Source of the DNA: Antechinus flavipes
Taxonomy: Eukaryota
DNA length: 64,000 nucleotides
Reading direction: 5' to 3'
Assembly (NCBI RefSeq): GCF_016432865.1
Contig: NC_067402.1
Coordinates: forward strand, 219,480,001 to 219,544,000
The notes below the pieces were generated by a model. It searched no databases. It saw nothing but the letters and a program-made list of their open reading frames with translations, and was not told the origin of the DNA. This document shows positions 1 through 64,000 of the stretch, piece by piece. Each line of letters begins with the position of its first letter. The first letter of the stretch is position 1. The position numbers were made by a program, and so were the translations under genes.

Positions 1-2975
1 CTTCATCTACATTTCACCATGAGGTCTCTGTTCTGCTTGGCAGTGTGTGCCAAGTTGCCTGTTGGACTTTCCAGTACAAACATGTCACAAAATGATATAT
101 TTCTTGCTTCTTTTTTGTCATTTTGTAGCCCAATTTCTGCCTTCATACTAGGGAACTTCAACATACATATTGCTACTTCTCAAATTAGTCAACTCAGCTT
201 CTATCATGTAGGCCTCCTCCAGCTACACAGAGATGGCTTTACCCTTGATCTTGCCATCATCCAAAACTTCATGATCATGTTCATGAACTGCAAACTTCTT
301 TTATATGATTATAATTGTTTATCATTTTATGTTGTATTCTGCCCAATATGACCTCTAGCCCTATCCCTCCAATCCTTATACCCCTCAGTTCTTTCCCAAA
401 TCATCATCCCTGTATTGATAACTCTCTTTTCCCTTCCCTATCTCAAACTGTTAATCATTTCAACTCTATACTATTCTCTTCACTAGAGTTTCTTGCACTC
501 TTGTCTTATCACTCACGGGTCATTCTTTGCCAGATCTAACAATTGGATTTACTCCCACCATCTATCTTCATTCTTATTGACAAGCTCCTGATGGGAACTG
601 AAGAAAATCCTGAAACTGTACTATTGGGTCCAATACAAAATTATGTAGCATAGTCTCACCTGGGAGACTACAGTAGAGCAATCATTTCATGTTTTCCTAA
701 TAGAGCCATTAGTCCACTCACCACAGTAGTTATTTCAAACCTTTTCATCTCTTTTCAAATGTCCTGTCACATCTGTCCTAACCTTTCAGCTGAGAATCTT
801 CTCATGCTTCACCACTTCTCACTTCTTCATCATTTTATATCACTTAGGATGTTCACTGCAGCTCTTCCTTCACCCATCTCACATGAAGAGGCAGTTTTTC
901 TCCTGGTCAAGGCAAACTCCTCTATGGATAACCTTTGTCCCAACCATTAGAGTTTCCCCATTTATCCTGTAGAGTCAGTCCCAACATTATCAGGTCTTTA
1001 GGTAGATGAAAGATAACAAATGAAAGAGGCTAGAGAACCAGTTCCCGTTATGGTCACTGGGGAAGACAAAAGGCACCTGGTGACTTGTAGTAGATTATAG
1101 AAAACTGAACAAAGCTATCACGTCCATTGTTTGACCATTTTTGACTTCTTAATACTTATCAGAGTGTCAGAATATGGGGCCTACGTAATAGGCCCTTAAT
1201 AAATACTTATTAACTTGATTCATCAATGTGGAAAACCAGTAGCTTGGGCCCAGTGTGAGTATGGAATGAAGGCTAATGTTCTTGTTTTGTTTTCTTTTGT
1301 TGTTCCCCTCTATTCCTATGGCTAAGGCTAGTTGGGAAAAATTCATTTGCTCCTGGTTCTCTTTCATATTTGACTGCTCCTTCTTAATCTCCTTTGCTGG
1401 ATGCTTGCAGAGATCAAGGCTTCTAAGCAAAGAAAAGTGTCCCTCAGGGTTCTCTTCTGGATCCTCTTCTCTTTCCCCTTCCCCTACATGATCTCATCAA
1501 TCTCCAGTGGATTTAATTAACATCTCTCTTCTGATGATTCTCAAATCTACCTATCCTGGCCCAACCACTCTGTGGACCTCTTAATTTCCCATCTCCAAGT
1601 GCCTCTCAGACTTCTCAATCTAGATGTGTAATAGGCACCTTAAACTCCACATATCCAAATTGGCACTTATTATCTTTTCCCACAAAGCCTCCCTTCCCTA
1701 TTACTGTTGAGGACAACACCTTCCTCCTGTACCTCACAATCTATTCCTCATTATTTCCTCCCCATAGCTGATCTGTTGCCAAGGCTTATTGATTTCACTT
1801 TTGCAACATCTCTCAAATATGCCCCCTTCTTTCTGCTGACATCGCCGTCACTCTGGTGCAAGACTCATCCCCTCATACCTGGACAATTGCAATAACCAGC
1901 TGGCGTGTCTGACTACCTCATCTCTCTTTACTGCAATCCACTTTCCTTCAGTCACCACAATAATTTTCCTAAAAAATAGATTTGACCATGTCACCCTCCT
2001 ATTCATTAAACTCCATGAGCTCTCTATTGCCCTAAGATCATATACAAAATGTTCAAAGCACTTCATTGTAATGTTCTGGTTGGTTTTCTGGAGGTCTCTG
2101 GACCAGCCTTTTTTTCACCCATGAGAATAGCTAGAGATAAAGTCCAAAAATCTTTATTGTCTCCTTGCCTGGGGCTCGGGTGAGCTTTCTGGAGGTCCTC
2201 CAGAATGTGTCTTGGTTTCTGTGGGGGAAGTAGGAGGCACCATGACGGTCTCTGTCTTGAAGTCTGTCTCGGTCTAAGAGCTTTGTGCTCCAGCCTTCAG
2301 TCTTCTGTCTTCTTCGAGTCTGTCTCTGAGCCCCTTCTGAGTCTGACTGAGTTTGTCCCAGTTTATATGCAGTATATTGAGTATAAATAAATCATTATTA
2401 TCACTAGGGAACCATTATTTGTTGTAAGATTAAATCAATCATACTGAATTAGAGAACTATTAATCACCATGCTAAACTAGATAACCATGGTCTTATCAAT
2501 TCTGCTGACTTAACACCTTGTAAGAATCCTTGTTTCAGGTACAGAGTTCTGGCCCATAATATTTCATAACCCATACAATCTTATTATACTTTACTCCCTA
2601 GCAGGTAATCTTTAGTCTAATGACCTCTTTGCTGTTGTATGAATAATACACTCCATCTCTCAACTTTAGGCATTTTCTCTGGCTCTTCCCTCTAGAATGC
2701 TCTCATTCCTCATCTCTGCCTTTTTGTTTCCTTTAAGTCACAGTCAAAATCTTCTTTTACAGAAAGCCTTTCTCAATCCCTTTTAATTCTAGTGCCTTCT
2801 GTTAAATATTTCATATTTATTCTGTATATAGTTTTTATGATAGGTTTATTGCCTCCATTAAATTTTGAGCTCCTTGAGGACAGAGACTGTGTTTTGCTTC
2901 TTCTATATCCTCAATACTTACTACAGTGCATGGAACAAAGTAGACACTTAACAGGTGTTTATTGATTAATTGATT
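1..2975 (+). mobile_element. Fragmented L2 LINE (ORF2 remnant and 3' tail): pieces at about 1-950, 1480-2066 and 2562-2975
   Basis: L2-like motifs (aacttcaacatacatatt, accttgatcttgccatcatc, gaccatgtcaccctcc...aaactcc, and tail gagctccttgaggacagagactg...cttaacaggtgtttattgattaattga). The sequence rejoins across the 2067-2561 insertion. Confidence 0.75.
2067..2561 (-). mobile_element. Solo ERV LTR (~495 bp) inserted into L2
   Basis: TG...(C/T)A termini; minus-strand TATAAA (2362-2367) and AATAAA (2153-2158) in LTR order; flanking cttcat/tttcat target-site duplication; removing it restores the L2 text. Confidence 0.75.
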
Positions 2976-3584
2976 TTTCAAAATCTGACCTTAATCTCTA
3001 CAACAGAGAAGAAATATCTCTCACCATCCTGAGGACCTGCTATTGTCTGATATTAAATATAACTCTAAGGATTTCCAATTGACCCTATTAATAGTAACCA
3101 GCATGGATGTTGCCCAAAGGCTCTTACCATTATTGATTCTCACAAATTCATAAAGCCCATTCCTACAATACACCAAACTCCAAATAGCTTCCAGAGAGAG
3201 AGCTGTGATCCAGACAAGAAATGTTTTCCTTTTCTCAACTCCCATATGGAAACTGAGATGTCTCTATTTACAATTCTGGGGTTCATCTAGTATGGATAGT
3301 AAACAGACTGCTGTTATTCATGAGCTCCTTATGTATTTGATAGCTCCCTTCCATGCTACTATGATGAGTTGGGCATATAACCTCTAGTCTCAGTGTCCTT
3401 GAAGTGCTAAGAAAGATCCTAGCCTCGAGATAACTTTAGCCTTGACCTTCAAAAGAAACTTCTCAAGTCTGCATACAGAGATTGGTGTAGCTTAGAACTG
3501 CCATGTTGGATAGAGGTTTAGGTAATGCCTTATACTACTTTATAAATGAGTAAAAGGATCTTTAATGCCTTACCTTAGATGTAA

Positions 3585-4140
3585 CAATCAGTCATTTAAT
3601 AAATATTTAAGCACTTACTATATGTTAGGTATAATGTTATTTGCTGATGATATAAAGAAAGTACAAGGAGAAAAAATAAAAAAGGTTTACTAAGAGTTTA
3701 CATGCTGGTGGGAAAGATAATATATAAATAACTACATATATAAAAGATTATGTGTACGTACACATACATACACGTATATATGGATATGTATGTATATATA
3801 TAAAAGTGATCTCAAAGGAAAAGCACTAGCAGTGAAGGGGTTAGAGTGACTGAGAAAAGTCTCTTGCCTAAGATGAGATTTGAGCTGAAGGAGATGAGGG
3901 AAGCCAGAAGGTAGAAGTGAGGAAAGAGACAGCATTTTTAGGTTTGGGAAATAGATAGTACATGAAAATCAAGAGATGGGATGCTATGTTCAAGGAACTA
4001 TAAGTAGTCCTGTGTAGCTGATCCTAGAGTACATGAAGGAGAGTGAAATATAAGAATAGGAGAAAAATTGCAAAGGACCAGATTGTGAAGGGTTTTAAGT
4101 GTTAAATAGCATTTATATTTGATGTTGAAGAATAATAGAG
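3585..4140 (-). mobile_element. L2 fragment (antisense)
   Basis: Purine-rich gagatttgagctgaagga...gaagtgaggaaagagacagcatt and cagattgtgaagggttttaag motifs typical of reverse L2. Confidence 0.6.
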
Positions 4141-4144
4141 ATTC

Positions 4145-4782
4145 TGTAGTAGAAATATGCCCGTATAACCTTTTGATATTTCTTAGACTCCATTTTGTAA
4201 TCTAGAGTCCATCTTGTGATTTTGACTTATGATTCAGCTTTCATTTGCTATAAAAATTTATTAGCTCACTTGCTAAACTCTCACATCTTGCTTAGGGAAC
4301 CATCTCCTACCCTGTTCCTCAGCATCAGACCATCCTTGTCAAGATGATTCAAAGTTAGAATAGTTCAACTATTCTGCATCATTAGACACATCCTACAACC
4401 TAGAGATAGGTCCTACCACTATTCAGCTGCTAGAGATAAATACTCCATCTCCATCCATATGGCTGGTGGAAATGCCCTAAAATAACCCTTAAAAAACCAC
4501 AATCAAATTTATAGTCAGTGGAGTCATCAGTTGGACACCTTCTACCCTTAGTTGATGGTTGGAGATCAACTCTCTTTTCTCACAAGCATTACCTAAGTCC
4601 CTGAGTGAGACCCTTCTCCCATTACAATATGCTCCTTCTCTTCCTTCCCAAAGATTTAGACATTTGTGTCACTGGTCCCTGGATCTTTCTGACACCCACC
4701 ACCAGCTTCTGGTAGTGGCAAGTGTTACTGTGTTTCTAATAAAGCCTCTTGTAATAAAACTTGGGGCCATTCCCTGTTGTCA
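4145..4782 (+). mobile_element. Candidate solo ERV LTR (~640 bp)
   Basis: Starts TGTAGTAG and ends TGTTGTCA; TATAAA at 4249-4254; AATAAA at 4738-4743 and 4753-4758; flanks GATTC/GAATC (4 of 5). No tRNA primer-binding site recognised downstream; the 3' boundary is uncertain. Confidence 0.5.
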
Positions 4783-5220
4783 GAATCCAATTGGACCAGT
4801 CAGAGTTAAAAACTGAGCCTGAACCATCCTTCTCCCCTTAGCTAATGAGCCATTGACCAAAAATGAGACTGAATTTTCTGACATCTGTACCTCCATAGAC
4901 AAAGTGAAACAGACAGCTCTACTGTCTTCTCTGGGGAAAACAAGGGATTAATCATGAATTAATTAATCCATTAATCACTGACCAGAGCTGGGACTAGGAC
5001 TCTTGGCAGCTGTACCTTTGTGGGCACTATCTATTTTCATAAAAAAAAAAAAAAACCCAAGGGATGAGAATTAAAACAGCAAGTTTTCCTTACTCATGCC
5101 TTATGGATCCATGAGCCATTGACCAGGACTAGTAAATGGATTAAGGTCTGATGGTAGGAATGTCATGAAGATAGGGAATTTCTTTTCATTGTGGTCAATC
5201 TAGGGTTTGTACCTTTAGTG

Positions 5221-5340
5221 CCAGGGTGGAGAACCTTTTTTCTGCCAAGGCCCATTTGGATATTTATAATATCATTTGTCACACAAAATTATCAATTTAA
5301 AAACTCAAGTAGTAGGAAGTTGTTGTAGCAAAGTGAAGGA
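5221..5340 (+). mobile_element. hAT (Charlie/MER-type) DNA transposon end
   Basis: ccagggtggagaaccttttttctgccaaggcccatttggatatttataa resembles a hAT MITE terminus. Confidence 0.5.
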
Positions 5341-5514
5341 AGAGAGAGTTAATGTGCCTATCTCCCATTTGGAAAATAAATAAAGAAATGATATAAAATC
5401 CCATTTCTTTTCATCATGGAAGCCAGAAATAAAAGTGCTACTGATGGGCAGGCATTAGGCTTGGAAAAGCTAGTTACCCCATATCTGATTTCCACTGATA
5501 CATATTCTTACAGA

Positions 5515-7720
5515 AATTCAGAGCTGGCAGGACCCTAGAAGCCAACTAGTCCAATCTAAACCTGAACAATATATGTCAGAAATTGTCATACAATTTTTTG
5601 CTTTAAGATCTACACTGTGAGGGAATCTTTCCCATTTATCAATAACTCTAATTTCTAGGAAATATTTTTCTTAATAGTATTTTATTTTTCCAAATACATG
5701 TCAAGATAGTTTCCAACATTCATTTTTGTAAGACTTTGTATTCCAAATTTTTCTTCCTCACCTCCCCTTTTCCCAAATCAGCAAGCAATCCAAAGGAGGT
5801 AAACATGTATTATCTAGGAAATATTTTCTTACATAAAACTTCTATTGTTCTTTGTAACATCTAGCTATTGTTCTGTCTCTGAACAAAAAGTACTCTTCCA
5901 CATAATACTCTTCAAATATTTGAAGATATATCTTTGAATATATTGAATACCATCTGAGCCCTCTTTCTTCAGACATTTCTACTTCCTTCAAACATTTTGC
6001 TTATGGCATAAATTTGAGATCATTTCTCATCATGATTAACCTCCTTTGGAGCATTTCCTCTGGATCATTCATATTCTTCCTATTTCCAGCACATTACTCA
6101 ATACCCAAATAAATCTATGACTTAATCATTTTCGATATTTTTTTTCCTGATGTGCAGATTGTAATCTACCCATTCCTGAATATTCTGTGTGATTCCCTAT
6201 AACATTATCACCACAATAATATACCTTACATGCTTCAGGTTTTTCTCAATTTTTCCTAATATTTTAATGATATTAGTGGAATGCACGCTTTTACCTAGCA
6301 TCCCTCTCCTTTCCTGTTATGACCACTCCTACTTCTACAAGATGTTCCCCTGAAGATGTTCAGGGTGTTTCTAAAGTCTCAGTGAAGTTATAAATTACTT
6401 TAGTAGTTACTTTAGGTAGATACCTTCAATTAATTTTTCCATTGACCTATATGTTATATTTATTTTTTTAAATGAAGTTGTATTGATATCTCCTGTTTTT
6501 ATATCACCTATATTCCCTACCATATACCTCCCTTTCCATTTCCAGAGAGGTAGCCCTTACCAAAAAAAAAATTAAAAATTAGTTTGGCAAAACTAAGCCT
6601 ACTGAAAAATTCTGACATATACAGTATTTATACCCATAGTTTTCCACCTCTGGTTAAAAAGTACCTTGGGGAAAATACATTTTCAGATATTTTTTGAGGA
6701 TCAAGCTTGGTTGTCATAATTTTGCAACAATTTGATTAGTTATTTTTTGTTTGTACATTGTTGTGGTCATTGTATACACTGTTTTTTTTTTTTTTTGGTC
6801 CTGCTTACTTCACTTGACATCAGTTCATATTTGTCTTTTTATGCTTCCTTGTATTCATCATATTGATTCATTTCTTAGGATACTGTAACATTCCATTACA
6901 TTTATGTATCACAATTTAACTATTTCCCAGTTAAAATTGATTGGCATCTATTTTGTCTCCAATTCTTTCCTACTATGAAAATTATTGTTATAAATATATA
7001 TACACATATGTATTTTATTCTTCAGATAATATACTTATGTCTTAAAGCTAGAAAGAACACTAGTGAATGTTGGTATTTTTTTAATAGGCCTATTTCTCTG
7101 GAAGAAGTAATGGATTGTAGAGTGACTATCCAGTACCTTTGCAGTTTTCTGATGGTTTGATTTCTCTTGGCTTTTTAATTCTATTAATTTGTGGTGTCTT
7201 AAGTATAAATGTTGCTAGACAAGCTCTATAGCATCTAAATATTATTCCTCTTTTAATGTAGCCTAAAATTGACTGATGAATGGCACTTATATCAAGCTTC
7301 CCCTTTACTAAAACACCATTATCTTTCTCAAATGAATTATTGTCCAACTACTCCTCTCCTATCTTGTACTTGTGATATTGATTATTTGAACCCAAAGGTT
7401 CAAATTTACATTTATTTACATTTACATTTATCCCTATGAAATTTCTTCTTTTTATTGGTCCCAATGTTAGCCTATCAAGTTCAATTTGAATCTTCAATCT
7501 GTTTTCCAATATAATAGCATCTGTGGATTTCCATAACATGCATCCACACCTTTATCCAAGTAATTGTTTAAAAAAAAAAAGAAAAAGAAAAAGTCAAATA
7601 ATAAAAGGCCAAACACAGATCCTTAGGGCAGTCCACTGGAATCATTCTTCCAAGTTGACCTCAAACCATTAATTTCTGAATCCATTGAATTTTAGGCCCA
7701 TTTATCCATCTTTTGCAAAA
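5515..7720 (-). mobile_element. CR1/L3 LINE remnant, interrupted by old L1 3' pieces (about 5660-5815 and 6470-7000)
   Basis: Minus ORFs 7348-7539 (ENRLKIQIELDRL...NVNKCKF...NNQYHKYKIG) and 7126-7347 (GVLVKGKLDIS...ILGYIKRGI) match the CR1 reverse-transcriptase C-terminus. Confidence 0.75.
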
Positions 7721-8089
7721 GGACAGTGTGAAAAGTAAATTAAAACCTTATTTTACTTGGCATAGTAACTGACACATAGAAAGTGCTTAATGAACTGACT
7801 CAGTTTTAGTTCAATTGAAAGTATTAAGAAACAAGTATTTCTTCAGTCTAAAATAATTCCCAGATTTCCTAGGAAAAAGAGAAGACTTTATCAATACTTA
7901 CATTTCTCAGGAAAAAAATGAGTTCCAGTAAATTTTTTTTTCCTTTTGCTTAGATCCAATTCCTTTCTTTTCAGAACATTCATAAAAGTCAAAAATAAAA
8001 GCTAAGGACCTAGAAAATGTATTAATTCAGTTAACCAAATTTAGAAAGAGAAATGCTTTAGATTTAGATAAGATCCCTGAAAAGATTAG

Positions 8090-8722
8090 AGTTGAGATTT
8101 TTAAATTGTGGCCTATGGATCCCTGAACATCCTTAAAGCCCTTTTGGGGGCCTAAGTAAAAATTACTTTCAGAATAATATTAAGTTGTTGTTTGCCTATT
8201 AAAATACTTACATAGAAGCATTTTCTTCATGTACTTCAATCATAACAGCATATCAAAAAAAGATCGAATGCAGAAGCAATAAGAGAATTTTACAGTCATC
8301 TGTTAAACCAGACAGACATTAAAGAGATTTGCAAAAATATGTTTAAGTGCCATTCTTTGCATTAATTTTTTTTTTTTGAGGCAATTGGACTTAAGTGATT
8401 TGCCCAGGGTCACACAGTTTGGAGGTGTTAAGTGTCTGAGGTCACATTTGAACTCGGGTTCTGTTGACTTCAGGGCTGGTGTTCTATCCACTGAATCACC
8501 TAGCTACCCCTGCATTAATTTTTTTACTTTGTAAAGTTCATAAAAATATGTTATGGAATAACAAATTATTGTTATTTTAAAATGAATTAGTAAACATGTT
8601 TTATTTCTAATTTGGTAAATATTATTAGATAGAATTCACACAGACAAAAGCTCATTTGGGGTCTTCGATATTTTTTAAGCGCATAAAAGGATCTCAAGGC
8701 CAAAAAGTTTGAGAACCATTGA
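8090..8722. mobile_element. hAT/Charlie-like DNA transposon remnant with a nested SINE
   Basis: Ends ggccaaaaagtttgagaaccattg (reverse complement of a CAATGGTTCTCAAACTTTTTGG hAT terminus); split by the SINE at 8373-8510. Confidence 0.5.
8373..8510 (-). mobile_element. Marsupial tRNA-derived SINE (WSINE1-like) with target-site duplication
   Basis: Reverse complement of ggggtagctaggtgattcagtggatagaac...gagttcaaatgtg; T-tail; TSD tgcattaattttttt at 8358 and 8511. Confidence 0.85.
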
Positions 8723-8976
8723 CTTAAAAGGCATTAGGAATGCCTAATGGGAAAGTGAAATCTTTGGATCACTTCCTGTAATTTATGGGCTCTAAGTGGA
8801 TAGCTTTTGAAGAAAATGGCCAAAGAGGGATTGAGTGATTTTAGGAGAATGAGTCTTCTGGGGCTTTTCAAAAGATTATTATTCTAGTGACTAAATTGTA
8901 CGATTATATCTTATCTTATGAAATTTTTCTTGTAAACATTCTTATAAATGCTACTTGAAAGTGTCTTGTTTTAGAG

Positions 8977-9177
8977 CAGAGAGGGTTTCTTAAACTGAGG
9001 TACCTAAATTTGCTTTTTCAAAATATTTTGATAATTGTATTTTAATAGAATTGATTTCTTTGTAATCTTAAGTGTTTTACTTTAGGTATTTAAAAACATT
9101 GTTTTGAGAAGGGATCCATGAGGGTTCACCAGATTACCCATGAGATCCAGGACACATAAAAAGATTAAAAACCTCTG
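8977..9177 (+). mobile_element. hAT-type MITE (~200 bp); reverse-orientation relatives near 44680-44780 and 47770-47900
   Basis: Imperfect terminal inverted repeats caga(ga)gggtttcttaa / ttaaaaacctctg; internal aatattttgataattgtatttt...tttaaaaacatt...gagaaggg motif. Confidence 0.55.
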
Positions 9178-10649
9178 TTTGGGAAAGATGTTTGAAGACA
9201 TTAGAAGGTGTTTATGTCAGTTCAAATATTTCTCCTAAGTAAACCAATGCTTGAATTTAAAATAATGATAAATTAATAAAAATTGCTTTTGGCAAGCTTA
9301 TGTCAATAAGACATATTATGGTATTAATATATATCTTTGACACTAGATAATTGCATAAGAAACTGTCAATTCTTTGCTAGCATCTAAGTAAGCCTCATCT
9401 GCTGCTATTCATTCTCTTGTTACCAGTTTAGTAACCCTGTCAAATAAGAAAATTAAGTTAGTCTGGCATGACCTGTTTTTAATGAAGCCACAAATTATTT
9501 TTTCTAGATGTTTACTAACCATGTAATAATGTGTCCTGGAATTTTGTCAGTAAGTAAGTGAGTTCAACTCACTGACCTCTAGGATGCAGAATTCATTTTC
9601 TTTCTTCCTCCCTCCTCTTTTCTTTTGAAACTGGCACTTTGGCCTCCTTCAATCCAGTAATACTTTTTCTTTTTTCTTTTGTATCCTAAAAATCATTGAC
9701 AGTCACTCAGCAATCATATCTATTGGGTTTTTTTTCCCCCATATCCTGTGATTTAGTTGTGATGCTTGAACTCATTAAGGGCAGCTAAGTACTCTCTTAC
9801 TATCTTATTTATTTAGGGCATCAACTCCCTATTAGCTATTCAGGTTCTGTCCTTTCCTCTGCAAAGATCATTCTCCTTGGCAGAGAAAAAAAAAGAACAA
9901 AAACAAGAGCTGAGCAGTTCCATCTCTTCTCATCACTGCCATATCCACATGGAGTAGCAAATGTATCCCTTTTTGAATTTCCCATTTTTTCTTAATTAAG
10001 CTAAAAGATTAAAAAAAAAAAAAAAGCATTTGTACCATCCTCAGCTTTTCTTACTAGCCTCAGCTATGTCTGAGCTACCTTTGAATTACCAGACCTCTGG
10101 GAACCATGCCCTGGGTGATAGTCTACTCAGTCCTGGAATCAGTGTACTGGGTCCATGCTACACCAATTTGGTGATCTAGTTAGTGTAGACACATGTAGTT
10201 TGCTCTATCTAGTCTATCTCCAGACTGTGTTTTCACATCCCATCCAACCATTTATCCCCATTCATGCCTTTGCCATTGACCTTGCTAAGTGTCCCTTCCC
10301 TTACTTCTTTCTCAGGGAATAATAATCAAATCAACACTACTATTGCTTCTGGGAAAGGGATGTCAATTGATTCCCCACTGGCTCTCCTCACTACCTGTCT
10401 GACTTGCTAAATTGAAACACCTTCCCTGGCTGCTTCTCTCTTATATGTGTGGTCTCCCCAGACTACAACATAAGCTTCTTAAGAACAGGAATTCATTATT
10501 TATATTCAAAGGGCTTAAATATGGTTTCTTGCTGATTGTATGGGTTTATTATGTACTTTTCATTTATTCATTTAGCATTCCTGACACAGGATCATGTGAA
10601 ATAGATGCTATACGATTATTGTGTCCATTTTACCAGAGAGGAAGCTGTC

Positions 10650-11150
10650 CATCTTATAGGGGAAAATAAGGTTCTGTTAGGAGTCAGATGACCTGAATTT
10701 GAGTCCTAGTTCTGTCAGTTACTTCTTTTTTGACCACGGGCAAGTAATAATAACAATGATAATGGTGATGCTAATAATAATAATTAGTATTATCATACTT
10801 TAGTAGAAAGAAGATAAGATTTGTAGACAAAGCAACCTGGGTTTGAATCCTGGATTTGCCACTTATTTCCCGTGTGACTATAGATAAGTTATCATAATAA
10901 TAACAATAGCTAGCGTGCATTAGTACTTTAAGATTTGTTAGGAGGTGCTATAGTTATCCCTATTTAACAGATCAGGAATTGAGTCTTAACAGAGGCTAAG
11001 ACATTTGCCTAAGATTACATAGCTAGTGTCTGAGACTGGATTTTAACTCTACTTCCTGATTCCTGAGCCAAGTCTCAATCTATTCTACAATCAAGCTGCC
11101 CCTCTAGATCTTCATTTCTTCATCTATAAAATGAAGGATTTAAAGTCATA
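10650..11150. mobile_element. Cluster of MIR/core-SINE fragments
   Basis: cctgggtttgaatcctgg, gtgtgact, atctataaaatgaagg core motifs in both orientations. Confidence 0.6.
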
Positions 11151-11154
11151 GGCT

Positions 11155-11917
11155 TATTTTTTTTTTTATAGCTTTCAACATTTATTTTTGCAGGACTTTG
11201 TGTTTCAAATTTTTCTCCCTCCCTTCCTTACCTCCCCTCTCCCCAAGACAGCAAGGAATCTGATATAGGTTAAATATGTACAATGTTTAAAAGATAAACA
11301 TATTTCTACATTTGTCATGCTATGCAAGAAAGATCAGACCAAAAGGGGAAAAACCATGAGAAAGAAAAAACAAACAAAAAGTGAAAATACTATGTTTCTA
11401 TTCTCATTCAATCTCCATAGTTCTGTCTCTGTATGTGGGTGGCATTTTCCATTCCAAATCTATTGGAATTGCCTTGAATCACCTCATTGTTGAAAAGAGC
11501 TAAGTCCATCACAGTTGATCATCACATAATTTTGTAATTATTGTATACAGTGTTTTCCTGATTCTGCTCACTTCAATCATCATCAGCTCATGTAAGTCTT
11601 TCCAGGCTTTTCTAAAATCAGGCTGTTCATGTTATAGAACAATAATATTTCATTACATTCATATACCATAACATATTCAGCCATTCCCCAACTGAGGGGC
11701 ATCCACTCGATTTTCAGTTCTTTGCTACCACAAAAATGGCTGCTACAAAAATTTTTGCAATATGGGCCATTTTCCCTTTTTTATGATCTCTTTGGATACA
11801 GACCCAGTGGTGACATTGTTGGATCAGAGGGTATGCACAGTTTTATAGCCCTTTAGGCATAGTTCCAAATTGCTCTTCCGAATCGGTGGATCATTTCACA
11901 ACTCCCATCAACAATGA
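11155..11917 (-). mobile_element. Older 5'-truncated L1 (ORF2 C-terminus plus 3'UTR)
   Basis: T-tail; cattcatataccataac...ggcatccactc...ggatcagagggtatgcacag...cacaactcccatcaacaatg is homologous to the L1 at 55341-56182 but diverged. Confidence 0.8.
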
Positions 11918-12419
11918 AGTAATGGACTCCTAAAGGTTCTTCAAAGTAATTTACTCCAGGTTATAACTATTTGACACTTGAGGCAGGATTGAAATTCGAA
12001 GTCTGCCTGATTCCAAATTTAGTTCCCAGCTATTCAGATATCACCAGTACTCTCTAAATTGTGGCATCCTGGTGCAAAATTCTGATCACCCAACCCTGGT
12101 TATGCTTCTGCTTTCATGGACAGTGGTGAAAATATTATCTGCACCCTTAAGGTCTTCAACTTCTTACCCAAGATTTTGTAATCTTTAGTAATGCTTTCTA
12201 AGTTTCTTTTAGAAGTATCATGTGGGCCCACATGAATCACCATACGTTAGCAGTAATCATTTGGTTCTACAAGTCTTGGGAGTATTTCTGTCACATCTTA
12301 GATACATATTCCAGGAAGAGAGCCAATCTCTCTAAGATTGTTACCAGATTGACACTTCCCTCAGTACCACTGTCATCAGACATTGACTCACAGGATTACA
12401 GAAATTCAAAATTAGAGAG

Positions 12420-13275
12420 TGGCAATCTAGTCCAACCCATTCACACAAGGAGTCTACACAACACTAAACTTGACAAATAGCCTTCTAACCTGTGCTTGAA
12501 GACCTCCAAAGAGTGGGAACTCCCTAGCTATGTAGCCAACTTCACTTTTGGACAACTGTAATTCTTTTTTTTTTTTTGTATTCCACTTAATTTTGCTTCT
12601 TTACAGCCTCCATCCATTGTTCCTGGTTCTGTCGTCTGGGGTCAAACAGAACATGTCTGATTTCCTTCTCCACACGACACCCTTCAAATATCTGAAAAAA
12701 GTTGTAGACTAGCTATCTCCTAGTCTTCTTTTCTCCAATTTAAATATCCCCAGTTCCTCCAACTGATTGTATTATGACACAAACTCAAAGCTTTTTAACT
12801 ACCCAATTTCCCTGATCTGGATACTTGTCAGTTTATACATGTTCTTCTTAAACTATGAAACATGTTTAACTGAACATAATAAGTCCAGATGAGGTCTGAG
12901 GGGGACAGGGAAAAGTGAGATCATCACCTCACCTTTTCCTAAAAGCTATGCCTCTTTGGGTGCAGCCCAAAATTGAATCAGTTTTTGTTATTTTGGTTTT
13001 TTTGGGCTGCTACATCATGTTGCTGACTCTTAAACTATGATACGTGTTTAACTGAATGTAATACTCCAGATGAAGTCAGAGGGGGTCAGGGAAAAGTGAG
13101 ATCATTACCTCTTTTTTCCCTAGAAACTATGCCTCTTTTAATGCAGCCCAAAATTGAATCAGTTTTTTTGGGGATGTTGCTGACTCATTTTGAGCTTGGA
13201 GTCCACTAAGCCCTACAGAACTTTTTTAAAACAATTAATGTCCTAGCACACTCTTCAATTTTATATTTGTGAAGG

Positions 13276-13311
<36 letters not shown>

Positions 13312-13650
13312 CCAAGAATAATACTTTACATTCATCCCAGCTGAATTTAATCCTGCTAGATTCAGGCAAATACTCTGGCCTGTTAATATTCTTGGGGATC
13401 CTGACTCCAATAATATACTCCAGTATGTTAGCTAGTCATTAGATTGGGAGTTCCTGGAGGGCAAGGGCTGTTGTCCTTTTTGTATCCTCAGCATTTAGCA
13501 CTGTTTCTGGCACACAGCAGACACTTGATAAATGATTATTGACTATCTGACTAACTAGTCCTTTCAACCTTGTGTCATCTGCAGATCTGAGAAGGAAGCC
13601 AGATATACCTTTATCCAAATCATTAAGAAGAGGATTTTCTCCTTCCTCTA
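12420..13650 (-). mobile_element. CR1/L3 remnant containing a 182-bp tandem duplication and a (GT)n tract
   Basis: CR1-like cttttctccaattta, tactccagatgaggtctg, gcagcccaaaattg and gtcatctgcagatctg motifs; (TG)n at about 13277-13310. Confidence 0.7.
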
Positions 13651-16600
13651 GTCCTTATTGGAAGACCTCTCATTTAATAACACCTAGGGAGCAGAGGAAG
13701 CTCTCTTATTTAGTTTTCTTTTTTTTTAAGCTGCTAGGTGTGAACTTTTAAATTTTCATTTATTTAATTTATGGAATAAAACAATCATAATCATGTTCAT
13801 AATATAGTCTAATAAAAAATGATTGCACATGAAACTGGAAATCTGTTATATATAACTTGCAATTTTTTTTTTAAGGAAAAACCATAGTAATAACCTTTCC
13901 ATGTCTCTTTGATCATTGGAAAATTTAGCCCCTGAAATTTAAATTCACATCCTTCCTGCTAGAGTTAGGAACTGAGAAGGAAATTTGCAAGGTCAGTGAT
14001 TAAAATTCAATAAAGGTTTATTAAGTATCTGCTATGAACAGGGAATTGTGGTACAAACTGGGCATGCAATGACAAAAAATGAAAACAGTCCTTGTCCTTG
14101 ACCTTATAGCCTCTCCCTTTTTAAAAAAAGAATTCAATTGTTTTTATTCTGTACTTAACAAATAATAAATAAAACAAGAATTTCCATATACCTAATAGAG
14201 CAGAAAGAGAGGACAGTACATGAGACTGCAAGCCTTTATTATACAGTTTGCTTTCTTTTAAAATATATAATATATTCAACATGTGTCTTTCAAAGCTATC
14301 CAGCTTTTCTGCTCTTCTTTTGATCCTTTCTTCTACTCTCTTCTGTGCATAAAAATGAATCAATAATCCTTTCTTTCTTTCTTTTTTGGCCACTTATCTC
14401 TAGCACCCTCCTCTTCTCATTCTACTCCTAAATTGAAAGCACAAAACAAAATCCTTGTAACAATACATATAAACAACAAAGGCAAATTCCTACATTGGCT
14501 GTTTTGGAAAATGTAGAATTTATTTTGCATCTTGAATCTATCACTTCTCAGTTTAGTGGTGGGTAACATGATTCATTATGATCTTTTGGAAGCATGGTTG
14601 GTCATTGCATTGACCAGTCTTAAGAAGAATCTTAGATTCTATTTCAAAGGATAATATTTAGGACTACTTAGTCCTAACTATATTAGGACTATTTAGACCA
14701 AGTGGTTCATCCAATTCCCTTATTCTATAGATGAAAAAAATGAAGTCCAGAACGGTTAACTTATACAGGTAGCAGATAGCAGAACTAGTATGTGAAGGTA
14801 GCTCTACATGCCTAGACTCATTGGTTTTTGTTTTATTTTTTCTTACCCCATATTACCTATTCCCAGAAGTCTTTTCTCTCAAAATTCAGAACTGGATATA
14901 TACATACTTTTTAAGATAATACTGGGGAAAAAAATTCCCTTATGTACTTGCTCTATTCCTACTTTGTTTCTTTGTTCTTCTCAGGAACAGGCTCTTGTCT
15001 GTGGATCAGGAGAGACTGGCTATGATCCTCCAGGCCTTCTTCCTCCCAAGGAAGGCATCTTGGAAACACCAGCAGACTTGCAGGAAGTTTTATCCTTTGC
15101 TATGCTGAATATGGAAGGAGCCTTTGTAGAATCATAGGAACTGAATGTCTTGGCTCAGCCCCTTCATCCAGATTCCAAATATTCTGTCTAATGAGTTCCA
15201 GCTGTGTGTACAGCCCTGGCAGGCACTTCCCATACTGCTTCTAGGAAACTCGTGACTAATTAAGTGGGGAGGGGGTATTTCCCTCTCAAAAAAATAGAGG
15301 TTTCTAGGGCAACAGAGATGGCTAACAGCCATACTCAGAAAAGGAAAGCCCCTTCCAAGCTCTATTCGGTCAAAGTTCTGAGAAGAATATTAAAGAAAAG
15401 AATTATTTTCCTCCCTCACATCCAGAGTAACCCCCTAGGCTGACTCTGACTTAATGAGGGCCTGGCGTCTCATTTCCTGTGTCCTGTCTTAGGTTTTGTC
15501 CTTTCTGTAGTCAGAGATGTACAGTCTTTTTGGGGGTTGGGCCATTTCTTCCTCTGCCTCCATTGATGACTAAGACTTTCTCAACCTATTGCCAATTTTT
15601 TAAAGTAAGGACGGTTTGTCAAAGATAAAGAAAGGGGGATAAGTCAGAGGAAAGGTTTTTAGTTTCTTCTTAGCTGAGAAATCTCTGAGGAAGACATGGA
15701 TTTCACGTCGTTCCCAATCTTCTTTCGAGTTTATAAAGTTCTTTCTATCCATTATATTTTATTCTCTATAAGGTCCTATGAGGTTGGTGCAACTAGCATT
15801 TTTTTTCCATTTTACAGATGTAGAAATTAAAATTCGAGACCTTACTCATGGTCATTTAGCTAGTAAATGTGGGAGGAATGTTTTGAACTTGGATTTCTAT
15901 TGATGCAGAGAACTTTTCATGTCACCATCCTGCTTCTCATGTCTTTCTAATTACTGAAAAGTACTCTGGGAAATATAACCTTTTCCTTCTCCCCCTCCTC
16001 TTGCTATCTTGTACCCTGGGGACAGAGAAGGAAACTGGCATCACTGGGGGAATCAGGCCTTATGGAATTGTGTTGGTGGGATTTTCCGACACCCTATGAT
16101 CACATCCTCCATTCTCTGCCTTGACCCTAACCTCAATTCCTAGTCCAGATGTCAAAGTTTTGAAGGAATAAACCTGTGTCTTGTTGGCCATGGGAGACTG
16201 AGAACTAGTGTAGTATGTGGTCATAGAGAAGTGAGTCACCATGTATCCTTTAAAGGCATTTATTATTCAGTCTTTGCTGATTCCCAAACTTGAGGCAGCA
16301 AGGGATCCAAATAATCAAAAAGCACATCATGTTTGACTATTGGTGGGGGTCCTTTAACCATATGTCTCTGGTCCTTCATTGTGGTTCTCCCCTGCAGAGC
16401 CATCTGAGGGAGTCAGTACCCCATCTTGCCCTCCTGTAAGTCCCAGTCATCCTAGTCATACCCTTTATTTAATCAGTGCTCAATGGACAGATCATTTTCA
16501 ACTCATTTACATTTCCTTAATATGATTTGTCTATCTAGTCCCTAGTTGCTTTCACTGTTCCCATCTAATTCTACTTGAGGGTTAAGGTTAGGGCTCAAAG

Positions 16601-18704
16601 ACTGCTGTGTAATACTTCTAGATCAGACTACAGAGAATGATATTTAGGAAGTCAGAATGCCACTGATTCCTTCTCTCCCACCTTGTTCCCTCCTCATATT
16701 GGACAGGTTATCTTTGGGGAATGGGGCAGTATGATATGGGATTACGAGTCTCTCTTAAGGATCTCATTTGTTCTCTGTACTTTATTTTGGCCACCCCTGG
16801 GATGTGTATATTTGTGACTCAGAACATTTGTTTCTCAATTGAGTGCTGGATGCTGGGTGAGTCAAGAATACAACGATATATGCACAGGCAGATGAATCAG
16901 GACCTTCCCTTCTTCCCATTACAGGGTTCCTATTTTATGTATTTATATATCAGAACTGAGAAGAAAGGTCAGGACTAGTTACTGGTGAAAACTTTAACAA
17001 AATAACCCAATCCCTATTCCCAGGGTTTAAGATGTCTCTAGGAGGTCCCTATTGAAATAGAGAAGTTTCAGGTAGAAAGATCAGGATCAGAAGGAGGGCT
17101 TAATCTGGCTCTATGTATGCTTTGGACAAATCACTTAATTACTCCGAGTTTCAGTTCCCTTTGTAGAATTGAGTTATACAAATGTATTATCTACCTCATT
17201 AAGCTATTTAGGAGGATCAGATGAGATTATGTGAAAATAAATGTTTTAAAGGAGTCACAAGGCATCAAATTTATATAGCATCTTACTGTTGTTAATAAAA
17301 AAAATAAATTTAATCAAGGTATGCTATCATCATCATCATGATCATTATTTGATAAATTTATTAGCCTAACATTCAATGCCTTTCTTAAGTCTGCTCTTCA
17401 CTTTCCTTACTAGACAGATCTTCATTCTTCCCTTACAAAAGCTGCCTCTTTGCTTCACTCACATTGGTCTACTCATTCCTCCTTCTCCCTCCCAAATCTT
17501 TTGTACTTTATTAATTTCAAGCTGTTGTTGAGATAATGTTTTTCACATCAGAAATTTTTTACTCTTTCCTCTCCTGCTCCACATCTCCAGGCCAATTTAA
17601 TGACCATCTTCTTTCCATGAAACCTTCCCCAAACACCTCCACTTGAAGGGCTCTCCTTTCTTTCTCTTCTCTGAACTCACCATAGTTTATGTTTATTCCA
17701 ACCACTTGACACTTAGAACATATTTCTTTATAAGCTTTCCAAATGTCTTCCCTTATTTCCAGTTTATCTTACATTTTTCTTGTCAGTAGTTGTTTGTATG
17801 CTGTCTCCCCCATTAGGCTGTGAATTTCTTGAGGTCAAAGACCATCTTTTGATTCTGTTTATAACTTCAGCATTTAGCAATTTAACACAATGCCTGGCAC
17901 ATATTAGACACTTAAATGTTTATCTGATTAACTATTCATGTATGTATATCATATTCTTCCTAGTATCTTTTATTTATCCTTTATCTCTCACTTCCACCAT
18001 TTATAGTGATTTTAAGGTTTATAAAGCACTCAGTGTTTATGGTCTCATGTAATCCTTAAACTGTTCAAAAGAGGTATTGTCACTTCTCTTTTAAAGATCA
18101 ACACTCTAAAGCATAGGGAGTATAAGTAATTTGCCCATAATCTTATATCTGACAGGCATCAATCTCTGGATCCAAACCCATTTTTTTCCTAGCTCCAAGT
18201 TCAGGGACATTTTTGCCATACTAACTTATATTTGGTCCAGTGAATTAGCAGGAGTTATAACACTGAGGAATGAGGAAGTGACTCTTCCAGACATTACAAA
18301 TTACCCCAAATCAAGCACTTCAGCTACACTGTGCCTCTTAGTTATATTTTTCCTCTTACTGAACAGTTAATAGGGAGAATTAGACAGTTCCATTAATGCT
18401 AAAAGATTAAATAATCTTCATGAAGATGTCCACAAGATAGGTTGGGGTTTGGGTTAGATGGGGGTCTAACAATGACTCAACTTCAGGCAAGCCTAAACTT
18501 TTCCCTAGAGTTACCTAACCCTGATGACCAATTCAGATACTTCCCAGATTACCACCATCAGAGCAATCTTTGATCAGCTTAGATTCAGATATTTGGCTTC
18601 CTCTTTCTGACTGTATAGATGCAAGAGATCTTCGGAAAATGGCTTTTCCTGACCAGTAGGGCAAGAGTTAAAAGGAATAGTTGCAACATATCTCTTTTCT
18701 AGAC

Positions 18705-18764
18705 TGAGTCACCTCCCTGTTCTGCCCCCTTCCCCCTCCATAGTCCCAGCTAAAATATTATAAA
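18705..18764 (+). promoter_or_regulatory. MMP19 proximal promoter: AP-1 site TGAGTCA (18705-18711) and TATA box TATAAA (18759-18764); second AP-1 TGACTCA at 18473-18479
   Basis: Exact consensus motifs 140-200 nt upstream of the ATG. AP-1 about 50 nt upstream of TATA is the classic inducible MMP promoter layout. Confidence 0.8.
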
Positions 18765-18903
18765 GAGGGACTACAAGCAAAGGCGGGGGACTGAAAGTCC
18801 TGGGAGATCTCTCAGTCCCAAATTCAGCCTGTTTTTCAGGGATTTCAGCTGCAGTAGACAGACACTCTCCCTGGATTTGGTGTTCCCAGTCTGTGATAGG
18901 ATC

Positions 18904-20127
18904 ATGAAGTGGGAGCTGCTATGGCTGGAATGTCTCCTTCCCATAATGGTGGCAGGAAAGTCTGTGAAACTAGTGGATGAGGAGGAGGCTTTGGTGAGTG
19001 TTAGTTAATGGTAAGGGGAAGACCTTGGGTTTTGCAGATGGGGCAGCTTTTGCCCCAAAATTTCCATTTACTCCCTACTTCTCACCTTCTTTCTAATCTT
19101 CCCTCTTTCCACTGTTCTGTCTTCTCGCTAATCTTGATTTGCTCTTCTCTTCTTTCTTTTCTCTCCCCTTCTGCAATATAGTTTTCTCCATCTTTCCTTT
19201 TTGTTTCCCTATGGATTTTGTTTGATCAGTCAGAAGACGCCTGAGCTCTGATGCCATAAATTGAAGGAGAGGTAGAAAGATTTTCCTTAACTAGGAGTTC
19301 CCTTCACCAATAAAATTGCAGATCCATTCCTTATTGCTGTCCTTCCTAGGATTACCTTGTAAAGTATGGATACCTTCAGAAGCCTCTGGAAAGAATGACA
19401 GATGATTTTGAACCAGAAGAGGTGGCAGAAGCGATAAGGTAAGAGATAAAGAAAGGAAATGTTGGCAAAGTAGCATGTTATGATCCTCAGCTATAAAGCA
19501 CTGAGGAAGAATATTGGTGTTAAATATATGGGCAAATTATCTATTTACCTATCTATATGTAGTGTGTGTATATATATATATGTATATATGTATACTCTAC
19601 ATACCTATGTATAGATAAATAAATGATCGATAAATACATAGTGAAGAAGGAAATGGGAACAAGTATTTATTAAGAATGAAAGTGTCAGGCATTGTTCTAA
19701 GCACTTTATAGATGTTGCCTTATTTGATTTTCACAACAACTTTGTGATGTAAGATTATCCCCATTTTACAGTTGAGGTAACTGAGGCAGACAAAAATTAA
19801 GTGACTCATACTAATAAAAATTAAGATAGTAAGTGTCTGAGGCCAGATTTGCGCTCTGATCTTCCTGACTCCGGGCCAGTGCTGTATCCATGGCACACCG
19901 CCTAACTGCCAAAAGAGAGNNNNNNNNNNNNNNNNNNNNNNNNNNNNNNNNNNNNNNNNNNNNNNNNNNNNNNNNNNNNNNNNNNNNNNNNNNNNNNNNN
20001 NNNNNNNNNNNNNNNNNNNNNNNNNNNNNNNNNNNNNNNNNNNNNNNNNNNNNNNNNNNNNNNNNNNNNNNNNNNGGGGAGAGGGGAGGAGAAAGGGGGA
20101 GTGGGGAAGAGAGGGGAAGAGAGTGAC

Positions 20128-20171
<44 letters not shown>

Positions 20172-23100
20172 GGGGGAGGGAGGGATGGAAGGAGGGAGGG
20201 AGAAAGTGGAAAGGAGAGAGGGAGAGAGATACAGGTTCCTTAATGCAGCATAGTCCATTTTTTTCCTTTGATTCCATTCTGGGTTTAGCAGTGCCTGAGT
20301 TCATCCACTTTCTCCCAGTCCAGGCCAAGAAATACTCATTGACTAATCCATAGAATTAAAGATGAGGGGGAAAAAAAGCAAAACAACTTTAGAGGGGATG
20401 GAGTTCAATTCAGAACATTAACAAGTATTCCAGAGTATCAAAATCACAGTCTTTCACAGTTCAAAAGGATCTTAAGGATTATCCAGTTCAACCTCCTTCT
20501 TCATTTTTAAAGTTGAAGATATACATAATTGAAGGGCAGAAAACATGCTCTAAGGTTATCTCTGAAAGCAGCTGGTAAGATTGGAATCCATTTTCTCTGC
20601 CTCCCAACTTTTAAAAAAAAAAATCTCTGTGTTGACTCTTCAATGACCTTCAGCTACCCTGTTCCTCATCTTCTCCCCACTTCCAGTTAGACTTTGGTAG
20701 AATTCAGTTCAGGAAGTAAGGTGAGGAAGAGGAGGAAAAGAAATACAGATCTGAAGAGGAAGAGTATGATCCAGAAGAGAATGTTGCGTATGGCCGGCAA
20801 CTCTCATAGGAGAATCTTTAGAGGAGGGTTAATCTAGATCAAGGGACAAGATGAAGAGGCTATGGCTTTAGAGAAAAGAAAGTTGCTTAGACATAAAGGG
20901 GAATTTTATCCAAGTCAGAAAGAGCTGGAAATGGAGTCTATGATAGGAGACTGAACATTTCCTTTTTTTAAAGGACACAGAAAAGAATCTCTTCCTCAAC
21001 CCTCAACTATATGGACTAAAGGCAAAAACCAAAACAAAACAAAAATGCAATGATCCTCAGACTTTCTATATTGGATAACAATGTCTCAAGCAGCAAGTAG
21101 CATAATACTGTCAACCATATCATCCTCTTTACCCAAATGGGTTTCCCCTCTTTTTTTTCCCCAGGTCCTTCCAGGAAGCTTCAGAGCTGCCAGTCTCTGG
21201 GGAGTTGGATTGGGTAACAAGGGCACGAATGAGGCAGCCCCGCTGTGGTCTGGAGGATCCTTTCAACCAGAAGACCCAAAAATATTTGCTTTTAGGTGAG
21301 GGTTGAAGTTCAGAAGGGAATGTGGAAGGTAGAGTGAGGAACATTGTAAGCTATGGGATGGGGAGAGATGGACTGACCACTAAGCTTAAAATGGTTCTGA
21401 GTTGACTCTGAAAGGACACAGGGACTTGAGTTTCTCTCTCTCCATCCCTGTCTGGATTGGTAAGAACATTTGATTTCTGATTCATATCCAACCTCCCCAG
21501 GTCGTTGGAGAAAGAGGCATCTAACATTCCGTATTTTGAATTGGCCATCTACCCTCCCAGTCCACATTGCCAAGACAGCCCTGCATACTGCCTTCAGATA
21601 CTGGAGCAGGGTGGCCTCCCTGAGCTTTCGAGAGGTTCGGGCAGGCTGGGCAGATATTCGTCTCTCCTTCCATGGCCAAAACAGCGCCCATTGCTCACAA
21701 GGTTTTGATGGACCTGGTAAGTCCCTGTGACCTTTGATCTTGTCTCCTCTCATCAGCAGATTGTGAACTTGATCATCATTCTCCCTCTTCTTTATGTTCT
21801 TCAACTTTTTCCTATTAGTTCTTTCCCTGTCTTCCACCATGCCCAAATCTATCCTAGCCTTAAAAAACCTTCACTAGGCCCTACCATATCATCTAAACTA
21901 TTATCCTATATCTCTCCTCCTTTCAGTCAAATTCATAAAAAAAGCTTTCTACATTTCTTGCCTCTACTTTCTTTCCTCTCACTCTCCAAATGTTTGCATT
22001 CATCAGAAACTATTTCTCTATAGTTACCAATATTATTTACCAAATATGATGGTTTTCTTTTTTTTTTTTTAAAGTCCTCATTCTTCTCATTTTGTCTGCT
22101 CCATTTGACACTGTGGACCATTCTCTCTTCTCTGGGTTTTTGTGACATTACTTTCCACAGTTTATTGCAGTGCCTAGTATGTGAAGGTACTTGATAAATT
22201 CTCTCTCTCTCTCTTGCATTCTCTGTCTATCTGTCTGTCTGCCTCTTTCTGTCTCTGTCTCTCTCTTTCTCTGTCTCTGTCTCTTCACTCTTATTCTTGC
22301 TCTCCTGCTCTGTTTCTCTCTGCCTCCTTCTCTGTGTTCCTCTCCCTTCCAATCTCACTATCTCTTTGTCTCTGTCTCCCTCTCTTTTTAAAAATCTTTT
22401 TATTTTCAAACACATGCATAATTTTCAACGTTCACCCTTGAAAAATCTCGTGTTCCAAATTTTTTCTCCCTTCCTTCCCCCAAGTAATCCAATATATGTT
22501 AACTATGTATAGTTCTTCTATAATATTTCCATAATTATCATTCTAGACAGGAAAAATCAGATCAAAAAGGAAAAAAAGTAAGAAAAAACAAAAAGCAAAC
22601 AAACAACAAAAAGAGTGAAAATGATATCTATATTGTGATCCACACTCAGTCCCCCCAGTCCTCAATCTGGTGCAGATGGATCTCTCTCCCTCTCTTTCCT
22701 TCAGTCTCNNNNNNNNNNNNNNNNNNNNNNNNNNNNNNNNNNNNNNNNNNNNNNNNNNNNNNNNNNNNNNNNNNNNNNNNNNNNNNNNNNNNNNNNNNNN
22801 NNNNNNNNNNNNNNNNNNNNNNNNNNNNNNNNNNNNNNNNNNNNNNNNNNNNNNNNNNNNNNNNGTCTGGCTCTCCTCCTATGTCTGTTTTTTTCTCAGT
22901 ATCCTTGGCAGGACCTAGGTCACACAACTAACTAATTGGGAGTATTCTAGGTTCTGTCCAAGCTCCCTTCTTTTCTCTATTCTTAGATAGTTATCTTATC
23001 AATTTCCATGAGTTTAAGATTTCCAGATCAATAGATTCAGTTTTAGCATCCTTTTGAACTTCAGTCCCATATTACCAATGACCTATAAGACATTTCAAAC

Positions 23101-26100
23101 TAAACATGTCCCAAAAAACCTCATCTTTCCTTTCAAACATACCCCTCTTCCAAATTTCCAGTTTTTGCCAAATGTGGTGTAATAATAACAGCTAGAATTT
23201 ATTCATGTTACAAATATTACCTAATTTTATCCTCATAACAACTCTGGGAGATAACTGTTAATATTATATCCAGTTTATAGGAGATGAAAGAGGAACACAG
23301 AGGTTAAAAGGCTTGCCTGGGGTCAGGTCCTTCTCCTATTCAGTAAACTATTTTAAATGCCGTGTTATTGCCTCTAAAATAAAATATAGACTTCTTCCTT
23401 CAGGGCCTTTTAAGGGCAATTACAATCTGGCCCTATCTTTCCATATTCATTGGATACTTCTTCCTGTCTCAGTCTCCATGATCCAGCCAAATGGTCTTTG
23501 TTTCTCATACGTCATGACTTTCCCTTCTCCATTCCTTTGGATTAGCTAATCCTCCCATGTCTGGAATGCCCTCTTTTTTTACTTCTGTCTTCTAGAGATG
23601 TAGATATAGATGTAGAGACTTTTACATGAAGTCCTTCTTGATTATCAACTACTTGTGTCGTCCTTCTTGTCACCTTGTATTTATTCCTATTTATTCTGTA
23701 CATCCGTATATACATTATGTCTATATTTCTATTTTTCTCCTTGTTGTGTGCTGTTTTAGAATATAAACTGTTTGCTAGTAGGGATTGTGGTATTTATTGT
23801 ATTTATATCTCAAATAGCTGATTTTATTAAGTACCAGTTTAGTCTATGAACTCCTTACATTTGTGTGCATTGCTCCCCTCCCCCTGATTATCTCTCCCCC
23901 TTTTGACAGCTTCCTAAAGCTCCCTTGGGCTCCTTTTCTACATTCCCATTGAGTTGTCTTGTCTGCAAGCTCTTTGAAGGACTACATCTTGCCTCTTTTT
24001 TGTATTCTTGCCACTGAGCACAGTGCCCGACACATAGTAGGAACTTAATGGATAGTGAATGATTGATTGATCCTTTCTTTTCTAGACACAGGATAGCATT
24101 ATGGAACGAGTCCTACATTTGGAGTTAGAAGGGTTAGATTGGACTCTTGGCTCCCCCATGTACTACCTGTTGAGGCCTCTGGGTGGTCTTGGCCTTGAGT
24201 CAGGAAGCCCAGAGGACAAATCAGGCCTCAGGTAATGGTGGTGAGACTGAACTTCTGTTTGCCTCACACTTCCATCATCTGTAAAATGAGGGTAGTAATA
24301 ACACTTACCTTCTAGGATTGTTGTGACGATCTAATGAGATATTTTGAGTGCACTTAATAAGTACCTGGCAAATAGTAGTTGCTATATAAATACCCTACTA
24401 CCTGGACCTTTGGTTTCTTTTTCTCTGAAATGAAGAAACTGATCTGAAGGCCACATAGACTCCAGTGCCACATCCTTTGAGCCATGTCTTTCCCCCAGAG
24501 GACACTTTTGAGGTTTGGGATGGGGATGGAGATCATAAACAAGACTTGGGGGATTAACTAGAAGATCTTGAAGGGATGGAGAAATGAGAAGACTGGAGGG
24601 CAATTATATATTTAAACTCAACAGTTACTAAATTCCCCTTTCTCAATGCTCTGTGCCCAGGAAAAGTCTTAGCCCATGCTGACATCCCTGAGTCGGGCAG
24701 TGTGCACTTTGATGAATCAGAGAAATGGACAGAAGGGACCAAAATGGGGGTGAATCTTCGCATCATTGCAGCTCATGAGCTTGGCCATGCACTAGGATTA
24801 GGCCATTCCCGATACCCACAGGCTCTCATGGCACCTGTTTATTCTGGCTTCCGACCTCACTTTCAGCTTCATCCCGATGATGTGGCAGGGATTCAGGCCC
24901 TCTATGGTAAGTCTCTCCTTTTCACTCCCAAGTGTTTGCTTCTCCAAGTGTCCTACTTCAGTGAATATTCTCTTTCCTCAACCCCCCCAAATAGGACTCT
25001 TTTTTATAATGAGATGTTTCTAGGAATAACATACCTTGGCTCCCTCTTACCCAATCATTGGGATCCCCTTTCCTTTGGCTTTAACCTTGTGTCTGCAGTC
25101 TTTTAAGCCCAGTGCCCTCAATTTCCTTATTGGGAATAGAAAGTATTTTATTATTTTAGTTATTTAACTTTTTCCCACTTCCTGATATCCCAAAGTCATC
25201 AGATTTTCTTTGTTTTTGTTTCTGTTCGAAGCCAAAATGGACTTTTTATCCTTTCCCAGGATCTCTAAGCAAATGATAGGGAGAGGATCCTTAGAACTTT
25301 GTATCTCACATGTGGTATCTTAAATGCCTTTCCTCCAGCCCTGATGTGTATTTAATTTGCAGGCAAGAGGATCCCTCCCAGTGGAGAGGAGGAGGAGGAG
25401 GAGGAGGAGAGGAAGGGAATGAAGTTTCCATTGTAACCCCAGGGCCCACAGTGCCTGGAACTAGGCCTGACCCCTGCAGTGGAGAGCTGGATGCCATGAT
25501 GCTAGGTAAGCTCCTCCCCCCTTGAGGATAGAGTTCAGTAAAATGGCTCAGACCATTTATCCCTAAGGACTGGAAAAATGGGAATGATTCAGGGCTGCCT
25601 TGGAAGGTAGAACTCCATACCTCTAGAATGAACACATGTGGAAAGGGTGGGGGAGGGAGTGTTCTGACTTGTGATTTCATCTGTGTATGGGATTTCTGGT
25701 GTGAAAATTCTCTTTACTGCTACAGATCTGTTCAAATGTAACTTATTGTGCCAGAGAGGCCTGGACATTGATAAATGAAATGATTTGCAGAATATGTGTC
25801 CAAGCATTGCAGAATATGGTCTTGCCAGGCTCCAGGGTTTCCTGGCTCTGAGGCTGGCAGCCTTTTCATTATCTACAGACTGTCTCTCACTTGTTTTGAA
25901 ATAAACTTTGAACTTCAGATAGGGTGTGTGTGTGTTTGTGTATGTGTGTGTGTGGACTGGACCTGGCTTTGCTTTTTCACTTTCACCCATCATCCCTTCT
26001 TCAGGCCCTTATGGAAAGACATATGCCTTCAAAGGAGACTACGTATGGACGGTGACTGGTTCCAGACTGGGGCCCCTTTTCCATGTGGCAACTTTATGGA

Positions 26101-27234
26101 AGGGGCTGCCAGGGAACCTGGATGCTGCTGTCTACTCTCCCCGTACAAAATGGATCCACTTCTTTAAGGGTGAGGAAGGAATAAGGTGTTTTTAAAAAAG
26201 GGAATAAAGTCTGTTTTAAGAAGATAAAGATTTGGCATTTGAGCTTTTCTAGGGGAAAAAGGGAGAAGTCCAGATCTATGGTTTTCTTGGTATAGGGAAC
26301 TCCCAGTATGGAAAACTCCTTTCATTGTTGTAGACTAGTATCTTTTCTGTTTTAGCTATTGTCTTAAAGAGTTACCAGGAGGCACTGAGAGATTTAGTGC
26401 CTTAAAATCATAATGCTAGTTTTTGTCAGGGGTAGTACTTGAACCCAGGTCTTTCTGATTCTATTAGATCCTCTCTCTGATTCCCTGGAAAATAAAGAAA
26501 AATTGTGAAAGGAAGGGATAAAGATATACTGAAGGCCTTTTCCTCTCTCCCTAATCTCTTTAGGCAATATGATCTGGCGCTATATGGGCTTCAAACTGGT
26601 CCCTGGCTTCCCTAAGCGGCTAAGAGATGTGGGACCCAACTTGGATGCAGCTCTGTACTGGCCCCTCAACCAGAAAGTTTTCCTCTTCAAGGTACAAAAT
26701 CTTTAACTTTGTAAAAGTATAAGTGCCTTAACGGGAGGGACTGTTTTTTCTTTAGGGCTTTGCTTTGCCAATAAAGGGAATTGGCATTCCCTTTAGGAAT
26801 AGTGATGGTGGTGAGGAAATCCTTTCCCAGTGGAAATACAGCATCCTTAAAAATACTTTTTAAGGGGGAGGGGCTGCTGCCCTGGAAAGGAGAACTACAA
26901 AGGTGCTGCAGGAAATTCTTGACACTTTTTCTTTTATTCTTAGGGCTCTGGGTATTGGCAGTGGGATGAATTGGCAGTGAATGATTTCAGCCGTTACCCC
27001 AAGCCAATAGGAAAGCTGTTCACTGGAGTGCCGGACAAGCCCTCTGCAGCTTTGAGCTGGCAGGATGGCAAAGTCTACTTCTTTAAGGGTAAAAAGTACT
27101 GGCGCCTGAACCAGCAGCTCCGAGTGGAGAAAGGCTTTCCCAAGGACACTTCTCAGCACTGGATGCACTGTCTCCCTCCAACCATGGATATCTCAACCTC
27201 AACCACCATTTCCACCCCAATAACTGCCCACTGA
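18904..27234 (+). CDS. MMP19: Matrix metalloproteinase-19, 9 coding exons: join(18904..18993,19350..19438,21165..21295,21501..21716,24661..24906,25363..25505,26005..26169,26564..26691,26944..27234). Exon 6 is 143 nt and breaks frame as assembled.
   Basis: All introns are GT-AG with compatible phases except exon 6. Signal peptide [18 protein letters not shown]; [12 protein letters not shown]; cysteine switch PRCGLED; zinc motif [11 protein letters not shown]; Met-turn ALMAPVY; hinge [14 protein letters not shown]; hemopexin blades ([39 protein letters not shown]); TGA at 27232-27234. Exon total is 1499 nt, i.e. 499 aa if one base is restored. Confidence 0.97.
19660..19910 (-). mobile_element. 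MIR/Mar1-type SINE in MMP19 intron 2
   Basis: ccccattttacagttgaggtaactgaggc core and aagtgtctgaggccagattt...cctaactgcc head. Confidence 0.75.
19920..20075. other. Assembly gap (156 N)
   Basis: N run. Confidence 1.
20076..20230 (+). repeat. (GA)n / G-run polypurine tract next to the assembly gap
   Basis: Direct reading. Confidence 0.9.
22200..22385 (+). repeat. (CT)n/(CTGT)n polypyrimidine microsatellite, followed by an old L1 3'UTR (-) at about 22385-22690
   Basis: Direct reading. The L1 3'UTR matches copies at about 11160-11460 and 50330-50640. Confidence 0.85.
22709..22864. other. Assembly gap (156 N)
   Basis: N run. Confidence 1.
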
Positions 27235-29211
27235 GCCACAAACAGGACCACATCTCTCTCAGTCCCAGATAACGCCTCTTCATTTCTTACTACCATCTTT
27301 GCTCAGGAGTAGGAATTGACCCTACTTCTGTACCCTGCGAAAGACAGGACCATCAGCGATGGACAACCTACCTCTTGTCCTGGCAGTAGCACTTTGCCTC
27401 TGGGTTAAAGACTTGCCTTGACCTACACTGCATCTAGCCCTCCTGGATGACCACTACACTTTCCCCACCTTGGCAGGGCTACTTTTTCTTTTCTATCTAA
27501 CATTAACCACGCCCTAGCTAGGCATAACTTCTTCCTTATCTAGGATACCATCAGTTAACTCCTTGTCTAAGAACAGCTCTGGATGTCAGGGGCCATCTCT
27601 CATTTTAACTGTTGACTATACACAGACTATGTCTTCAGGATTAGGAGTAGAGGGAAAGGGATGTTTGCCAACTGGGACCAAAAAATGTTTCTAGAGCTTG
27701 GTGTGGTTAAATTTTCTTTGCAATTCTTGCTGTAATTAATGCATAGCCTTGAAGAGCTCGAATGAGATATTCCGAAAAATATCTCAAAGATATTGAGACA
27801 AAATATGTCACTTTTTAAAGTGAAGTTAATATGATTCAGTGATCAAATGATAAAACAACTCTCCCTGGGAGTTGTGATCTCTCACCACAGATGTGTTTCT
27901 TTTATGCACTGATCATACACTAATTTATAAAAATTATTGTTGTAAATGTCTTATTATTCCTATTAGATTGTAAACCCCTGGAGGGCAAGGACTAAGTCTT
28001 ATTTAAGTTTTTATCCACCTAAGCACCTAGCAGTGTGCTTTTCAAAATTAGATGCTTAGTATGTTTGTTGAACTAATGAAAGAAAGAAATCAGATCACGC
28101 ATTTATTAAACTCTAAGCACTGGACTAAGGAAGAAAAGAATGTAAGAATAGGCTATTAATATAAGTGATGAGACTTTTAAAACTAGATGCCAATTTTAAG
28201 TGTAAGGAAGCAAGGATCTACTCCCCTGGGCACCAGAAGACACAAAATAAGTTGGGTAACAGATTGGTCTGCAGGAGGATCAAATTTGTCAGTATACCTC
28301 TGATTCTAATGATTGGTTCCATTTAGAAGGAAATATGGAGAAGTAGAGATAGAAGAGAGCAATTTGTCAGGTTAGCTTATCTTGATGAAAGTGTCCTTTA
28401 AAAGCATTAATTCTTTGCAATGTTTCTATGTTCACCGTGCAAACTTTTGATCTCTATAATTCGGTTTTCAGATGAGAATGCCTATGATTGGTATTGGTTA
28501 TTTAGTTGGATATATTTATTTTTGCCAATGAATAAACTGGCATCCATAATTGGGATGACTTGTGATTTCTGCTTAAATGAACTAATTCCTCAGAGCTTAT
28601 CATTTCCAAATGATATTTTTTAACCAACAATATTATTACTAAATATTTTAAAGATACGAGCATGTTTTCAAATTTTGTTTTTTCCTTACAAATTTTATAG
28701 GATTAAATGGGGAAGGGAACTAAAAAAAAAAAAGTGGAAACATCCATTAAGCAAAAATCTGAAAGTTCTTTCAGAAAAAATGAAAAAATTCTGAAATAGA
28801 ATTCATGAGTCTGTAGAGCTGAAAATCAGAACATAATCCTAAGCTTTCCTACAAGGTTTCAGAGGCATATTGGTGTAATAGAAGCTTAGCTTTGGCCCAG
28901 AATCCTGCCTGGTCTTACCTTAGAGACATATTATCAGTGGTAACCTGGGAATTTCATTTGACCCATGAATCGCCCAGGGGAACTCTTGACTCTCAATAGG
29001 TGGGCTGCTTAATCTGCATTAGTAGAAGGAATTCCTTACACAAATAAAACCTCATATCTCTAAGTAGCAATTGTTTTTCCTTTAGAGAAGTGCCTTGTAC
29101 CTAATTGACATTTAGTAAATCTTTGTTGAATTAGATTGAAATAATTCCATCTAAGAAAAAAAAGAGGAAATAGGGAAAGTCTGGAGCACCTGGTTCAATC
29201 TTCAATGTCAT

Positions 29212-29217
29212 TTTATT
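29212..29217 (-). terminator. Candidate polyadenylation signal (AATAAA) of TMEM198B
   Basis: TTTATT on + about 1 kb past the stop codon, followed on - by a U-rich downstream element. Confidence 0.55.
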
Positions 29218-30239
29218 TACATACCATCAATATCTCTCCCCTCCCTCTGCCCTGGTATCCATTTGTATTCCTTTACGTCATGGGGGGAAGTTTATGGACA
29301 CTAGAACCGACTGGAAATGTTAGGACAGGGTTAGTGGCTGAAGTGGAGATGCAGTTAGCATGTTAGTGTCCTATAGGGCTGAGAGGCTGCTGGCATCTGT
29401 CAGTCTCCCATTTTGCCACCCTTATACTTCCTGCAGCTTTCCCCAGAGCTGCCTCCTTCTCTTCACCGAAAGGAGCCAGCAAGGGGCAGAGTCTACGTGG
29501 ACTCTGACCCAGTATATACAAGCAGGAGAGGAGGCAAAGGAGGAAGCACCAGGGAGGACAGAGCCCCCAAATGAGGTAGGAATGGGGCTCAGGCACTGGA
29601 AGTGTCGGGGAGAAAAGAATATTGAGTGTTATAACCCACTCCCTTCATTAGCCTGAGATTTGAGGAGTTAAGGAGAGCCAAAAGGGATCCTTCCTTTCCC
29701 TTTCTTCCCAGAAAGGAATTATATTTGTCTTTAGAATCTTTAGAGATTCCCTGATTTTTCACAGGATCTTCAAAAACTTTTACCCCATACTCCCATTTTG
29801 AGGCACAGAATTTGGGTGGTACAAAAGGAAGTTATATTGTAGAAGGGAGAAAGGTCCTTCCAGGGTTGGGGTCATGGTTGGTTGGGCAGTAATATTGAGT
29901 TTTAGGATTGACAGAGAATTCCAGGAATTCCAGGACCATCTCTATATTTTGAGCAGAGGTGAAAATTTGGTTCTTCCACTCCCCCCTTTCTCCTTCAATC
30001 TCCTTCCAGCTGTCCCCAGCTCCACCCTGGTACATTCTCCTTCAGGGTTGGGCTAGACTACATTTCATGCCCTCTCCCTCCACCCCCAGAGGAAATATGC
30101 ATTTCCATATATGTTTATTGTTGGAAAATTCTACCTCTTTTGTCCAAGCATTGACCACCTGGTGCTCTGAACCTTCTCTCTAAGGCACAAGTGTAGGGTG
30201 TGTGTGTGAGGGGGTATGTGTGTGTGTGTGTGTACAGGC

Positions 30240-32519
30240 TCAGGTTTGGTTGGAGCGAGTGGGTATGGTGAGGGGCACGGTGGAACCACAGTCAGAGTCT
30301 ACGTCCAGGATGGCATGATGGGGAGTACCCACAGTGCTTGGCCCCAGCTGTCGATCCCGGAGACTCTGAAGATAGCTCTGTAGGGTAAGTAAGACCAGGA
30401 AGAAGTGGGGAAGGGAGAGAAGGGCCGAGGTCAGAGGGCCTGGCTCTTCCTATTTTCTCCTCCCACCTTCCCTGCCCACTTACGGGTGCCAGGCTGTCAG
30501 CTGGGCTCCGGGATCGGTGTGGGACCTGTCGACGGTAGCTGCCCTCACTGGATGCTGCCCCAGAATTCTGCTGCCACTTGGCCTCCTGCTGGCGGATCCT
30601 AAGAAGCTGGAGGCCCTTTAGTCGATGACTCAATACTGCTTTGGAAGAAATAGGGACTAAATTGGGACCTTTTCAAAATCCATTTCAAAGCCAATCTCCA
30701 GTACTTCAGGGAGATTCTCATTTTACTTAGGTTAAATATCCATTTAACCTACATGCTTCAGTTAGTCCCAAGATGAACTACCCATCAACTTTCCTCAGAG
30801 ATTTCCTTCCTTTTAGATTTCTCCTTCTGTTCTCTTTTCTCTCTAATCTTCCTTTACTTCCTATAAAATCTTTTCATATAGGATATCCCCTAATAATAAC
30901 TTTCTCTATTCCTCTTTTCTAAAGTCCTAACTAACCTCCAGGACTTCTATCCTAGCAAATTCTACACTCTTACTCTCACTGCTATGTGGCAGTAATACCC
31001 TTCGTTTTGTCCCCTGATAACCTTTGGAAGCTACCTTCACCAGGTCAGAGAGTCCCATGCATCCCCCCCAAATATATATATTTATTTCCTCCCTCTCCCC
31101 AAACCAGGCATTTGAGGTCAGGAATGAGGTAGCAGAAGAGAATGGGGAGAGAGATAGTGTCAGTATCAAGAGTCTAACTTACCATCATCATGGCCTCTGT
31201 GTTCCTCGGCTGTGAGTCTCCACTGAGCAAGGGCCCCAAGTGCCCCCAGGGCAGGCCAGGCACCCAGCAGGGCCCAGCTGTACCAGCAGAGGGGGGGCAG
31301 GGCAGGCAATGCCTGAAGCCGCTGACCCAGGCGCCCACCTAGTGCCAGCCCTTCCAGGAAGTAGTCAGCACAGCCCACCAGTACAGCCGCTCCCAGAAGG
31401 GCTGTGCCTAACACGGTGAAAGGTCGGGGCCAGCGGAGGGTAAGCAAGGCACCTAGAAGTGCCAGTCCCACCAGGCCCCCTGTTGGCACCCAAGCTGAGG
31501 GTGGTTGGTAGATGGGCTCAGTGCCCAGAAGGGCGCCTGCCCCTAGGGTCAGGCCCAGCAGGAGGCCTGTCAGGAAGAGCCCCACGCTTCGGACTAGCAT
31601 GGTGACCAGCCCACAGAGGAGGCCAATGCCCAGCGCGATGCCCGCGCTCACCTCCAGGCTCAGTTGTGTCTCCAGCACCCGCTCCTTGTGGCACAACAAG
31701 AAGATTACCAAGGCTCCAGAGAGCAGCCCGGACAGGAACATCACCGCCTTGAAGCATCGGTAGCCTGGGGGGACACCAGATATCAGGGCAGGACCCAAGG
31801 GGTTGGGCACTAGGAGCTTGAGACAAGACAGGGAGAAGCCAGAGCAGGATAACATCAGCAAGGAATGGGAGGTACAGCAGGGACAGGTGCTGCAAGGAGG
31901 AGGCAATGTGCAAAACTTGGAGGCATGGGGTGGGAGGCAGAGGAGAGTGTTGACAGACTCAGGAACTGGGTAGAAGAGGCAAATAATGGGATGGAAGCCT
32001 TGCTGAGGGGAGTGGGCATAAATAGGGAAGAACTAAGGAGGGAAAGAGGGCACCTTCCCTTAGAAGACAAAGAATTCAGTTTAGTGGGGAACAGTGATAA
32101 GCGAAGAGAGGATGCCGTGAAGGTGGACAACAGCCAGAAGGACGGGAAATATTGGGAAAGGCAGAAAAAAGCTGTTAGTGAAGCAGAAAAGTGGAGAAGA
32201 GAAGATGTTATGAGTTGTGATTACTATATTAGTGTCATACATTAGTGTGGTACTGAAAGAAAAAGATATCAATGTTGAGAAGCCGGCAGATTGTGGCAGC
32301 TCCCGCCCAGGATGCAGCTTTGTCTTTGTCTCTATTTTCCTCACCAAAGCAGCAGTAGATGACTCCAAAAAAACAGCAGAGAGCACAGGCCAGCGCAGGA
32401 CCCAGCTCAGGGTTGTCTTGAGGCTCCAAGACACATTGTACTTCTGGAGGCTCTGGGAGTTGCTGATTAAAGAGTCTGGGGTCCGAGGTCACAGTCAAGG
32501 AGGGTGGAGCTTGATCCAT
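30240..32519 (-). CDS. TMEM198B: Transmembrane protein 198-B, intact, 4 coding exons: complement(join(30240..30377,30484..30638,31183..31764,32345..32519)), 349 aa (348 aa with the distal NAGNAG acceptor at 30635)
   Basis: GCC-ATG-G start at 32519 ([24 protein letters not shown]...[14 protein letters not shown]), then [15 protein letters not shown]...[22 protein letters not shown]...[23 protein letters not shown] and [13 protein letters not shown]...NQT-stop. GT-AG boundaries in phases 1/1/0, no stops. Position between MMP19 and DNAJC14 matches TMEM198B, not TMEM198. Confidence 0.93.
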
Positions 32520-33269
32520 GGCCAAAGTGACCAGCTCTTCTGTTTATTCACAGAAGTTTGAGGGGGTTGGGCAACCTGTAAGGAGGAGCAGAATCTGCTC
32601 AGAGAAACCCCTGAGAGGCCTTGTTGGCAACTCAGAGGGCCTTGAGGGATGTCTTGATAGTTTAACTCTTCAACCCAGTTATCTGGAATGGGGATGCCTA
32701 TCTTTGCTGGGATGGAGATGCCTAAATCTGCTGGAAATATTCTAATGAATAGAGTGAAAAATATCATGAGTAGGCAGTGTGATATAAATGAGCATTAGAT
32801 TTGGAATCTGAGATTCTGGATTTGAATTGTCTTGCAACAGTGAAACAAAATTCTGTGGTAACCTTGATCACAACTTCTGTGAGATCTAGTAAACTCATCT
32901 GTAAATTGATGGGAATGAACTGGATCTTATGGTCCTATTAAGCAAGCTCTGGATAATTTGGGAGGGATTGATGGATGTTGGGGTAAAATTAGACTTCAGG
33001 TCTTTCTTGGGGGTGGGGTGGGATGGAAATGGGAATACAAGGGCCAGGAATGCTGGTTATAGAGTAGTTTTTTTGATTAGCTTTGATTAGGGCTTCCAGA
33101 AGCAAGTTCTGGAAGAAAGATCCCATGTGTGCTAAACCCCCAACTCTGCACAGTATAAAAAGGTTGGAGGTTAATGGGGGGAAGTAAAGAAAAATGATTC
33201 ATGGTGGTGATGGGGGGAGGTCCTAAGCATCTTCATAGCAGCTGAATAAAGAGAAAAAGTTAATAAAGG

Positions 33270-33430
33270 AAAAAAGTGATGAGAGAGAGGGGCCAGGAAG
33301 AGGGAGGGAGGAAGGGAGAGAGGAAGAGAGAAGGGGAGAGGGAGAGGTAGAGGGAGAAGGAGAGAGAGAGAAAGAGAGAGTGAGAAAGAGAGGAGAGGGA
33401 GAGGGAGAGAAAGACAGACAGACACACACA
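33270..33430 (+). repeat. GA-rich polypurine microsatellite in the TMEM198B 5' intron
   Basis: Direct reading. Confidence 0.85.
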
Positions 33431-33928
33431 CTTCTGGAGACCCAGAGAAAGAAACAAGGACATAGAAAGTCTGTAGGACTACAGATCTTACAGCTTTTTG
33501 GAGCCTTGTCTAGGATCAGATCCTGGGACAGAGTTGTTGGAGAGAACAGTGCCGTTGCTCTAAGATCCCTCTTCCTTCTTGTTCCTGTCTGAATGGGCAC
33601 TCTGCCCACTGGCACCCCATGTCTTAGCATAAATCCCCTTTGACCAACTCAGGATGGCATTCTTCCCGTTCTCCCCCCTTTGCCAGTACATTGTACAAGT
33701 TGATAGAACTAATGAGTACCTTGAATAGGGACAGAGTTTAAAACGGGTTTGCATTTGGGGGCACTGGGTCTGGGAAGAATGTATTCCTTCCTTGCATTTG
33801 GTTATCAAAGTTCTCAGCCAGCTGCAGAAATCGGAGCCTCCAGCTCCGGACTTCCCACCCCATCCCCCTTCTGATGTCTGGGGCTTCCATCCTAGGACAG
33901 GATGGGAAGTGGGGCAGCAATTACTCAC

Positions 33929-34088
33929 CACCCTGCTTGGACCTGGGGACACTTTCCTAGACTCCTAGTGGCATCTCGGCTCGGGGGACGACCATGGGTG
34001 GTGGACGGTGGGGGAAGTAGTTCCTTTGGTAGCACTCAAAACTCTTGCTAACAGTGCAGTCCAAGCCCAGGCAACTCAATGCAACCAG
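33929..34088 (-). other. Candidate non-coding 5'UTR exon of TMEM198B (160 nt)
   Basis: Minus strand: pure pyrimidine tract plus CAG acceptor at 34089-34091 and GTG|GTGAGT donor at 33929. An upstream donor GGA|GTGAGT lies at 34231, and a downstream acceptor cctccttacag opens the ATG exon at 32575. Confidence 0.55.
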
Positions 34089-34169
34089 CTGGGGGGAGGG
34101 GGGAGGGAGGAAGGAAACTGGGAACTGCGGTGGGGGAGGGGGATGGAGTGCGTGTGTGGGGGGTGACAT

Positions 34170-35830
34170 CACGGGGCAGGTCTAGCCAACCCCACCTCCG
34201 GGGGGGGGGGGCGTAAAACAGGGAACTCACTCCCCTAGCTGGAGTCTTGAGACCCGAAACCTTGTCCAGGAAGGGTTTGGAGAGGAGGGCATCTCGACGC
34301 TCTTGGACAAGGGACTCGAAACACTCTGAGGGCTACTCCTTTGCTTCCGCACTCCCCGAAATCTCCACTGGGGTCCCAGCGCCCCCCAACTCCGGTTTGG
34401 TTTCTTCCACTTCCCAGAGAATTGGAGTATTGTCTCCTGGAGAAAAGGGGTCGGCATCCTGGCCCCCGGGCAGTAGTCAAGGGTTCGGGGCGCCGACAGG
34501 GAGTGAGGCGGAGACTGGGGTATCTGGAAGCCCTTGGGAGAAAGACTCAGACGGGGGAAAGAAATTTCGTTAGGGGGAGAAGGGCGGGAGGTCTTCCTTT
34601 CCGTGAGGTTCAGAGGATTTCAGCCTCTGGATCAGACTCGCACTTATGCAAACCAGATGCAAAGCCGGGGTTCCCAGACTCCAGGCTCGCGCGCTGACCT
34701 CCCCCAGCCGCTCCGCACGTCCTCTGTCCTTCCGACCCCTGCCTTGTCGGTAGCGTGGCCTGAAAGCCGAGTCAGGAGGGAACCGGGGAGGACAGTGGCA
34801 GCCAGAGCCGGAGTGGGAGCCAGAGCTACGCTGGGCAGCACAGATCGACTCGCCAGCTCTCCCCCGCCCCATCACACTGGCCCGGCCTGGGCAGGCGCTG
34901 GGGAGTCTCGAGAGTTGCGGGGGAGGGAGGAACAGTACCGGACTCTCGGAGGCCGGCAGAGGATGGGCCAGGGGTGGTCTCCTCTCCGCCCAATTTCCTT
35001 GGGACACAAAGAAGCCAAGTTCCCCTAGGCTGCGGTCTGGGGGCGGGGAATGGGAGAAAAGGAGCAGGGCGGGATTCGCTTTCTTCTGATCCCGAGGGGA
35101 AACTGAGGCATGGGGGGGCGGGGCTCTTGCTGAGCCTTTCAGTCTCTTCGAAGATTCGGAAATCGCAGCTCTCCCGTTCCACAGTTGCCTGTAGCACCCG
35201 TCTCCTCCCCCCCATCTTCCAGGGCCGTACTGTGCTCTAAATTCCAGATTGCAGCTCGGGCGGACACGGGCCCTTTAAAGGGGTGGGTCTTCTTGCCAGC
35301 ACGAACTGCCTCTCGCTGGATCGGACACGCGCGTGCCCCAAACCAACCGCTGTTGCTCCTCCCTTCCCTGCCGACCCCGGAAGTGAAAGTCTGCGGAGGT
35401 CGGCAGCAGCGGGGACGGAAGGCGGAAGCGGAGTCTGAGCGGGAGGCCGAGCCGGGGGAGCGGCTCTTGTAGCTCCCCCGGGCTCCGGACCTCGCAGGAA
35501 GGAGGGCGTTACTGCCGCTGCCTGGTTTGTCTCTCTTCGCCACCCCTGCCGCTTTAACCCCCGCGTCAGACCCAGCCTCGGGTTCCGGGGCGCCTTCCCC
35601 CAACCCCTCCGGCCCCGCCCCACCCCTCCCTTCTCTTCCCGCGGCTCCCCTGTTTCCTCGCCCTCTCCCGTTAGGAGCTCTTCCCCTTCGCGGGTTTATC
35701 TCCTTCCGCACGTGTGTGAGGCTCTGCTCCTCTGGTTTGCCTGAGGGCTTCATGATGGGGGACGGAGGAGACTGTGGCAGTTCCTGCTCTTTGACAAGTG
35801 GGTCTGAGCCGGGAGTAGGGAGAAGCTTCC
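34170..35830. promoter_or_regulatory. CpG island / bidirectional promoter of TMEM198B (-) and DNAJC14 (+), with ETS/GABP motif CCGGAAGT at 35377-35384
   Basis: High GC and CpG density in an otherwise CpG-poor window; lies between the two divergent 5' ends. DNAJC14 coding-exon acceptor at 35857/35858. Confidence 0.85.
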
Positions 35831-35914
35831 CAATTTGACGCCTCCCTTTTGTTGCAGGCACCTGAAGTCTTCATGATGGCTGTGACCTAAATTCCTTCAG
35901 GAAGCCCCGGGGTC

Positions 35915-38900
35915 ATGGCCCAGCAGCACCCCGGGGAAAGGAAGTTATACAGGGCACCCCACAGTGGCTCTTCAGTTTGGACTTCAGGGCCCACTGTGGG
36001 CCCCGACAAACTTTCATTCTCAGGATTTGGGGACTCGGTGGAGGCTGCACCCAATGGTACCTATTGCCTTACAAGACATCCTTGTGACACAAATTCACCT
36101 CCCCAGAGCCCCACCCACCAATCGGATCCAAGCCAAGGCACTCCAGGGGACCCAGGACCCCCTGGGGAGGGAGAAGACCTTGATCAGACTGAAGCATCTT
36201 CAGAAGAGGAAACGGGAGTGGACAAGGAACTTTCAAGGGACAATGGGGCTGGGGACCTGGAGGACAGGGACTCTTCCATCCCACCTGTACCATCAGTCTG
36301 TAATTGTCAGGGAGCTCCCAGTGTCCCTGAGGGGCCTTTCTCTGAGGGAGGAGATGGTTCATTTAGTAACTTTTGCACCTGCTGTACCCCCCCAGCCCTG
36401 GGAGAAGATGAAGATGATGAGGAAGGGTCCTCCAGGGTTCCCAGTGACCCTTCTCCTGTGTCCAGTGGAAAAAAGCCTCCACCCAAGAGGCAGCGGCATC
36501 GTATGCCAACCAAAGAGGAGCCTAGGGAGAGTGGTCGAAGAGACCCCCGGGCTTCCGGTCGACACCGATCTGGCCGGAAACGGAGCCAGGCAGACCGGCG
36601 TCGGTATTTGGTGGTGTGGGGATCAGAGGAACTGTACCGACTGGGGCAGAAAGGGTTCTGGTGGCTAATTGAATTGTTGGTGTTGGTGGGGGAGTATGTG
36701 GAAACTGGTGGGCACCTTATCTATTCTTGTGGACAGTTGAGAGGCAGTGATCTAGATCTGCTTCGAGTATGGGTGGGAAGCTGGGTAGGGCAGTTGGGGA
36801 GCTGGGCTCAGTTGGGGTTCCTGTGTCTGTGCCGGGGACTTTGCTATGGGGCAGGGCTTTTTTCCCACCTGCTCCGTCTCCTGTGTGCTGTGCTACTATT
36901 GGTTCTGGCCTTGCTGTTGGGCTGTCTTCAGCTGAGCTGGCGAGTTTTAGTGTGTATGGGAGATCGATTGGGTTGGCGGGCTCAGGCCTCCTGGCTTATC
37001 TCCAGGCTGGATTCACCTGTTGTACACCGATGTTGGACTTACCTCAAAGAAAGCAGGACATGGCAACAGTTGGTGGGGCTGGTGCAGAGGGGTTGGCTGG
37101 AGATTCCTTGGGTCAAGCAGAGGATCAACAGGCAAGGGGATGGCCCAGCATCTAGTGGGCGATACTGCCAACCTGGAGAGGAGGTGTCTCGGCTCTTGGC
37201 CATGGCTGGGATCCCAGAAGATGAGCTAAACCCCTTCCAGGTTCTAGGGGTAGAAGCCACAGCATCAGATATAGAACTGAAGAAGGCATATAGGCAGCTG
37301 GCAGTGATGGTAAGTATTTCCCTTGTTCCCTGCCCCATTTTAGTTGTTTTCTCCTGGGTAGAGAGAATGGGATGGTTGTGTGTAATTTCATGGCAGAAAG
37401 TTGAGGGGGAGCGCAGTTTAATTCTCGGTAACTCGTCATTATTGCCCCAATTGGTGGTTTGGTTTCTTGTCTTGTTTTACTAGTTTTTAAGGAGTCATTC
37501 AGCCATATTGCCAGTGACCTGGGTGATCAAGCAAGGGAGACTTCAACACTTGGAAATTTAGTCTGTTGGTATTTCATTTTCATTGAGATGTGAAAATAAT
37601 TTGGAATAACAATGGGAAAACAGTGAGAAAAGGGGAGGTGCAAAAAGGATTGAGCTTAAAGAAGAGGAAGTTGAAGAATAGGTAAATAGGAATTTTTTAA
37701 AGGAGGTATGAAATGGAGGAAGATGATCAATATTTTGCTTGTTCCATTTGGAGGGAATGAAAAATTAGTCAAAGACATTTGAGGAGCAGGTTTAGGCATG
37801 AGTATTCTCCATTTATCTTATGAGAGAGGATTAGATGAACTAACTAGAGTTGTCACATCTTTGGGAAGTGTTTTAATATATGTGATTTTCCCAACTTTCG
37901 TCATGGAATCATTTTGGCTTTGAAACAGGAATTTGATTCTTCACCCTCTTACTTTGTAGGTTCATCCTGACAAGAACCACCACCCCAGGGCTGAGGAGGC
38001 CTTCAAAGTGTTGAGGGCTGCCTGGGATATTGTCAGTAATCCTGAGAGACGGAAAGAATATGAGATGTGAGAAATGGAAAAAAAAAAAAATTGCCATACA
38101 AGGGTGGAGTGTGTCAGAAGCAGAGAGAGGGCCCCGTGACTGAGGAGAGTAGGCTGTTCCTTGACTTCTGTTGCTGGTCAAAGAGAAGTATGGTACATCT
38201 AGGGCTGGAAGGGATCCCAGAGGCCATCTAGTTTAATCTCCTTAAAGATGGATAACTGAGATTAAAAGATGACTTACTCAAGGATTTTCTTATTTTTCTG
38301 GAAGTGCCCTGAGGCTATACCATACCTCTTTTTTACCCCAGGAAACGAATGGCAGAGAGTGAGCTGAGCAGGTCAGTGAATGAATTTCTGTCCAAGCTGC
38401 AGGATGAACTCAAAGAGGCCATGAATACTATGATGTGCAGCCGGTGTCAAGGGAAGCACAGGTGAGAAATGTGAGGGGGGGAAATGTCAGAGATGGAAGG
38501 GCAGTATAGCTTAGCGATAGGACAGTTGAGGTTTTCCCTTTAAAGCTTTTTATGGCTTTTTGTAAAGATTTGGAGTTAGTGGTTGTGAACCAAAGGAAGA
38601 AAAGTAATTTAATTACTAATTAGAAAGAAATGTGGCTCCTGGACATGTCTAATGATTGGTATCATTGTAACAAATAGTTTGTTAAAGTCAAAATATGCCT
38701 TGGCTACACTCAGGGTTAATGTGGGGGTTTTTGTGTTGGATGACAGGAGGTTTGAAATGGATCGAGAGTCTCAGAATGCTCGATACTGTGCTGAGTGCAA
38801 TAAGATGCATTCTGCTGAGGAAGGTGACTTCTGGGCAGAGTCAAGCATGTTGGGTCTCAAGATCACTTATTTTGCCATGATGGATGGAAAAGTATATGAC

Positions 38901-39818
38901 ATCACAGGTATACTTCAATCTTACTTCAGGGGTTAGAATGTGAGTAACAGAGCAGAATGTTTAATTGTCTACGTTAACATAGTATACAGTACTACAGTAG
39001 ATAACATGGAAACTAGTCTTGGGGGGGGCAGTTGGAGAGGGGTACAGTAGGTATAGAGTGTCTCTGGGCAAGTTACTTAATCCTGCTTGCCTCAGTTTCT
39101 TCATCTGTAAAATGAGCTGAAAAAGGAAATGACAAACTATTCTAGTACTCTGCCAAGAAAACTTCAGTGGATTCATGAAGAGTTGGACATGCCTAATCAT
39201 TTGACTGAACAACTGTCTTGGGAAAGGCTTGGGACATATGCTTACATAGGATGGAGCTAGGATATTGATTTGTATTGTTTTGAGTCCTGTCATTTGATCT
39301 GATTCCCTCCCATGTTTGCAGAATGGGCTGGGTGCCAGCGTGTGGGGATCTCTCCAGATACCCACAGAGTTCCCTATCACATCTCATTTGGGTCCCGGAT
39401 TCCTGGTCCTGGTGGGCGACAGAGGTGAGTAATGTTTTTTTCTTGTCTGTTGTTTCAGAGAACTGACTTGACAGAATTGTTTAATATCCTAGTGCATCAA
39501 GATGCACTGATTTAATACCTTTTCTTAATAAGTAAAATATCCATGTATTTTTAGGAGTGTTCATCTCACCACAATATTTAATTTTCCTGTAGAGCCACTC
39601 CAGATGCCCCTCCTGCTTCAGTTGCTGACCTTCAGGATTTCTTCAGTCGGATCTTTCAGGTTCCCCCAGGCCAAATGGCCAACGGAAATTTCTTTGCAGC
39701 TTCCCAACATGGCCCTGGGGCCACCCCATCATCCAGGCCAGACAGCTCCACAGCACCCAAAAGTTCAGAAGCCAAACCGAAGCGTCGGAAAAAAGTCAGG
39801 AGGCCCTTCCAGCGCTGA
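35915..39818 (+). CDS. DNAJC14: DnaJ homolog subfamily C member 14 (DRiP78/Jiv), 6 coding exons: join(35915..37309,37960..38066,38342..38461,38747..38907,39322..39424,39593..39818), 703 aa
   Basis: MAQQHPGER start; [18 protein letters not shown] transmembrane region; J domain NPFQVLGV...[10 protein letters not shown]|VHPDK; CSRC and CAEC zinc motifs; [26 protein letters not shown]; C-terminal [14 protein letters not shown]-stop. All junctions are GT-AG and in phase (total 2112 nt). Confidence 0.98.
39024..39213 (+). mobile_element. Mar1-type SINE with RTE/BovB-like 3' tail in DNAJC14 intron
   Basis: SINE head, gggcaagttacttaa...cctcagtttcttcatctgtaaaatg core, then aaggaaatgacaaactattctagtactctgccaagaaaac...gaagagttggacatg...actgaacaac RTE-type tail. 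Confidence 0.75.
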
Positions 39819-40724
39819 TGCCCTGTCTCTTCCTCTTCTCCACCCTACCCAGCCTTAGTGTCAGGGAGTCATAAGGGCTGTGTACAGCATAGGATGGAAT
39901 TTGTTTTGTTTTGTTTTTTAAAATTTTGAATATTTAAAAAGTTTCAAGCATTAACTGTTCACTCAGTGACTTGTGGGAAGCCACTGAATCCCCACTCTGG
40001 GAACTAAGAACTGAATCTTGTTTGATGACAATACCAAAGAAATAGTGGGGTGGTTGGCAGGAAGGGCCCTTGCCTAAACTATGGCTAAGATTGAGGTTGA
40101 TGAATATTTTGTCGGGGACAGAGCTCTCTGGGATTTGGAGGGCTTTTACATTGTCCCTCTTTTTGAAGGCCAGGGTGATATTCATTTTGTGTTGGACCTT
40201 TGGACCCTCTTCTCTACCATCCACATTGGGAGATAAAGCAGAGGAGGCAGTTAGCCCTCACTTTCAGGGGTGGGTAAAAAGCTCAGGACCATTCAGGGAA
40301 TGGGAATGCTGCCTCTTTTTATTCTGTGGTTCCTACCTAACCTCAGGGTTGTTTCTGCAAATATGGCTGATTTGACAATTAAAAAAGAAAAGAAAAAAGC
40401 AGACTCAAGTCCCCATGCCCTTGGGTGGATCTAGGAGGCAGAACAAGCACGTTTGTTGGTGGTTGTAGTGGGGTTCTCCCCAGCTATCCTTATGTAATCA
40501 AAGATTTTTTTTTAAAGTTCATATTTATATGTACATATCTATTTAAAGCCAGGGGATTTACCTTTCTATAAATACAACTGGCAAGCTATGCCTACCTCTT
40601 TTGTGTGCCCACTTCCCTGATCCTGTTCTCTTTGTGATGAGGCTTGCTAATCTGATACTATTTCTTTGTTGAATGGGGACAAAAATTTTTCAAAGAGCCA
40701 TGGGATATAACAATAAGAAAAGAT

Positions 40725-40730
40725 TTTATT
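40725..40730 (-). terminator. Candidate polyadenylation signal (AATAAA) of ORMDL2
   Basis: TTTATT on + about 350 nt past the ORMDL2 stop codon. Confidence 0.6.
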
Positions 40731-41077
40731 TTTAAATTTGAGATTAAGAAGAATGTAGTTTTTTCTCCCTCCTTCGCCTCCCACAAAGTACTGCTGACTA
40801 CTTTAAATTTAACATCTGAAAAATAGCTTGTTATAAAGAAATATATATAGCAATGATAAAAGGATTTGGAAAAGAAAAACTAGTACCGTACAGGAGTGTG
40901 GGCCCAGCCCCTATCCATCTTGCTTGATTTTAAGGAACCTGCCCTTACTTGTAGGGGAATTGTCCTTCCACTGCCCCCAAATTCATCTCCCTGGGGTTGA
41001 CAAAAAAGGTCAGTTGTTCCTCGGGTATTGACGGTATTTTGTCCTCTAGCCTGCACCCTAGCGGTCATTGTCAAATC

Positions 41078-42255
41078 TTAGTACTTATTGATTCCAAAGA
41101 GACGGACACCATGAAACTGGGGTAACTTAGGTAGTAGTACGCTGAGTAGTGAAGCAGTATTGATGATAAAGTGAGCAGCATCATATTTGGTGTAGAAGCT
41201 TGCCAGGAGGTAGCTAGGGAGAGAAAGAAAATGATACTTAAAAAAAAAAAAAGACTGGCTTCAGCTGCCCTGACCTCTTAATATTCCTAAAGTTGCCTCC
41301 CAAGTCGATGACTTTTTGTTCCTTCATTAAAATGACCACTCTATCTCAGCTAATCCTAACTCCTTCTAAACTGTTGTCACATGAACATTTCTCATGATTG
41401 GAGAAGTTTATAGATTGAACAAAATGTATGACCAATGGAAAATGGTCAAAGCTATAATACTGCAAATGTCCCTTTGTCTCTGATGTTAACCCCCCTTCCT
41501 TTTACATCAGTTACACCTTCATTTGTTGTACACTTTAAAGAATCTTGCATCACTGAATTTAGGGTTTGGACTTTTCTCAAATCCTCCTATCCCCATTGCC
41601 ACCACAGGGAGGCAGCAAGCCTATTTATAGCTTTCAGTATTGCACTGAATACACTCTACCCTCCCAGCATGGTTAGATCATGAGTTTATAGAAATTTTAT
41701 AGTTGGTGCCTTCTATTTAACAAGTCCTCTTGGGGGCTTGTTTGATGACAATACCAAAGTATATAGGCCACCCCCTATGCTACTTAGCTTCTCCCTCACC
41801 CTTTTGGAACTCACAGCACAATGGGAGAAATACTGAGGAACTTTCTGGAGGAGGTGAACTGGAGCCCATAGTCCATCTGCTCCCAGTGTGTAAGCAGCCG
41901 GGCCTTGCCTTGATCGGGGGTCTCAAAAGGTGTCCCCTTCACAGTGTGCAGAAAGACATACATAGCCTAGGAGGGAAGAGAAGGTAGAGGACAAACTTTT
42001 CAACTATGAATTTGAAGCAGGTAGGCAAATCCCCAAGAAGTAAAAGTCTCGAAAGAAAATGGATTTAGGTTGGAGGCTCACCAGGTTATGGATGACATTG
42101 GTCAAGGTCCAGACTACGGGGATGCTGAAGAAGGGGATGCTGAGTAGAACTACATGCAGAAGGCCTACAAGGATGATATAGGCTAGCCAGATGCCTCGGC
42201 TGTTCATCACCCTTGTGTTGGGGTTCACCTCGCTGTGAGCCACCCCCACATTCAT
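41078..42255 (-). CDS. ORMDL2: ORM1-like protein 2 (sphingolipid synthesis regulator), complement(join(41078..41213,41815..41966,42082..42255)), 153 aa
   Basis: [34 protein letters not shown]...; [28 protein letters not shown]; [18 protein letters not shown]-stop. Exons of 174/152/136 nt, GT-AG, in phase. Head-to-head with SARNP. Confidence 0.98.
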
Positions 42256-42279
42256 CCTGTCACAATAGTGAGTGAGGGA

Positions 42280-43960
42280 ACTAGTTTCTCTTTGGTCGGC
42301 CTCCTTCAGTTACCGGTTTGGTGACTGCAATGAGCCTTGAACTTAGGGGAAGGAGGTGGAAAAGCCGCCTCTCTGGGACACCGAAACCTGAAAGATACAA
42401 AACATTTCCTGGGATGAGAGGAATTAGCCCGAAGGGAATGACTTTGCCCAAGGAAAGCAGGCCCAGAGGGTCCGGCAGGGGAGGGGGCGGCATGAAGACG
42501 AAGCGAAAGGGGTTGGGTCCACTCCTGTTCTAGGCGCAGCCCATTCTCCAGTACTCCGGGTTGGACCAGAGAATCGGACGAGGCTCGTCCGAGGGGAGGT
42601 GCAGCAGGAGTACTCGAGAACAAGCCTTCTATCCTCCTTCGTCCGGGGCTGCCATGGACGACAACCTCAGCGTGGCTACCTGCCGTTCGCTTCAGTATTT
42701 CCGCAAATCTTTAGAAGTTACGGGCATGTTTTGGGCCGTCAGTCAGCGGGGGCAGCCGGCGCTCCGGGGACGCTCCCCGGAAGGGGCATTTAGACTTCTT
42801 CCCTCAGGGCAGCCGGCAGCCCACGCCCGATCCCAGTAGCGTCCCGAGTTCCAGAAATCCTCCGGCGGTAGCCCGAGGTCCCATCCCTACCCCTCAGAGT
42901 TCTCCCTCATGATCGTCCTCCTCCCCCTCGGACCTGTTCCCTCACTCGCAACTCTCCTCACCTGGAGCTCCAAGGGCGACTCCCGCCAGCTTCAAGTTGG
43001 GCTACTTTTCCTTCACCTGTTTTCTGGAAGCAGCCGGGCCCTCGAACTGTTCCCCCATTGGTCCTCTAGACCCGGCGCTGCCGTGGTTCATTGGCCACCT
43101 GTTTTAGTGTTCAGCGTTACGATTAGCCAGCGTTCCCGTCACTCTGAATGGAGTGAATCAATTCTTCTCCAATCCCCTTAGCAGGCAAACCCTCGCGCAG
43201 GGGGAGGAGCCATGCTGGCTATTGACGAATGAATAAAGCTGATGGTGTAGAGTGGGAGTATAAACAACGACTATTGGGTGGTGGTGATCCTCTGAGTCTC
43301 GGCGGGAGCTCCGGAAGGCGGAGGCAGGAGGAGGGGGCCAAACTGGGGGCGGAGGGGGTGACAAGATGGCGGCGGAGACGGTGGAGCTTCACAAGCTGAA
43401 GGTACCGTGAGGGGCAGAGGCCCCGGGCATGGCTGGGGGCCGAGCTCTACGAGGTGACCGGTGCCTCCCTCTCCTCATTTCTTCTTCCAGGGCTTCCCTC
43501 GCTGTTGTCCTGCTCCTTTTCCTTGTTAGACTGCTCCTCTCTGGGGCCTTCCTCCTCCCCCCTCATGCTGGTCTCTCTCTCGTTCATTCCCCCTGCCATC
43601 TTTCCTCTCCGTTCGGGGTGCCCCTCACCTTATGTTTCCTCCCTGTTTTCTGCCGCCCTAGCTTTCTCCTGCTCTTTCTCAAGAGTGTATGATTCCCTCG
43701 CCTTCCGGGGACACGGGAGAAGATAGCACGTCAGTACCCTCCTTGCTTCTTGTTTCCTACGTCTCTGTCCCCGACCTCCTCTGCATTTTCCAACCCCCCT
43801 TTCCCCTCAGTCTTTCTCTTTGCCGAGTCCTGGAATCCTCAGCAAACTTGGGTTAGTGGCATCTACGTATGTTTGTGTGTCTGGGCGGTTTGCAAGGACG
43901 ACTCAAGGATGCCTCCAACGACTTAGGCGATGTTATGGTACCCGAGTCCACCCTAGAACC
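42280..43960. promoter_or_regulatory. CpG island / bidirectional promoter of ORMDL2 (-) and SARNP (+); CCAAT boxes at 43090-43094 (-) and 43169-43173 (+), CCGGAAG at 43311-43317, YY1 motif AAGATGGCGGC overlapping the SARNP ATG
   Basis: CpG-rich; motifs read directly. Candidate ORMDL2 non-coding exon donors at 43017 and 42962 lie about 350-400 nt from the SARNP ATG. Confidence 0.85.
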
Positions 43961-46900
43961 TGGAAGAGCCTTGGCTTAAGGGACCCCCAGCATCCCTTCG
44001 TCTCACCTTAGGGACTTGATGGTCTTGGATGAAGCTACACACCTTCAGTGTCTTAAGAAAGCACTGGCACCTCTCCAGAGTACAAAAAGGTTTTCTTCCA
44101 AAAGAAATTTTTCTTCTTGTTTTGTTTTGGTTTGGTTTTTTTGCAAGTGTTATCCTCTGGGTAGTATGGACTGCTTGACTCAGAGTTAATATTTTTCTTG
44201 GAAGAAAGAAGTAAACCTCTTTTAGGTAAAAGAGGTATTGGTTGCTTTTAGGTATTCGTTTAGCATTTGGCAAACAATTCCCCTGTTAGATAGTGGTCAA
44301 TCACTTTACTTTGGGAAACTTGAAATTGCCAACCAGGCTGCTTAATTTAAGCTAAAATACTGAGTTTATTTTATAATATTTTAAGTGCTCTACAAGATTT
44401 GTAAAATCTACATCACCTGGCTCATTGATGCTGACAGTCTAAACATATCTTATTGGGGAAAAAAAATGTCTATTTTCCTAGATATACTCTGAAATAGCTT
44501 TACATTTCCATACCATATCATTTTACTTCCCCTTCACCTTTGGACTGATTTCAGGCATTGATGTCTACTTTAAAAGCCAGGGATAAGGAGCAGGAGAGGA
44601 GCTTGTCTCTGTGCCATAGGAATTCTTAACTTTGACTGTCATTAACACCATTAGCAGTTTGGTGGAAGCCTGTAATTCAATTTTTAAAGTAATGTATTCA
44701 AATGCATAAGATGTAACCAATTATATTGAAAAACAGCTATCTTGAAAAACTTGTAAAAACAAGTTCACAGACCAGATTAACATCTAGAAACAGCTGAGTC
44801 TAATTTTTGAAATATTCTCTCAACTCTCAAAACATCTGAAGGAGTTTGACTTCATTACTTATCTTGAGATAGTCCTGCTTTTATTTGCTATTTAGGAGGG
44901 CTTCTTAATCAAGGGGAGGGGTATGTGGGTAGATTTCAAAAGGCCCATTTGGTTGGGGGGGGGGGGAATGTCATCTTTTCACTAATCTTTCACTGAAAGT
45001 TAGCATTTCCTTCCTCATATAAAACATTTTGAGGAGTTCATAAGCTTTACTAGACTGCTGAGGTGTTTGTAACAGGAAAAAAAAAAGGTTAAGAAGTCCT
45101 GGTTTGGAGCTCAACATTTTAATTTTTCTATCTTTATTATAAACTTTTGAATTTATGTGTGTCAATATAGTTTTCTTTAGGGATAAGATGTTGAGATTGG
45201 GTAGGAAAAGCGACTAGGAAATGGAGTTTTAGGCGATAATTGAAAAAGAATGATCTAAACACCCTTTTATTTCATTTTCATTTTTAAAAAAGATATTGTT
45301 TCAATGGGCATGCAGATTTCATATTAATATTCAAATTTCCTCTTTGGTCTGTAAGACACACACTCTCCCTGGGCCTCAGTTTCTTCCTCTATAAAATGAG
45401 GGAGCTAGATGGCTTCTGAGAGTGCTTCTGGTTCTAGAGCTGTGGTCTCTTGAGTACTATTATCTTGTGCAATGATTGTTTATTTTGCCTCCATCCCTAT
45501 TGACTCTAAACTTATGAAAAAATGTAGAGAAATGCAACCTCCACAGATAAACTGACAAAAGAGAAAGTTGAGTAGTAGAGAGAAATGATTATTGAACAGG
45601 GATGGGGACTGAATCTGTGATTTCATTGTCATAGTGGTTTTCCATTAATTCTAGCAGCTTCTTGGCTTGTCTTTCATAACGTCTTGACTACAGTCCCAGC
45701 TCCTGGATGAGGAAACTCCCTCTTCTAATGCAGGTTGGCATCTCCTCTGCAACTTAGAATTGCTTAGAATACTAGGAAGTTAAGTGACTTGTCTAGAGTC
45801 ACATAGCCATTGTTTCAGAGACAGGACTTGACCTCAGGTTTTTCTGGGATGAGCTTGTGTGAGGTGCCACACAAATCACTATAGGAAGGTAAAGCCAAAT
45901 TATATCATGGGAATTCATTTAAACAGCCCAATGTTTAGACTAGCATTGACTCTGGAGTCAGACTTGGGTTCTTAGCCTACCTTTGATGCTTTTAACCTGT
46001 GTCCTTTTAGGCATGAATCACTTAATCTCTCTGGGCTTCAGTTTCCTCACCTGTAAAATGAGAAGGTTTTACTTAGATCGTTCTGAAGTTATCTTTGGCA
46101 TTTAAATTCCTTATTTGGTTTCTGCCCTTTTTAAGAGATTTATATTTTAAGAGCTACTTTTGACAATTACTTAAACAATTATGGAGTGCTCGTTATATAG
46201 GAACACTGTAGATGTTATGGGGAAAAAAAAGAATTTATAAGTCAAGGTAAAGTACATGTCTTTGAAATGTAATATAGTTGATGGAAACAAATGTTCACAT
46301 ATGAACTTATTTGAAAAGAATTTTTTCCTTTTCAGGATGCTACATTTTAAAAGGATATGGACAATTGTTAGCTTATGTCTATATAATACTTCCTGGTTTA
46401 TGTCCTCAACATTATAGTGAGATAGTTAGTGTTAACTATTATTATTTCCATTTTATTGATGAAGAAACTGAAGTGCGTGTTACTGGATTTGGTTGTGGTT
46501 ATACAACTAGTAAATGTCAGATCCAGTATATGAATTTTGTTCTGACTTCATGTCAAATGTTCTTTCTTCTTATTCCATATCACCTCTCAAATTAGAATAT
46601 GTCTGTAGTTAGATTAGCTGAATTGGTAAAAGGTCTGGAATCCTTGTCATGTAAGGATTGCTTGAAGGAACTAGGTATATTTAACCCAGAGAAGGGAAAA
46701 AACTTGGATATGCGATAACTATTGTCAGTTGTTTTTTTTTTTTTTTTAATTTTGAAAGTTTTTTTTTCTTTTTTGTATATTATATCATAATCATTACCTC
46801 AGGTCTCTTTATTATCTCTCCATTCCACTCACCAGTCAATCCCTATAACAAAAAACAGAAGCAAGTAATAAGTTTCAATATATATTGTATTCCACATCAA

Positions 46901-49900
46901 TAGTTCCCATCATTGTTTATTAGTTTTCTAAGACAGTTCATTATAGTTCATAGTTAAACTCCTTTTTTACTCTTATTTTCCTTTACGTTAATATTCATTC
47001 TGTATATAATCTTGTAGTTATGTTTTCTTCATTTTGAATCAGGTCTTATAAGTTGTTTTGATTTCTTGAAATTTTCATATTTCTTACTGCAGTTTTTCCA
47101 TTATGTTCATATGCCACAATGTGTAATGGTTTCCATTTTCTTGTTAATAATAATAGTGGGCCTCTATGTAATGTTTTAAAATCTGCCAAGTATTTTAATA
47201 TATATAGGATATTTGAAGCTTATAGCAGCTCTGTGGGGTAGGTGCTGTTACAGTCCCATGTCATGTAGCCAATAAATACCCGAGTCAATATTCCAGCTCC
47301 AGTCTTCATGTAAGTCTGTCTACAAGACCACTTAGCTGCTTCCCAATACTGCTACTTATACTTAAATTCTTTTTCTCACTGACTCCCTTGGTGGTATTTG
47401 ATAGCAGTGTAGTATATGAACACATTGGTATATATTTTGATATTTAGGATAGTTAGCCTACTTCACAGTACCACCAATAGTGTGCTAGTCTTCCCAAAGC
47501 TGTTTACTGTTTCTGTAGGTGTAAGGTGAAACTTTAGAGTTTTAATTTGTATTTTTCTCATATACTGATTGACATAGAGCAGTTTTTCATCTTACTTGAT
47601 CATTTACTTTTCTTCTGAAACATGTTTGTCTGTAGCCTTTGTGTGGGTATACTCATAGTTATTTATCTTTTGAGGAGTGGTCCTTTAAATATTAAAGGTA
47701 TTGTTAGGTGTTTGTTGTTGTTGTTTTTTTAATCGCTCTTAAACAACATTTTTTTTTTTTTTTAACTGTTTTATTTTTGTGTCAAGGACCCTATGTGGAT
47801 TCCTCAGAATAATATTTTTAAATGCATAAATTGAAATATGTAAAATAAAGGAAAATCAATTACTTAAGTTCAGACTATTTCCTTAACACTCAACCCCGCT
47901 TGGTGGCTAGATTTAGTATCAGTGAGAAGTTTCATGACAGCAGGTTTCTGTTTAGCATAAATAAAAACTTATTAATTAAAGCTGTTTAAAAATATTTTGT
48001 GACTTACTAAACTCCTTGTCCACTTAAGGTTCTTGAACAGAGATTGAAATGGATTGTCTTTCAGACTTGCATAGAACATCCTATATTGGGTGTAAGGTTG
48101 AACTAGTTAATCTCCAAGGTTTATCTCAACTATGAATTAATAATTTAATTAATTTTGAACACAACCTAAATATTAACATGTGCAAGATTATTTTATAAAT
48201 TAGCATACCCAGACATAACATTAGTAAATATTTTTGAGTACCTACTATATATTATAATGTAGCACATAGAAGACTTCAACATTTAGTTGGAGAGAGAAGA
48301 ATGAAAACACATGAAAAGCTTAATAACAATTCACTATTGTAATAAGATGTCACTGATTAACATCCTTTGCTGTAGTTATGCAGAAAATTGGTGAGAGGTC
48401 AGTTAAGGCACAGATCACTTAGGATGAAGGAGGTGGGGGGTGGGGATTTGAACTTCATCTAGACTGCTAGGTAGGATATAGATAGGGAAAAGGGTTTTGT
48501 AATCAGAGCTTAGCATAAGTAGAGGTAGAAAATTGTATTAAGCATTGGGAAGTGATGAAGGAAATGATCATTGTAGAAGAACTAAGTTTTTTGATTCTGG
48601 CATATTTTTTCGGTTGTTGTTTGCTTGGTTGTTTGCTTTTTGAAGGGGCTGAATTGACCTACCTGCTCTCATGGTTCTGGTCCTAATTTCTTCCCATATT
48701 TATCAGAATTTCTATATGCATACTTTACTTTCTATGCATCTATCTTAACTGACTTCTTATTCCTCTCAGCCATAGCACTAGAAACTTTTGGAGAGTAATA
48801 TTACCTGTATGGGATTCACTGCAGGACGTAATTTTTATCCTGGGATAAAATCACTATTTACTTTATGTTAATTTAATGTTATTGGTGCCCTGACAGCCAG
48901 TGTCTTAAAATCAACAAACTGAAATGAAGGATGTACCTGTTTTCTAGTGAGCCCACACTCACACACTTATTCATAGAAGTCTATAATGGGTGCTTAGATA
49001 AGGAATGAAATTTCTGTTTATTAATTCCAAGAGACCAAAAGAATTAAGAGATTTCAATTAGTGGACTCTTAAACATAACTTGAAGAGTGAGGTTCATGTC
49101 TTCTAGGGCCTGAGGTTACATATATCTTTCCCCAGGGAAACTATATATTTAGTACACTGTAATTTGCCCAGTTATTTATTTGTTTTTTTAAATCAAGGAT
49201 GAGGAGAATGGTTCCAAATAATTCAGAACAATAGAGATAATGCAGAAACAGATTTTTTTTTTTGTTTGCGTTACATTTTTAAAATGTATGAAGTTTTTAA
49301 AGTAAGAAATTTATTTTTGTTTTATGATTATTTTCATACACTTGCCAGCACAAGTACTACCTCTAGAAAAACTTGATTTTTTTTGGGGGGGGGAGGAGGG
49401 ATAAAAATTTAAGGGAAGAAATTAGAGATTTATGATACCACATAGGGATATATGTAGGTTGGAACTTTATTGAGGTCATTTTAATGTTTTGAATCTATCC
49501 CTTTAAATAATCCTATCACAGGGCATAATAACCCAAGGAGATCAAAGACTGAAATAGTTCCAATATAATAGGAAGTTATCATAGCGGCATTTTTTGTGGT
49601 AGCAAAGAACTGGAAACAAGATGTCCATTATTTGGGGAATGACTGAACAGATTCTGGTAATAATATAATATTATATGGCAAGAATTGAGGAATATGAAGA
49701 TGTAAGATAAAACATAGGAAGAATTGTTTAAAATAAGCAGAATCAGAAGAATAAGAGACACAATGATGATGTAATTTAAATGAAAACTTCACTAAAGAGC
49801 TTGGGAATGGTTCTAGAGAATAGATAATGAAACATATGCCATTGTCTGGCTAGAGATATACCAGAGCAGAGTGTTTTATATATTGTCACATGTGATTGTA

Positions 49901-50157
49901 TATCTTTTTTTGTGAGGATAGTTCATTTCTGGAAATGGATGAGATGGTATTTCTAGAAGTAACTATATGAGAAGAAAACATATTAATAGAATTTAGCTTT
50001 ATTTTAAAAAGTGTTTTTGAAGATATTAGGAAGATGGATTAGCTTTGTTAGCCAGGTGGTTGATAAGATAAAGATAACAGTTAGAAGTTGGGACTGTCTT
50101 TCATTTTTTGGTATACTTTATCCTGGGGTGGCCACCTCACTCTCCAGATAAAGAAAT

Positions 50158-50206
<49 letters not shown>

Positions 50207-53200
50207 TGTGTGTGTGTATGTATGTATAAATGTAAAACTATATAAATGATATATTTTGTTTTTTATACCTACGTTTCCCACAGTATCTGTCCTGGAGAGA
50301 TACTTACAATGAACTTTTTAAAAATAATAATTGCTTTTTGTTTTCAAAATATATGCCAAGATATACAAAACCTTGTGTTCCAAAATTTTCTCCCTCTCCC
50401 TTCCCCTCACCCTTCCCCTAGATAGCAAGTAATCTAGTACATGTTAAGCATGTATAATTCTACTACACATATTTCCATACTTAGGCTGCACAAGAAAAAT
50501 CAGATCAAAAAGGGAAAAAATGAGAGGGGAAAAAAAGCAAGCAAACAACAACAAAAATGGTGAAAATACTATGTTATGATCCACATTCAGTCCCCAGTCT
50601 TCTTTCTGGATGCAGATGGCTCTCTATTGCAAGTCATCACAAGTAATGAATCTTAAAAAGGGAAAAAGAAATAAATGTTCAGTGAAACTAACTGATATAA
50701 GAAAAGTCTGACATTTTATGCAGCATTCCAAAAAAGTATAAGATACATTTTTCTTACCTCTTCTTTGTGGCCAAGTTTTTTCACAGCATTTCATTTCTAT
50801 ATTTTTACTGCTTTTTTTCTTTCATTTCTGTTGTCATTGTATATATTATTTTCCTGGTTCTGGTTACTTCTCTTTATATCACTTCACGTAAGTCTAACTG
50901 TGCTTCTCTATATTCATCATTTCTAATTGTACAATCATGTTTTATTACATACATGTGCCGTGTTTGTTTAACTATTCCTCAATTGATTGGTATCTACTTT
51001 ATTATAGCTTTATTATAGCTATTATAGAGATGCTGTAGATGGGGGACAGGGAGACTTACTTTTTATCATTAATCTCCATTTGGTATATGGCCAGTAAGAG
51101 AATCTTGAATAATTCTAAATTACTTTCTAGAATCATTGAACTAACTTAATTTCTTCAACTCTGCATTAATGGATTAGCTCTCTTTTTATCTACTTGGTGC
51201 ATCTCTGGAACTAAGAAATTTCTTATATTTTCCTAGCTTGCTGAGCTGAAGCAGGAATGTCTTGCAAGGGGCCTGGAGACCAAAGGAATTAAACAAGATC
51301 TTATCAATAGACTCCAGGCTTATCTTGAAGAGCATGGTAAGTGTTTACTGGAACTTGAAAGTAACTTATATATGCTTTCCCCCAAGAAAACTTATAGGTA
51401 TTTGCTATATTTTTATCAGTTATTTTTACCAAGAAAGAGGAGATAATCCAAAACTGTAGAGATAATTGCAAAAATGATTTTTAAAAAAAATTGTTTTACA
51501 ATGCATTGATTTTCGTTTCAGGAGATCTATATCATTCATATTGATTTTTGCTTAGGCTAAACTTCAAATTTTATTTTTCTCTCTAAATAAAGATTAAGCT
51601 TTGCATTATTCTTTGTGTTAATATATGTGTTTTCATTTTCTGTAGCTGAAGAGGAAGCCAATGAAGAAGATGTTCTGGGAGATGAAACCGAGGTAACTTG
51701 GAAAAGTTTGATATTCTTTAGTGACCAGTTAGTGCCATGTCATAGTTCTATGATTTTACTATTAGTGTGTTTTAGAATAATCTTTACTTGTTGGAAGGGC
51801 TGTTGCTTTTCCTGAAAATAGTCTCAGAGCTGGAAGGCACATGAGAGATGACTTGGTGTCCAATTATGAGAGAGAATATATATGGTAAGGGGAAAAAGTT
51901 CCAGGGGTACTCACTGTGGCATTCTGAAAATCTTTTTGCTGATGAATGTTTCAAATTTACTTTGTGCTGATTTCAGGAAGAAGAACCAAAGCCAGTAGAA
52001 ATACCTGTCAAAGAGGAAGAGCCTCCAGAGAAAACTGCTGATGTGTAACTATCTCTTGCTCAACTCCCTTTAAAAATTAGACTATGGAATTAAGGCAATT
52101 TTGATTAGATTGAGTTTGATGGCTCTTCGAGTTTCTCCAGAAAAGCATGTTTAGAATATATGAGGAATGGCCACTATATTGTCCTTTCTTGTAATGCTTT
52201 CCACTCTTGAATGGACTGCATGTTTTCATTCCAAATTCTCTCTATATGGTTATAGAAAAGTAAAACAATTTGTTCCCACGTCACAGAGTAGATATTCGTT
52301 ATTGGGTGACTAATATCTAGGCCTGTAGTGATGCCTTTAAGCTCTGCTTTTCTATTAGAGGAACAACAGTAGGTGAACACATAAATGTTCTCTGCTACGA
52401 TAGGTAGAGTAAGGGAAGATGGTTTTGAGGAGAAAAGGAGATCTATATCTGTCTTTTTTTTTTTTTTTTTTTTTTTTTTGTAGGGGAGGCCTGGGCACTA
52501 GAGTAAAAATTGGATCTCAGTTTACCTAAATTTTGTTAGCAAACTTATTACTTTTTTTAAGGGGTAGGGTGTCTTATTTTCCAGATACCCTTTGGGGGCT
52601 TCCATCATATTTAGAGTATCTTTAATATCTTTTAATTTCAATTGAATCTGCTTCTTATAGCTGTATTACCTCTGTTATTTCTGTTAGTCTAAGTTAATTG
52701 AAGACTTTAGTAGCTAGAAATGATGTTTGAGAACTGCAGTGCCTATCCATTATCCTCTGGAACAAACAGAATGGTTTTTGTCGTTTTTTGATCAGATGAT
52801 TTTAATTCCTAGAATTAATGAGGTTAGGGCAAGGGAACTTTGAAGACCTATTTTCAGATTATATGTGTTTGCTTGAAGCTCTTTTGGACTAACTTAGCTA
52901 CCTGGACTAACCTGGTGCAGAGAGTATTTATACCTATAGATTGTGTATAGTTTTATTTATGAATATGGAAAGAAGAGATTTCTTATTGGAACAGTTTAAT
53001 GGACATTATGATGTCTTTTTTTACTTCTTGAATTTAATTGAGTAGAGGCGAATTGAAGCAGAGAGGAAGGAAGCTCCCTCTCTGGGGTTCCCTTTCTACC
53101 ATGAAGTACTGAAGTGATTTGTACATCAAGATTGGAATGTAGAGGAAGTTGTTAGCCGGGGGAGGGGGGATTTGGGGGAGTAGTGGTGGTGATGGCGGTA

Positions 53201-56200
53201 TGTGTGTGGGGGGGTGGAAGTGAGAGGTAGGGGGTGCTGTTCTTTTAATGACGTTGGACTTCAAGTAAGACATTAAACTCCTGAGCTCTATATGNNNNNN
53301 NNNNNNNNNNNNNNNNNNNNNNNNNNNNNNNNNNNNNNNNNNNNNNNNNNNNNNNNNNNNNNNNNNNNNNNNNNNNNNNNNNNNNNNNNNNNNNNNNNNN
53401 NNNNNNNNNNNNNNNNNNNNNNNNNNNNNNNNNNNNNNNNNNNNNNNNNNNNNNCAAATTTATAAGAGAATGGTGATACCATGTAAGAATGGTTTAAAGC
53501 AACTCCCTTTATCTTAACTTTGGTCTAGGATTCCTCCAGATGCCCTTCAGTTTCTAGTTTGATTAACTGGGCACAGTTAAATAGGGCAGAGCTAAGTTAT
53601 AGTCAGCAGGGGGCACCTCTTGCCTAACTCAGAGTATAGGGTGTTCTGACAAAAGGGTGGAGGGGAGGAACGAGTTCCTGTTCCAGAATTGCTTCCTCTG
53701 AAAATGTCATTAAACCATTACTACCTTTCAGGGCATCAAATGGGAAAACTGTCCAGGAGACTGGAACAAAAGCCGCCCATGCCTCTAAATAAGGGACCTT
53801 AATGAGGCTGGTTATGACCCACAGTTTTATGGGAGTTGTTTGGTGGAGCGTTAATGCCCTTCCATTTATCCTGGGTACTTCCGAACTTTGTCTCCCGCCC
53901 CTCTGGTCCCCCCGCTTTTGTTTTCTCTCTTAAACCTTTTGACCAGAGACTCAGCCATGTTTTCCTAAGACAAACTGACCTCCGCCTCCTTCCTCCTAAT
54001 TCCCTTTGGCATTTTCATTTGTCCCACTTCCAGGGTTCCAGCTGGAGTTGTAAGCCTCTGAGAAATGGGGAAAACAGACCTTATGGAGTGTACATATGAG
54101 TTGTGATGTCAAAAGCAATAACTGATATCAAGAAAATAGTTATTAGGTCAAAAAGGAATGGAAAGGTTCTTAGAACAAGGGTAATGATCTCTGGTGTGTT
54201 GCTATGCATGTTTCTTTTCAAATTCCTGAAAAAGGGATCTTTTCTGATTTAAATTATTATATTTTAGTTATCTGCCATGTCATTTTGTCTTTTCAGTGGG
54301 TGGCAGACCCCCAAATCCATATTGGAAATGTCAAGTGTCAATCATAGTGTCTAGTTATAGATTATCAGGATTTTAAAATTTGTTCTTTTCCTTCCCCTCC
54401 AGGGCAGCAGAGAAGAAGGTAGTGAAAATCACATCTGAAATACCACAGACTGAGGTAAACATTTTTCTCTGTTTATCTCCTTGTTTATCTTTTTGGGAAG
54501 CAGTCTTTTTATTTTATATTCCCTCATTCCATTTGTGTTTTCTTTCACCCTTTATTTTTAGGTTGAGAAATGGTATAGTTTCTTTATATCTTCCTATCCT
54601 CTCAATTTCTCTTGTACATTTCTTGTTTAATAGCTTATGGGAAAATATTTGGATTTTTCTGTAGGACAGTTAGTCTTCTGTTTTCTAACATTATGGATTC
54701 AATGGCAACCACATAAGATCTAAGCATCCATTATGTGATCTGTGTATGTGCACATTTAGCGAGTTCCTGCTATCATGTATGCTTGCTAGCCTATATGTGT
54801 TTGTGTGTGCTTGTGCGCATGCACAAGGTAATTGGGGTTAAGTGACTTTTCCAGGATCATACAGCTATTAAGTGTCATGTTTCTGAGGCCAGATTTGAAC
54901 TCAGGTTCTCCTGCCTCCAGAGCTGGTGCTCTATTAACTGTGTCACCCAGCTGTCCCATTATATGCTCTTTTGGTCAGATGTAGTCCATCTTACTTTGGG
55001 ATGTAATTTGCCTGAGATTTTCTGTAAAAAAAAAATATTGGTCTGATAAATTTAGCACATATGAACCTAGTAGGCCAATAGAACCTTCCTTACTACTCTG
55101 ATACTGCTGTATCAACTAACTGTTGGTTTGCCTAGTGTCATAGTAGCAAGTTCGAATCAGTTATTGTATTTGTAAAAAATGCACAAAACTTGTACATACA
55201 TTTTTGATCTTTTGGCTGACTAAAAAAAAAAAAACCGGTGTCCCCTAACTCAAGGTACTAGAGGCCAACAGCTAGGGGATTGAATTTATGAGAAGTGGTT
55301 GGTAACAAATTTAGTCAGTTGACTCCAAGGGGATTTCTTTTCTTTTTTTTTTTTTTAAATTTAATTTTATTTAATAATAACTTTGTATTGACAGAATCCA
55401 TGCCAGGATAATTTTTACACAGCATTATCCCTTGCAATCACTTATGTTTCGTTTTTTCCCCTCCCTCTCTCCTCCCCCCCACCCCCAAGATGGTAAGCAG
55501 TCCTATATATGTTAAATATGTTGCAGTATATCCTAGATACAATACACATTTGCAGAACCGAACAGTTCTCCCGCTGCACAGGGAGAATTGGATTCAGAAG
55601 GTAAAAATAACTCAGGAAGAAAATCAAAAATCAAATAGTTCACATTCATTTCCCAGTATTCCTTCTTTGGGTGTAGCTGTTTCTGTCCATCATTTATCCA
55701 ATGAAACTCAGTTAAGTCTCTTTGTCAGAGAAATCCACTTCCATCAGAATACATCCTCATACAATATCGTTGTCGAAGTGTATAATGATCTCCTGGTTCT
55801 GCTCATCTCACTTAGCATCAGTCCATGTAGGTCTCTCCAAGCCTCTCTGTATTCATCCTGCTGGTCATTCCTTACAGAGCAATAATATTCCATAACATTC
55901 ATATACCACAATTTACCCAGCCATTCTCCAATTGATGGGCATCCATTCATTTTCCAGTTTCTAGCCACTATAAAAAGGGCTGCTATAAACATTTTGGCAC
56001 ATACAGGTCCCTTTCCCTTTTTTAGTATCTCTTTGGGGTATAAGCCCAATAGAAACACTGCTGGATCAAAGGGTATGCACAGTTTGATAACTTTTTGGGC
56101 ATAATTCCAGATTGCTCTCCAGAATGGCTGGATTCGTTCACAACTCCACCAACAATGCATCAGTGTCCCCGTTTTCCCGCATCAAGGGGATTTCTTTAAA

Positions 56201-59200
56201 AATAAATTTTTACATGATTTATATTTTCTATTGTATTCCTCCCCCTCCCAGAAAGCCAAACCTTATAACAGGTTTCTAAGTAAGTAAAAAATTCAGCAAA
56301 ACTTTTATATTGAAAAAATCTGTCATTATATACAATATTCTACATCCTTGATTCTTCCACGTCTGGAAAGAAGCAGAGGGAAGTGCTTTTTCATATTTCT
56401 TTAAACTTGGTTTTCATTTACATTGTTGTATTTAAGTATGTTGTTTTCCTGGTTTTCCTCAATTCATTTTGTAGTATTTCATGTAAGTCTTCCCTTGTTT
56501 CTCTATAGTTATCATTTTTTACAGCACATTAATGTTCCATTACTTTCATGGACTACAGTTTATTTAACTATTCAAATAATGAGCATCTTTTTTGTTTGCA
56601 ATTAAGAGATTTTTTAAAAGTTTATTACTAGTAGCTGTGAAGTCTTATTGTATATTCATCTCAAGTTTTGAGGTCAGATATCACTAGGAACTTTTTGTTT
56701 TGTACTCATAGAATAGTGAGTTAATAAACCCTTTTGGGATAACACAGAGCGTACTGTTCATTCTTAAAGTTAAAGGTACCCAGCTTGACAGGAAATTTTC
56801 CATTCTTGGTTTTGGACCCAAGTCATCTTTTTGGTTCCTTCAGAGAATCACCCAGAGGTAGCTTATATCTTTAGCTTTATTCTTTTTCTTCACTGAATCA
56901 AATCAGTCAAGAAGCACTTATTAAGTTATAAGTAGTGAACAAAAATGAAACCATTCTTCCTCTCAAAGAGTTTACATTCTGTTGGAGAGAGAGATTAAAT
57001 TCATCATGCTTTTCTCCTCCACCCCCACCTCCTCGTTTTTGTTTTCGGGGTTGTGGTGAATTCATTGTGGTTTCCATGTTTTTTGTTTTTGTTTTTGTTT
57101 TTTTTTCCTGGAAAAGAACTCTGGAATCCAATCTTTGCTCTTGAATACTGCCTGAGTAAGTTTCCTGGGGTTGGCATTGTTATTAATCTTGTTATAAGGA
57201 GTTCTCAATGTTCTAAAGAGCTAATAATCTGGACTTCTTTTTCAAAAGAGGCCATGTTGAAAGCTCAATGGATTTTCTTCTCCTCTTTCTAATCTTTCAG
57301 AGGATGCAGAAACGAGCTGAGCGATTCAATGTACCTGTGAGTTTGGAGAGCAAGAAAGCTGCCCGTGCAGCTCGGTGAGTATTTTTTAGTTATGAAAATT
57401 TAAAGAACATCTATAAGGATGGCAACAGGAATGGCCATATCTATGGGGTATGACTGTATTCCACAAAATGTGGAGCATTTTCTAAGCATTTCTGTGGATT
57501 CAAACCTATCATCAACAGGTATGACCTCATTGCTCAATAGATAATATTGTTGAATGCCAGTTCTAATTCTTATAAAGGATTTCTGTAAGCTTACCTTTGT
57601 GGACAACTTTTTTTCTTCAGCATGAGGGGGGAAAAAACTAAATCTCTTTCATGGGGTTGTTAGAATTAGCTAATGATTGCAAAGCTGGAGATCACAAGCA
57701 AAAAGGGCCATATGTAGGCTTGACAAGAAACAAGAGAGAGCCAGGAGTGTGAACAGCTTCCTAATTCAGCTTTGTTTCTCTTTCTATAGATTTGGCATTT
57801 CTTCAGTTTCAGCAAAAGGTAAGAAAACAGAGGGGACACTGTCATAGTTTTCTCTTATTTTTCTCAAGAATTTTTTTGGTTTTTGATTTGTTTGGAGTCT
57901 CAGGCTGGGTTTCCCCAAATTAGAAGAATAGCTTTTGGATAGAAGACCTTGAGAAATCATCTCATTTCTCTTAAATTATGCTTATAATTAAGCCATCCTT
58001 GGTAAATTAAGGAAAAATGACTCTGGGGTTCCAGAAGTATGTTCCAGCATTTGCCTCCCCTTTCTGATAATCTCCAGGGAGGATGGTTTCCAGATTTGCT
58101 AATTAATTCTAACATCTCAGTTTTTAAAACAATTCATTTTATGTATTGACACTAGCAATGGGCCTAATTTGGTGAAGTATACAAAAGGAAGAGTCTTTTC
58201 ATGTAGAAGAAAATGAGGAATAAAAACAAAAGTTCCTACATGCAGAACTTTTTGTCCCATAATCAGAAGTTGTTCCCAGTGATTTGGGAGTTATTGTAAA
58301 CTGTTCTACAAAGAGCAGCCAAAATGATATTATTGGGGGGGGGGGGGTTGGGGTAGAGAGGGGAGAAAAAACCTACAAGATAATGAGAGTACTCTGAGAG
58401 TATTTGGAAACAAAACAGAAAAAAATCTATATAAAAACCATGGAATATCTACTCTAAGAATAATGGATGCAGTTTTGTTTATTTGTCTCAGAGATGGAAC
58501 TAAAAAATATCAGAGAAAGGAAACTAAAATGAGGGCAATGAAATTCTGCTTGGATGGACTAAAGATTAGGATACTTTTCAAAGAAAAACCTAATATAGGA
58601 GATGAGTAAAATTAAAGTAAACACAGACTTATTAAGCCTTGGGGTTCTAGAGTGAGAGACAATCTCTTGAAACAAATGAATTAAAACAAAATTTTAAAGA
58701 TAATTTTTTTTCATATGTGTGATAAACTTTTTTTTTTTTTTTTTAAATCAGTCCTGTTTCATAGTATGGAGAGCTCTCAGTGAGCGAGTTCTCTCTGCCA
58801 ATGCATATTGGCACTTTTCTGTAGCTTATGGTCTTAGAATTACCTGGGATATTGAGAAGCTTCCTAAATCCAATGCCAAGTCTCATTTACTATTTCTGTA
58901 TATGATACAACATGTCCCTTTTACTAAACTCTAAGGGAAATTTATGGTAACTCAGTACCTCAACTTATAGCAGAAACTTTAAAAGCAAAAAGTGTTAAAA
59001 TTGATTTGGATAAATTTATGGGTGGTAGCTACATAATTAGGTATTAAGAGAAGTTAGCCTTTGAGATTGATATCAAGAATTGATAAATATAGTATCTTCC
59101 TTTTCAGCATTTTAAGAGAGAATAATTCTAGTTAAATTGACAATGAGTCTGCTCTGTTAAAGTGATACTGACTTTTTTTGGTCTAAATTGATTCCATTTG

Positions 59201-60767
59201 TTGCACTTTGATTAGTAGTTCCTCCTTGTCTTAGTGAGAGTAATGAGTAATGAGTAAATGTCTTTTTATGTTACATGTTGGCTATTTCCTCTTGAGGACT
59301 ATGTATAACTCTTTTCAAATAGTAAATTGGATTTGTTTTTGCTTCCTCAGGTTTATCGTCAGACACGAAACCTATGGTAAGAAATCTACCCCCCTTCCCC
59401 TCCCCTAGTAGAATCAGATTTTTTTCCCCTTTAGAAAATAAGATTTTAAAAGTTAGGAGCAATTGATAGCCTATAGCAACATTAAGGCTTATATTCTGGA
59501 GGTTTACTTAGTTTCTTAAAAAGGAACAGAACATGTATTTTAACTCTACATATTTATTTTTTAGATCTAGGGACTATTAAACTTTCTCTTCATATTCTTT
59601 TTGAGCTCAGAAAATCCTGATGTCAGAAGAAGTGGGTAGTCAGTTGGAGAAACTTAATCTCTCTCTGTACTGCTTGTCTCCATTTCATCAGGAGTAGAGA
59701 ATTAGCACACTTTTTCTGAGTCACATTTATATTTTATTCATTTTCTTCTGCATGCAAAGATTAATTACCTACAGAGCCAGTGAAGAACATACTTATCTCT
59801 TAACTCTGGTGCTATAGCTTTAGACCTTGTTGATATCTAACTTAATTCCTATCTCCAAAAATCTCTTTATTAACTCTGCTTATGGTTACAGTTTTGCATT
59901 ATGAAGAAAAATTAAAAACAATAAAATTAGGGTTGGAAAGTAATGAAAATTGGAATAAGATGTCCTGTAGCACAGCGTGGCCATTCAGATGCTTTTGGGC
60001 TAACATAAGCAATGGGAAGCAATTATGGAGGGGAAATGCTCCCTCACACCTGACCCTTAAGAACTCTTCCTTTTGGAGATGCTGTTCAATGATGTGATTA
60101 GAATGGGTTGAGTCCTTAACTAAACAGAGACTTTTGTAATGCTGGGTTTTTACTACCAGAACTTCAAGGAAAGGGGAGATAAAATAAGTTAATATCAATA
60201 ATCTGTGGATTTACCTTTTGAAAAAAACAATGAGAGCAGCATTTAGTTTCTACTTTAGCCAAGAGGAGATAGAAACTGAATTTTCTATAACATGCAGATA
60301 TTATATTTTGAGTCAAACATTTTGAGTTAAAAATGATGAATATTATAAGTAGCAGGGGAATGGGGGGGTGGAGTTGGGGTGGGTCGGGAGATAAATTTTT
60401 TAAGCTGCTGCCTGATCTTAAGTCCCACTTAAAATTATTACCTTAGATCATTTTGCAAAAGATAAACCCAAAATTTCAAAATGTTTTCAATTTCAGTGAT
60501 CAATGGAATAAATCGGTGCCATTGTTTCCTTGATAAAATTCATCACAGCATTCTTGAGACATAGAAATATCAAATTGATGGACTAAAATAATATCTTCAC
60601 TGTTTTGTGTAGGTTTTTGCATGGCACTCTGCTTTATTTTAGTATTTTCTTCTTTGAATTTTGAAAAATCTACTTATCTGTCTCCCTTGTTTTTGTAGGT
60701 AAACATGGATAAATTAAAGGAAAGGGCTCAAAGATTTGGTTTGAATGTCTCCTCAGTCTCCAAGAAG
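43366..60767 (+). CDS. SARNP: SAP domain-containing ribonucleoprotein (CIP29/Tho1 orthologue), 3'-partial, exons 1-9: join(43366..43401,51237..51336,51646..51692,51977..52044,54403..54454,57301..57374,57790..57818,59351..59376,60699..60767), 167 aa. The last two exons were not found in the window.
   Basis: MAAETVELHKLK|LAELKQECLARGLETKGIKQDLINRLQAYLEEH (SAP domain), acidic region, KKVVKITSEIPQTE, then RAERF / RAARF / RAQRFG motifs. All junctions are GT-AG and in phase. Confidence 0.97.
50160..50220 (+). repeat. (TG)n microsatellite in SARNP intron 1
   Basis: Direct reading. Confidence 0.95.
53295..53454. other. Assembly gap (160 N)
   Basis: N run. Confidence 1.
54827..54957 (-). mobile_element. 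WSINE1-like SINE
   Basis: Reverse complement of gggacagctgggtgacacag...cctgagttcaaatctggcctcag...ttaaccccaattacc. Confidence 0.8.
55341..56182 (-). mobile_element. Young 5'-truncated L1 (842 bp; ORF2p C-terminal domain still open at 55744-56160) with a perfect 15-bp TSD
   Basis: ORF reads HCWWSC...WRAIWNYAQK...IPFDPAV.LLGLYPKE...MFIAALFIVARNWK..GCPSIGEWL.KLWYMNVMEYY (L1 ORF2p C-terminus); TSD caaggggatttcttt at 55326-55340 and 56183-56197; poly(T) tail. Confidence 0.95.
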
Positions 60768-61738
60768 GTAAGGTGTTTTGGCCCTAAGAACTATTTCTGT
60801 ACTTTTAAAGCAGCTTTATGGATAAGAATTGATACCTTTCTAACAAAATAATTAACTACTGTCTACTTGTGGTGAATGCTTTTGAATTCCTCCTCTGTCT
60901 TTTGGTTATGTTGTCAAAAAGAGTTATCAGGTTTTAGTTTTCAATAACTCCCATCTTGGTTTTGTTGATTGTCAGAACTTGTTATTTCTGCCAGGTATAG
61001 CTGGCCTTTCCCCATTAGGTTGCTGTTTTTCTTTTAAATAGAATTAAGTAATTGTATTGTTCTACTTTCCATGAAAATTACATTGAAGAGAGACAGCCTT
61101 ACTTTTAGGTAGAAGGTACCCCAAAATTTGGGGTTCCTTGTAATAAAAGCAAGATGGTTATTACATTTTCTCCCATTCTTTTGATATTTCTAGTGTCACT
61201 TAATTTACCGAACAAGAAACTTTAGAATAATTGTAATCTAAAAATAACTTTCTTGCTTGGTGAATAAAAGAAAATTTGATTGTTGGAATAATTTGTAAGG
61301 TGATGAGTTTTTCAGTTCATGACTGATACTGGACACTTGGATAAGAAATATAAGGAGATCTATAGCAAATGGTCTTTTAATCTCTGATTAGTTCTCCTCT
61401 AGGAAGAAGAGGACTAAATACTTCCTGGGCTTGGTGATATTTGGGGAAGAAGTTCACATGGTGCAATATTTCAGACAAGTCAAACACTATCTTTGGCTCC
61501 ACTGTCTAAGTGTCAGATGTGTTGTTAATAGGTTGACTCAAGGAGGATTGCAGCTAGTAGTGGATATGAGTTTGCTTGATGAAGAATGCCTGTACTGGTA
61601 CAAAGATTGGATACCTAACCTGTACTTATGTGACTTATGTGCATATTCCCTGAAACTAAATCTGTGGTGTTTAATATAGATGGGCTACCATTAGTATCTA
61701 CAAGCACATTACTAGACAAAGATGCTCATTAAACCTTT

Positions 61739-62244
61739 ATTTATTTATTTTTATTTATTTAATAATAACTTTGTATTGACAGAATCCATACCAGGATAAT
61801 TTTTTTACAACATTATCCCTTGCACTTGCTTATGTTTCGTTTTTTCCCCTCCCTCCCTCCACCCCCCTCCCCCCAAGATGGCAAGCAGTCCTAAATATGT
61901 TAAATATGTTGCAGTATATCCTAGATACAATACATATTTGCAGAACCGAACAGTTCTCCCGCTGCACAGGGAGAATTGGATTCAGAAGGTAAAAATAACT
62001 CGGGAAGAAAATCAAAAATGCAAATAGTTCACATTCATTTCCCAGTGTTACTTCTTTGGGTGTAGCTGTTTCTGTCCATCATTTATCCATTGAAACTCAG
62101 GTCTCTTTGTCATAGAAATCCACTTCCATCAGAATACATCCTCATACAATATCATTGTCGAAGTGTATAATGATCTCCTGGTTCTGCTCATCTCACTTAG
62201 CATCAGTCCATGTAGGTCTCTCCAAGCCTCTGTATTCATCCTGC
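61739..62244 (-). mobile_element. Second young L1 3' end of the same subfamily (~505 bp)
   Basis: Near-identical to 55350-55862; ends in EAWRDLHGLMLSEMSRTRRSLYTS; candidate TSD taaaccttt at 61730-61738 and 62245-62253. Confidence 0.92.
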
Positions 62245-62669
62245 TAAACCTTTTTTTTTGATTGAAGAATAGGGAAGGGTATAAAGTATTAGATTTTTCT
62301 TGAGTGGCATAAAAGGTCATAGACATGTAAATTGAATGAAGTTTACTTGGGACTGGGAAAATTATTAACCAAGAGAGCAAGGTGTTTCTAGGACCATTAA
62401 TATTTTATTGGACAGACAAGGTTAAAGGGATTAATGGATATGAAACTTGGACTCTCTTCTGTTTCCTTTCTATCATCAAACATCAGGTTGGTGGGGAATT
62501 TGGAGGACCAGAGGCTCCTTGTTAGATAGTTCCTCAGTAAATACTTAAATAACTTAATTCTGGTGGGAATGTTAGTTTTTATGTTCTTTCACAAAATTCA
62601 AAGCTCACATGAGTTTTTTCTCATTATAATTCATTGTCAGAGAATGAAGCTTTTAAAAGTGACCACAAA

Positions 62670-62852
62670 GGGCAGCTAGGTGGCACAGTGGATAGAGCAC
62701 CAGTCCTGAATTCAAGAGGACCTGAGTTCAAATCTAGCCTTAGACACTTAACACTTAGACACTTAACACTTCCTAGCTGTGTGACCCTGGGCAAGTCACT
62801 TAACCCCACGTGCCCCAACCAAAACAAATCAATCAATAAATAAAATAGAAAT
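62670..62852 (+). mobile_element. WSINE1-like SINE with A-rich tail and 16-bp TSD
   Basis: gggcagctaggtggcacagtggatagagcacc head, B-box gttcaaatc; TSD aaaagtgaccacaaag (62655-62670) and aaaagtaaccacaaag (62853-62868); TTTT/AAAA insertion site. Confidence 0.9.
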
Positions 62853-63841
62853 AAAAGTAACCACAAAGCTGCCAAAGTTCCTTCCCTACATCTAACAATC
62901 CAGGTTCTTTAATAAGGAATTGATAACACTTAGCACAGTGTCTGACACACAGAAGACACTTGATAAATTCATAGTAGGTTGGAACTCGGTATTGCTGTTA
63001 TACATTATCAGGCCACATATTTCCTTGCATTTATATGGTATGTAAGGAGGTTAAAATAAGTGGTTTGGTGTGAAGTTTGTGTGTTATCTAACAAGCAGAT
63101 GAATATTAGGAAACAATCAGTTAATCAACACTTGAACCCAGAATCCCAGATTTCTGCTCATTGGAATCTGAGTTCAAGCATATAGAATTGGGTCATGCTT
63201 TACCCTTTAACATCTGCATGGGCATCATTCCCCTATAGGTCTACAGTAATGGGGCAGTCTAAGATCTTTCTGCTTCTTAATATAACTTGTTGATGAATTC
63301 GAGTAGAGACTTATTCCATGCCTCAACCCATTGCATGGTTTTTGATATAGTTTTTTCATAGTCTTTGAGTTTACTTGATCCCGCTTGAGGCCTTAGTTCC
63401 CTGGCCAAAACAGTTCTCAGTGGGTTCTGTTGGACCAATAGTTGGACTGAGGAGAGCCAGCGGGAGAGCTAGCATTTGTGAATAAACTTTTAATTGTTGA
63501 AATGTGGCTTCAGTGCCCTTGGAGTAGATAATGAATAAACAGCAAATTTGAACTAGCCTAATTATTGTTTTATTGTGGACCAGCTCTTCCATGGTGGACC
63601 TGCTTATTTCTTCTTCAATTCCTTGAGCATACTATATATGTCATGTATTTCATAGGCATAATCTGATATTTCTTCTCTCTTGCCTTATAATCTTTTTTCT
63701 CTCCTCATTTCCTCTCCTCTTTTATCCCCAAAGAAAGACCCATTAGTCCATGTTTCTAGCCTAAGTCTTTATGAATGCATTCCTTGTTGGTTTAGGATAA
63801 TAGAAACTTTACAAGGCAAAGAATGATATTGGCTTTTATAG

Positions 63842-64000
63842 GTTGTTTTTTTTTTTTTTTTTTTTTTTTTCCCTGAGGCATTTAAGGCTAAGTGACTTGC
63901 CCAGGATCACACAGCCAGGAAGTGTTAAGTGTTTGAGGTTAGATTTGAACTCAGGTCCTTCTTACTTCAAGGCTAGTGCTTTATCCACTGTGTCACCTAG
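63842..64000 (-). mobile_element. WSINE1-like SINE truncated by the window end
   Basis: T-tail, aagtgacttgcccaggatcacacag...agatttgaactcagg...tatccactgtgtcacctag. Confidence 0.85.

What the first reader, a model, noticed from the sequence alone, without database searches (positions are those of the whole stretch)
25363..25505. MMP19 hinge exon is frameshifted in a (GAG)n poly-Glu tract, yet a tandem acceptor 5 nt downstream would restore frame
Seen: from the canonical acceptor (ttgcag|GC AAG AGG, 25363) the exon reads GKRIPPSG-E8[12 protein letters not shown] (TAA 25434-25436). The conserved [14 protein letters not shown] is in another frame, and the exon is 143 nt where 144 is needed; one G is missing at the end of the GAG run (~25410). 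An AG at 25366-25367 gives a 138-nt in-frame exon that reads the repeat as poly-Gly (EDPSQWR-G7-EEGNEV). Known: MMP19 has an acidic Glu-rich hinge, so the Glu frame is ancestral. Inference: three options - (a) an assembly indel (most likely), (b) a real null or 281-aa hemopexin-less enzyme (stop is 69 nt before the junction, so NMD is predicted), or (c) a real slippage allele compensated by acceptor shift, turning an acidic linker into a Gly linker.
Basis: partly seen in the sequence, partly recalled or inferred. Interest (0 to 1): 0.7.

Follow-up and report, generated by a model that had tools for sequence, protein, structure and literature searches.

The report
One-base gap in MMP19 hinge exon
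The matrix-metalloproteinase-19 gene of this dasyurid marsupial is intact and under selection except for one missing base in a GAG repeat of its hinge exon. This is most likely a consensus error of the long-read assembly, not a new protein form, but no sequencing reads could be examined to prove it.

Summary
Exon 6 of 9 of MMP19 (25363-25505) is 143 nt between two phase-1 introns. From the normal acceptor it reads GKRIPPSG-E8[12 protein letters not shown] (TAA 25434-25436). The conserved [13 protein letters not shown] lies in the next frame. An AG at 25366-67 would give a 138-nt in-frame exon that reads poly-Gly.

Ten other marsupial species all read GKRIPPSG, then an acidic run of 7-12 residues, then G(N/E)E.../PDPC in one frame. 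Their exon lengths, where seen, are 135, 141 and 150 nt. The window alone is one base short, at 25407-25412.

On this lineage the exons after the shift carry 8 synonymous and 2 non-synonymous changes (omega about 0.07). An old null or a long-standing hemopexin-less enzyme is therefore excluded.

The +5 AG is simply the conserved Lys codon, and it is one of 14 frame-restoring AGs in this purine-rich exon. It has A at -3 and lies behind an unchanged CAG. A better bypass exists: the internal acceptor at 25440-42 gives a 63-nt exon and matches brushtail-possum isoform X2.

My estimate is assembly or consensus error about 0.68, and a real recent allele about 0.3. Within that 0.3, rescue by the +5 acceptor is about 0.03.

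The scan had noted this same stretch once before (s1-192133).

The parts
18904..18993 (+). MMP19 exon 1 coding part (from the start codon)
   Evidence: tblastn of Sarcophilus MMP19 residues 1-30, 97% identity
19350..19439 (+). MMP19 exon 2
   Evidence: tblastn residues 31-60; acceptor context
21163..21297 (+). MMP19 exon 3 (approximate ends), propeptide with the cysteine switch PRCGLEDPF
21500..21718 (+). MMP19 exon 4 (approximate ends), first half of the catalytic domain
   Evidence: Pfam Peptidase_M10, E 3.8e-14; tblastn
24661..24906 (+). MMP19 exon 5, zinc site [11 protein letters not shown]; ends in phase 1 (..TAT G|gtaagt)
   Evidence: (Peptidase_M10, E 8e-29)
25363..25505 (+). MMP19 exon 6 (hinge), 143 nt, out of frame
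25366..25367 (+). AG of the proposed +5 acceptor; it is the AG of the conserved Lys codon AAG
25386..25409 (+). Uninterrupted (GAG)8 tract; relatives have shorter or interrupted tracts
25407..25412 (+). Place where one base is missing compared with every relative (GAG-AG-GAA where relatives have GAG/GAA-GAG-GAA)
   Evidence: alignments A4 and A5
25434..25436 (+). Premature TAA in the Glu frame, 69 nt before the exon end
25440..25442 (+). Internal CAG acceptor. The exon 25443-25505 (63 nt) is in frame and gives [14 protein letters not shown]... It is homologous to the junction of Trichosurus isoform X2.
25466..25504 (+). Conserved [13 protein letters not shown] (first Cys of the hemopexin disulfide), in the frame after the shift
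26005..26169 (+). MMP19 exon 7, hemopexin blade 1, intact; phase 1 at both ends
   Evidence: 100% identical to the Sarcophilus protein
26563..26691 (+). MMP19 exon 8 (approximate ends), intact
26944..27234 (+). MMP19 exon 9 coding part with the stop codon, intact

Best explanation
The gene is a normal, functional MMP19 orthologue. The single missing base at 25407-25412 is most likely a consensus error of the assembly inside an uninterrupted (GAG)8 repeat. One plausible route is that two alleles differing by one GAG unit were merged into a length that fits neither, which short-read polishing then failed to correct. In the animal the exon would be a multiple of 3 long. It would be spliced at 25363 and read GKRIPPSG, then about 9-10 Glu, then [11 protein letters not shown]...[14 protein letters not shown], as in its relatives.

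Shown: the sequence, the ancestral frame, the uniqueness of the defect, and the selection on downstream exons. Inferred: that the defect is an artefact, and the way it arose.
For: 1. Both halves of the exon match the relatives perfectly at the protein level, each in its own frame. KRIPPSG+Glu lies before the shift. [31 protein letters not shown] lies after it, one residue different from Sarcophilus.
2. The defect is a single base. The other eight exons are open and 90-100% identical to Sarcophilus MMP19.
3. Lineage-specific changes are 16 synonymous to 6 non-synonymous overall. After the shift they are 8 to 2, omega about 0.07, P = 1.8e-4 against neutrality.
4. Relatives vary in this tract only by whole codons: 135, 141 and 150 nt, and 7-12 residues in 10 species. 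A 1-nt change is not the natural mode of change for this repeat, whereas it is the typical long-read consensus error.
5. If the genome is Antechinus flavipes, as earlier notes say, it was built from PacBio continuous long reads with wtdbg2 and one Pilon round using 50x short reads (PMC9290055).
6. Unchecked leads: first readers noted many other isolated 1-nt deletions in conserved genes of this genome, including PIAS3, TTC31, AFTPH, STK36, CRYBG1 and ACP7.
Against: Pilon with 50x reads should correct most 1-nt errors in a 28-nt repeat. Earlier follow-ups in this genome judged some exon frameshifts to be real (ICAM1, IKZF4). By my own recollection, MMP19 tolerates loss of function in mouse and man, so a segregating null allele would not be strange. 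No Antechinus MMP19 protein appeared among the hits or cluster members. There is therefore no independent gene model that shows a full-length reading.
Confidence: 0.68

Rival explanations
1. A real, very recent 1-nt deletion allele, heterozygous or recently fixed. Splicing at 25363 gives an mRNA with a stop 69 nt before the last-but-three junction. It is mostly removed by nonsense-mediated decay, or at best makes a 281-aa enzyme without the hemopexin domain.
For: This is the sequence as assembled. The acceptor region is identical to that of Sarcophilus, so the same CAG should be used. Some frameshifts in this genome were judged real by earlier follow-ups (unchecked).
Against: Strong purifying selection on the downstream exons means the lesion cannot be old. 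The prior for a true frameshift in any one gene of one animal is several-fold lower than for a residual indel in a polished long-read assembly (my estimate). Triplet repeats slip by 3 nt, not 1.
Confidence: 0.22
2. A real frameshift, with function kept by a short-hinge isoform. The internal acceptor at 25440-42 gives a 63-nt exon ([14 protein letters not shown]...) that skips the repeat and the shift altogether.
For: The site has C at -3 and 7/11 pyrimidines, as good as the canonical site. It is conserved in all four species aligned. Trichosurus isoform X2 differs from X1 by exactly the 26 residues before this site. This route would explain the continued selection on the hemopexin exons.
Against: No RNA evidence in this species. 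In Trichosurus X2 is a predicted minor isoform, whereas the assembled transcript contig L004 carries the full 141-nt exon. The route needs the deletion to be real in the first place.
Confidence: 0.06
3. One reading: a real slippage allele rescued by a shift of the acceptor to 25368. This gives a 138-nt exon whose repeat is read as Gly7 instead of Glu.
For: The frame is open from 25368 to the exon end. By my own recollection of in-vitro work on 3' splice-site choice, two AGs 5 nt apart can compete in the second step of splicing.
Against: The AG is the conserved Lys codon, present unchanged in relatives that do not use it. It has A at -3, A at +1 and only 5/11 pyrimidines, and an intact CAG|G lies 5 nt upstream. 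The acceptor shows no remodelling compared with Sarcophilus. The shift would replace the conserved KRIPPSG by EDPSQWR. Fourteen AGs in the exon restore the frame, so this one is not special.
Confidence: 0.03

Closest known systems
MMP19 of other dasyurids (Sarcophilus harrisii XP_003772208.1, Sminthopsis crassicaudata XP_074126179.1)
   Same: Same nine exons and 90-100% protein identity per exon. The acceptor and first 45 nt of the hinge exon are identical. The motifs are the same: [19 protein letters not shown] and the hemopexin blades.
   Different: Their hinge exons are 135 and 150 nt and in frame. The window has 143 nt, with a longer, uninterrupted GAG run and one base too few.
Trichosurus vulpecula MMP19 isoform X2 (XP_036617757.1)
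   Same: It uses an in-frame acceptor inside the hinge exon at the conserved ..ACCCCAG|GGCCC, which is present at 25440-42 of the window.
   Different: In Trichosurus it is an extra isoform beside an intact full-length form. Here it would be the only full-function route if the frameshift were real. Its use in this species has not been shown.
Tandem (NAGNAG-type) alternative acceptors
   Same: Two AGs a few bases apart at one intron end (my own knowledge of the class).
   Different: The spacing is 5 nt, not 3, so in a normal gene the second site would break the frame. No evidence of use. The second site is AAG behind a CAG.
Residual single-base indels in short-read-polished PacBio CLR assemblies (the cases that NCBI flags as LOW QUALITY PROTEIN)
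   Same: An isolated 1-nt deletion in a low-complexity run, within an otherwise intact and constrained gene. The reported assembly method fits.
   Different: Not verified here with reads.

Membership tests
MMP19 orthologue (matrixin, M10A) | Propeptide cysteine switch PRCG | tested here: met
   PRCGLEDPF in exon 3; aligns to the same motif in P0012
MMP19 orthologue (matrixin, M10A) | Catalytic zinc motif HExxHxxGxxH in a Peptidase_M10 domain | tested here: met
   [11 protein letters not shown] in exon 5; Pfam PF00413, E 8e-29 and 3.8e-14
MMP19 orthologue (matrixin, M10A) | Hemopexin domain after the hinge | tested here: met
   PF00045 hits in exons 7, 8 and 9
MMP19 orthologue (matrixin, M10A) | Closest to named MMP19 proteins over all exons | tested here: met
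   tblastn of Sarcophilus MMP19 covers residues 1-496 in nine blocks: 90-100% identity in eight, 76% in the last. The profile search returns MMP19 of many vertebrates.
MMP19 orthologue (matrixin, M10A) | One open reading frame through the acidic hinge | tested here: not met
   143-nt exon; stop at 25434-36. Whether this holds in the animal is not testable here.
MMP19 orthologue (matrixin, M10A) | Conserved neighbourhood (DNAJC14 downstream) | tested here: inconclusive
The 530-aa open frame at 35891-37480 gives only a sub-threshold DnaJ hit.
Unitary pseudogene / long-standing truncation | Relaxed constraint and further lesions downstream of the first one | tested here: not met
   No other lesion. 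Downstream changes are 8 synonymous to 2 non-synonymous, omega about 0.07, P = 1.8e-4.
Tandem alternative acceptor rescue | Junction reads that use the second AG | not testable with these tools
Tandem alternative acceptor rescue | A second site at least as good as the first, or signs that the site was remodelled | tested here: not met
   AAG|A with 5/11 pyrimidines against CAG|G with 7/11. The region is identical to Sarcophilus.
Assembly indel error | Reads of the assembled animal disagree with the consensus | not testable with these tools

The most novel reading that the evidence does not exclude
The 1-nt deletion is real and fixed in this species, and MMP19 function is kept by a shift in splicing. 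Either the +5 acceptor turns the acidic Glu linker into a Gly linker, or the animal relies wholly on the 63-nt short-hinge isoform. This would be a natural case of a frameshift in a coding triplet repeat being buffered by acceptor choice.
Probability: 0.07. Interest if true: 0.5.

Novelty: not a real feature. Interest (0 to 1): 0.15.

Why it matters
If it is an artefact, the main value is practical. This gene model, and probably many others in this assembly, needs a one-base correction from reads before any claim of gene loss in a semelparous marsupial is made.

If it is real, it would be a young loss-of-function or isoform-switch allele of a matrix protease with mild knockout phenotypes. That is of modest interest, except for the small chance of rescue by acceptor shift.

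Tried and rejected
I went on with other tools, as the message said.
2. Word search with the 76-aa open frame across the exon, looking for independent contig-level ORFs of this species: no hit.
3. The exhaustive search with the last exon gave mostly multi-blade hemopexin proteins and only a fish full-length MMP19, P0012. One hit, P0006, looked like a primate or human C-terminal fragment and was left aside unused.
4. A first alignment of all exon pieces with P0012 was misaligned by MAFFT (A1) and was dropped. A2, with four well-aligned exon rows, was used instead.
Exons were handled one by one, by reference.
6. Trichosurus X2 is not on record as a gene product. Genomic DNA of Trichosurus and Petaurus was too large to fetch, so a Trichosurus transcript contig (L004) was used instead.
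7. Old pseudogene: rejected on the substitution pattern.
8. A second, compensating indel inside the exon: rejected, because the 5' part is base-for-base identical to Sarcophilus.
9. A literature search for MMP19 together with Antechinus found nothing.

Full report
**What is there**

The window carries a complete nine-exon MMP19 gene on the + strand. A tblastn of the Tasmanian devil MMP19 protein (P0375) places residues 1-496 in nine blocks between 18904 and 27276. Identity is 90-100% in eight blocks and 76% in the last. Pfam finds Peptidase_M10 in exons 4 and 5 and Hemopexin in exons 7-9. The cysteine switch PRCGLEDPF and the zinc site [11 protein letters not shown] are present.

- Exon 5 ends ..TAT G|gtaagt at 24906, in phase 1.
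- Exon 6 runs from ttgcag|GCAAGAGG at 25363 to CTAG|gtaag at 25505, which is 143 nt.
- Exon 7 starts at 26005 and needs one base from exon 6. Exon 6 must therefore be a multiple of 3.
- From 25363 the reading is G-KRIPPSG-E8[12 protein letters not shown], with TAA at 25434-36, 69 nt before the junction.
- The conserved [13 protein letters not shown] lies in the next frame.
- An AG at 25366-67 gives a 138-nt open exon reading EDPSQWR-G7-EEGNEV.
- Tandem Repeats Finder reports a period-3 array at 25386-25413 with an indel.

**Relatives**

The word search with the open frame across the exon found nothing. I then ran three steps:

1. An exhaustive search with the last exon.
2. A profile search in which each exon was a separate row beside a fish MMP19 (A2).
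3. A search with the sugar-glider protein, followed by a cluster listing.

These gave MMP19 proteins of ten other marsupial species, including two dasyurids (Sarcophilus, Sminthopsis).

In the alignment of hinge regions (A3), every one of the 11 proteins reads GK(R/G)..., an acidic run of 7-12 residues, G(N/E)E..., then PDPC.GELDA.MLG in a single frame. The window matches the first half in the Glu frame. It matches the second half, one residue different from Sarcophilus, in the following frame.

**DNA level**

Genomic loci came from two Sarcophilus assemblies and from Sminthopsis. A brushtail-possum transcript contig was also used (L004). Hinge exons in these are 135, 135, 150 and 141 nt, all multiples of 3.

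The window is base-for-base identical to Sarcophilus from 33 nt before the acceptor into the repeat. All relatives end the tract with GAG/GAA-GAG-GAA-GGG. The window has GAG-AG-GAA-GGG. One base is absent at 25407-25412, which can be described either as a G of GAG or as the A of the GAA seen in Sarcophilus.

The window's tract is an uninterrupted (GAG)8. The relatives' tracts are shorter or interrupted. The two Sarcophilus assemblies agree with each other.

**Age of the lesion**

I polarised codon changes with Sarcophilus and Sminthopsis, exon by exon. The window's lineage shows 16 synonymous and 6 non-synonymous changes. In the exons after the shift the count is 8 to 2, omega about 0.07, binomial P = 1.8e-4 against neutrality.

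The hemopexin part has therefore been under purifying selection for nearly the whole time since the split from the devil lineage. A long-standing null or hemopexin-less enzyme is excluded. What remains is an artefact, a very young allele, or a bypass.

**The proposed rescue**

- The AG at 25366-67 is the AG of the conserved Lys codon and is present in all relatives, whose annotated proteins start the exon at the upstream CAG.
- Its context is AAG|A with 5 of 11 pyrimidines, against CAG|G with 7 of 11.
- AG makes up 8% of dinucleotides in these exons, and 14 AGs in this exon would restore the frame. The existence of one is expected by chance.
- Using it would replace the conserved KRIPPSG.
- By my own recollection of work on AG competition at 3' splice sites, an AAG 5 nt behind a CAG can get some use but loses to the CAG.

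It has C at -3 and 7/11 pyrimidines, and gives a 63-nt in-frame exon. It is conserved in all four species aligned. The annotated Trichosurus isoform X2 lacks exactly the 26 residues before it.

**Error or allele?**

Indirect arguments favour an error:

- It is a single 1-nt loss in a repeat that otherwise changes only by whole codons.
- Both halves of the exon are perfectly conserved.
- The constraint on the gene is intact.
- If earlier notes are right that this is Antechinus flavipes, the assembly was made from PacBio continuous long reads with wtdbg2 and one Pilon round at 50x (PMC9290055).
- First readers noted many other isolated 1-nt deletions in conserved genes of this genome. These are unchecked leads.

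A heterozygous 3-nt length difference in the pure (GAG)8 could explain why polishing failed. This is inference.

Arguments against an error:

- Pilon usually corrects such sites.
- Earlier follow-ups found some frameshifts in this genome to be real.
- No Antechinus MMP19 protein is in the collection to show how annotators read the exon.

**Verdict**

| Reading | Estimate |
|---|---|
| Assembly or consensus error | about 0.68 |
| Real recent null allele | about 0.22 |
| Real allele buffered by the short-hinge isoform | about 0.06 |
| Real allele rescued by the +5 acceptor (poly-Gly) | about 0.03 |

Interest is low unless reads show the 143-nt form.

**Housekeeping**

- The species name rests on earlier notes. 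I verified only that the locus is a dasyurid MMP19, about 92-93% identical in DNA to Sarcophilus and Sminthopsis around the exon.
- One search hit (P0006) looked like a primate or human fragment and was not used further.
- N runs in the window were left alone.

Noticed in passing
window 25440-25505: Conserved internal acceptor (ACCCCAG|GGCCC) that gives a 63-nt in-frame version of the hinge exon. It matches the junction implied by Trichosurus vulpecula MMP19 isoform X2, so a short-hinge MMP19 isoform may be a general marsupial feature.
   Followed up: partly
window 25386-25409 versus L001:8475-8500 and L003:9004-9045: The acidic tract is a pure (GAG)8 here. It is interrupted by GAA in Sarcophilus and by AAG in Sminthopsis. 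Tract length varies from 7 to 12 residues among 11 marsupial species, always in frame.
   Followed up: yes
window 19920-20075, 22709-22864, 53295-53454: Three N runs of 156, 156 and 160 bases. Two lie in MMP19 introns and are flanked by purine-rich or CT-rich simple sequence.
   Followed up: no
window 27175-27234: The Ser/Thr-rich C-terminal tail of MMP19, after the last Cys, is the least conserved part: 76% identity with gaps to Sarcophilus over the last exon. Its length differs among marsupials (proteins of 496-531 aa).
   Followed up: no
protein collection: MMP19 proteins of ten marsupial species are on record, but none from Antechinus. Either that annotation is not in the collection, or the gene has no protein model there, perhaps because of this frameshift.
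   Followed up: no
window 35891-37480: A 530-aa open frame on the + strand with only a sub-threshold DnaJ hit at its end (residues 448-473). It is probably the large first coding exon of DNAJC14, the usual neighbour of MMP19.
   Followed up: partly
window 33283-33462 and 20076-20200: Purine-rich GA/GAG simple-sequence blocks that translate as Arg/Glu/Gly runs. They are low-complexity DNA, not genes.
   Followed up: no
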